Assembly (NCBI GenBank): GCA_951406725.2
Contig: OX597820.1
Coordinates: 38,564,001-38,628,000, forward strand
DNA: 64,000 nt
Source: Octopus vulgaris
Taxonomy: Eukaryota
Reading direction: 5' to 3'
Shown in pieces: positions 1-64,000 of the stretch. The notes beneath the pieces are model-generated. The model saw only the letters and a list, made by a program, of their open reading frames with translations, was not told the DNA's origin and did no database searches. The position numbers and the translations under genes are program-made. How positions within the stretch are numbered: position 1 is the stretch's first letter; the number at the start of each line of letters is the position of its first letter.

Positions 1-916
1 TTCATATTACAAAAGCTTGACGCGCGCATATCTCTGTGAAATACTGTCCTGAGGTAGAAGTAAATGAGACACGCAGATTCCAATCCAGAAAGCCATTAAC
101 CATCAAAGCCAAAGCCGAATATATAACTAGAAACAACTTACCGACAAACCATCCCAGTTCCCAAAATCAAAACCGAATAATAATGTTGACCGCTGTATAA
201 AAGCAATTTCCATAAATAAATATCAGATCTCAATAACTCCAGCAATGGATTGTATGTCTGGAATAGATGACAATAAAGAGAGAATACCTGTGACGATTTC
301 TAACTAGTTTGTTGTCAGATGCAACCGATTCTATACAAATTCTTAATCAATAGTTGATTTATTTTCTATTTCAGTATCTAATCAGCTTCCAACATCGTTA
401 TCGATTAATTGCAAAAATAAATTATGCATTATTGTTTCTTTTGTTCGTTTGTATATTTCTTTACGCATTGAAATACGCCGATATATCAAATGATATTAGT
501 TTACTTTCGAAGTACCTTAGACTAATTCCAAGTCTATCACCAGGGAATGTAACAAATAACATAGATATAGGGGTAAGGAATAAATAGTACGCTGTTATTA
601 GGGTAGGCATGATTGTTTTTTATATATCCTAAGTATACATAAACAAACATTTGCAAATAACCATACATTTATTTGCTAGAGTGATCCTCCAATGTAAACA
701 ATATTCACACGATAACGCAGTTATAGATTAACAAATTGTAAGCCGCCATGGCACAAGTAAAAGTAATGACTTCAATTGCATACATATGTTCCACGTTTTG
801 GGATCAGTCTTATGAGCTATACATATATGAATCGATTCAATTCTGTCAGCAATATCTGCACTCACGCACACGCACACACACGTACAGACACATACACGCA
901 TGCATACATTTATATA

Positions 917-1255
917 GTGGAGGCGCAATGTCCCACTGGTTAGGGCAGCGGACTCGCCGTCATAGGATCGCGGTTTTGATTCCCAGAACGGGCGTTGTGA
1001 GTGTTTATTGAGTGAAAGCACCTAAAGCTCCACGAGGGACCAGCATGGGATGGTGCCGTACCCTGCTGTAGTTTTTCACGACAACTTTCCCTCACTCCTT
1101 CTTCTTTCGAAGGACCAGCCTTATCCGACTCACCCCGAAAACATTAAGGGTACACGTGTCTGTGGAGTGTTCAGCCACTTGCACGTTAATTTCACAAGCA
1201 GGCTGTTCCTTTGATCAGATCAACTGAAACCTTCCTCGTCGTACTGCTACGACAC
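917..1255 (+). mobile_element. tRNA-derived SINE (family A)
   Basis: tRNA-like head with A-box-like and B-box-like (GGTTTTGATTCC) motifs; clearly homologous to copies at 17961 and 42535. Confidence 0.8.
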
Positions 1256-1561
1256 CCGCCCCCATATATATATATGGGGCAAAGACATAATTTCGGCTTC
1301 TAGACATTTTGTCTACGCCATGTTTTCTTCACTTTTTTAAAAATTGTATGCCCTTGCTTTTTACTATGAAGATGAAGAACTTTATTCTCGCATTTGCTTA
1401 TTGACAGCGTTTTGGTAACCGATCGGAAACGGCCGTAACTTATGTTATTTCACCTATTTTATGACATGCTTTGTATTAAAATATAAGCTATAAATGTGGT
1501 CTAATCGATGTGTTTGTTAATCTGTGGTTTTCTCCATTTTCTTATTATATATACACATGCA

Positions 1562-1633
<72 letters not shown>

Positions 1634-1739
1634 TAAATTTTAAATGAGGGTGAAAATTGGATATTAATTTGATTAACATCCATTTAAAACCTGTGGTCTT
1701 GCATATTAAAATCTGAAGATTTAAAATACTGTCAAAGAA

Positions 1740-2236
1740 AGGCCCCTTTCATTCATGAATGACCATGGGACTGCACCTAGAAAGTGCCCCTTCGAGGCAC
1801 ATGTCTGGGTAGTTTGTTTTCATAGAAAAACAGCTGTCGCCCATGCATACCATTCTCTCCTCTCTACACCAACGATGTTTACTAGGGAACGGCAAAGGCT
1901 TATATAGCTTGTCATCAATGACGTTGCAACTTATTTCTTCAACGGAATGAAATGGAGGAACGTGAAATAAAGTATTTTGCTCAAGAACACGATACGCAAC
2001 CAGGTCCATGATTCGAACACACTAACTCATGCAATGTTCTCATTAATCGATTAAATGGAGACGCTCGAAACGGCCGTAATGTTTTGATAACTGAACCTTG
2101 TTATTTATTTACATTCTGTTCACCTAACTCAGAGCTGTGCGGAAAATACCGAACTGGCTTGGTGCCTCAATTTCAGTACGTAATTCAACTGAATGCTTGT
2201 GAGCCCGACGTTCTAAGCACTGAACTATGCGCCTTC
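1740..2236 (-). mobile_element. tRNA-derived SINE with its head interrupted by a PLE pLTR-like fragment
   Basis: Minus strand reads GAAGGCGCATAGTTCAGTG...[insert ~2040-2195]...GTTCGAATC...GTGTTCTTGAGCAAAATAC, similar to the SINE at 19028. Confidence 0.6.
2040..2195 (+). repeat. pLTR-like fragment with the 3' half of an HHR (GAAACGGCCGTA)
   Basis: Homologous to 5836-5963. Confidence 0.65.
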
Positions 2237-2927
2237 TCGCGCACACACAGCACACATACATTCACACACACACACATTCACACACGCACACGCACATATA
2301 TACATATATATTAGTATATATGTGTACTAACGTGGCTATGTCGGCATTATATGTTCGTGAAAAAGTAAATTCTCCGTCAGCCAGTAAGTGGAAAACGTGT
2401 TAGATTAATAGTCAGATGAGTCAGATATTGAAATCATATATTTTCTTTTTTGTTGCATCTTGAATAGAAACTATAATTGTAGCACCATTGTTTGAACTAT
2501 CTTTTAGTGATGCCTATAAAGCATTTATGCAATTGTGATGTTTGCTTCCATGGATGTAAGCTGAAATTTGTGATCCAATGTAACGTATTGCACAAGCTTA
2601 TAAATTTTCCATGTCTTATATACCTGCAAGAACGATGTTACATTACAATAAAATCTCTTAATAAAATAATGCAGCTACAAAATATGATCAATCTGTCTGG
2701 TTGTATTATAATATTTCGCCATGCATAATGTTCCATTCAATTCTGGATACGATTGTTTTTTGCGGATTATTAAACACCAATTAACTTCCCGTCATTGATT
2801 CCACCTTCGTAAAAGATATAGATTGTTTATCTAGTCATTTACGTCATACTGTCTACCCAGCAAGTGTTGCGCACTTCCTTTTGATATATCTCGATGCTTT
2901 AAATTAAACGGATCCCATTGAATCACT

Positions 2928-2958
<31 letters not shown>

Positions 2959-3291
2959 CATATGTATACAAATATGTGTGTGTGCGTGCGTGTACATATA
3001 TGTACATATATATCTATATCTATCTATCTATCTATCTATCTATATATCTATATATATATATAATAGAAATATTAAAATAACTAAGTCTCTCTAAAAGAGA
3101 ATAGCGGCAGCGTTCCCGGAAAATAATAGTTATCGCCATACTAATATGGCATTCTTATAAAAATAAGAAAAAAGCTGTCCGCTTATTAGCTCCATGAGGC
3201 CATCGCCTTAAGTTAGCTATTTGATACACAAACTGTATCCATATAACCTTCGAACAAGGGAGGTCAGTCGCTCCACACTACTTGACCGGCA

Positions 3292-3333
3292 GCTACAGAC
3301 GCGTTTCGGGGTATTGCCCCTTTTCAATGCAGC
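3292..3333 (-). ncRNA. Minimal type I hammerhead ribozyme, U3-A8 core variant
   Basis: GCUGCA-UUGAAAA-GGGG caaua CCCC-GAAA-CGCG-UC-UGUAGC. Confidence 0.8.
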
Positions 3334-3686
3334 GTAGCCAGCCAGTAGGTTTCGCTTCCGACAATCTCTGTTCGATGGTTTTATTTACCTAGTTTCGGTG
3401 GAATACATCCACTTGTTTTCAATAATAGAAATATTAAAATAACTAAGTCTCTCTAAAAGAGAATAGCGGCAGCGTTCCCGGAAAATAATAGTTATCGCCA
3501 TACTAATATGGCATTCTTATAAAAATAAGAAAAAAGCTGTCCGCTTATTAGCTCCATGAGGCCATCGCCTTAAGTTAGCTATTTAATATTTCTATTATTG
3601 AAAACAAGTGGATGTATTCCACCGAAACTAGGTAAATAAAACCATCGAACAGAGATTGTCGGAAGCGACACCTACTGGCTGGCTAC

Positions 3687-3728
3687 GCTGCATTGAAAAG
3701 GGGCAATACCCCGAAACGCGTCTGTAGC
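3687..3728 (+). ncRNA. Minimal type I hammerhead ribozyme, U3-A8 core variant
   Basis: Same motif; stem I GCUGCA/UGUAGC, stem II GGGG/CCCC, palindromic ACGCGU stem III, GUC site. Confidence 0.8.
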
Positions 3729-4047
3729 TACCGGTCAAATAGTGTGGAGCGACTGACCTCCCTTGTTCGAAGATTATATGGATACAGTTTGTGTATCAAA
3801 TAGCTAACTTAAGGCGATGGCCTCATGGAGCTAATAAGCGGACAGCTTTTTTCTTATTTTTATAAGAATGCCATATTAGTATGGCGATAACTATTATTTT
3901 CCGGGAACGCTGCCGCTATTCTCTTTAGAGAGACTTAGTTATTTTAATATTTCTATCATTGAAAACAAGTGGATGTATTCCACCGAAACTAGGTAAATAA
4001 AACCATCGAACAGAGATTGTCGGAAGCGACACCTACTGGCTGGCTAC

Positions 4048-4089
4048 GCTGCATTGAAAAGGGGCAATACCCCGAAACGCGTCTGTAGC
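4048..4089 (+). ncRNA. Minimal type I hammerhead ribozyme, U3-A8 core variant
   Basis: Identical motif 361 bp downstream of the previous copy. Confidence 0.8.
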
Positions 4090-4248
4090 TGCCGGTCAAG
4101 TAGTGTGGAGCGACTGACCTCCCTTGTTCGAAGGTTATATGGATACAGTTTGTGTATCAAATAGCTAACTTAAGGCGATGGCCTCATGGAGCTAATAAGC
4201 GGACAGCTTTTTTCTTATTTTTATAAGAATGCCATATTAGTATGGCGA

Positions 4249-4301
<53 letters not shown>

Positions 4302-4312
4302 ATATATATATA

Positions 4313-5191
4313 GATATATAAAACTCAACTTGTGTGTCTGTGTGTGTATCTGTGTGTGTGTCTGTGTGTGTATCTGTGTGTGTGTCTGTGTGTGTATCTG
4401 TGTGTGTGTCTGTGTGTTTAACTTCCCGGCACATCTCCTCCTAGCCAACAAATCGTAGAAGCACCAAAAATGGGTGACTTAAATTTTAGGCGGATGAAAA
4501 TTGAACTGCGCTATTTCTGTTCCGAAATTCATCTCGCAAGTGCAAAAATCGATAATGTGTTTGTTTAGGCCTTATCCCATGCATTGAATAGTGAACTTTA
4601 CTCAGTCAGCTGTTTGACGTGAACTGTGTTCACCACGCGTGCAAGCATGCATATATTGCATGAAAAAAAAAATCAAGGTATAAAAACCAATCGCCGTAAA
4701 CATTGTAGAAATTCGGCAAAGAAATGAATTTTCGGGATGTAGCCTGGAGTTTTTTTTTCGTATTAATCGTTTGGACTTTGTGAATACATACCAATTGTTT
4801 TCATAACATTTTAAACGCTTTGAATTAAATGCGACCATTTTGCGTTGAGTCTGCAGTTTGAATCACTTTAACCAAATTTTAGCAGGCCGGATTTTTGATC
4901 ATCATGATACATCACCAGCGACTCCCTGAAACTCTCCCCTGAAATCCTCGTTGAGAAATACTGATCAAAAAGAATAATTCAACAATGCAATTATTTGATC
5001 AACAAAAATTTATGAAACGCTTCTACGTACTTCCTATTGAGGAAATGGAACACATAAGCGCAAAAATAGAGGGCATTAAATGCTTGATTTTAAAACCAAA
5101 ATAATTAAATTTTGATTGAACTTCATCCAAGTTTAGCTTAATTCGCGCGTGCATAGAACGCACGAGCGCACGAGCCGGGCAATACTGCTAG
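4313..5191 (+). mobile_element. Non-autonomous Helitron-like element
   Basis: TATATAAAA start, (TG/TCTG) microsatellite near the 5' end, 3' GCCGGG..CTGCTAG|T end resembling 59585-60107. Confidence 0.6.
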
Positions 5192-5814
5192 TATATATAT
5201 AATTAACAATATGCTTAAGAAAGGCCTTATGAGCTTTCTCATATATATTAACGTATCCCATTATTTGGTTTTAAGTTTAATTTCTATCCTTATCCTATAT
5301 ATTGATTCAAATTTTTTTCTAAATTTAATGTAATGAAATTGCCGAGTTATGAATTACTACCTTCCTTTCTTCTTCTAGTTATCACCTTTTCCTCATCAGT
5401 CAGTCTCTTACTAGAAGCCCTGAGATATATCGTTTTATGTAAATAAAGCTAAATATATGGTTCCAGTAAAATAAGTGTCTGGAAGATTGTCTGACATTAT
5501 TTGATTTATCACCATCAACTAGAACACAGTTGACAATTCCCCATGGATTCAATTCCAAATGATTGTAGACTACTGCTGCAAAAAAACATTCTAAATGTAA
5601 ATAACTACCTCACCAATCTTACATCGTTAACCCCATTATTTTTTTCTTCTACTCTCAAAATTATAGTAGGCTTAATAAGATATACATTATTTTCTAAATT
5701 CATTCTCCCACAAATATAACATGAGGAAACAAGGTAATTATTTTGGTTTCAAGCATTAATAGGAATTTGTTTAAAATGGTTTATCCTCTATGTTGGAAAT
5801 CCATACGGGCATCT

Positions 5815-5876
5815 ACGTCTGAGGGGAGCGGTTTCATTGATCGATTAAATGAAGCGGCTCGAAACGGCCGTAATGT
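5815..5876 (+). ncRNA. Decayed type I hammerhead in a PLE pLTR-like segment
   Basis: ACGU-CUGAGGG (A9G)-long stem II GAGC..GUUUCAUU/AAUGAAGC..GCUC-GAAAC GGCC GUA-AUGU. Confidence 0.6.
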
Positions 5877-6114
5877 TTTGATACCTGGACATCCTAACTC
5901 AGAGGTGTGCTGAAAATAACGAACTGGCATGGTGCCTGAATTTAAGTACCTAATTCAACTGAATCTTTTATGTATATATATATATATTTATTATCTACCT
6001 ACCTACACACCCACCCACGCACCCACATACGTACCTACTCACATACCTACCTACCGACTTACCTACTTACATACCTACACATATATATACATATATATAT
6101 ATGCCTATATATAC

Positions 6115-6191
<77 letters not shown>

Positions 6192-6929
6192 TAAATGGAG
6201 GCACATTATATGTACAATATGCATAAAAAATATTTCTAAACAGTCCATGTATTAATTTGGAGATCAGGAACTTTGATTATGTCAGATTCAGCCACACACT
6301 CTGTGTGCGAATAAAATGAACATAGAGGATAAATCTCAAATACTGCATATGAATAATACTGGGTCTTCTTCCGTCGCTTCGCTGCTATTAAAAGTATTTG
6401 TTAATCATACACTTACATTCATAAGTTGTTGAAATAATCTTTAGTTTGACTTTCTCGATGGAGATTAATATCAGTTTGAAGCACATTTATTTAAATAACA
6501 CAGTTTGAAATACATTTATTTAAATAAGAAACACATTTATTTAAATACTGTTTTCATATTCTACAGTATAAATATATTCTTTGAAAGATATCTTATAAGA
6601 TAACTTCATGATAAAAACATTCCATGTCAAAATTCTTTTCCTATCTTCTATCCATCCCTCTATCATATATATAATTTCTCCTTTGGTTAATAGTAGTGTT
6701 TATTGGTGCGAGAATCTATTGTATTTACACAAAAAGTTTGTCATTCCTGCAGTGTCTAAAACCTGATAGCTTACATCGAACAAGAAGATATCTAATCTCT
6801 CCTTTTATATGTAATGATGCAGTTTACTACTATCACAAAAACCTAGCTAACAGTGGCTTCAAAGCTATGATTTATTACAACTCTTAAGGTCTAAATATGA
6901 AATCTAAAATTAGACATTGAAATAGACCC

Positions 6930-7230
6930 AGAAAAATAATTTGCCCCGCCTTTCTCCTTAAATGTCAAAATGAGCACAGGCAAGACCTTCCCGACACTTT
7001 TAAATAAGCATTTCTCTGTAAACTATTAATATGGGAATATTTTTAACAGACGCTCGATGAAAATGTCATACAGTTGCTGCCCCCAAAAGAAGATCATTTT
7101 CCCTTGTAAGTATCACCAAAAGCCCACCCTTAATTTACATGTCGAGACCCTGAAAGTTGCTCACTCGACCAGGTGTGTATAATAAGCTCTCTCGTCCGTA
7201 AGGCAGAAGTTACAGCGATGTTTCAAGATA
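6930..7230 (+). pseudogene. Degraded Penelope-like RT-endonuclease linker
   Basis: Broken frames give PPFSLNVKMSTGKTF..KHFSVNY*YGNIFNRRSMKMSYSCC, matching the PLE pattern PPYSxNVKTNIG...KHFP...IFNRNTVKxSYSC. Confidence 0.6.
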
Positions 7231-7288
7231 ACCTAAGCGAATAGAAATATTGCAGTGGGTTATATGAAGGCAAGTTCATAAGACGTTA

Positions 7289-7702
7289 TGCAAACCATGT
7301 CTTCTTTCCTGCACATCAACAAAAGTAAAGCCCTTAAGTTTTGCCAGACACATACTGGGTTTCAAGACCAACTGCACCCCATTTACAATCAAGCGAGAAT
7401 CGTCGAGAAATCCATTTCAAATCAACAGTTCTGACAAATGCAATTTATGCACAGATGACATCGCATATTTAAGACCCACTTCTAAATTTCAAATCTGAAA
7501 TTTTCAGGAAATTTAAGCATATGGGCAAATTTGTTTTGGCGAACTGGCGGATCAACTCTCTCTAGATTGAGCAGCTCTCGCGCAGACTTTAGGTCCTTGC
7601 CATTGAATTATTCTATAGCATGTTGTTTAATTAAGACTTCAACGGTCAAAGGAAAAGTAATTCCAATTGCCGTTCTGTTTCTTTTTCTGTTTTATTCATC
7701 CT
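7289..7702. repeat. ~410-bp unclassified dispersed repeat, copy 1
   Basis: Near-identical to 9778-10192. Confidence 0.85.
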
Positions 7703-8042
7703 TCCACTCTTTGCATCACCCTTCTCGTGCCTCTGGTGTTTTCCCCAGTACCAGCGTGGTGCTACGTGTTCAAAAATTGTCTAGGTGCACTCCCATGGCT
7801 ATTCCTGACTGAAGTGGGCATTTTCGCTTTTACTCAGAATTGAATGCTTGAGAGTAAACTTATAGCTTCCACGGAGCTGGTAAAATGAAGCGAAAGTATA
7901 TTTCAGAAAGCATTTACATACATGGAAAGGCCATTGTAGGAAACCCAAAAAATCATAAGAAAGAGAGTATATTTCTTATGAGTAGATTTCGATAGTTCTG
8001 TTATATATACATGCATTTAAACAGAGGTATTATGAGCCCTTT

Positions 8043-8081
<39 letters not shown>

Positions 8082-9664
8082 GTTTGTATGTTTGTATATA
8101 TAATTGTTTGTATGTGTGCGCGTTTATGAGTGTATACATAATATTTTGGTTTCCGAAATCTGGGATGGTTCTGTCTTGAGTTGAATAACATTGTTTACAC
8201 TAAATAAACTCAGACCACATAGTTAAGAAATCATAAACATGTTTTCCCCTTCGCGAAAACATTGGATTATAATTGTTTAGCAAATCATTTAAAGATTTCA
8301 ATACGCAGAGTTTTAAAAAAAACAATATGTGGTATTATGGTTTCTATTTCAAACATTATATTTGTTCAACAAAACAAAGGACAGATATACTCACATATAG
8401 AAACAAACATTCTTATTCTCATACGCGTACACATAGATTCAGGAAAGTTCAAATAGTATATGCTATTAAATGACAAACATGGTTGTATTATTATGTACAG
8501 TTTTCCAAGGAAATATACGATTCAGCCGGCATATTTATTTATCTATTTACTTTCAAATAGGTATAAAGCCTTTAGTGGACAATGTTTATTCACCATTGAA
8601 ATAACATCTATTATTTGTAGGTGTTTGTCTAATGCAGAAATATCTCATTCTTTCGAATTCAGAATTAATAAACACGTAAATATATTAATACAATGACCAC
8701 ATAAAACATACAACTTATCGTCTGGTAATATTTATAACGTGATGAAATTGTAGAGTCGTTAATGTGTCGAGCAAAATACTTTGTAAGTTAAGCATGTTAT
8801 TAATTTTTTTAATGTAGAATGAAATAAAGTATCAGTCAAGTACTGAGATACATTGAATCCGCTGACAAATGAGAGCCAGTGGATTAAATGGGCTGCGGAT
8901 CTTGAACAAATCATCTATGTGCTGACTTCTCTTTAAGAGGGATAGAGTGTAAATCCCAACCACTATGCTATTTGCGTATGGATAAGCAAACATTGATGTA
9001 CCGCGCAATTTGTGAGCAAAACACTCAATTCTTCCTATTATTTGGGTTTGTCGCATTCCAGAGGAAAGGTGCTCGTCGTGTAACATACACGGTCAGCAAT
9101 GTGCTGGAAAGAGTATTCCTGTGATGGCAAAGGTGGTAAATCTTTGATCACGTATCAGCTGTTTCATGGTATACGTGGATCTAACGAGAGCATAACATGT
9201 TAACCATCGTATATTTTTATGTTAATATTCTTGATTTTAGTTCCAGTATTCTACAAAACACCCTTCCAGTCTGTTGTACTCATTCAGTAGTGAAATTACA
9301 AAATAGCTGTTGTTGCTGTTGATTTCATAGATTGTTAGAGCGTGAAATAATTAAAATGCAGTATAATGTCGACCAATTAAAATATTTGCATTAAACATAT
9401 ATATACAATTTCAAGATTAAGAAATATTTATAATGCTAATAAACGAATATATTCACAAAATGAAAATATGCAAGAGGTGTTCATAGGTAATGTGTAAATA
9501 TACAAATACGTGTGTTATTGAGTTATTATATACTCTCACATACACATGTATACAAACACGCGGACAAACACATGTACACACACGGACGAAAAAAAAAACG
9601 CGCGCAACACATGGACGCATGCTCACATACACGCGCATATACAAAATACTCACAAACACAAGCG

Positions 9665-9739
<75 letters not shown>

Positions 9740-9777
9740 AGTGTTAAGTATATTCAATTAGAATGTTATATACTGAA

Positions 9778-10192
9778 TGCAAACCATGTCTTCTTTCCTG
9801 CACATCAACAAAAGTAAAGCCCTTAAGTTTTGCCAGACACGTACTGGGTTTCAAGACCAACTGCACCCCATTTACAATCAAGCGAGAATCGTTGAGAAAT
9901 CCATTCCAAATAAACAGTTCTGACAAATGCAATTTATGCACAGATGACATCGCACTTTTAAGACCCACTTCTAAATTTCAAATCTGAAATTTTCAGGAAA
10001 TTTAAGCATATGGGCAAATTTGTTTTGGCGAACTGGCGGATCAACCCTCTCTAGATTGCGCAGCTCTCGCGCAGACTTTAGGCCCTTGCCATTGAATTAT
10101 TCTATAGCATGTTGTTTAATTAAGATTTCAACGGTCAAAAGAAAAGTAATTCCAATTGTCGTTCTGGATCTTTTTCTGTTTTATTCATCCTT
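9778..10192. repeat. ~410-bp unclassified dispersed repeat, copy 2
   Basis: Near-identical to 7289-7702, same orientation, flanked by TA-rich runs. Confidence 0.85.
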
Positions 10193-10544
10193 TTATATTG
10201 AGCGCTCTATTGTATCAAAGTGTTAATACTATTAAACCATTTATATATTTAAGACGAGCGATTATATATATATAAATGTGTATTTTTGATAATATATTAT
10301 TAATATTAGGAAAACAATATCAAAACTCCTCAGAAAGATATACACGAGTGAAAAATAATTGTTGTATTAAAAATATATAAATAAATGGATAAAAATATGT
10401 ATAAAAATATATGTAGGTATGTATAAGCATAAATATATAATGTGTATGACAGTTTAAAAGTTTGAATTAATTATTTAAAGCATCTTACGATCGTAGGAAA
10501 CACACATATGTAGATATATATGTATGCATATTTGTATATATATT

Positions 10545-10592
<48 letters not shown>

Positions 10593-10955
10593 TGTTTGTA
10601 AAATCCATAGAGGTCACAAAAGTGACAGAGGGTATTGCCTAGCACTGCTTTTGCTTAAGGCAATAGTTAAGCTAACTCAAAGCCACAAACACATTGTCTT
10701 AAGTGACTGACAAAGGTTCTGCCTTTAGGTTCTAAATGCCAATAAGCCGTCCTTGTTAATTTGTTATATATACATCATATATATATATATATATGCATGT
10801 ATATATATATATATAATTGAAGAATAGAAAGGTAAACATACCCTTGTTAAAAATCAAAGCGACCGCTTCAAATAACCACCATACATTTTACGGTAAATAT
10901 ACACATGAGTAATGAATGTATATATATGTGTATGAGTGTGTATCTATGTATATAT

Positions 10956-12510
10956 GATTGATTGATTGATTGATTCTAGTTTCAGCTTATGAGCTGTGGC
11001 CATGCTGGGGCACCGCCATTTGGTGTTGCTACTTGGTTTCACTTCATGGAGGCTTTCTAGCAACTGCTATTTGGTGCATGAGAGAGTTCGATGCAGCTGC
11101 CCTCATCTGCCCCTCCTGCCGTGAAGTTGGTTCATCTGGGACACCTGACAGGAAGAGATCCAGCTTCATTTTAAAGACATCTGTATCCACCCCATGCAGG
11201 TCTCTTAGGTTCTTCGGGAGGATATTGAAGAGCTGTGGGCCTCGGAAGCCCAGGCTATCACAGAATCTTGTCCTACATCTTGATGGCAGGTTTGGAGTCC
11301 TAGGCACCACGCAGTGGCGCCCAGTTCTGGCATTTGCGTAACTCTCGATGCCAAAGTTCAGGACACTTCCCTCCAGGATCTTCCAGATGTATATTATGGC
11401 ATATCTTTCCCGCCTACGCTCCAGGGAATATAATTTTAATCTCTTGAGTCTTTCCCAGTAGCTTACATTCTGCATAGAGGCTATCTTCTTTGTGTAGCTT
11501 CGTTGGATCGCCTCAAGTTCTGTGATCAACTTGACACTGGATGGTGACCATAGCTGAGAGCAATAGTCAAAGTGGCTTAGGACAAGTGTCTTCCAGAGGA
11601 CCATCATGGTTTCTTGTTCTCTTGTTCTAAAGGTTCTAAGAATCCATCCAGCCAGCCGTCTACATTTCATTGTCAGTTTAGCAACATGTACATGAAAGGT
11701 CGCGTCATCACTCATGTGAATACCCAGGTCACGCACTGATTGTGCCTCTGGGATTGCAATCCCTCCGGGTCCAGTGTATTCATTGGGTATTGCATTCAGT
11801 TTTGCATGCTGATAGTATAAAGCTTGAAACTTTCCAGCATTGAACTGCATGCTATTCTTTTCAGCCCACTTGTATATTTCGTCCAGCTCACATTGCAGGT
11901 GTTTAGTGTCCTCAGGGTTCTGTATTGCCTGTGAGACTTTTGTATCATCTGCATAACTTGTGATCGTGGCTCTCTGCGTGGCTGAGGGCATGTCTGAGAG
12001 GGCCATTATGAACAGTAGTGGTCCCAGAACAGTGCCCTGCGGAACACCGCTCACTATTTGTGTGTTAATGGAGGTGGCCCCATTGGCTACTACCACCTGA
12101 CTTCTATCCTTCAGAAAGTCATGAAGCCATTCTCCAAGTTTTCCAACTATGTTGAGATCACGCAGTTTGTGACATATCATTCCATGATCGACTTTATCAA
12201 AGGCCTTTGCAAAGTCGAGATATATCACTTCCACATTTGAGTGGTTGAGCAGCCGTTTCAGCACCCAGTCATAGTGTTGTAGGAGCTGAGTTAAACAGCT
12301 TCTCCCTGGTCGGAAACCATGTTGGGTGTCGGGCAGCAAGTCATTCTCTTCAAGGAAGGTGATCAGCTTCCTTCTGACTATTCGTTCCATGACCTTGCTG
12401 ATGTGTGAGGTCAGAGAGATAGGTCTATAGTTCTTGGCTTCCGCTCTGCTACCTCCTTTATGAATGGGGCATATTTTACCTTCCTTCAGTTTTCCTGGAA
12501 GTTTGCCGCT
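10956..12510 (-). mobile_element. 5'-truncated CR1-group LINE with (TCAA)n tail
   Basis: RT ORF, 3' UTR and (ATCA)n tail; the frame stays open upstream of the ATG (KNYRPISLTSH). Confidence 0.9.
11044..12390 (-). CDS. LINE reverse transcriptase (partial ORF2)
   Basis: QHGFRPGRSCLTQL, YLDFAKAFDKV, SGVPQGTVLGPLLF, YADD, RDLGI motifs; no stops. Confidence 0.9.
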   Translation of the reverse strand: MERIVRRKLITFLEENDLLPDTQHGFRPGRSCLTQLLQHYDWVLKRLLNHSNVEVIYLDFAKAFDKVDHGMICHKLRDLNIVGKLGEWLHDFLKDRSQVVVANGATSINTQIVSGVPQGTVLGPLLFIMALSDMPSATQRATITSYADDTKVSQAIQNPEDTKHLQCELDEIYKWAEKNSMQFNAGKFQALYYQHAKLNAIPNEYTGPGGIAIPEAQSVRDLGIHMSDDATFHVHVAKLTMKCRRLAGWILRTFRTREQETMMVLWKTLVLSHFDYCSQLWSPSSVKLITELEAIQRSYTKKIASMQNVSYWERLKRLKLYSLERRRERYAIIYIWKILEGSVLNFGIESYANARTGRHCVVPRTPNLPSRCRTRFCDSLGFRGPQLFNILPKNLRDLHGVDTDVFKMKLDLFLSGVPDEPTSRQEGQMRAAASNSLMHQIAVARKPP

Positions 12511-12755
12511 CGAATCGATCTAATTAATTGCATTTCTGACAAACTCTACCGAAGATTTATAGATGTAAGTGTAAGTAAAACTACATATTACATTAGTAAT
12601 GAAACAATTGTATAGAGTCAATCTATTTTATTCGTTGTATTTCACTTTCCTTCCGTTAAATGTATGTTGATTCTAGTTGGAAACTGATCTTCTGTGGTTG
12701 CTTCGGAGCTATTTTTAGCACTAGAGTTATCCACATAGTGGATAACTCTCTAATA

Positions 12756-12812
<57 letters not shown>

Positions 12813-13354
12813 CACTTGCACATATATTTAAGTTTCTGTGCATATATACGTTTACATTTATATGTGCCCATTATGTAGGTGTTTTGAATGATGGTTTGCG
12901 TGTAAACAACCTGTCAGAAGTGTTTAACCGATACGAAATTTTGTTGATGATATACGACAACGTAGGGAGAGACAAAATGGAAAGAGAGAAACAGCGGGAG
13001 AGAACCAACAAAAATAGATTGGACTTGGAAAGAAATAAGGTGAGATATAAATTTAGAAAAACAATACTTTAATTCTATTAGAAAAAAGAATTTATAGTTG
13101 AATACTATAGACACAGGAAAAATAATGGGAAAATAAAAACATGACATAAAATAAAGTAGAATTTGATTTATTAATATAACTTACGTTTATAATTGTGTGT
13201 ATGTTTGTGTGCCGAGATGTGTATGTATTCATGTGCGTATGTGTATAAATCTACATAATGTGTATGCACACACAATCACTTACACACACATACACACTCA
13301 CACACATACACATATATGTAGCTGTGTGCATACAAATGTGTGTGCATATAAATA

Positions 13355-13421
<67 letters not shown>

Positions 13422-13443
13422 GTAGGTATATATATATATATAT

Positions 13444-13828
13444 AAACTTTGGCATCGAGAGTTACACAAATGCCAGAACTGGGCGCCACTGTATAGTGCC
13501 AAGGACTCCAAATTTGCCATCAAGATGTAGGACAAGATACTGTGATAGCCTGGGCTTCCGAGGCCCACAGCTCTTCAATATCCTCCCGAAGAACCTAATG
13601 GACCTGCATGGGGTGGATGCAGATGTCGTTCAAATGAAACTGGATCTCTTCTTGACAGGTATCCCAGATGAACCAACTTCACGGCAGGAGGTGCAGATGA
13701 GGGCAGCTGCATCGAACTCTCTCATGCACCAAATGGCAATTGCTAAAAAGCATTCGTGAAGTAAAATCATGTAGCAACACCAAATGGCGGTGCCCCAGCA
13801 TAGCTACAGCTAGTGAGCTGAAACTAGA
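13444..13828 (+). mobile_element. 3' fragment of the same CR1-group LINE
   Basis: [15 protein letters not shown]...ASNSLMHQ matches the C-terminus of the 11044 ORF, plus its 3' UTR. Confidence 0.9.
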
Positions 13829-13844
13829 TAAATAAATATAATAA

Positions 13845-13916
<72 letters not shown>

Positions 13917-13948
13917 TTGTGTGCATAACTACATCTACACCTCAGTAT

Positions 13949-14037
13949 TGATTGATTGATTGATTCTAGTTTCAGCTCACGAGCTGTGGCCATGCTGGGG
14001 CACCGCCATTTGGTGTTGCTACATGATTTTACTTCAC
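13949..14037 (-). mobile_element. Extreme 3' end of the CR1-group LINE
   Basis: Matches 10956-11045, including the (TCAA)n tail. Confidence 0.85.
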
Positions 14038-14053
14038 ATGTATATATATATAT

Positions 14054-14104
<51 letters not shown>

Positions 14105-14394
14105 CATACATACAAATGTGTGTGTTTGTGTGTATATGTGTTAATATATGTGTGTGTCGATGTGAATGCGTGTGAGTGTGTGTCAATATGTGTGCGTTTG
14201 TGCAGGGTACTGATTACCAAGGTGACTCAAAATACTTAGTGAAATACACGTATGCATACACTTGCACATATACTCGCACACATACACACACGCAGAGTGT
14301 GTATATATAACTCAGCAGAGTTATATATAGCTGCTTGGCAAAAGGTAGAGTCTTAAGGGATGAGTAAGGATAGATAGGGCTCATAATGCTCAAG

Positions 14395-15083
14395 ATCACT
14401 CAGAGGGCGCAAACCTCTGTCAAGGCAACATCAACGTTCTCTCAACGACTACCTAGAAATGAATTTTAAAATGAGAATAGCTGATATAAACTCGACTGCT
14501 CTCGCAAACGAGAATTTTAAAAATGAACCCGAACGCTCTCAGAAATTAAGTTAAATAAACCGGAAAATAATGCAGAAATACCTGATCGATCCCAAGTATT
14601 CATAGGATAAATGGCTGTAGAAAATTTAGTAACAGTAAATAATGCAGAATCCTTGCCCATACCTGATCGATCCCAATTGTATTCATAGGATGTGAAAATG
14701 GCTGTAGAAAATTTAGTAACAGTAAGAAATAGTTTATCCTTATCTAATAAAATCCAAAGTTAAATTCACCGTTCAAAACAATTATAGCCTAAAGGGAGAT
14801 AATTGAGAAAGCCTTGAAAGTTAACGTAAGATTGTAATCGTGTAAAGTAAAGTAAGTATAACTAATAATCCAGAATCCTTGTCCGGTACCAGATCGATCC
14901 CAAAATTTAATCCCTTCGTGCCAGTCACGAGGCCAGACATCTCTGAAAGTTTCATCCGAATCCATCCAGTGATTCTTGAGATATGTTGTCCATATTGAAA
15001 CAAACAAACAAACAAACAAATAAAGAAACAACCCAATATCACTGAAAACAATACCTCCACCTTCGCTATTGTGCAGGTAATAA
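14395..15083 (-). mobile_element. Non-autonomous Helentron/DINE-1-like element
   Basis: Starts TTATTACCT...GGAGGTATTGTTTTC, then (GTTT)n and GGATTCGGATGAAACTTT; ends CCTTGACAGAGGTTTGCGCCCTCTGAGTG. Confidence 0.65.
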
Positions 15084-15855
15084 ACACCAATTGGAATTCT
15101 CGTCTAAAACGATTTCAGTTCCATCGAACAAGTAATTTATGTTGGAGGAAAAGGAAGATTTATAAGGAGACTGAGGTAGCGTGTTCAAATGAAAACCATG
15201 GCTTCGATTAACAGCTGATGTGTGGAAACTTTATGTACTGGAAATCTGAAATGTATATACATACACACACACCCATTCGGACGTATATACTATAAACACA
15301 CTTGTGATGTAGGCGTAGCTGTATGCGAAGAAGCTAGTTTCTCAACGATATGGTTCTGGATTCAATCCCACTGCGTACCACATTTGAAAACTCTCTTTTA
15401 CCATAGTCTCGGGTCAACCAGGTGTGTGTGTGTGTCTGAGTGTGTGTGTGCGTGTGTGCGTGCTTCTGTCTTACAATTTGTCCGTGAAAGGATTGCATTT
15501 AATATGTTGGGAGGTATATGTTGTTTATATGAACTGAATTGCTTTTCTTGCCACTTGACTTCCCGTATCATTGCAACTACCATGTGTGTATTATGTTCTC
15601 ATATCTCTGCTTGCGTGTGTCTTTGTGAGTATATGTGTGTGTATTCATGTTTGTGTGTGTGGCAAATTTCTTTTTAAATGCCTTCGCTCAAATATGAAAT
15701 CTATAATACATGTATGTATGAATGTATGTATGTATGTATGTATGTATGTATGTATGTATGTATGTATGTATGTATGTATGTATGTATGTACCAATTTGTT
15801 TATTTCTCTGTCTCGTTTCCAAATCATACATATGTATGTGTGTGTATACACATTT

Positions 15856-15911
<56 letters not shown>

Positions 15912-15933
15912 CTGTATATGTATGTTTCTATAT

Positions 15934-15982
<49 letters not shown>

Positions 15983-16007
15983 CTGTATACGTATGTTTCT
16001 ATATATT

Positions 16008-16049
<42 letters not shown>

Positions 16050-16336
16050 CTTAAAATTTTCTATGTACCTAACAAACTACTTGCCTGTATATATATAGCG
16101 ATATGTTCAAATATTTAAGACACATACATATAGCTTATCTTAACACTCAAAGATTGATTAGAAGAACAAATATGGAAAGCAGTTTCTCTGAGTTGTACTT
16201 GTTTAAGATTGTAATTATACACTTCAATCCTATGTTAACCAGATGTAACATCAGTAAATATTTATGTATAAGCTATCAAAATTACTGAATGCACTCTTCA
16301 GTTATGCTAACAAAAATATTATTATTATCATTATTA

Positions 16337-16547
<211 letters not shown>

Positions 16548-16561
16548 CATTATTATTATTT

Positions 16562-17108
16562 TTGAGTGAGAGAGCAGTGCATGCCATCAAAGCGATACTG
16601 GGGTAAAATATACGAAGCCCAGTATACCCATCACGACTACCTGTCTGATAAGGGTACACTAGACACATGCATCACAACCATATGTGCGTGACACGGTGAT
16701 CTCATATCAAGATAAGCAGTACATGACCTTCCTGGTGAGGCCCAGTTAGAATTTTCTTCTAGTCGAGTACCCCATTCCGCTCAAAAGGTCCCTGAATAAG
16801 GGTTGAACGAAACATCCATGTTTCCAGAGGTGAATTGTTCAAACCCCAAAGAATCCCTCTCAAAACTTGGCTATGATGCTCCCCCACTACTTCTGCTCGT
16901 GATCATAGATGCACATATCGTCAGCCACTAAGGGACATGCTCAACTGGTTATGCTCAAACAACTGACAAGCAAATCTGTGGTATTGAGCAAAATATTTGC
17001 TGTAGCCCATCTTTTATACCAAGACAAAACAATGTAGATGATAACACTTCCAATCAGTTAAGATCAGAATCCATGAGAGCCACTGTCTGGTACTGCATCA
17101 GAGCATGT
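16562..17108. repeat. ~545-bp unclassified element inserted in an (ATT)n tract
   Basis: Flanked on both sides by (ATT)n; diverged second copy at 52074-52420 also abuts (ATT)n. Confidence 0.75.
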
Positions 17109-17118
17109 ATTATTATTA

Positions 17119-17390
<272 letters not shown>

Positions 17391-17599
17391 CATATTTAGC
17401 TTGGAACCACAAGATCAAATGGTATTGCGTAGGCCCTATAAGGAGTGCCTAATGCTTAGATTATTTAGTGAAAGTTTCCATTTTAAAATCAAACTCGCTC
17501 TATTTCGAGCATTTTACCCGGACAGGTTTGTGATACTTTAACACATAAACTACATATGTCTAAATAAATTGTAGAATTAACTGATGTTTACATATCCAT

Positions 17600-17890
17600 G
17601 GTGGAGACACATGGCCTAGTGGTTAGAACAGCGGACTCCCGGACGCGGGATCGCGGGTTCGAATCTCAAACGGGGCAATGTGTGTGTTTATGAGCGAAAC
17701 ACCTAAGCTCCATGCGGCTCCGACAGGAGGTAATGACGAAATTCTGCTGACTCTTTCGCCACAACTTTCTCTCACTCTTTCCTTCTGCATCTTGCAGCTC
17801 ACCTGTGACGGACCGGCGTCCTGTCCAGGTGGGGAACTTATACGCCAAGGAAACCCTTATGAGCCAGGCGTGGCTCGAGAAGGAATAAAA
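17600..17890 (+). mobile_element. tRNA-derived SINE (related to family A)
   Basis: TGGCCTAGTGG A box and GGTTCGAATC B box. Confidence 0.75.
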
Positions 17891-17960
17891 CAACATATTC
17901 ATGAATGTATTCATAAGTTCAAGCATAGTCTGCTGTAGTTGTTGTTATATTTGTAATTTA

Positions 17961-18350
17961 GTGGAGGTGCAATGCCCCAGTGGTTAGGGCAGCGGACTCG
18001 CGGTCATAGGATCGCGGTTTCGATTCCCAGACCGGGCGTTCTGAGTGTTTATTGAGCGAAAACACCTAAAAGCTCCACGAGGCTCTGGCAGGGGATGGTG
18101 GTGATCCCTACTGTACTCTTTCACCACAACTTTCTCTCACTCTTACTTCCTGTTTCTGTTGTACCTGTATTTTCAAGGGACCGACCTTGTCACTCTCTGT
18201 GTCACGCTGAATATCCCCGAGAACTACGTTAAGGGTGCACGTATCTGTGGAGTGCTCAGCCACTTACACGTTAATTTCACGAGCAGGCTGTTCCGTTGAT
18301 TCGGATCAACCGGAACCCTCATCGCCGTAACCGACGTAGTGCTTCCACCA
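17961..18350 (+). mobile_element. tRNA-derived SINE (family A), near full length
   Basis: Homologous to the copies at 917 and 42535. Confidence 0.85.
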
Positions 18351-19027
18351 TTTGTAATTTAACACTAGGTTAATGCTGACACTGTTTTCAACGGTGAATA
18401 TTTTGTTGCTTCTTTCAAACGCTTGATATCGACAGCTCCATGTAAAATGTTATTCTTATTTATAAAAATGAATGGCTGTGATGCGAGTGAGATATAACTG
18501 GTGTTTCTAGTGCAAAAGTATGTGATACAAAAGTATTTGTAGGTTTTGTGTCCATTCTTAAAAAGTTAGAATTTTTGTAAGTGACAGCTGTCTGTATTCG
18601 TTGTGTACAAATTCCTTAAGGCTGTTACTAAGATATTCCGTTATGAAGCATTTACGGAACTGGTGTCATGGCCCGATGACTTGATATCAGTTAGCATTTG
18701 TCTATGTGTTTCTCGTATAGCGTAGTGATGACACATGTCATAACTAGTCAGAAGGAGAATTTTGCATCAAGGGATTTAAAGCCCATCGACACTACACTAC
18801 TTTACTATAAAATGTAATACATCATATAATGATTCTACATGATGCATTAATCAACGCTAATAAGAAGCGATGTCAAATTGACGATGCCTCAGCATACTGT
18901 TGTTTACAACGCAATTTTAGAATTGGTGCCCAACTCGAGTAGCTGCACATCAATTATGACCTCTTAACCTGCCAAAATCTGTAAAATTAATTTACTGTTA
19001 TAGACAAAAGACGTAAAGTATTATAAA

Positions 19028-19275
19028 GTGGAGGCGCGTGGCTTAATGGTTAGGGTGTCAGTATCATGATCGTAAGTTTGTGGTTTCGATTCCGGGACAG
19101 GGCGACGTGTTGTGTTCATGAGCAAAACACTTCATTTCACGTTGCTCCAGTCCACTCAGCTGGCAAAAATGAGTAGCGCTGCGATGGACTGGCGTCCTGT
19201 CCAGCTGGGGAACACATACGCCATTCAAACCGGGAAACCAGGACCATGAGCCTGGCTAGGCTCTAAAAGGGCGCA
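19028..19275 (+). mobile_element. tRNA-derived SINE
   Basis: TGGCTTAATGG A box, GTTTCGATTCC B box, GTGTTCATGAGCAAAACACTT core; relatives at 28483 and 50010. Confidence 0.75.
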
Positions 19276-19730
19276 TTAATTTATTTAAGTGTTATAAAAG
19301 AAAAAAGAAAGACAAGCGCATTATGTGGTGTTGTGATACCTGGACATTGAAGCAAGAATTGATATTCACACTGCACTGCTTTTCCTTTGAGGTTTGTTTC
19401 ATGATAGTGGACCTTAATATGTACAACAATAACACATCTTTTGAGTCAACATATGTCCACTCAGCCAGCAAGGAGTACTAAGATTACTTCGTTAAAATTT
19501 ACACTATCACCTTTATTGTATAATGCTTCAACAAAGATGACATGAACTCATTTCCTTATCGCTCAGATGATGGCGAACTAGAATAGTGCTATATATAAAT
19601 ACGAATGCAACGTTCGAACACATTGACTGGGGACAAACGAATAGAAAACGCGCTGCATCCAAGAGAACTGAACGGAAGTTTAGATTAGGGAGAGACAAGA
19701 AAGAAACGGAGCCTGCAGACAAGTGTGAAA

Positions 19731-19811
<81 letters not shown>

Positions 19812-20696
19812 CCTACCTATCTATATTTCAAGCTAGCTATCGTTTTCTTTATATTTCCATTTATATTTATGTCTTCTTTATATTCATCAAATATTTATCA
19901 TTGTAATAGCATGAACAAATAAAATAAAATACAACCGAACTTAGACAAAAAAATCTTTATCACTGTCCTTTTCTTGTGAACGTTATTTATTTGCCTTTCA
20001 GCATTCTCAAGCAACACACCTAATATATTTTTCCCGATGGGATACTGGAAATCATTAAAATAAGCGATTAAAAAATAAATCAACAAATCGTTTTCGCTCG
20101 CTGAAAATAATATATAATGCCAATACAGGAGAATTTCCTTCTATGGAATTTTTTAGAAACATTATTTCAATATATAATATTCTGAAAATTTGGTGTTCAA
20201 GATGATGAGTGTGAATAAGCGAAAAATTATACAGAGATCTCCGGTTATATAAATGGTATTTAAACCGGAATACAACAAGTTTAGGGATACCCAACCAAAG
20301 GATACTTGCGCAATATTTACATACGACGTTTATAGTATCTGCCGCTGAACATGTTATTCATGTTGTTGTCGCCGTTGATGTTCTTGTTGAGTCTATTGTT
20401 TAACCCAGGGTCACGGAATTAATTGAGAAACGTGATCAAATGCTGAAGCTATAACAATGCAGTGAAATCAAAACCGGTACTCTTTGTTTGCGCTGCACAT
20501 ATACATGCATGTATTCACACATACATGCGTGTATGCATATATATATATGTACATATACATTCTTCGGTGTTCGAATTGTATTTATCGATCCCGAAAACAT
20601 GAAATGCAAATTTGAATTCAGCAGTAACACCGTGCTACCATTTCAGTCAGCTCGCAGTGTTACGTGCGCTCATACATAATACATGCTTGCACGAAA

Positions 20697-20895
20697 GAGC
20701 CATTTATGTATCACACCTAGTGCATATACACCGTTTACGTGGAGGTTACTGCGGTTTTTTCCCGAGATAAAATCTCTTTTGGACGTGCTGCATTTTCAAA
20801 TACAGCACGTCCATAAAAGTTTTGATCTCGGACGAAAACCACCATAATGTGTCGGTAAATGGTGACTGTACATTCACTGTGATATGTAGAAGGCT
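20697..20895. mobile_element. Imperfect palindromic MITE-like element
   Basis: Arms pair around TGGACGTGCTGCATTTTCAAATACAGCACGTCCA. Confidence 0.6.
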
Positions 20896-21289
20896 ATTTT
20901 AATAAAATAGTGCAACCACGTACTCAGTTAGAATGTTGGTAGGAAGCTGTCCCCGCAATGTCTGGAAGCTGTCCTTGCAATGTCTTGAAGCTGCCCCGTA
21001 ATTACAGGGTGCTGCGTTGTGATTCATCTGGCAACATAGAGCATTGTATTTAATGTAACATATGGTAGGGTTAGTCATGGATTCGTTGCAGATTAGTCCT
21101 CACAAGTTCGTTATTCGGTGGACGATCAGCAGAAAATTGACCCATTAACGGTAACAGCCTTCCCGTGAGGGTAACCTGGTTTGGTGGTGATGGATTAAAA
21201 TTTGATAGTGCTAGGTTAAACAATCGAAGCCGTTGATGAGCTTGTCAGTGTTGATGAGCTTGTAATCTATATGTGAATCGTGGGTTAAA

Positions 21290-21495
21290 TTCCTTGACCT
21301 TTTGTATTGAGCAGCCAGGGCTATGTTGATATACCTGGATTACAGACTGTTAGTGACTTGAAGTTTATTAACAGGGTGGTAAGTGTAGTTGTTGATGGAT
21401 ACGGCACTTCGGTAGAGGATGCGTAGTCTCTCGTGGAGACAGAGTTGGCAGTTGCGATTTCTAGGCGGGTAAAGTGGCCACTTCAATGACATTCT
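21290..21495 (-). pseudogene. PLE endonuclease C-terminal relic
   Basis: YPPRNRNCQLCLHERLRILY resembles the PLE CxLCLxEKxxIL motif. Confidence 0.45.
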
Positions 21496-21554
21496 AATAG
21501 ATTATTTACATTCTTTATAATAGACGAATATTTGTCCTCATCTTCTTTGTTGTT

Positions 21555-21600
21555 AACATAACGTTTCGGCTGATATACCCTCCAGCCTTCACCAGGTGTC
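21555..21600 (-). ncRNA. Type I hammerhead with a mutated core (CUGGUGA)
   Basis: GACAC-CUGGUGA-A-GGCUG..CAGCC-GAAAC-GUU-AUGUU. Confidence 0.7.
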
Positions 21601-21652
21601 TTGGGGAAATTTCGAATCTGGGTTCGCATTCCTAAGGTATTTTTCGATGTTG

Positions 21653-21719
<67 letters not shown>

Positions 21720-21878
21720 GGTCCTTGCCTGGAATCGAACTCGGAAACTTGGGGTTAGTAGACAACGCTCTTAACCACTACGCCATATGTCTGTGGGCTT
21801 ATGGCGTAGTGGTTAAGAGCAAGGACTACTAATTACAAGATTCTGAGTTCGATTCCAGGCGGTGACCTGAATAATAGC

Positions 21879-21958
<80 letters not shown>

Positions 21959-22010
21959 CAACACCGAAAAAAACCTTAACAATGTGAACCTAGGTTCGGA
22001 ATTTCTCCAC

Positions 22011-22056
22011 GACACCTGATGAAGGCTGGAAGGTATATCAGTCGAAACGTTGTGTT
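22011..22056 (+). ncRNA. Minimal type I hammerhead ribozyme
   Basis: GACAC-CUGAUGA-A-GGCUGG..UCAGUC-GAAAC-GUU-GUGUU; palindromic ACGU stem III. Confidence 0.8.
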
Positions 22057-23051
22057 AACAACTAACAAGATGAGGACAAATATCCGTCAATTGTAAATAA
22101 TGTACATAATTCCTCATGTTTTAAATATAGAACTGAACAGGTGTAATCAGCATCTACCATAGAATCTAACTTACCCCTTCTTAGGTGCTAAAGCATTTTA
22201 TATGTCGCAGGGAATACAGAATCGTTACAAACATAAAGAAAATAATTTAAGCGTGAGTATATATATTCATTTCTACACAAATTATATTGACGAAACATTC
22301 ATAAAATATCCAGCAAATACGAAAGAATCGGTAGATTTCGAGTGAATCGAAATTAAAGAATAGGCATTATTATTGGGGCTTCTACACAGCGGAGGTGAAA
22401 TATTAATTCAAAAGTAGGGAAGAACTGAGTCCAAATTGCTGTACTCGGTATATAAATTTACGTATGTATGTATCAATATTGAGACGCATAGTTGTATGAG
22501 AGAGTAGTGGTGCAATTTTGAAATCACGCCAATCTGCAAGAGAAAGTCATGTATAAGGACATTACTGTTTCTGAAATCGAAATTGCAACACAATCAGTTT
22601 TAAATTTTATATATTAAATCATTTCCCTCTTCTTTGGAAGAATTTGCATTATTCATAAAAGGTCATATATACAATAAAAAGTGCATGCACGAGTACATAC
22701 ATTTATTAATATATACGTACAATCATTCATATATATATACATACGTACATAAATGCATGCGCACACACATATACACAAACACCCACACAGACACATACAC
22801 ACACAAACCTTTTAATTTTTAGTACTGCGGACTACAATGTATTGATCCCAGGAATATGGACTGTGATCTTAAATATCATATATATATAGTTCAAATTTAT
22901 TTTTAAAAAAGACGAAGACGATGTGTTGGAACAACAAGCAAGTGTATTGGTTTCACACTCGGGAAAAATGGGTAAGTCTTTTGAGTTTCGGTAGAAAAGA
23001 ATAACAAGAAATAGAGCATGAAGAAAAAAACGTGTTAAGTTCAGTGGTCCG

Positions 23052-23192
<141 letters not shown>

Positions 23193-23311
23193 ATATATAT
23201 ATTGTTATATTTCGGAATGGTCATTTTGCCAGTTTAGCCAATAAAAACACACGCACTATATATTTGGTGTTACTTTGCTTCAGTGTTATTTATTTTTTAC
23301 ATTAATCTTAA

Positions 23312-24174
23312 ACTCAGCCATTGCGGACAATGCCAAATTCAATATTTTGATGGCAGAACTCGTCAGAATAATGAGAAATGTGTCACGCATGTGCGAGCCA
23401 ACAGATTTAAAGAGACACATACAATATTTCATTCACCGCATGCAGTTCTTATGTTACAGCCATAAAGAAAGGATCAGAGTATACAAAGGAGCCATGAAGA
23501 AATTTGATAATATATTATGTAATGATAGGAATGGGATTTGCCCACTCTATAGGAACAAGTCATGGAACACTATAGTAAGGACAAAAAAGAAAATATGGAA
23601 GGCTAACTCTTGGTTTGATAGCCATATATACAAGAGTGTCATGTTCGTTGACACCACCCCTAGAGGTGAACTGGCGTACCGCTTAAGAAGGACCCTAGAC
23701 AAACTTAAGCTAAGGATTAAGGTTGTTGAAAAGCCAGGCAACCTTATCGAATCTATAATTGGTAGAACCTACCCTTTTAGTAGAACCCCCTGTACGGATA
23801 AGTACTGTACTGTATGCAGATTTAGCCCACAAACAAACTGTAAAGCCAGAAATGTAGTCTATAGTATAAGATGTATAGAGGGACGATGCAGTAACAAGAC
23901 AACGACATACGAAGGGGAAACGGCAAGAATCATAGGAGAGCGGGTAAATGACCATTGGAGACAACTCAAGGAAGGTAAAAGCTCATCGATTCTGTACCAA
24001 CACGCCGAGCAAGAACACAGGGGATCAATCAACAACATAGAAATTAAAATATTGTCCACACATAGAACAGATGCAACAATCAGACAAATTACAGAAGCTA
24101 CACACATAATAGAAAATAAAACTAGCCTGAATAGAAAACTAGAATGGAACACTAGCACACACCACAACAGATGA
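23312..24174 (+). CDS. PLE polyprotein C-terminus (RT thumb/linker plus GIY-YIG endonuclease), partial
   Basis: CTDKYCTVC..C KARNVVYSIRC...YEGETARIIGERVNDH..QH..E..LN; the first ~12 codons of the track ORF come from the inverted arm. Confidence 0.85.
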
Positions 24175-24566
24175 CGATAGAGGATCCCGAAAACATAATA
24201 AATACACAGATAAATAAACAAATAGAAATAAATAACTATATTATGATTTTTTTCCGATTATTATTATTATTACTAGTATATTGTAATACATACATACATA
24301 TATACATACAAGCATATGTAATGATAATAATAAGTGGATGTAAACACATGAAAAAAATAAGAATAAACAAAAACAACAACAAAAACAAATTACATGAACG
24401 TATATAAGCAGAAGATACAAATATTAAAGGCATCCCCCCACACACACACTAAGTAAACATAGACGCACATAGAGATATAAGCATGCGCAAATGAGGACAT
24501 ACAATAGAAATACAAAATGGCTGACGGTTAGTAAGGAGAGACACAAATAAGAAAGAAGAAAACAAA

Positions 24567-24611
24567 GGACCACTGATGCGGTCACAGGAGTGTGACGAAA
24601 GAACTCTGGCC
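24567..24611 (+). ncRNA. Variant or decayed type I hammerhead in the PLE pLTR
   Basis: CCA-CUGAUGC-G-GUCACA ggag UGUGAC-GAAAG AA CUC-UGG; A9 is C. Confidence 0.6.
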
Positions 24612-24783
24612 GAAATAAGATTAAGATTAATGTAAAAAATAAATAACACTGAAGCAAAGTAACACCAAATATATAGTGCGTGTGTTCTTATTGGCTAAAC
24701 TGGCAAAATGACCATTCCGAAATATAACAATATCTGTTTCAACACACGACTTCACATAAAAAATCTTGCACAACAAATATTTA

Positions 24784-24831
<48 letters not shown>

Positions 24832-24834
<3 letters not shown>

Positions 24835-25036
24835 AAATTAAATTAGAGGTAAAACCACTATTAGGCAAATCAAACAGTGAAAAACATAAACCAAAACATA
24901 GAAATAAAATTAAAAATATTGATTTGCCTAATAGTGGTTTTATCTTTAATTTAATTTATATTTATACTGTAAAATTGGATTTAATCCTAAATCTAATTTT
25001 TGCCGGTAAGTTTGGATTTATTCCTAATATTATTAT
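24832..25036 (+). repeat. Short fold-back insert (inverted arm plus tail) in (TA)n
   Basis: Arms 24832-24873 and 24919-24960; same family as 59141-59357. Confidence 0.75.
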
Positions 25037-25070
25037 ATATATACACATATAAATGCATATATGTATATAA

Positions 25071-25127
<57 letters not shown>

Positions 25128-25312
25128 TATATATAGATATATTCTCAATTTAGGTTAGTTGAAATATATCTGTAACTTATTTCAACTGCTAAAGGTAAAT
25201 AGACTGCTGTTACGGTGGAGACAAAATCTCTCTTATAGTAAAAAGGCGTGAATACCCTATTTGTGAAAATATCCTGAACGTGATGTTTTCACACGTTTTT
25301 ACCATAAGAGAA

Positions 25313-25388
<76 letters not shown>

Positions 25389-26142
25389 ATATATGAGTTA
25401 GTATATATGTATAGGCCTGAAATGACCATCTAATCGCACATAAAATTGTGCGTCTCATTGAGTGGGCTTGTGTGAGGTATTAAGCATGGATATATTCACA
25501 TTTATGCGTGTATATACGCGGGCTTACGCCCCTTGGGATAGAAAGTGTTTGTGAGAGAACGACAGTGAGGGATGAAGTGAGATAGACATATTCGCTGACA
25601 CACATATGCCATACATTTTCGCTGATAATATAAAAATAATAGAAAACAAATGATGAATAGGAAACACATCAACTTATTCACCAACTTATAATTTAATTTG
25701 GCTCTTTTTGTTACGTAGGAATAGGACATTGTATGATTAAAAGCTCATCCTTATTCTACATTACTATAGAACATAGAAAGTATTGATTTTGTCTACTTTT
25801 CAGAGCTGATTAAATTTATTTCAAATATTATCGAATTTTCTTGAGATGTATTCAATAACTACACATATTTAGTAGATTGTAACTAGTCGCCTCTCACAAA
25901 TAGAGTTATGTGTGTTTTAGTAATGAAATAATATATGAGAAAAAAATGGTTAAAAGAATTTACCAGAAGAAACAATTTACGCCAATATAGTTTAGTATCA
26001 TAAATCAAAATTCTCATATATAACGAAACATATACGTCGAAAATAAGAGAAAATGCCTGAGCAATGTAAATTTGCTATTTATTCACTCGCACTGCAATTT
26101 CTGAATTGCTAATGAGTTCATATATATCAGCAAATAAAGAAT

Positions 26143-26175
<33 letters not shown>

Positions 26176-26289
26176 CGTATATACGTATATATATATGGAT
26201 ATATATATATCTATATATGCATATATATGCATACATACATACATACATACATAGATGCATATATAGATATATATATATATATATACATA

Positions 26290-26696
26290 GACGCAGGAGT
26301 GGCTGTGTGGTAAGTAGCTTGCTAACCAACCACATAGTTCCGGGTTCAGTTGGAACCATCTTGGGCAAGTGTCTTCTGCTATAGCCCCGGGCCGACCAAT
26401 GTCTTGTGTGTGGATTTGGTACCCGCAAACTGAAAGAAGCCTGTCCTATATATGTATATATATATATGTATGTGTGTGTTTGTGTGTCTGTGTTTGTCCC
26501 CCTAGCATTGCTTGACAACCGATGCTGGTGTGTTTACGTCCCCGTCACTTAGCGGTTCGGCAAAAGAGACCGATAGAATAAGTACTGGGCTTACAAAGAA
26601 TAAGTTCCGGGGTCGATTTGCTGGACTAAAGGCGGTGCTCCAGCATGGCCGCAGTCATAGGACTGAAACAAGTAAAAGAGTAAAAGAGTAAAGAGA
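26290..26696 (+). mobile_element. tRNA-derived SINE (CORE/OR2-like) with a LINE-like tail and (GTAAAAGA)n end
   Basis: TGGCTGTGTGG head, TTGGGCAAGTGTCTT core; partial copies at ~15310, 58885 (-) and 61160. Confidence 0.75.
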
Positions 26697-26876
26697 ATAT
26701 GCATACATACATACATACATACATACAAACATACATACATACATACATACATACATACATACAAACATACATACATACATACATACATACATACATACAT
26801 ACGTACATATATACATACATGCATAATTCATACATACATTCATACATATATGTAAATATATGCAACAAATATTCAG

Positions 26877-27698
<822 letters not shown>

Positions 27699-27884
27699 GG
27701 ATATTATTGTTTACAATAATATGAAGTGGCATAGCATGCGTAAAAAAATTATTAATCGCAAAATGAAAAACTAGACATACCCGTAGCGTTACGATTTCAA
27801 ACTTCGTAAAAATCCCAACGGTTGCTGTAATCGTCTTCTAACTGCTTTTTGTAGAGAATTGGTGCTATTTGTAGTACTATTAAT

Positions 27885-27973
27885 GATATATCTATATATC
27901 TATATCTATCTATCAATATCTATCTATCTATCTATATATCCATCTATCCATCCATCCATCCATCCATCCATCC

Positions 27974-28064
<91 letters not shown>

Positions 28065-28104
28065 AATCTATATATCTATCTATCTATTTATCTATCTATC
28101 TATA

Positions 28105-28197
<93 letters not shown>

Positions 28198-28200
28198 GTC
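27885..28200. repeat. (TATC/CATC)n microsatellite
   Basis: Direct observation. Confidence 0.95.
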
Positions 28201-28358
28201 TGTCTATATATATAATATATATTACTTAATCATTACTTAATATTTAGTATACATTTTTATCGTATATTTAATTTTTCTATAGGATGTAATTTTTTCTAAA
28301 TGGTATAATTTAATTTTTTCATTGTTGAATTGATAAAAGGTGTTTTTTCTAATGTAAA

Positions 28359-28455
<97 letters not shown>

Positions 28456-28716
28456 GCGTGTTTGTGTGTGTGTGTGTGTGTATAGAAGCGTTTGGCTTAC
28501 TGACGTAGGCGTTGCACTCGTGATTGAATGATCGTGGTTTCCATTCTTGGAGCGTGCGATGCCTTGTTTTTGTGAGGAAAAATAATCATTTCACATTGCT
28601 CAATTTTCGCTTAAACGACAACCCGCGTAGTGAGGTCAGTATGTATGCTACATAATCCAGGAAACCGTTTATATAAGCCTATGACACGTGAAGGACCTTT
28701 CATGTTTTGAATATTT

Positions 28717-28770
<54 letters not shown>

Positions 28771-28771
28771 C

Positions 28772-28818
<47 letters not shown>

Positions 28819-28939
28819 CATATGTACACATACATAAACATACTCACATTCACGCACATACACACACAGACATATATATGTATTATAATTTATGTCATGT
28901 AGTAAGAGCCGAATTTTGAGTAAATTACATAATAGTGTA

Positions 28940-29525
28940 CAAGAAATTTATAACAAATATTAAGTTAACAAAGAAAGATTCTGGTATATAATAACCATGA
29001 AAGACGTGCTATGACTAAATCCCAGAGGGAGTTACTGAGAATAACGACTGCAAAATCCTGTAAAATGCGACGATTCGGTGTGACCATCATCTTAAACTAT
29101 GAAAACCTGACATTGCTGTAATGAATATACAAAAAAAAAATTATATTAAAATGAATAAAGCCACGGATAATCGACATAACGTGCTGGTTGCAGTAGGATT
29201 GAAGAAAAAGAAAGAGAAAAAAGAGAGGACAACTAGGATGTACTGAAGCGGGAAAAACGCTTGATGAGGGCAATTAAACATGTGGGCGTAATACCGATAT
29301 TCATTAGCGCACTTCGAAGTATCAATATCCAACTACCAACATGGTTCGAAAAGATTGGTACCATTGTAAATATATAACACATATAAGAATGTTCATTGAT
29401 TGGAACTGCAAGGAGTTCTCCGCAAGGTTATTGATTCGTGATCAGTAAACAAGTATCACCTTAAATTACTGGCCATGGACGGCTGACGAATTCAATCATA
29501 CCAGGCCAAATAAAGCTGAGATTTC
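28940..29525 (+). mobile_element. Highly degraded R4/Dong-type LINE 3' end
   Basis: Residual PEGVTENNDCKIL, KPDI, VIPIFISAL and GTAR motifs; followed by (TAC/TAA)n. Confidence 0.6.
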
Positions 29526-29585
29526 TCATGATACTACTACTACTACTACTAATAATAATAATAATAATTACATTCATAATAATAA

Positions 29586-29800
29586 TCCTTTCTATTATAG
29601 GTACAAGGCCTGAAATTCTGGGGGAGGGGCAAGTCGATTAGATCGACCGTAGTACACAACTGGTACTTAATTTATCGACTCTAAAAGGATGGAAGGCAAA
29701 GTCGACCTCGGCGAAATTTGAACTCAGAACGTACAGGCGAACTAAATGCCGGTAAACGTTTTGCCCGTCATGCTAACGATTCTGCCAGCACGACGCCTTT
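29586..29800 (-). mobile_element. tRNA-derived SINE family C (probably Meta-domain type)
   Basis: GAGTTCAAATT...GAGGTCGACTTTGCCTTCCATCCT...GTCGATAAATTAAGTACC; copies at 43010 (-), 44756 (+), 45715 (-), 45965 (-), 51857 (+) and 61420 (-). Confidence 0.8.
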
Positions 29801-29810
29801 AATAATAATA

Positions 29811-31070
<1,260 letters not shown>

Positions 31071-31124
31071 GCAATAATGATAATCAAAGACTAACTAGTG
31101 CAATAATAATAATGATAATCAGCT

Positions 31125-32519
31125 TTAGAATGAAGGAATGTAAAGTAGATGTCTCCTCAGGTGACAAACATTTAGTTAATATTAAGGAAGGAATTTTCCA
31201 GGTGTCTTGTTGCTCCTTTTAATATTTGTTTTATGTTTGATCCCTTCAGTTTAATATTAAGAAAGACAAAGGCAGAGTATGAGTTCAGAAGTAGTAAGGG
31301 TAAAATTAACCATTTGCTCGACATCGATGATCTGAAGCTTTTTAGTAAGAATGAAAAAGGGATAGATTCCTTAATACAGACTGTATGATTCTTCAACAAA
31401 GATACAGGCATGGAATTTGGGATAGGTAAATGTGCAATATTAATCATGAAAAGGGAACGGGAATTTAACAGTGAAGGCAACCAATTACCAGATGGCAAGA
31501 CTCTAAGACCATAGAAAGGCGTGAGAGTTATAAGTATCTAGGAAGGAGTATTAGAATCTGACAGCGTACTAACTAGAGACATGAAACAGAAAATGGAGGA
31601 GTACATCAGAAGGGTGAGGAAGTTAATGAAATCAAAACCAAATGGTCCGAGTCTAGTGAAGGCTGTGAATACTTAGGCAGTATCATTATTTAAATACACA
31701 GCAACTTTTGTAGATTGGACGAAAACTGAATTGGCAAAGCCGGAGAAAAGAGCTATGACGGAATTCAATATGAATGGAGGACCACGTAAGGGCAGGAGTA
31801 GTAAGATTATACTTACATAGAAAGGAAGTCGGAATATGGTAGCTTTCAGTAGAAGACTGCATGGAGTTAGCTAGAGTAGATATAGCCTCCTATGTAGTTA
31901 ATAGTGAAGAAAGTTTATTAAAAGCTGCTACAGTCACAAGACACCAAAAATCCAAAGGAAATTAAAAACTAGGAAAAAGAATAAAAGTTATCTAACTGGG
32001 AGGAGAATTCGTCGCATGGTAGATTCCCAAAGATAATTGCAGCAACTTGTAGTAAAACATGGTTATGTTTGCAGAAAGGAAGGCTAAAAAGGGAGACAGG
32101 AAGTTTGTTAGTAGCTGCATAAGATTAAGCATTAAGGATTTATTGGAAAATACCCAATATAGACAAAACCAAGTAGATTCCCATTATAGGCTATACAAAG
32201 CAAAAGAGGAAAGCGTTACTCATATAGTAAGCGAGTATAGTATGAGAGAACAGAAAGAATAGAAGAAACGACATGACATCACAGGAAAAGTAATCCACAG
32301 GGACTTACGCAGAAAGCTAGGATTTGAACATAATGATAAATGTTATGGACATGAACCTAGTACTGTACAACAAGGTAAGAAATATAAGATGTCAGATTTT
32401 AACGTTCAGCCTTACAGAGTAATAGGAGCTAGAAAGCCTGATTTAGTAGTAGTAGTAGTGGGTGGGGGTAGTAGTAGTGGTGGTGGTGGTGATGGGGTGG
32501 ATGTGGTAGTAGTAGTATT

Positions 32520-32558
<39 letters not shown>

Positions 32559-32570
32559 GAGTAGTAGTAT

Positions 32571-32606
<36 letters not shown>

Positions 32607-32612
32607 AAGTCA

Positions 32613-32651
<39 letters not shown>

Positions 32652-32995
32652 ATAAATAGAATAGAAAGTGTCAGGTAATTGACTTTAAGATCTCAAACAA
32701 AGGAAAAACCAGTATTAGAGGTATAGAAAGAATAGCAAATGTACCTGGACCTAGCCATTGAATTACATAGACTATGGAAAGTGCGGGAAAAATGTATCCC
32801 AGCACTTATAGATGCATTGAGACCTACCCCTAAAGATTTAAACAAATGGATAGAGGAAATAGGCATAAAAACAAGTTTAGTACAGCTCCTGAAAACAGAA
32901 CTGTTTTGCACAGCTAGGATACATGGGAAGGTTCTTCGCATCTAAAGTTAATTATTGTAGCCCGTTATTTGCATTATTTCTTTTCCAACAAAGTG
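31125..32995 (+). mobile_element. Old degraded R4/Dong-type LINE, split by a (GTA)n expansion
   Basis: INHLLDIDDLKLF, GMEFGIGKCA, ESVTHIVS, RKPDLVV and C-terminal RLE remnants; (AAT)n tail. Confidence 0.8.
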
Positions 32996-32996
32996 C

Positions 32997-33089
<93 letters not shown>

Positions 33090-33095
33090 GTAATG

Positions 33096-33131
<36 letters not shown>

Positions 33132-33144
33132 GAAAGAAAAAAAA

Positions 33145-36055
33145 CCCCAGAGAAAACAAAACCTGGGAAGAAATCAAACCTGGAGAAGTAAAATTGAAAA
33201 AGAGATTGAATTTATGAGAGGGGAAATATCAATATTAAATGAACTAATATGTGGAAATGATGAAGAGAAAATTTGGATCCTCACCAAGAGAAGAACTGAT
33301 ATCAATAAAAGAAACGCTGAAACAAAAAGTCCAAGCAAAAGCCCAAAGAATACGAAGATTTGAGAAGAGAAACAAGTTTTACAAGCAAAATAAGCTGTTC
33401 ACATCCAATGCCAAAAAATTCTACAGAGAAATAGGGAAGGAGAAAGTAACCGTTAAAGAACCCCCTCCCATGGAAGAAGTTCAAAACTTTTGGAAAAGGA
33501 TTTGGAGTGACAAGAAGACGTACAACATAAATGCAGACTGGATTATACAAACTGAAGGATCCTACCAAAATTTACAACAACAAGCATGGGAAGACATCAC
33601 AATAGGAGACCTAAGAAAGGCACTCACGAAGGCCCATAATTGGAAATCCCCGGTAAAGATAGGGTGCCGAATTTCTGGCTCGCATCGCTCCCGTGCGCAC
33701 ACGGTAAGCTAGTTCAGCTGCTCAATGGAATTATGAGAGACCCAAAGAAAACACCTGAATGGTTAGCAAGTGGCATTACTTACCTACTCCCAAAGAATAA
33801 CGAAACCAACCTTCCAAAAAACTATCGGCCTATAACCTGTCTATCCACCACGTATAAAATCCTAACATCTATCCTGGCGGAGAAAACATATGCATTCATG
33901 GAGAAGAACGATATTTTCCCCACTGAACAAAAAGGGTGCCGCCGAGGCTCTTACGGATGCAAAGATCAACTGCTAATCAATCGTATGATCCTTGAGAACT
34001 GTCACAACAAGCGCAGAAATCTCAGCACCGCATGGATTGACTATAAAAAGGCCTTCGACAGTATACCGCATCCATGGATCTTGAGATCGCTGGACATCTT
34101 CAAAATTTCCCCTGTGATTTCAAACTTCCTGAAGCACAATATGTCGTTGTGGAATACGAATCTCCAATTATACCACTCTAATGGAGTACTTACCTCAGAA
34201 AATATAAACATCAACTGTGGAATTTTTCAAGGTGACTCACTTTGACCTTTAATATTCTGCATAGCCCTAATACCCCTTACAAGTGAATTAAACAGAACAG
34301 GGTATGGGTATAAAATTGCCAATAAAAAAATAAGCCATCTATTTTATATGGATGACTTAAAACTTTATGGTAAAGACAATAATGAAATTGAAGGCCTATT
34401 GCGCACCGTGAAATCATTCAGCGATGACATCGGGATGGAGTTTGGACTTGAGAAGTGTGCCAAGGCCACTTTCCAGAAAGGGAAAGTGAAGACCACAAAT
34501 TCAGTCGTGTTAGATGTTGACACAGTCATAAGAGAGCTTGAGCAAGAACAAACATACAAATATTTAGGGATAAATGAAGGCTCTGGTATTCAGCATGCAA
34601 GCATGAAAGAGAAAATCAGGAAGGAATGTTATAGGAGAGTTCGTGCAGTCCTGAAATCTGAACTAAATGCACGTAACAAGGTGTTAGCTATAAATTCCCT
34701 AGCAGTTCCAGTTGTTACTTATGTGTTGAACTGGAATATGAGTGAAGTAAAGAATATAGATAGAAAAATACGCAAGCTGCTGAGTTGTAATAGGATGCAC
34801 CACCCAAAGGCAGACGTAGATCGCCTTTACCTTCCCAGAGCCCAAGGAGGTCGAGGCCTGATCCAATTTGAACTAGCTTACAAAACAACCACAATTGGAC
34901 TGGCCAAATATCTCGAAATATCGAATGACTGGATGCTAAAGCTCGTGGAAAATCACGAGAGACGAAAGAAGCTTCATTCTATCATCAAGGAAAGCAAAAA
35001 ATTTGCTATTGATCTCGTGCAGGATACCCAAACTGAACAACCCGAGGGAAGTACGGCAACTATTGTTGCAAAGAAGGTGAAAATGATGGCAATGAAAAAA
35101 GCGCACGAGCAATTGGCTGATAGGTGGGAGGAGAAACCTCTGCACGGCAAATATGTGACCCGCAGCAAACAAGCTGATGTTGACCAGAAGCAAACTCATC
35201 AGTGGCTGCGGAGCTCAGGGCTAAAAGCAGAGAGCGAAGGTTTCATCCTGGCTGCTCAAGACCAAAGCCTATCAACCCGGAACTACCAGGCCAATGTGAT
35301 GAAAAATGGAGCAGACCCAAAATGCCGATTCTGCAACGACATGATTGAAACAGTGGACCACCTAATCTCTGGATGTAAAGTCTTAGCACCAGTGGAGTAT
35401 AAATTAAGACATGACAGAGTTGGCCAATATCTCCACTGGCTAATAAGTCGGCATTACAATATCAAAACTGCCGAGTGGTATAAGTGGTATAATCACCACC
35501 CTGAGGCTGTAACTGAAGGAGAAAATGTAACCATTCTGTGGGACTTTCCAGTACATACAGACCGAACCATCAAGGCCAATAAACCAGATATTGTTGTGAA
35601 AGACCAAAACAATAAAGTTTGCTTATTGATCGACATGAGCATCCCCTGTGATCATAATATCTCAGCGAAAGAGTTTGACAAGCTCAGAAAATATAAAGAC
35701 CTACTCATTGAAATTGAGAAAATGTGGCATCTCAAGGCGGTTACAATACCAGTGATCGTAGGAGCACTAGGAATGATCAAGAAGGGAACCGAAAATTATA
35801 TGAGAATGATCCCTGGCTTACCATCCCTGCAAGAAGTGCAAAACATTGTCTTAACTGGTACATCACACGTATTGAGAAGAGCATTGTCGATGTGAGAACT
35901 GTTGCTGCTCATGTATTTTAATTTAACTTTAAAAAAAAAAAAAAAAAAATGAACGAACTACTGAGTTTGGTTTAATGGCCTACCAATATACACTATGAGT
36001 TTCTTTGCCCTAGGAGTCGGGAAGGCACTCGGCAAGAAATGGAAGAAAATTTGAA
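33145..36055 (+). mobile_element. Young 5'-truncated R4/Dong-type LINE (RT, CCHC, restriction-like endonuclease)
   Basis: NYRPITCL, WIDYKKAFDS, GIFQGDSL*PL, YMDD, CRFC..H..C, RHD, KPDIVV..IDM; frameshift ~33650 and stop at 34243. Confidence 0.92.
33251..35895 (+). pseudogene. Disrupted single ORF of the R4/Dong element
   Basis: Three track ORFs (33251, 33640, 34348) form one polyprotein across a frameshift and a TGA. Confidence 0.85.
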
Positions 36056-36091
36056 AGAAGAAAAAAAAAAAAGTAATGATAATAATAATAA

Positions 36092-36824
36092 GCCCAAGAC
36101 CAAAGCCTCCCCACCAGAAATTACCAAAAACATGATTATGAAAAGAAATATTACAAGTAACTGCAGAATATGTGGAGATGGACAAGAAACAATAAATCAT
36201 ATTATCTCTAGCTGCCCAGTTCTGGCTAAGAAGGAATATATTCACAGACATGACAGAGTTGGAACCTACATACATTGGAAGCTATGCCAACATTATGGAA
36301 TAACAACAGAAAAAAGATGGTATAGGCACACACCAGAAAAGGTCACAGAAAACGAGAAAGCAACCATACTCTGGGATATGCCGATACACACAGATAGAGA
36401 AATTAAGGCCAACAGACCAGATATAGTTGTCAGAGATCATGAAGAAAAAAATGCTTTCTAATTGATGTATCAATACCGGCTGATGACAACGTGTCTCTAA
36501 AAGAAATGGAGAAACTCTCAAAATACAAAGACCTGGAAATAGAGGTAACTAGAATGTGGAATCTGAAAACAGAAACAATTCCTATCATAGTAGGTGCATT
36601 AGGCATGATAAAAAAATATTCAGACAAATACATAACAAAAACACCGGGACTTACAAACACATATAACATACAGAAAATTGGACTACTAGGCACTGCACAA
36701 ATCCTACGCAGAACACTTTCCGTACAATAACCATCAGAGCATCACAACAAATCACAGCACATACCCAAGGCATACAGAGCTGCGCTCGGTAGTGAAGTGA
36801 AAGCACGCTATAAAAATAAAGCTA

Positions 36825-36828
<4 letters not shown>
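36092..36828 (+). mobile_element. 3' fragment of a second R4/Dong family
   Basis: CRICG..ETINHIISSC..RHDRV..NRPDIVV..KYKDL..PIIVGALG; (AAT)n on both sides. Confidence 0.9.
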
Positions 36829-36900
<72 letters not shown>

Positions 36901-36908
36901 GTAATAAT

Positions 36909-36939
<31 letters not shown>

Positions 36940-37147
36940 TTTTAAAAAGGATTGGCATAAATATATCTAAATGGGAAAAAAGAAGAACCGATGTAAGAAT
37001 ATCATTTTAGCATTTCGAAAATCCGATTGGCATTTTACATCTACTGCCGACTGAAATTGCGCTTGCGCGGTGAATTTTGAAAAATAATAGCATATGATGA
37101 TGAGACATGTGCTATTTGTCTCTAAATTATATGTTAATTGTTATGGC

Positions 37148-37220
37148 ACGGTTACTGATGAGTATTCGCCTAGCAAATTATTTTATTTCCTGAAGAAATC
37201 GGAAAGCAAGGTATAACCGT
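37148..37220 (+). ncRNA. Decayed type I hammerhead
   Basis: Perfect 7-bp stem I ACGGUUA/UAACCGU flanking CUGAUGA...GAAA GCAAG GUA; stems II and III eroded. Confidence 0.5.
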
Positions 37221-37358
37221 AAAAAAACCAAGGTAAAGTTTTTATTTTTCATTCCCTTCGAAAATCCCTCTTAAATGCAATTCTGGTCGTTTTGACTGCT
37301 TCCTCTAGCGTGTGAAAAATACCTGATTTAGGTAGTTTTCTCTTGTGCTTAAATGTAC

Positions 37359-37394
<36 letters not shown>

Positions 37395-37565
37395 TGAATA
37401 TATCTATATTGAGTAGTTGAATGAATTATCTTATTAAGGATAATTCGAATTAACCGATACCTGGGTAGCAAATTCACATCAGAAAAGTCACGGTTGAAGT
37501 TACGTGCCTAGGTCATAGATTACGTGCTTTCGTGTGGAAATTTGTATGTTTATTTTTAAAATATA

Positions 37566-38584
37566 AATATATGAAAGAAGGATCTCCAACCATTATTCAA
37601 CTTTCCGAGATAAGAGAAAACAACACAGCACGGGACTAAGTAAATTAGTTTGGCGTCTTCTGAAAGACAGCAATACAACTTTCAAGCTGGAATGGTCCAT
37701 ATTGTCGGTGTCCTTTCCGTTTGATAAGGGCAGAAAACTTTGTGGCATCTGTAATTTCGAACTTTTTCATATTTTGTTCGCCAAAGTCCCTTTAATAAAT
37801 ACAATCGTCGAGAGGTCATACAGGTGCATGCACTGGCAAAAACACACCTTTCACTCATATGAATAATGATTAATATAGAAAACCCCTTGAATTTTAATTA
37901 ATATAATTTGTTTTTTTATATATGTCACCCCCATAGTCATAAATTTTTTTTTTATACTTTCAAAGAACTACTACCCAATCCAGTGAGGTTGTTGCCTTAG
38001 TCCCTCTCCCTCGCCCTCCTCTTTCTCTCTCTATTTCCCTCTTTCTATAGTAAGCACAATAAAACACACAGACACAAACCACTCGCCTCAATACTGTCTG
38101 TTTTCTGACACCCACCCATCCACATACACAATCACGCATACACATACACACACACACACACATTGATGCAGTTATATACAGTCACACACACAGGCACTCA
38201 TTCACAAAATAAATTAACAAAATCCACCATTCATATGACCTGCACCCTTTCACCTTTCTATTCTTATGCCTCTCTCCTCCAACTTCGTTTGAACCCTTTA
38301 ACCTTTAGAACCTTCTAGATTCTTCTACTTTCAACCACTTTGACGTCACTCCTTATAAAGGAATATTTTAAAGAGACATTCATTATAGCTATGGGCTCCG
38401 TGTGAGCAATCACCTAAAAGTTTTTTGTGCATTTTGATGTTGACATAAATTCCTTGCTTTTCCTGATGAGAAAGTGGCATAATGTACTCCTTATTCCTTC
38501 GCACTTAGGAATATGCAGCTTTCGAAACATATGTCGAAAATAAAGGAATTTTGTTAATTCGTCGTTCAGCTCCATTCTTTCATA

Positions 38585-38590
<6 letters not shown>
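37566..38590 (+). mobile_element. 5'-truncated Penelope-like element (endonuclease C-terminus plus pLTR)
   Basis: Open frame 37573-37866 RRISNHYSTFRDKRKQHSTGLSKLVW..WSIL..LCGICNFE..LIN..RCMH; 14-bp inverted copy of the 3' end at the 5' junction; ends in (TA)n. Confidence 0.8.
38448..38550 (+). ncRNA. Canonical-core type I hammerhead ribozyme
   Basis: UUUUC-CUGAUGA-GAAAG..CUUUC-GAAAC AUAU GUC-GAAAA, with stem I extended by AAUUCCUU/AAGGAAUU. Confidence 0.85.
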
Positions 38591-38620
<30 letters not shown>

Positions 38621-38870
38621 TGAAAGTATGTAATATGTAGCTTTGTTTATATGTGTATATATATGTACATATATATATATATCACGTAGTCACTTCAAAT
38701 TTGTTTTAAAACGTTTTATTACATTTTAATTTCTATCTTACAATTAACTAAATTAGCATAGAAAAATAGCTTCACATTTTTTTCTAATTAAGATATAAAC
38801 TGGCAATATGTGAATGTGAAAGAGATAGTTGAATAACTGAAAACCTAATTTAGGGCCACCCTGCGTATAG

Positions 38871-38907
<37 letters not shown>

Positions 38908-38944
38908 CATACATATTAGATACATACATACAAAACACACACAC

Positions 38945-38996
<52 letters not shown>

Positions 38997-39392
38997 ACTT
39001 ACGTTGTACAAACGGGAGAAAACTGATTTACAGATTTGAAAATTATATTTTAGCTGACGTATGATAATATTTCAGTAGCTTAGGGTTCCGTCCTAATTGA
39101 CTTGTTAAGCAGTTTTAGAAGTGCTTTAACAGGAAACCCACTCGAATATAAAAGAAAAACAAATAACATATTTAAATGATGCACGTACCTAATGCTAAGC
39201 AGAACAATTTTAGTGCATCTAATGTAGGTTATTAAGTTTATTTCATCTGTTTAATCAGTGGCAGTGCACAACGGCTGATCACATGCACATGTAGATATGT
39301 AATCAACGCGTTGTAAAAATCCCGATGAGTGGGCAGCAAATAGCTGGTCGAGATGAGGGACAGAGTAAGCCTTACATACATATATCTATATG

Positions 39393-39424
<32 letters not shown>

Positions 39425-39728
39425 TATATAAATATACATATGTATGTATATGTATATGTATATGTATATATATATATATATGTGTGTATATAAGCGCGAG
39501 CGAGTTTATGCATGTATAACCGTTAAAGTGCACGGTTCTTTTTTGCTTCTCTTAGTTTATATTATTTATGATCTTGTATATAAATGAAGATGTATCCTTT
39601 GTTTTGCAGTTTCCGTCACACGAAATGAAAAGACACATTGTGAAACTGTCATTTTAACGAGTTACATCTCTGCACCCTCGGATTCTTCTGAACGAGTTGA
39701 TAAATATTCCGCCCGTGAGAGATGGATG

Positions 39729-40882
39729 CTAGGTGTGTCGAAAATGTTGTCGCGATTAAATAAATTCTCGTAACTTTCATTTTCTGTCTTCCATTTACTA
39801 TGTATATCAATTTTCTCGCCTGTTTCTACAACTTAAGTTCAGTTTATATATATATATATAACTCTGCAGCCGAAGCGACTCGAAACACAGTCAGTTTATG
39901 GGAAAGAATGCTTGAATGAAAGAACTTGCAGAACAGGGTTAGCAAATTTCAGAAGTGGAGATGTCACCCTTGCAGATGAAGATCGAATCGGGCGTCCAGT
40001 TGAGTTTGATGATAAGCTCCTTGAGGGATTACTTGAAGAAAATCTTGCATTATCAGTTGAAGAATTGGCAATAAAGCTTACTTCAAATCATACAACTGTT
40101 CATTGTCATCTTGGAAAGGTTCCTAAACGTGGAAAATATTTGCCTCAGGAATTGTCCGAAAGCAACCGCAAGTCCCGAGTTGACATCTACTCTTCTCTCC
40201 ATTGCCGCGAACTCATTCCACCCTTTTTGGATAGATATGTGACTGATGACGAAAAATGGATCTTCTATCGAAATGTTCAACGTCGTAAACAGTGGCTTGG
40301 TAAAAATGAAAATGCTCAACCATAACTTCATGGGAAAAAGGTTCTTCTATCTATCTGGTGGAATGGAAAAGGAGTAATTCACTTTGAATTGTTACCACCG
40401 TATGCAACAATCAATGCTCAAGTCAACTGTCAGCAATTAGAGCGTTTGAACCGAGCTTTGAAAAAGAAAAGACCTACTTTAGTGAATCGAAAAGGAGTGA
40501 TGTTTCATCAGGACAATACGCAACCCCACATCGCAAAGATCACATCACAGAAGATCGAAGAGCTTGTTTGGGAAAAAATTCCTCATTCACCTTATTCTCC
40601 CAACCTTTCTCCTTCAGACTACCATTTGTTTCGTACTTTACAAAATCATTTGGGGGACATAACTTTCTCAAGCCAGGAGGAAGTTGAAATTGACATTTCA
40701 GAGTTCTTCGCTTCGAAACCAAAAGAGCTTTACATTGATAGGATTAAAAAGCTTGTAAATAGATGGAAGGAAGTCATAGATAATCACAGAAAGTACATTG
40801 ATTATCAAATTTCAATTAAATATAACGTTTGATCAATTTTTTTTAAATTCAAAATTCGGACATAACTTATGAGATGATCTGA
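39729..40882 (+). mobile_element. Degenerate mariner (DD34D) transposon
   Basis: VTDDEKWIFY, FHQDNTQPH, HSPYSPNLSPSDYHLF; stops and deletions. Confidence 0.9.
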
Positions 40883-40897
40883 TATATAAAGCAAGTG

Positions 40898-40929
<32 letters not shown>

Positions 40930-42382
40930 TGTATGTATGTATGTATGTATGTATGTATGTATGTATGTGTGTATGTATGTATTTTGTGTATGTATGTATG
41001 TATTGTTCGTGTGTATCAATTACATCACTTCATTATGAACTGCTTCCTTTATGGTCGAGCTATAAGCGATACATTACAATGAGCAAATAAAACATTAGTT
41101 TTTGTCTTGCTTATAAAGGTTCATGAATATCTAAAACCATATTTATACAATTATCATCAGAATAGCAGAGAATATAACGGTGAAAAGAATCAGGTTATAC
41201 AAAAGAATTTAAAGTGAATATAGATTTAGGTAGCTACTAATTTTATTTGAGTTCAGCTTTTATAAGCGTTTGATTCTGTAATTTATCATAACGAGAACAC
41301 GAAGTACAACAGAACCCTTTTGGTGATTTTCTTCTGATTTCGTGCATGTATACACACACATACAACCGCACACACATTCGCACACAAACATACATTCACA
41401 CTTACACTCACGCGTATCTCTACATATAGAATGAAACTGATTTCATATTCTTTTTGACAGTTGTGTGTCATTTATGGATAATTTGGTTGTTATATCTAGC
41501 AGGTCACGGGACGAAGCAAACATCTTCCTATATAGCTCAAAGTAAACTAAGTTGTTATTGTTTGAGTCTAGTGTACAAAACATAAAATATATATATGATG
41601 AAAGGTATTCCATGCCGACTATTTGTTTATATTAGAAACTATATTGTCTCATGTGTCCTTTATTTAAGACTGTACCGTGTAGCTTGAGGGTTTCTTGGCT
41701 GCTATTTCCAGTAGTTTGAACTAGCTGGTTGAGGTTCCCCGCGCACTACTGATACAACTTGCTATACATTGAAGTTAATTATACAAAATGGACTAAGAAA
41801 ATTTGTCTGGGGGACATATATGAGCAACATATAAATACAAATACTGGTATATGGTATATTGTAGAATATAAATTTCTGGTCTCTTAAAACTATATTAGAA
41901 TGCGTGTTATGTTTACTAAATGGCAATGGAGAACAGACACATATGAAATGGGGAGATAATCTCAAGAATCCAGAATCGTCCAAACCTGGCACGACATTAA
42001 TTCAAACACAGGCTACTTGTTCTGGGTAAGATAACACTCGAAACGCGTGTTTCTGCCTCAATAGGCTTCGTAGTACGACATTTGTCCTGACCTATCTTCA
42101 GTAATCAAAGGACATTGCCATATATGAGAAAAGTTGAGCACATTTATGGTTTAGACTATTTGCAAAAATTATACGAAACAAACTTAGACAAATGTATACG
42201 AACAATGCATACAAAGACTGATATATTATGTCTGGTCTCAACTGCCACATTTCGTTATTTAGATACGTAATCTAGGAGTAGAATGTTGATTTGCAAAGGT
42301 ATGGTGAAAGTCCACCAAGGCATTCTGTTGTGAAAATTGCCCGGCAACGGCGGGATACAGATTTATTAGGTGTGTGTGTGAC

Positions 42383-42445
<63 letters not shown>

Positions 42446-42534
42446 ATACATATATATATATTCTCCCGCGCACACACACAACACACATATATGATTAGTT
42501 AATCATTTTAGTTTTAAAAGAATTACATTTTCAA

Positions 42535-42895
42535 CGGAGGCGCAATATCCCAGTGGCCAGGGAGGTGGGATCGCAGTTTCGATTCCCAGACCGGGCATTT
42601 TAAGTGTTTATTGAGTGAAAATACCTAAAACTCCACGATGCTCCGGCAGGGGTATTGGCGAACCCTACTGTGTTCTCTCACCGCTACTTTTTCTCACTCA
42701 TTCTTCCTGCTTCTGTCGTACCTGTATTTCAAAAGGCCAGACTTGTTACATTTTCTGATATACTGAATCTCCCCGAGAACTACACGTGTCAGAGAAGTGC
42801 GCAGCTACTTACCCGTTAATCTCATGAGCAGGCTGTTCCGTTGATCGGATAAATTGGAACCCTTGTCGTCGTAACCGACGGAGTGCCACGACGAC
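42535..42895 (+). mobile_element. tRNA-derived SINE (family A)
   Basis: Homologous to 17961-18350. Confidence 0.8.
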
Positions 42896-43009
42896 AACAT
42901 TTTCAATATAGACTACGGGGCACGATTCATACACAGTGAAATGTATGATATACATACACAGGGGTATGAGTATGCATTTGTATATAGATATATGTGAGTT
43001 TCTTTATTA

Positions 43010-43230
43010 CACATAAGGGGCTAAACATAGAGGTGACAAACAAGAACAGACAAACGGATTAAGTCGATTACATCCACCCCAGTGCGTAACTGGTACTCAA
43101 TTTATCGACCTCGAAAGGATGAAAGGCAAAGTCGACCTCGGAAGAATTTGAACTCAGTACGTAACGGCAGAGGAAATACGGCTACGCATTTCGGCCGGCG
43201 TGCTAACGTTTCTGCCAGCTCGCTGCCTTT
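43010..43230 (-). mobile_element. SINE family C
   Basis: Homologous to 29586 and 44756. Confidence 0.8.
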
Positions 43231-43323
43231 TACATATATATATACATATATATATATACATATATTTGTGTGCGTACACATACACACGCATGTGTATATA
43301 TGTGTGTGTGTGTGTGTGCGTGT

Positions 43324-43369
<46 letters not shown>

Positions 43370-43387
43370 GTGTGTGTGTCTGTTTGT

Positions 43388-43436
<49 letters not shown>

Positions 43437-43683
43437 CGTCACTGCTGCATCTCAGAAGTCAAGTGCACCGTATTAATAATAAACTTCTAAAATCTATTCA
43501 ATAGAACTTAGTTCAATAATATAAGGAAATAAACAATCACGTTTAAGCAACCTATCAATAGTTGTTTACTTTGCATCAAAAGAAGTACGTGGAAAAAACC
43601 GTCGAAATAAAAAAAAAATCTATAGCCATATAAAAATTTAAGAGGAATCTTGTAGAAGAATTTCCGCACAAATAATATTATTA

Positions 43684-43719
<36 letters not shown>

Positions 43720-43940
43720 TATTAGTAGTGATGGTAGTGGCCATAGCTTCAGTTTATTTCAGTTCATATCCCGTTTCGGCTGGTTATTATTTTTTGTATT
43801 TCATACTGTAGGTCGTTGCACTGAAATGTAATAAAACATTGTGAATATATATTCTCAATTCTACAAAAGAAACACTTTGCTTTTCTTTTCGTCGTTAAAG
43901 AACGTCTATTGATAAGTGCATTGTATGTAGAACAGTACTG

Positions 43941-44012
<72 letters not shown>

Positions 44013-44038
44013 TTACTACTATTACTACTACTACTACT

Positions 44039-44700
44039 ATCCTTACTATAATGGCGGTTGTGTCCCTATGTCGGTCTGCCTGTCCGTATGCTTGTCCGTC
44101 TGTCCGTCTGTTCTCTCTTCACGGTCAAACGGCTGGACCACGGGTCACGATGTTTTTCGGGATTAAGAGTGAGGTAATCAGGAAAGTCTTTAGCGCAAAA
44201 AATAATAAGTGCGAAAAAGTATGATTATTTAATGGATGCTGAATTTTGTATAAATATATCACTTTGATTTTTTTGTTAAAATTCCAACGACGAGGATTGA
44301 CGTTGGATCCCCATCCCCAACACCATAGAAGAATATATAGAGGGTTTAGATTTGCTATACTATCCCTTTATTTCCCATCATAGATGGGCAGGTTTGATAT
44401 TTTACTGTAATGGTCATTATGTCCATCTGTCTGTCCGTTTGTACGTTTCTTTGTTCCCTTTTCATGGCCAGATGGCTGGACCAATGGTTACAATATTTTT
44501 CGGGATTACAATGATTTAGCATTTCAAAATCTGAAAGTATGATTATTCCGTGGATATCGGATTTTGAATTGATAACCCACATTCGGATTTCTATTAAAAA
44601 TTCACCCACCACGAGTAACTCTGGATTTCACATCTTATAGTTCGTGGCTCCATAGTAGATACGAAGGGGGTCGCGAGGACGGTTAATAGCGAAAATATAA
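44039..44700 (+). mobile_element. Two degraded non-autonomous Helitron-like 5' ends
   Basis: TC..TACTATAATGG plus (CTGT/CCGT)n plus ACGGCTGGACC, repeated at ~44400. Confidence 0.45.
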
Positions 44701-44755
44701 ATGGAAAAAGTGTGTGTCAGTATATCGTATGTATAATTATTTAGTAGTTACTCAT

Positions 44756-44965
44756 GCGGTGAGCTGGCAGAAACGTTAGCTCACCGGGCGAAATGCTTAA
44801 CGTTATTTCGTCTGCCGCTACGTTCTGAGTTCAAATTCCGCCGAGGTCGACTTTGCTTTTCATCCTTTCGGGATCGATTGAATAAGTACCAGTTATGCAC
44901 TGGAGTCGATATAATCGACTTGTTCGCTTTCCCAGAATTTCGGACCTTGTGCCTAGAGGAGAAAA
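44756..44965 (+). mobile_element. SINE family C
   Basis: GGTGAGCTGGCAGAAACGTTAGC head and GAGTTCAAATTCC B box. Confidence 0.8.
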
Positions 44966-45006
44966 TATTATTTAGTTGTAATTTAAGTGTGTCCGTCTCG
45001 AGCAGG

Positions 45007-45336
45007 ATTCCAAACGGCTAATCGAAGCTGCTGAGGTTTACATCTCAGATTTGTCAATCAAAATAACCCATGGTATCAGAACATCCAGACATTATTCGCA
45101 TAGAACAGTGAGAGGTAAGTCTTAGCTTTATATTTTGCAACACTAAAGATTCCGCTCACGCATTCACAGCAAACAAGGCAAAGGGCCAAACTTTGGGTCG
45201 TGTAGGTGTATTTTTACCCACTCCGATATTTACACATGGCCAGTTATACGTCGCTATGAGTAGAGCAAAGTACGTCAGCAATTTGGAAATTAGTGTCGAC
45301 CAAACAGAAAATATCGTCTACAGAGAAGTTTTGTAA
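45007..45336 (+). pseudogene. Helitron/PIF1-type helicase C-terminal fragment
   Basis: AFTANKAKGQTLGRVGVFLPTPIFTHGQLYVAMSRAK...TENIVYREVL* (helicase motifs V-VI). Confidence 0.85.
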
Positions 45337-48300
45337 TCATATTGATATTATCGAAAGGAATATGATTCATGATTTAAATAAGGAAATTTGCGAACTTTGA
45401 ATGTATAAGAGTATATCTAAATAACATTTTTTCTTGATACTTTTTATGTAGCGGTCGAAGGAAACTCTGGCTTTCCTTAGAAGTAGTCCACATAACCATT
45501 CATTATACAGAGGCTGGGAGCCTATTTCATCATCACATGTCATATAGCTGCAGCAGAATGCTGTATCACCAACAATAATATGATTTCTCTAAGACATCAC
45601 CCAGTAATCTATCAATTCCATTTACACATTTCTCAAAGATACTGCCGTTTTGACTTCTCTCCCTCATTTTATGCCTCCATCTTAGATGGGTGGATTTGCT
45701 ACTAATAATAATGTTTACAAATTTTGGCACAAGGCCAGCATTTACGAGTGATATGTAAGTCAATTACATCGACCCCAGTCTTCAATGGTACGTAGTTTAT
45801 CCACATCTACAGGATGAAGAACAAGGCCGACCTCGGTGGAAGATGTTCGAAGATCGTAAAGACAGACGAAGTACTATTAGGCTGTTTACCCGGCGTGTTA
45901 ATGCTTCTGTCAACTGGATGATACAAATAATGACGATGGTAGTAATAAAGATTATAATTATTAGTTTCAAATTTTGGTACAAGGTCAGTAATTTCTGAGG
46001 AGGGATAAAGTCGACTAAATCGATCCAGTGATCAACAGTATTAGTTTTACCAACTCCGAAAATATATACGGTAAAGTGGTGAAATTTGAACACAAATCCT
46101 ATAAAGACGGCGTGCTATCAATTCTGCCATGCAGCCTCCGTAATGATAATTATAATTATTATCAATATCAGGATGTGGTATTTTTCCGTCATCTGATGGA
46201 CTAAAACTATTTCTTTATTTTGGTCGTCGTTATTTTGTTACGGAACCGTACAGTGTATGGCCCGAAGTAATTAAGCATCCTTCAGTGTCGATGTCCTTCA
46301 CTTATTACTTTTAGCAAGGAACGCTCTACAGTTTTCCTTTTTCTTCTTCTCGTATGCAATCCATTAGTTATCTTAGCCTCTAATCGACGATATACTAGAG
46401 ACTACGAAAATATTCTGCTTTCTTGATCTTGCATCTGCTCAGTCTTTGTGGATCAAAGTACAAACAGTAAGATGTTCGAAATCTACTTCTCTTTCTATGA
46501 CCAGCCATTTATAGTCAACCGCTTTCCAGCCATAATTTCTTATTCCATACAACAACTACTATCATTTCAACACTGAAAAGCAAACAAAGATGTATTGAAA
46601 ATAGCAGCAGTACAAGAAATAGCCTTCCACCTCTGTCTTTCTGTTCTTGTTGCTGCCTCTGCTTCTGCATTCTGTTCTCTTTTCATTTCATTTCCTTCTC
46701 AGCAGAAAAACACTTAGATAGCCTTTTCTCCCGTACAAGGAACAACTAAGCCTTCTGACCTGAACAACCATTTCTGAGAATTCGATGTTGTTACCTAGAA
46801 CATTAAGACTTGACTTCTATATAAACGCCACGCATACTCTCGTGTCATGTTTTCTCTCATAGTGTGCCCGTACAGTTGAGCAACGTACTACAGACCAAGG
46901 GCCATCAGCCGTATCAATATTTTATGTTCTTGATCTTTGTATTTCTATGATATTTGCAGTGTATTAACAGACGATTGTACCAATCTCTATTTCTATGAAT
47001 CGTTCATAGTCATAGGAGCTAGGTTCGCACTTCCGTGCTTTCGTCAACGGCCAATAGAACGCAACATCTTGTTTCAAAACCCATGCATAATTGAGGGCGG
47101 GGCGATTTTGCTGGCCAACTAGTTACCACTGGAGTTGCAATAACTGGCTTTTTGAAAGTATCAAAAGACGTGGATACACTTATCCGCTTTAGGGCGTCTG
47201 CCTAACTTCTACATGCTATGTCATACTTTTGGTTCTGCAGAACACACGATTTCTAATGTTGCGATTTCGTTAAGTGATCCTTCGCCGTAATATAAAAAAA
47301 GACGCATACATATGTTGAAAATTAACATTATACTATATACCTCATCCGCCTTTTTTTCTGCAAAAATCCGTTCAGCAAAGGCAGTGGTGCTTTTTGTGAC
47401 ATGCCTCATCTGTTTCCCGTAATTTCCGATGAAGAAAATCCGAAAAGGCCTGTGTGTATTTTAACATCATCATTTGAATAGGTTGCACTGGTGTTGTTAT
47501 ATATGATTGAACTTGCTGACAACCATTGTTGGCGTGTTTGAAATTTCCGTTTGGCATATATTCATTTGTCTTCAACTGCGAGTGGTTATATGCCTCTTTA
47601 TGTACATTATCTTTTGGGCCTAACAACCTTAAAATCTGACTGTGCTTCCAAAAATTTCAAAAATTCTCAGTGAATATATTTGATGATACGATGACTTAGG
47701 TTAACACTTCATTCTGCAACATATCTTTTCATACTGAACATCCAATAAATGAAGGAAAATAAATGTTTACAAACATATGTGTATAAAGAAAGAAATGCGA
47801 ATTAAGAACTTTCACTTCAAATAGAGACGGTGTGTAGACGCTGAAATATATTGAGGTCCTCTGTGAGTTAAAATGCCTCATATCTTACCATGCCCACGGT
47901 AAAGAACCACAAAGAAAAAAGCAATTATGAATTGATAACAATAATTATTGAAACTACACACAAAAATATTGAAAATTATATAAACTCAATAAAAAGCTCC
48001 CCACAGTCGTGCCGATAACGCACTTAGACATGATGCTAGTGAATATGATAAATGAAATGATGCGTACACCAGACATTAACACACACACAGGCGTACACAC
48101 ACGCATATACGCACACGCACACACAAAATCACGTTATACGAACACATACACGCAAGCATACGCACATATATGCACATATGTGCGCATATAATATCCAATT
48201 TGAAACAAAGAACACGTCAGTTGGAACAACAACTTGTCGCAGCAATAAAATGCATAAAATAAGTGCAGCATACACGAAATAAACGCTAAGGCCAGCATGC

Positions 48301-51287
48301 TTGTAATTTACATGATGAATGTTTTCATCAACAAAGCTGTTATTTTAATTAATTAAAATTTCAACGTTGTCTCTCCTGCTTTTTTTCCTTCTTAAAGTGA
48401 ACAAAATTTGTCAATGTTTTCATTAATTAGATTGTTATATTGATTAATAAAAAAAAAAATGTTTGCTACTAGAAATATGCTATCGTCCACTTTTCGATTA
48501 ACTATTTGCATTTTTGTATCTTTTTTTTAAAATAAAATTTAAGTATTTTTCTAAGTGGAAAACAACTCCGGATAATCAATAATATGATTTGCATTGTCCG
48601 GCGTAGAAAATTGCTTTTGTTTTCGTCCACCACTCCGTTTCTAACATTTAACTGACACAAGCCCAAAGACACATATTTATGTGGAAGTCACAAATGGTCG
48701 TATAGAATCTTCATATAAGATTTGACGTACACTTATTTTATTGAATTCAGAAAAGGTGGAATCAAAGCTAATTCTGGTGGAATTCGAAATAAGATTCTAA
48801 AGAGAATGCGATTTTATCGTTCATCTTCGTGTAATGACAATGATTGTTATTGCTTTTGTTAGAACCAGTTCAGCCTTGATCTTATGTATTTCACCCACGA
48901 CAATCCCATTTTACATTTATAAACAGAGTATATCAAGGAATGCATATAATATGTTTTTTGTGAAGAGCAGAAAGGGAACTTGAACGTGGTCTGGCCAAGG
49001 CCAGAATCAGACTTTGCTTGGTTTCTGAGCACATTAAATTTAGTAGAACACCTCATACACATAAATTCAAATATACGGTATGTCACTAAATTTAAGCACC
49101 AAATTTCGTTTTGTATCTTATTCGAAATAACACATAAGAATAAAAATTAATGCTAAAATTGACAAGCGTAGAAAGGTTAAATGCGCCTGTCAAAGCAGAT
49201 TATCTAAGCTAAGAACAGTAAGGTTTCAGCTGTATGCATCACACTACAATATCTAAAAAAAAATCATTCCTTTTACATTTGGCATCTGAAATCTTCAATG
49301 AAAGTTTCACGCCACGTCATCTTTACTATATTGCTCTTTATATCTATTTAACTCCGATTACATAATCTCTCATTCGTTATTGTAGTTCCACCATTGACAA
49401 TATGAGCGAAGTTCCAGCTGAACAACTTGTGACCATCATGGGTAAATGCAGTGAGATGTCTCCATGAACTGATGGGGAGGGAACACTTACCCTTTTATCA
49501 TGGAACGAATCAGCTTATTCTCATGGACTAATATATGATCTACGCTTCGATAAGTTTCAAACTGAACATTTGTTTTTCGCTATGAACATATTTCGAAATT
49601 CATTGGCGGAGGAAGTAATACAATTCTCTAGCTTTGTTCTTACCACTGTTTCATCGCACTGATAATACTTTGGTTGGCACACTACACCTTTTATTTTTTA
49701 CCTTGAGTATAGAAAAACTGTACTTGACACTTGTTTCCACACAAGACCCCCAGAGAAGGCTAGAAAGATAATGGTTAAGAAGAGTACTTCACTACACGTA
49801 TTTCATAGTATTAAATTGTAAACATAATGGCAGATATTTTTAGAGCTTTTGAAAACAATTTGAAAATATCTTCGTATGTACATATGTGACAATCGAATAT
49901 TATAGATGTACTCATTTAGAAACTCCACAGAAGAGACAAAATGTTATTCATATGTATATATGCGTGCGTGTGTGTGTGTGTGTGTGTGGTGTTTGAGTGT
50001 GTGCGTAAAGTCGCATAGCGTAGTGGCTAAGGTGTTGCACTCACGATTGCGCGATCGTGATTTCGCTTCCCAAACCGGGCGTTGTGCTTTGTTCTTGGGC
50101 AAAGCTCTTAATTTCACGTGGCTCTGAGATCATTTCGCCTTCTGATATCTGGCACCCGTTGCACTTTTACTGGCAATGTCGATCTGATGGAGGGAATGAT
50201 TTTATGTCTACACAAACATTTGATCACTATAAACAAATTAACTGTGTCGTTGTTCACCAAAAAATTGAGGAACCTTCATTTGTTGTCTAACGACAGGAGA
50301 GTCCATCTTACATATATATGCACACGTACATATACATATTCATCCCCAAATATATACATATATATATACACGTATGCATACGTTCATACATATATATACC
50401 TACATATACACCCCATGTGTATATATATATATATATATATCAACAGAAGCAGTATTGCTGCTAAAAGGTAATATTTATCCCTACTTAGAAGTGGGTGTTA
50501 TGTTAGAACACAGGCTACTGCAAACGTTACCATAGGGGTACCTCTCTCTCATATGGACGTGTGGTGCATATATGCACTTTTGTTCATATAGGGAGAGACA
50601 GCTTAACCGCCATCGCAACTGCTGGGACTCAAAAGAGGATCTGATTTCAGCTTTGCTTGGTCTTGTCAATGGTCGGTCAAACATACTCGTGACATTTATG
50701 ATGTACAAAAATGCGATTTTTCAATGCTGTTTTTTTTTTCAATTCGCGCTTTAAGCAATAATTTACGTATAGCCTATCCACAAAACAATAGTAAGAATTC
50801 ACATGAATTCGAAAACCTATCTTCTGGATCAAACATGTTGTTTTGTTGAATAAGTTGTAAAATATCCACAGGAATTGCAATTGTTTGAGCGGGAGAGATT
50901 CACATATATCAATACATGCTATATTTTTGAACATTAAAAATATATTCTAAAAAGGACTTATAAACGTATAGTTCATTAGTTATACACTTTCACTCAGTAA
51001 CGCTTCAAGATTGGTGTGTATTGATTTTATCAGAATGGAAACGATTTTTTTTTTGTGAATCAAGGAAACACACGGGATGGTGCATCTATAAGACCGATCA
51101 ATTCATCATTAAATATTATTATGGTGTAATTTCTGGAAATGTCTCTTGACCTATCGTCCAATTATAGCCTATTTATATCGTATATTAGTAGTTAGTGATA
51201 TTCCTCTTAAACAAAATTTCAGCTATTTTTTCCGCTCTGTAAATAAACATAATATATATGTGTGTGTATTTACATGTGTCCAGGAAA

Positions 51288-51337
<50 letters not shown>

Positions 51338-51780
51338 CATGCAGTATGTATTTGTGATTGTGCTTGTGCACGTGCAGACATATTTTTCGGGAGTAAGAAT
51401 GTTATTTCCGGTGTCATTTTAATTAGAATTATTGTTATACTAGTCCTATACCATTTCCTTCTGTCGAAACTTTCAAATTTAGTTATTTAGTTAGTTGTAA
51501 TGAGACAACAATCGCTATATGCATCGCCCAACTTTGACATTTATAAGACCACGTATGTTGGCTGAAGAGAAAAGCAAAATGAGATAAAATTTATAAGTAC
51601 ATATCTAGTACAACTGCGCTTGTTTCAAATCTGCTCATAATCGATTTCATGGATGAGATTATTGTTCTCTTTTCTGTTTATTTTTTTTGTTTGTTTTTTT
51701 TTGCTTTCCTCCTTTACACTCTTTTGCTTCACTCCTACCAAATTTCAGGCATTGTACTTTGCTGAAAATCATCATCATCA

Positions 51781-51850
<70 letters not shown>

Positions 51851-51856
51851 CATCAA

Positions 51857-52060
51857 AGCAGTGAGCTGGCAGAATTGTTAGCACGCCGGGGGAAATGTTT
51901 CGCGGTATATCGTCCGTCTCCACGTTCTTAGTTCAAATTCCGCCGAGGTCGACTTTGCCTTTCATCCTTTCGGGGTCCATTAAATAATTACCAGTCGCGC
52001 ACTGGGGTCGATGAAATCTACTTAATCCCTTCCCCCCCCCAAAAAAAAAATTTGAAATCA
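51857..52060 (+). mobile_element. SINE family C in an (ATT)n tract
   Basis: Homologous to 44756. Confidence 0.8.
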
Positions 52061-52073
52061 TTATTATTATTAT

Positions 52074-52420
52074 TGAGTAAAAGAGAAGTGTCATTGGGGT
52101 AAAAATATACCCATCATGACTACTCGGTTGATAAGAGTACAGTAGGCACAGACATCACAAACATGTGCACGACATGGTGACTTCATATCAAGATAAACAG
52201 TGCATGACAGTGCATGACCAGTTAGAACTTTGTTTAAGTCGAGTAGCCCATCTCGCTCAAATAGTCCCTGAATAAAGGTTACCTAAGGATGCTGAACGAA
52301 ACACCCATGTTTCCAGAGATGAATTATTCAGACCCCAAAGAATTCCTCTCAACACATGACTATGATGTTGTTCCACTACTTCTGCTCGTGATCATAGATG
52401 CTCATATCGTCAGCCACTAA
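52074..52420. repeat. Diverged copy of the 16562-17108 element
   Basis: Collinear homology. Confidence 0.75.
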
Positions 52421-53712
52421 CTCGTATGAATAAGAAAGGAGAAAATAAGTAAAAACAGAGAAGCAATTATTAATATTACTATTAAAGTAGTATGTCCTTG
52501 CTTTGTTTTTAAAGATGGAAATGTGAATTTAAAAATACTAATATAAAGTTAGAAAGACCATAGTAACTGTAGGGGAGATAAATGAGGGGAGAATAAGACG
52601 AGTCGAAAAAATAAAAATTTGGATAGGGATGTGTCGGTTATACAGAATGTGCATTTTAGTATGTACAAAAAAAAAAAAGATAATTTCAGCGGTATTAATC
52701 CAGCTTAGTATTATGTGAGAAGGATATAGAATGGCAGTATGGTGGTAATGGTATTCGAGTTGTAGCGATACTGTACCAGTATGTGTGCAATAGATTAAAT
52801 ACACTGGTGTTGCAATCTGTTCAAATCGTGTACATTAGAAAGAGTGTCTGGAATTTCGAATTACGATTATAATCCTGTCTTTTACTAGGACTCTGCCATA
52901 TAAAAATTAATTAGAGGTGAATCTATATGTGATCACAGCTCTTGTATTAGATAGATTATTTTTTCTATCTCCTTTTGATAATGACGCTGTATGTCTGTTT
53001 AACACATATTTTAGATCGACGACCAGTAGCACTAATTATCAATGTAATTACGAAATTAAATGAAACCAAATTAAATCGATAAATTGTCGGATTAATTCAT
53101 TCGTAATGAAATGTTAATAGCAGCAGACGTTCGAGAAGTATTACTGCTTGTACAGGCATAACAAAATTTCTTGGATTACTTTTGATGACCTCTTTTTGCG
53201 TTTTCAGAAACTGGCATCAATTCAGGTGTAATCTATTGTAATTTGGCTCAGTGTAATGACAGAGGTGTTTTATGAAATATTGGGAAGAACATCAAGGTTC
53301 TTAGCTCTACATGAATCCACAAATAGAAAACTGGTGCTTGGAGTCTCTTGGACTGAATTGAGCTTGCTTAATGTAGACATGGTTTGAAAAGAAAGGAAGT
53401 AAGAACTATTATGTCATACAGTAGCGAGCAACAAAAGAGAACGATTAATATTTTTTTAATGTCGGAAATGCTAGTGAACGTACAAATTCGTAATTGGTTT
53501 CGTATACATGGTTAACTATTAGCTAAATTCTCTGAAAAATATAACTTTGTAGAAGAGTCTTAATAAAAGTTGATAACACTAACACCAGTTTCCTCCAAAT
53601 GTCTCATGTGCAAAATAAGATAACGATTAGTTTCCTTCAGACATTTCTGGAAATTTCAAACATTGTTTACATTTGCAGGCTCAACGCCTCAGTATTGTGC
53701 TAGCTTCCGAAC

Positions 53713-54390
53713 ATGGCACACCACGCAAAATTTACTCCCGATCTCCGAAAAGAAATTGTCAGGATGAATGTTTTAGGAATGACTCTCTCGGTATTTGACG
53801 AGACGTAAGATCTAATAGTGTAGTTTCACGGATTCTGAAACTCTATGAAGAAACTAAAGGATTTGAACCAAACAAGGCAACTGGTAGAACAAGTAAATCA
53901 CCATGCGAGATGATCAAGCCATGAAAATGTACGTATTGAAGGATCCTTTCGAGATTGCAGCTGGAATTTCTAGAAAAATAAAAGCAAATGTTGGGAATTG
54001 CGCTGCTTTACATGTTTAGTCGTCTGAAGGAATTTAGATTAAAGACTTGTTCCCCGGAAACGAAACCTACTATCAGCAAGAAGAACAAATTGGAAAGATT
54101 TTCGTTTGCAGAAACTCATGTGAACTGGAGGTATGGAAATTGGTCATAAATTCATTTTAGCGATGAAAGCAAATTCAATTTAGTAGGTTCACATGGTAGG
54201 CATTATGTTAGGCGCTTCACAGGAGATCGGCTAATATCCAAGTGCCTGAAGAAATCTGCCAAGTTTGGAGGAGGAAGCATCGTGATGTGGAGAATGAGAT
54301 CTTCTGAAGGAGTTGGCTCTCTAGTGCAGATAAAAGGGACTATTAACGCTAATATTTATTTGAATATGGTTAAACAGTAGGTGATTAATC
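53713..54390 (+). mobile_element. Degenerate Tc1-like transposase, N-terminal two-thirds
   Basis: HFSDESKFNLVGSHGRHYVRR...KFGGGSIVMW. Confidence 0.8.
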
Positions 54391-54439
54391 TTGTTGAGGT
54401 TAAGGTTTCTGACATAAGTAATTTGTCCTCACCGCCCAC

Positions 54440-54990
54440 CACCGTCACGTACGACTACAGTGGGCTTCACAACATCAGCATTAGCGGCATCAAGGATGGA
54501 GGTCGATAGTCTTCTCTGACGAGGGCCGGTACTGCGTTTCTACCTCGGCTGACAGAGTCAGGGCGTGGCGTAGGAGGGGTAAACACTACAGAGGCGCATA
54601 TATCCTGCAGCGAGATGCGTGGGGTGACCAAAGTATTATTGTTAGGGGTGCTATAGCCTTAATCAGAGAATTGGGATCGATGGCTTCCAAAATGTTGATG
54701 CAGGCAGAGGAAATGGCATCACAGCGCAGTGCTACGGTGATCAGATCCTAAGACCTCACATCGTGCCCTTCTTTGTGTGTCACCATAGCCACGTGTTCAA
54801 GCCGGACGATGCTCCCTCCCACACGGTCAGGGTGACCATAGATTTTCTGCGTCAGCACAACATCAGAACGATGCCGTGGTCGGCTCCCATTGCGGATTTC
54901 AACCCAGTTGAACACAAGTTGGATGAAATCCAGAGACAACTAAACCAGATGGTCTCCGGGCCGGCAAATCGTGTGGAACTGGAGACAGCA
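54440..54990 (+). mobile_element. Second Tc1-like (DD34E) transposase fragment
   Basis: VFSDEGRY..RVWRRR; FKPDDAPSH..MPWSAPIADFNPVEH. Confidence 0.75.
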
Positions 54991-56039
54991 TACACGGTAT
55001 TGAACATGTCACCCCTTACAATCTCGATGTACTGGATCCGCCCTCTTCCAGAACACATGGCAACAACCCATAGACTGCAGTCAAAGAAATTAACTTTATC
55101 AGATTTATCAGAATTTATCTCTGACATAATGGAATTAAAGCATATTTCACAGTCACACACGTCTCGCGTTTCTTTTGGAGTTCAATGTATTTTTGTTGGG
55201 ATTTTTCAATCTATGAAAACTTATCTCTCATTGGCTATTTGTTTTAAGACAACATATTTAGTGTATTTCTTGGCAATATTTTCAACTACTACGCTTCTTC
55301 TTCGTTTCTTGCCCTGTCTTCCTTCGTATGAAATAGTTAAAATGACTTAAAATCGGTGTAAGATATTCAAAGTCGTATAAGATATTCAAAGTCTTGTAAT
55401 CTTATTTTATCTATAATTACAGGCATGTATTCTTCAAATATTCTATTTTATCCCTACTGTAGTCATTCCCCAGAAGCAAAAGAAAATTATTCAGAGAATA
55501 TTTAAAAAGATTGATGGATTATCTTATATTTTATTGATGAAAAATAATATAAGCACTTGGAAACATCTAACGAATATTAATAAAGTTCTTGGATCATCAC
55601 AACAAAAAGTTAATGTTTAGTTATGGAAGTAAAACTCTTCCAAGTTTGCTCAGATCTAAAGTAGAAAGTCAAATCAATCATGTATCATTGTTTCAAAGAT
55701 GGGAATGCATTAAGATCTGGTACTGTATGTATATGGAAACATGACCAAATTACCAAGGATTTTTCTACAGATGCCTTTTCTGTTGAATTTCTGCAACCGT
55801 TACCTTAGAGAATTCACATTCATACACATGCTCATTCAGAAATGAGAATGTTCAGTTGGCTGGAATGTTTTATCATTGAACGTAGTCATTTATCATTACA
55901 CCGACGAGAAAACTGGAATTTAAAACGCTATCTAATATTATAAAAAAGATAAATGTCAAATTTACTTTCAATTATACTTTCTTATTTCATAAAAACGAAG
56001 ATAGGGAGACTGCACGCGAGAGAAACTGAGAGAAAGTGA

Positions 56040-56091
<52 letters not shown>

Positions 56092-56627
56092 AAGAACAGA
56101 CAGAGAGAAAGGTTCAGAGAGATCGTTATAGAAACCTATCAATAAATGTTGGTGCTACCGAAGAAAAACCAATATATATATATTTAAATTGAATAAAAAT
56201 CCTAGCCAAAAAGAGAATTAAACTTTCTTATTTCTACACGATGATGGTCAGGAATATTGATTCTCTGAGACAACTGTCGCAGTAATTCCCATAGAAAGAC
56301 GCATATGGGAGCTACATGCGGATTATTGATCTTCACACACACATAGAGATCTTTAAGTTTAATATATTCTCATCTTTTCAGCATCGCTGTTTGAACGATA
56401 AGACAGTTAACATACGAAATGGAAAAACTTGGCATAAAATATACATTTTTCTGTAAAATTACAGAAAAGTGCTTCCAAATGCTTATATTAATACTCTTCA
56501 CACTGTTTAGAAAACATTCTTGTAACTGTCTGTTAGTGATAATTGTGCCATCAACTTCTGAATTGTTGTACCTAAACTTTCTATTTAAATTATATTTAAT
56601 CATTTTGTAAAATATTATTTTGAGTGC

Positions 56628-56670
<43 letters not shown>

Positions 56671-57737
56671 CATATACATACATACATATATGCATGCATA
56701 TATGTGTGCGTAAAGCACGCCTGCATACGGACACACACATGCATATATTTAAAATTTTATTTGTATATACGAGATCTGATCAATAAAGCAGTTTGGTAAA
56801 CAGCTCAGCAGCAATCAAGGTCAATCTGTGCCAAAAGACTTTCTTCTGTGTGCTTTAATGTCGTTACTATGGCAATAGTCCGGATACTTATGGATCAGGC
56901 CACGTAATCAAGCTTATTTGGCAGGGGCTTGCGATAACTGCATAGTTTGAGAAATACGTATATTGGAGAAGTTGCATTTAAAGAACGCAGTATGATTTTA
57001 CCAAATTATTTTTTTGTTGACAGTGTATACCAAAAGGTATCACAATAATGTGCACCAGTTTGCTTAACACTGTTAGTTTCTCTGAAACAGGCCCCGTATT
57101 TTGGCATGAAAGCAAATGTCAAGTTCAGTTTGAAAAGGAAATTTAGGATTGGATCACGGTGAAATGGCTTACAACTTTACTGTGATCATCAGCAAGTTCT
57201 ATGCGAATTCGATATCTAAAGTCATAAAAGGAAACTCGTATATTGCCCTAGTGTAAGAAGAAATATTTAATGTACCGAGGAGCACAAAGTAATAGAGAAA
57301 ATAAGCAGTAGTCTGGAAGATAGATTCCTGCTACATAGCATGTTTTATACGTTAGGATTAAAAATGGGTAAATTCATCCGTTATTGGCCTGTTAAATTTT
57401 ATTAGATTTATATCATATTTCTATGCAGTTATCTATGTTTTAAAGATAATACCGGATTATACTGATACTGTCAGTTCTTGAAGCAGATCATGAAAAGTAG
57501 AAATATTAGGGCTCATTAACATAGATCCAAGTGTGTTATATAATATGATATGAAACTTAGAAGATAGCTTGGTAAGATATGATGAAAAATACAAGCCCGT
57601 CACGATGCCAAGAAACGAAGGATAGATTATATACCGCTATACGTTTCTGTTTTATATACTGTACATGTGTCTTTCTTTCCCTCGCTCAATATTTCCGTTG
57701 AGTATTATATTTAACCGAAAGTGCCTAGAGAATTACG

Positions 57738-57785
<48 letters not shown>

Positions 57786-57790
<5 letters not shown>

Positions 57791-58075
57791 TAAGGAACGG
57801 CCATAATAAGCCGTTCAACCCACTAGAAATAGCAGCCAAGGCTTCAACTGCAAAACAATATTAATTCCGTAAACCAGGAGAAAATTGGTTTACGGAATTA
57901 ATATTGTTTTGCGGTTGAAGCCTTGGCTGCTATTTCTAGTGGGTTGAACGGCCTATTATGGCCGTTCCTTAATTTTGCTGTTGAATTTATTAATAGTCTC
58001 TGACTATTCACTTTTTTCCCACTAGGCCGCTGGTGGCAAATAATTTCTGCTGAATTTTTTGCCACCCTATATTGA

Positions 58076-58080
<5 letters not shown>
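57786..58080 (+). repeat. Fold-back insert in (TA)n: 91-bp arms, 9-nt loop, ~100-bp tail
   Basis: Arms 57786-57876 and 57886-57976 with 2 mismatches. Confidence 0.9.
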
Positions 58081-58153
<73 letters not shown>

Positions 58154-58420
58154 ATATGTATGTATATGTATATGTATTCGTTTATTATATATATATATAT
58201 ATATATATATACTTCTAATATAGGATAACATTTTTTTCAGATTTTTTAAAATACCTTTAAAGGTGAAAATTATGAACAATTCTAAATAAGAAGAAAATCT
58301 ATGCTAATATGCAGAGAAATAGATTTTAAATCGTCAGTCACCACATACAATACATCACTATGAATGCACGGTCTGCTGAAATCGAGGAAAGCTGGCTAAC
58401 TGACCTTTTTTTTAAATGCG

Positions 58421-58486
58421 TTATCTCTATATTCAATCAATTTCGGGGTTAATCCAACGGATATTCCCCTCATCAGTAGAAAATAC
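58421..58486 (-). ncRNA. Partly decayed type I hammerhead
   Basis: CUGAUGA-GGGG..CCCC-GAAAU UG AUU; stem I is offset. Confidence 0.5.
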
Positions 58487-58617
58487 GGTTAGAAATAAAT
58501 GCAATACTAACAAGCACCCATGGAAAAAAAGCAGAAGTAAAAGTCATGTGTACACACAAGTACCCCAGTTATATCTAAATATTTTTACATTTTGATGTAT
58601 TATGTATATGTATGTAA

Positions 58618-58701
<84 letters not shown>

Positions 58702-58833
58702 AAGTTAATCCAAACAAGAAAGCACAAAAAAACACAGTAACGTGAGGACGTGGAACAAATATAGTATTATTGGATGCTCAGGAAAGAAGGGAAGACGGAG
58801 GAAAAGAATCGCCAACGGTACACACGCGGTCAC

Positions 58834-58884
<51 letters not shown>

Positions 58885-58887
<3 letters not shown>

Positions 58888-59100
58888 TCTCCCTTTTACT
58901 CTCTTTTACTTGTTTCAGTCATTTGACTGCGGCCATCCTGGAGCACCGCCTTTAGTCGAGCAACTCGACCCGGGACTAATTCTTTGTAAGCCCAGTACTT
59001 ATTCTATCGGTCTGTTTTGCCGAACCGCTAAGTGACGGGGACATAAACACACCAGCATCGGTTGTCAAGCAATACTCGTGGGGACAAACACAGACACAAA
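58885..59100 (-). mobile_element. 3' half of the CORE/OR2-like SINE
   Basis: Matches 26485-26696. Confidence 0.85.
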
Positions 59101-59140
59101 AACACACACGCACATATATTTATATATATACATATATATT

Positions 59141-59352
59141 ATATTAATTAGAGACAAAACCACTATTATGCAAATCAAACAAAGAAAGACTTAAGCCAAT
59201 ACATAAAATAATTTATATAACTTAAATTTAATTAAAATAAGCACTAATAGTGGTTTTGTCTCTAATTAATATAATATAATATTTTACTATAAAATTGGAT
59301 TCAATCCTAAATCTGATTTTTCCCTGTAAATTTGGATTTATTCCCTAATATT

Positions 59353-59357
<5 letters not shown>
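59141..59357 (+). repeat. Short fold-back insert in (TA)n
   Basis: Same family and layout as 24832-25036. Confidence 0.75.
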
Positions 59358-59419
<62 letters not shown>

Positions 59420-59584
59420 CATACATACATACATACATACACATACTTACCTATACATATATGTATGTATGTATGGATCTATATAAGTATAGAACACATA
59501 AACATACCTGTCTTAATATAAATGGCAAAGTCCACGTTCTCGACGAGTCACTGTCTCCAGTCAAAGTTTCATAAATGTTACGTA

Positions 59585-60107
59585 TCTCTCTATATATAAA
59601 CGGCAGTTTGTCTGTCTGTGTGTCTGTGTGTCTGTCAGGTTGTACCCTCACTCTGACCACGGCTTTCAACCGATTCTGATGAAACTTGACACACACATAG
59701 CCCAATGTCATAATTCAAAACTAACGCAGCGAAACTTTTGAAAAGTTCCCCCAGTTCTGAAAAAAATTGATAAATTCGACATGGAGTCGAGAATCTAAGC
59801 TTTTTATTTGCAACACATTTTCTGTTGTAGTTTTCGCAACTTGCAATCGATTTTCACCAAACGCATGGTGAAGCTTAATGTTACCATAAGAAACTTAATT
59901 CTGACGTTAGTTTTCCATGCAATACCTTACCGTTAAAAAAAATCGATAAAATCATGCCATTTTGGGAAATCGTGTTCAAATTCAAGATGACATATTTTCG
60001 ACAATATCTTTCACAAATTGGCAGGATTTTTTTTTAAATTCACAGCGAGCATCATGTCTGTTCCAGGGGCTCTTACATACCCGGGCAATGCCGGGCTATG
60101 CTGCTAG
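59585..60107 (+). mobile_element. Non-autonomous Helitron
   Basis: A|TC start, subterminal hairpin CCCGGGCAATGCCGGG, CTAG|T end. Confidence 0.8.
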
Positions 60108-60253
60108 TATATCTATAAAAGAATGGAGTAGGAGTCGATCATTTGTTATGGATAAAGGCAGTAGGTGGAAGGAATAGTTTAGCAGATTACAACTACCGTA
60201 AGCACCGCAACATATGTCGAATTGCCTGTTTCTGGTACTGACGAAAGCCCTAG

Positions 60254-60733
60254 AAATTTGCTTTACCAAATACAGAACTTTTAGAAATAGCAGCCAAAAA
60301 ATTTAGCCATTTCTTCTACTTTAAGAAGAGTCTCCCAGACAATGTATACTCATTCGTATGTTTTGAATTCGTTAGTACTGGATGTCGAAAATGGTTTGTT
60401 TGAGGTTACTCAGATCAGATGGGCATGTTCGAATTTTAGTGCTCTCAAATTTAAATTTAATGAAATCTCTGTGCTGATGACGGGAATGTTAGAATAGGGA
60501 CGTATTTCTAGCATCTCTATATCTGACTAACCCAGAAACATGTTCACAAGTAATCTAATTTCGAGTGAACTTTCGTTATTTTTTCCTCTATGTCTACGTG
60601 AATTGTTTTTGAGTATACATTGTCTGGGAGACTCTTCTTAAAGTAGAAGAAATAGCTAAATTTTTTGGCTGCTATTTCTAAAAGTTCGGTATGTGGTGTA
60701 AAGCAAATTTTTTCGCTGAACCCTAATTATATA
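60254..60733 (+). mobile_element. PLE pLTR-like fold-back insert with an internal hammerhead
   Basis: Arms 60254-60352 and 60610-60710, short tail. Confidence 0.8.
60470..60548 (+). ncRNA. Type I hammerhead ribozyme
   Basis: UGUG-CUGAUGA-cGGG..CCCa-GAAAC AU GUU-CACA; palindromic ACAUGU. Confidence 0.65.
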
Positions 60734-60982
60734 AAGTAATGTTTTATATATGTATATATATATAAAAGAAAATGAAGAAAATGCTGACAAAATAATTTAA
60801 GTAAGGGAGAGTGTATTTAATTAGGTGAAAGTTCTTTTTACCGGTTGCGCATTTGTTATGCTTATCAAAAGATATTTTTTTAAGAGAGATAGAGTTCCTT
60901 TCTGATAGATTTTTTTCTCTTATCCATATATATATATACATACATACATACATACACACACACATATATATATATGTATATG

Positions 60983-61034
<52 letters not shown>

Positions 61035-61041
<7 letters not shown>

Positions 61042-61101
61042 ATATTTCGGAATGGTCATATTGCCAGTTTAGCCAATAAAATCTTGCACAACAAATATTT
61101 A
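61035..61101 (+). mobile_element. ~65-bp minimal footprint of the 23199 PLE family
   Basis: Start of the inverted arm fused directly to the terminal AAATCTTGCACAACAAATATTTA. Confidence 0.8.
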
Positions 61102-61119
61102 AACGTATATATATATATT

Positions 61120-61150
<31 letters not shown>

Positions 61151-61419
61151 ACATATTTATGTGTGTGTCTGTGTTTGTCCCCATCGCCATCGTTTGAAAA
61201 CGGATGTTGATGTGTTTATGTCACCGTAACCTAGCGGCTTTGGAAAAGATAACGATATAATAAGTACTAGGCTTCAAAGTATAAGTCCTGAAGTCGATTT
61301 GTAGCACAAAAAGCTTTTAAAACGGTGCTCTAGTCAAATTATTGAAACGTTTAAAAGTATATTCCAAGCTTCTATTTAATTGCATTCCTAATAACTACAC
61401 CAATTTCATAAGCTAATAA

Positions 61420-61630
61420 TTCTTTTTACTTTAGGCACAAGGTCTGAAATTTTAGGAGGGGAAGATAAGTCGATTACATCAACCCAGTACTTGACTGGTA
61501 CTTATTTAATCGATCCCGAAAGGATGAAGGGCAAGGTCAGCCACAGCGGAATTTTAACTCAGAACGAAAGGATGGAAGAAATGTCCCTAAGCATTTTCCT
61601 GGGGTGCTAACGATTCTGCAAACTCGTCGA
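61420..61630 (-). mobile_element. SINE family C
   Basis: Homologous to 29586. Confidence 0.75.
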
Positions 61631-61929
61631 ATTAATTATATTAACTCATAATAAAAGCTGTTTTTGCTGGTTCATCTCTAAATTACAAGATGCATGCCAC
61701 CGAATGTTATTTCCTAACTGTAATTAAAATGCATCCTTTTAAAAGTTTGAAAACCCCTCACGGGTCCCATGAACTAGTTTTGTCGGACGACAGAAATCTA
61801 AGAATCGCAGGTGCTGGTTATTTGATAACAACGACGTAAACAGATGGTTGTGCGTTTACATTATTTTTGATTGGTTGTGTGCTAACCTTACTTTATGTAT
61901 TTTAGTAAGTTTCCACTCCGTTGGTTCGT

Positions 61930-62560
61930 CTATATATCAGTTCATTAGGAATGAAAAGACCAATTTCCTTATGCATCAAGTTTGACAGCCATTAACTCTA
62001 AAGCTTTATCTTGACAATTCTTTGTTTTAAAACATTGAAGATTTATATGATCACTTTTCGAAATGCAATTCATTATATTGTGAGTTTTCTCTGAGAAATA
62101 AATTTTTGTGTACGATTGATAGATTAAAAATTCGTGTTATTAATAAATATAAATTCCGTCATGGAACCAATGCATTCCAGACAGATCGAAACATCAATGA
62201 GATGTTTGGTGAAGATGTGGCGAATGAGGGCACTGGTTTAAAGAGTTGCAGTCCAGTGATTTTACTCTTGAAATTCAGCCCCGAGAGACCAAGGCTGCTA
62301 ATGATGAGCTGAGACCAAGGTGGATAATGTTGAGCTGGAAACTGTAGTGGAAGTGGATAAATCTCAAACTACGCGTGAGTTAGCAGCAATGCTTCATGTT
62401 TCGATTCCAACTGTATTGGGCCATCTGAAATAAATCAGCAAGGCAATGGAGCTGGGCAACTGGGTACCACACGAACTGAACCAAACATCAAATGACAATC
62501 ATCTTGAAACTTGCTGTCCTTTGCTATCACAGAATAAAAGCGAACCAGGTTTGCATCGTA
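61930..62560 (+). mobile_element. Mariner 5' fragment
   Basis: YKFRHGTNA..RNINEMFG; WVPHELN motif. Confidence 0.7.
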
Positions 62561-63349
62561 TAAGCATCGAATAAGCAAACATTCTCTGTACTAAATATTT
62601 GGCAGTATTTAGATCCGGCAATCTGTACAAGATGACCAGTATATACTGATAATTTGACCTTCTAAAAACAACAGAAATACAAGAGCATATGAAAGGCAGT
62701 TTATGCGGTCGATACACCTGCCAGAAATAGAGACTCAGTACACTCGAAATATATTTTACCGTGGAAAAACCATTAGGCGTTATTGATTATATTAAATATA
62801 AAAAATCGATGTAATCATCACAGATAAAATATATTTTCCCTTAACGTAGTCTTGATGATAAGTCACAAAAACGCAATATATATATATATATATAACCTTA
62901 CACATATGTACACTATTTATGCCTATCTGTCTGTCTGTCATTGACTACTTGTCTGTCTTACAAGGACCAAGTAGAAAGTTACTCACTTTGTGATCAAGAG
63001 TGCACTAAACCTCATGTGTGCGTATGTTCACATTTTTGCGGAGGTTTGTATGACCGAGTGTACTCGCGCCATGCATCTTGTCCAAGGGGGTTTGTTCATC
63101 CATATTTGTTAACGGTTATTTTTAATGCTTTCCCCGCTGGATTGCGTGTTCGTTTCTCTTTTTTGCCATGTTTAATTTTATTTCTGATCTATATAAACGA
63201 AGATATTTCCTCCGTCTCCCTGCTTTTTGTTCTACAAAACGGGAAGTTACATTGCAGAACAGTTATTTTAAAGAGTTGTATTTATTTATTACCCGACAAG
63301 ATACACCCGCACCGCCGGATGCTCCTGAACCAGTTGTTGAGTGTCCCAC

Positions 63350-63640
63350 TCATGAAGAATCGATGCTAGATGCGTCGAAACAATTGTCTGACAGCCATGA
63401 CTGGTTCCTCCTCCTCGTGAGACATGGTGCAGAGCCGTGCTGTGAAGTATAGGGTCTTCCAGCAGCCACTCTCTTGGCCCAGAGCAGCACTACCACCTCC
63501 AAGCACTTGATATAGGCTTCCTTGTTGATTCTGAGGCCGTGTGGCAAGATGAGTGGAGGCATAACGTTGCCATCACTACTGATCACTCCAAACACCATTA
63601 TGTCGACTGGATGTTTAGTTTTTATCACTCTCGGTACATG
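63350..63640 (-). mobile_element. Tc1/mariner-superfamily (maT/DD37D-like) transposase fragment
   Basis: KTKHPVDIMVFGVISSDGNVMPP..GLRIN..GRPYTSQHGSAPC..QSWL. Confidence 0.65.
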
Positions 63641-64000
63641 TGTTAAGATTGCACTCTTCAGACTGAAACCGAAATACTCTGAAATGTTCGTATTGGAGCT
63701 TCCTACGTTTCCAAAGTCGTTTCCAAATTTCTGGCAGAGTGAAATGCGTCATCGTGGTGTTTTGTTTTCTCACAGATGGTACCCAACTGACCCTACTATA
63801 CTGTGTAGTCCACAAAATCAAAAACAAACAAAACATATGTGGGAAATTAAAAATATAAAATTTCGACAATTTACCCATCGCACCTTATATATATGTATGA
63901 GTGTGCGTGTATGAGTGTGCGTGTATGTATGTATTTATGTATGTATGTATGTATGTATGTATGTATGTATGTATGTATGTATGTATGTGTGTATGTATAT

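What the first reader, a model, noticed from the sequence alone, without database searches (positions are those of the whole stretch)
3060..4253. Young 361-bp tandem retrozyme-like element with a compensatory U3-A8 hammerhead core
Seen: three identical motifs GCUGCA-UUGAAAA-GGGGcaauaCCCC-GAAA-CGCG-UC-UGUAGC, one per 361-bp unit, with no coding capacity. The canonical CUGANGA is replaced by UUGAAAA, meaning C3U and G8A change together. Known: positions 3 and 8 form a tertiary base pair; minimal type I HHRs with palindromic stem III occur in PLEs and metazoan non-LTR retrozymes, work as dimers and can yield circular RNAs. Inference: cleavage at 3722 and 4083 would release a 361-nt monomer or circRNA. 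Standard CUGANGA searches would miss this family.
Basis: partly seen in the sequence, partly recalled or inferred. Interest (0 to 1): 0.9.

Follow-up and report, generated by a model that had tools for sequence, protein, structure and literature searches.

The report
Retrozyme inserted by Penelope-like machinery
This is one young copy of a roughly 1,000-copy family of 362-base non-coding repeats that carry a hammerhead RNA motif predicted to cut itself; its insertions have the two-armed, two-start-site layout of Penelope-like jumping genes, which likely copy it from a single RNA, possibly a circle, so it is a variant of a known class (retrozymes) that offers a clean way to test how that copying works.

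Summary
The motif is real, but this is not a three-unit tandem. One arm of 1.5 units lies inverted (3060-3588, minus) against a direct arm of 1.9 units (3575-4255), inside (TA)n. The genome holds about 1,000 insertions.

U3-A8 is the family consensus (100 of the first 100 listed of 899 matches). It is shared by sister 358-364-nt families and by intact Penelope-like elements (RT + GIY-YIG). It switches to C3-G8 in one sister subfamily. The pair is already in print (Perreault 2011; Cervera 2014), so it is not new. The stems covary across families that are only 50% identical.

Insertions do not end at the cut site. They end at two fixed points 172-178 and 233-239 nt downstream, one per arm in 57 of 58 two-armed copies, and 138 of 151 ends sit in (TA)n. 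All 159 crossings of the cut site are free of indels, and the two arms share a haplotype. This is the Penelope fingerprint.

Cleavage, expression and RNA circles are not shown, and the partner element is not identified. This scan found the same kind of element before, in this genome and another. Verdict: a new variant of a known kind.

The parts
2996..3059 (.). (TA)n/(TATC)n microsatellite, left flank (target)
3060..3588 (-). Inverted arm, 529 bp: unit positions 72-361 then 1-238 (u1 = first base after the predicted cut). Its outer end is the 'long' start site (u238)
3060..3122 (-). 63-bp 'tail' between the two start sites, present at this end only
   Evidence: tail concept from PMC8557442 and PMC11167929
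3292..3333 (-). Hammerhead motif of the inverted arm; predicted cut after C3298
3575..3588 (.). Junction of the two 5'-truncated arms, joined through a short shared stretch
3575..4255 (+). Direct arm, 681 bp (1.9 units): u214-361, u1-361, u1-172. Its outer end is the 'short' start site (u172-175)
3687..3728 (+). Hammerhead 1: stem I 3687-3692 with 3723-3728, U3 3693, A8 3698, stem II 3700-3703 with 3709-3712, palindrome 3716-3721, predicted cut after 3722
   Evidence: stem I pair probability 0.84-0.89
3723..4083 (+). Predicted monomer, 361 nt (commonest family length 362). It carries three private G>A changes in the 5' strand of the long stem
3993..4143 (+). Predicted long bulged rod of about 55 bp that extends stem I, with hammerhead 2 at its tip
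   Evidence: -64.9 kcal/mol, z -6.5, 0 of 200 shuffles as stable
4048..4089 (+). Hammerhead 2: U3 4054, A8 4059, predicted cut after 4083
   Evidence: stem I pair probability 0.94-1.0
4231..4246 (+). Hairpin just before the short start site, kept in all sister families aligned
4253..4320 (.). (TA)n microsatellite, right flank (target)

Best explanation
It is a non-coding repeat family whose insertions have the two-armed, (TA)n-targeted, two-start-site layout of Penelope-like retroelements (PLEs), and it is likely copied into the genome by a borrowed PLE reverse transcriptase-endonuclease from one RNA that its hammerhead is predicted to cut to unit length and that likely often circularises. Steps: (1) inferred: a copy is transcribed through more than one unit; (2) predicted: each hammerhead folds at the tip of a ~55-bp rod, and two of them pair through the 6-nt palindrome to complete stem III and cut after GUC; (3) inferred by analogy with coral, mussel and axolotl retrozymes: the 362-nt monomer, its ends held together by stem I, is ligated into a circle; (4) inferred from insertion ends: a PLE protein nicks both strands of a (TA)n tract and starts cDNA internally, at u175 on one strand and u238 on the other; (5) inferred: each cDNA runs on past the cut site for a random number of units, and the two truncated ends join through microhomology; (6) shown: the product is an inverted, partial-tandem insertion such as this one.
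For: Ends: 151 of 168 arm pieces in 94 loci end at u170-180 or u233-239; 57 of 58 simple two-armed insertions have one of each (binomial p 2e-16). The same rule holds in 9 of 9 inverted pairs of an autonomous PLE of this genome and 12 of 12 two-armed copies of sister family B. Target: 138 of 151 ends lie in (TA)3+, against 9% background. These features are described for PLEs (PMC8557442), and a PLE protein starts internally at two sites and extends both strands in vitro (PMC11167929). Lineage: two PLE families with intact 753- and 784-aa RT + CxxC linker + GIY-YIG frames carry U3-A8 hammerheads. RNA structure: across 14 sequences of families down to 49% identity, 97.6% of cells pair and 14 of 27 pairs change on both sides; slid controls pair 28-48%. 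Continuous template: 159 of 159 crossings of the cut site have no indel; crossings per arm (35, 18, 11, 1, 1, 2; n=68) fit a geometric law, p 0.28; arrays reach 7.5 units and keep one haplotype throughout; the two arms agree at 445 of 455 marker sites, against 24% disagreement when shuffled.
Against: No cleavage, expression or circle was shown. No autonomous element with DNA similarity to the unit was found, so the partner is unnamed; one chimeric locus points instead to a PLE with a C3-G8 core. In 2 insertions a rare variant sits in the same lap of both arms but not in another lap (L024, L301), which needs a template of at least two different units, or later conversion between arms. Within the young family the hammerhead is hardly more conserved than the rest (2.4 against 2.2-2.9 rare changes per 1000 bases). 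A mismatched C3-A8 subfamily of family B spread to at least 9 loci (my count in the listing). In the anole PLE, hammerhead mutants still insert in vitro, and 8 of 9 Xenopus retrozyme dimers did not cleave. The arm-concordance control is inflated if subfamilies were active at different times.
Confidence: 0.6

Rival explanations
1. It is the same non-autonomous PLE, but copied from uncut linear multimeric transcripts. The hammerhead is active only rarely or at another stage, and circles are not the transposition template.
For: Uncut multimers also give seamless junctions. Two insertions show in-register, lap-specific variants on both arms. Hammerhead mutants of the anole PLE insert normally in vitro. 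The C3-A8 subfamily spread. No pile-up of truncations at u1-5 in the unbiased set: 0 of 68 arms, 0.7 expected.
Against: Linear copying can only shorten arrays, yet arms of 5-7.5 units occur and are uniform for locus-specific haplotypes; 12 rare variants are fixed over all laps of an insertion. Unit length stays at 358-364 nt for most monomers, and the end-joining rod is kept across 50% divergence.
Confidence: 0.27
2. Short PLE-type insertions were expanded to tandems afterwards at the DNA level (slippage, unequal crossing-over), as proposed for vertebrate retrozymes.
For: Proposed in bioRxiv 10.64898/2026.07.22.740005. It would give uniform arrays. Two arrays show alternating variants (L323, L005), and one locus is locally duplicated (L273/L275).
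Against: Arrays are 99-100% identical to the family, and their lengths follow one geometric law from 0 to 5 crossings. 33 of 68 unbiased arms already cross the cut site.
Confidence: 0.09
3. It is a satellite or a DNA-based element (MITE- or Helitron-like) whose hammerhead look is incidental.
For: The inverted arms resemble terminal inverted repeats. No RNA evidence was obtained.
Against: The arms have variable inner ends and two different fixed outer ends. Stems I and II and the 3-8 pair covary. PLEs with RT in the same genome share the layout.
Confidence: 0.03

Closest known systems
Metazoan non-LTR retrozymes (Cervera and de la Pena 2020, PMC7229834: passages and parts 2 and 4 of 6 read; Li, Clavereau and Pollet 2026, bioRxiv 10.64898/2026.07.22.740005: parts 1-3 of 5 read; supplements of neither seen)
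   Same: Non-coding 150-450-bp tandem units, one type I hammerhead each, GC under 50%, highly self-paired monomer. PLEs are proposed there as the mobilisers and the origin.
   Different: U3-A8 core (not mentioned in the parts read). Here the insertion ends carry the PLE signature directly (two start sites, inverted arm, (TA)n target), whereas the papers argue from co-occurrence and pLTR homology. Those families have shown cleavage and circles; this one has not.
Endonuclease-positive Penelope-like elements with a CX2-5CxxC linker (Neptune/Nematis type) and their insertion units (Craig et al. 2021, PMC8557442: passages read)
   Same: Partial tandems, an inverted 5'-truncated copy, a tail at one end only, (TA)n preference, hammerhead near the 3' end. 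The paper also notes non-autonomous head-to-tail Chlamys elements.
   Different: No ORF; the tail is 63 bp rather than 30-40; no sequence match to an autonomous family was found.
U3-A8 hammerheads (Perreault et al. 2011, PMC3088659: passages read; Cervera and de la Pena 2014, PMC4209133: parts 1-2 of 4 read)
   Same: The same core covariation, reported as natural and active in vitro; about 1,300 copies tied to Schistosoma mansoni Cercyon PLEs.
   Different: The Schistosoma motifs were found with the minimal-hammerhead descriptor and are heterogeneous and mostly single. These are canonical-build, near-identical and in tandem, and a sister subfamily 90% identical to family B carries C3-G8.
PAc, the Poseidon PLE of the green anole (Frangieh et al. 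2024, PMC11167929: parts 1-2 of 4 read)
   Same: Internal start of reverse transcription at two sites downstream of the hammerhead; AT-rich targets; both strands extended.
   Different: PAc is autonomous and its start site is not homologous to the target. Here both start sites end in a TA-rich motif that could pair with the nicked (TA)n (inference).

Membership tests
Type I hammerhead ribozyme | Conserved core with a 3-8 base pair, G10.1-C11.1, GAAA and NUH | tested here: met
   U3-A8 pair; G10.1-C11.1 in 14 of 14 aligned sequences; GUC site; C3-G8 in a sister subfamily
Type I hammerhead ribozyme | Stems I and II supported by covariation; loop 1-loop 2 contact residues | tested here: met
   Stem I: 4 of 6 pairs change on both sides; stem II: 2 of 4. 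U1.7 and the last A of loop II are present in 14 of 14 (contact described in PMC11875169, passages). The contact itself is inferred.
Type I hammerhead ribozyme | Stem III formed in a dimer through a palindrome | tested here: inconclusive
   The palindrome is kept through a two-base swap; 98 of the first 100 listed matches are palindromic (my count); duplex -7.5 kcal/mol. The dimer was not modelled.
Type I hammerhead ribozyme | Self-cleavage at the predicted site | not testable with these tools
   Needs in vitro transcription
Non-LTR retrozyme | Short non-coding tandem units, one type I hammerhead per unit, dispersed and mobile | tested here: met
Non-LTR retrozyme | Expression as linear and circular monomer RNA | tested here: inconclusive
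   No holder on record as RNA, and only contigs were available
Penelope-like element (non-autonomous) | Partial tandem plus inverted 5'-truncated arm, tail at one end, (TA)n target | tested here: met
   57 of 58 pair one short and one long end; 138 of 151 ends in (TA)n
Penelope-like element (non-autonomous) | Sequence similarity to the pLTR of an autonomous PLE | tested here: inconclusive
   No blastn match to the two autonomous U3-A8 families examined. The core pair and palindrome are shared. The protein search scored only 150 of 21,072 candidates, so other PLE families were not examined.
Penelope-like element (autonomous) | RT and GIY-YIG open reading frame | tested here: not met
   No frame over about 55 codons in the unit

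The most novel reading that the evidence does not exclude
These insertions are a genomic record of the unsolved Penelope integration step. A PLE protein dimer primes both target strands on ONE structured RNA circle, one protomer at each of two start sites 63 nt apart, and rolls around it with strand displacement. Ribozyme-made monomer circles (and occasionally dimer circles, which would explain the alternating and in-register variants) would then be the true transposition templates of animal retrozymes.
Probability: 0.4. Interest if true: 0.68.

Novelty: new variant of a known kind. Interest (0 to 1): 0.44.

Why it matters
The class (retrozymes), its proposed PLE origin and the U3-A8 pair are all in print. 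What this family adds is a large, young, well-resolved data set on how such RNAs are integrated: a strict rule of one start site per arm, seamless multi-lap copying, and arms that share a haplotype. Craig et al. name the formation of tandem/inverted PLE insertions as unexplained. A 362-nt RNA, intact PLE proteins in the same genome and an existing in vitro assay make the circle-template question directly testable. The genome also offers natural U3-A8, C3-G8 and C3-A8 versions on a near-identical scaffold (family B), and thousands of hammerheads that CUGANGA descriptors and Rfam miss.

Tried and rejected
Rfam scan: no hammerhead hit, only microsatellite-driven miRNA and snoRNA matches below threshold.

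RNA evidence: no RNA holder listed. Contigs of 4 of the 24 listed runs, guessed to be RNA, cover the unit in pieces; they cannot show strand, ends or circles, so they are not counted as evidence either way.

Partner search: blastn of the unit against the 3' regions of two autonomous U3-A8 families found nothing. Further core patterns gave no new large family (43 matches). Solo copies fetched with 3-4 kb upstream showed no PLE protein match adjoining the unit: a tblastn with one PLE protein hit 3 loci, all away from the element, and missed the known chimeric locus, so it is insensitive to distant PLEs.

Run-off at a cleaved 5' end: truncations at u1-5 were 7 against 1.8 expected in all 151 arms (one is a BLAST split, leaving 6) but 0 against 0.7 in the 68 unbiased arms. 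Not taken as evidence of cleavage.

A-to-G editing of the long stem: no excess (A>G 0.20 per site against T>C 0.24).

Purifying selection within the young family: not detectable.

An alternative stem I register at site 3722: minor (probability 0.11).

Literature: searches listed no paper on this family or on strict short/long end pairing in retrozymes. Most subscription papers are not held and no supplements were read; supplements of PMC7229834 and PMC4209133 may list such motifs. 'Octopus' and 'cephalopod' were my guesses as search terms; the organism was not determined.

Full report
OBSERVATION. The 42-nt motif occurs three times, at 3292-3333 on the minus strand and at 3687-3728 and 4048-4089 on the plus strand. 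The locus is therefore not three tandem units. An inverted arm of 529 bp (3060-3588) abuts a direct arm of 681 bp (3575-4255, 1.9 units of period 361), and TA-rich microsatellites flank both sides. I number the unit from the predicted cut (u1 = 3723). The inverted arm's outer end is u238 and the direct arm's is u172. No frame exceeds about 55 codons. Rfam finds no hammerhead to E 5.

FAMILY. The genome is a 2.8-Gb animal assembly. A core pattern that allowed C or U at position 3 and A or G at 8 gave 899 matches and 0 for the control; the 100 listed are all U3-A8. A 26-mer near the insertion end gave 2,358 matches; the first 100 fall in 45 loci, so there are about 1,000 insertions. Most copies are 94-100% identical to the family.

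Relaxed patterns found sister families with monomers mostly of 358-364 nt: one 82% identical to ours, and family B at 49%. A subfamily 90% identical to B has C3-G8. Of 166 C3 matches, the first 100 split 69 C3-G8 to 31 C3-A8 (my count); U3-G8 gave 26 matches against 9 for the control. Thirteen of the C3-A8 matches, at 9 loci, form one B subfamily, so a Watson-Crick 3-8 pair is not strictly needed for spread.

RNA STRUCTURE. Around each hammerhead the RNA is predicted to form a bulged rod of about 55 bp that continues stem I (z -6.5, 0 of 200 shuffles). All 14 aligned sequences fold into such a rod, and circular folds of five monomers have z -3.9 to -9.2 on the sense strand, with the antisense strand also stable (z -1.7 to -6.7). 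I chose those 14 of 38 cluster representatives because they had an intact upstream segment. On them, 97.6% of cells of the named structure pair and 14 of 27 pairs change on both sides; slid controls give 28-48%. The sequences fall into essentially two lineages, so these are few independent events. The build is the canonical metazoan type I form (6-bp stem I, 4-bp stem II, palindromic stem III; PMC4209133), with U1.7 and the last A of loop II kept in all 14 (contact described in PMC11875169). The palindrome survives a two-base swap between families. In the window, three private G>A changes weaken the rod of the first direct hammerhead (-52.5 against -64.9 kcal/mol), but stem I still forms. A transcript across the whole insertion would pair the second direct hammerhead with the inverted arm.

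INSERTION ANATOMY. I mapped arms in 94 loci: 44 picked by the end-proximal 26-mer (unbiased for the hammerhead), 24 by the hammerhead and 26 by full-length similarity; one local duplicate was dropped. Of 168 arm pieces, 151 end at u170-180 or u233-239. Among 58 simple two-armed insertions, 57 have one end of each kind, one has two long ends and none has two short ends; 32 loci had a single counted arm. 138 of 151 ends abut (TA)3+, against 9% background. Inner ends are scattered, with a five-fold excess at u35-46 in both sets. That spot lies in the rod and in a local palindrome, so stalling, fold-back joining or a transcript start could each explain it. This layout is what Craig et al. describe for PLEs. 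The two ends match the two internal start sites shown in vitro for the anole PLE.

AUTONOMOUS RELATIVES. One U3-A8 match lay 640 bp behind a GIY-YIG frame. It belongs to a young family with many intact 753-codon frames. A second family, with most of the 2,138 matches, has a 784-codon frame. Both frames score RT above the Pfam cut-off and GIY-YIG just under it, both have a CxxC linker of Neptune/Nematis type and an upstream ORF, and both carry U3-A8 hammerheads. The second family pairs one short and one tailed end in 9 of 9 inverted pairs, and family B does so in 12 of 12. Neither autonomous family matches our unit by blastn. One chimeric locus joins the 3' end of a different PLE, with a C3-G8 core, to our unit through microhomology. 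The partner remains open.

TEMPLATE. All 159 crossings of the cut site lack indels, so the template was continuous there: a circle or an uncut multimer. Crossings per arm fit a geometric law, and the longest arm has 7.5 units. Long arrays keep one haplotype in every unit. For common variants, 133 of 156 insertion-by-site cases are uniform, and 12 rare variants are fixed over all laps. The arms of an insertion agree at 445 of 455 marker sites in 61 insertions, against 24% disagreement on shuffling; subfamilies active at different times would inflate that control. Against a pure monomer circle: two insertions carry a rare variant in the same lap of both arms but not in another lap (62 comparable cases do not), and two arrays alternate. 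These fit linear or circular dimers, or later conversion. Most private variants (124 of 138) are in one copy only.

MECHANISM. Most likely, tandem transcripts cut at the hammerheads through dimer folding, monomers circularise, and a PLE protein primes both strands of a nicked (TA)n tract at u175 and u238 and copies on for a random number of laps before the two cDNAs join. The insertion product and the RNA-structure conservation are shown; transcription, cleavage, circles and the enzyme's identity are inferred. I put PLE-type mobilisation at about 0.95, an active ribozyme at about 0.8, and the whole path including circles at 0.6.

COMPARISON AND VERDICT. It works like a metazoan non-LTR retrozyme and meets the sequence criteria; expression as circles is untested. 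Retrozymes as non-autonomous PLEs is the thesis of a 2026 preprint, and the circle-to-tandem-cDNA cycle was proposed in 2020. U3-A8 is a published natural covariation. Earlier notes of this scan, looked up after my analysis, reached the same reading for other copies; they are not independent support. I rate it a new variant of a known kind, interest 0.44, mainly for the testable two-start, single-template rule.

Noticed in passing
window 22008-22060 (+): A second hammerhead-like motif with a canonical C3-G8 core, an extra base before a longer stem II and almost no stem III (minimal PLE type), just after an (AAT)n tract.
   Followed up: no
window 23245-24174 (+): 309-codon frame resembling the C-terminal half of a PLE (CxxC linker, GIY-YIG-like motif by eye); a near-identical frame lies in L139.
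   Followed up: no
window 11044-12519 (-), 33248-36461 (+), 39837-40832 (+), 54646-55350 (+): Frames that look by eye like LINE-type reverse transcriptases (first two) and mariner/Tc1-type transposases (last two); not scanned against a library.
   Followed up: no
L174:5286-6387 (+); L209:5664-4357 (-): Both autonomous U3-A8 PLE families have an upstream ORF of 370-430 codons before the RT-endonuclease frame; the one scanned has no Pfam match.
   Followed up: partly
L171:5421; L173:5612: In the 753-aa family most copies read one extra A after the GAAA of the hammerhead core, which may impair or re-register it.
   Followed up: no
L181:1480-1500 and other loci L179-L208: In the 784-aa family the hammerhead core begins right after a T-rich tract ending in CAG, like a 3' splice site; an intron end at helix I is reported for Drosophila virilis Penelope.
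   Followed up: no
L355:5731-7816: Chimeric insertion: the left arm starts as the 3' end of a GC-rich PLE (GIY-YIG frame, C3-G8 hammerhead) and continues as our unit at u291 through microhomology; a possible template switch naming a mobiliser.
   Followed up: partly
L209:1355-1: One autonomous copy runs on, after its 3' hammerhead and tail, into the start of a different PLE family (another hammerhead variant and upstream ORF): a hetero-tandem.
   Followed up: no
L323:1441-2167 (-); L005:648-2096 (+): Variants alternate between successive units, as a dimeric circular template or a two-unit duplication would give.
   Followed up: partly
L025:1501-2384: The only insertion with two long ends; its outer flanks are themselves inverted duplicates, suggesting a fold-back or assembly artefact.
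   Followed up: no
L011; L055: Rare insertions outside microsatellites; L011 shows an apparent ~10-bp target duplication.
   Followed up: no
one search run list: Half or more of the unit's sampled words are held by runs labelled as six organisms (A-F), so the family may extend to related species; the labels were not checked.
   Followed up: no
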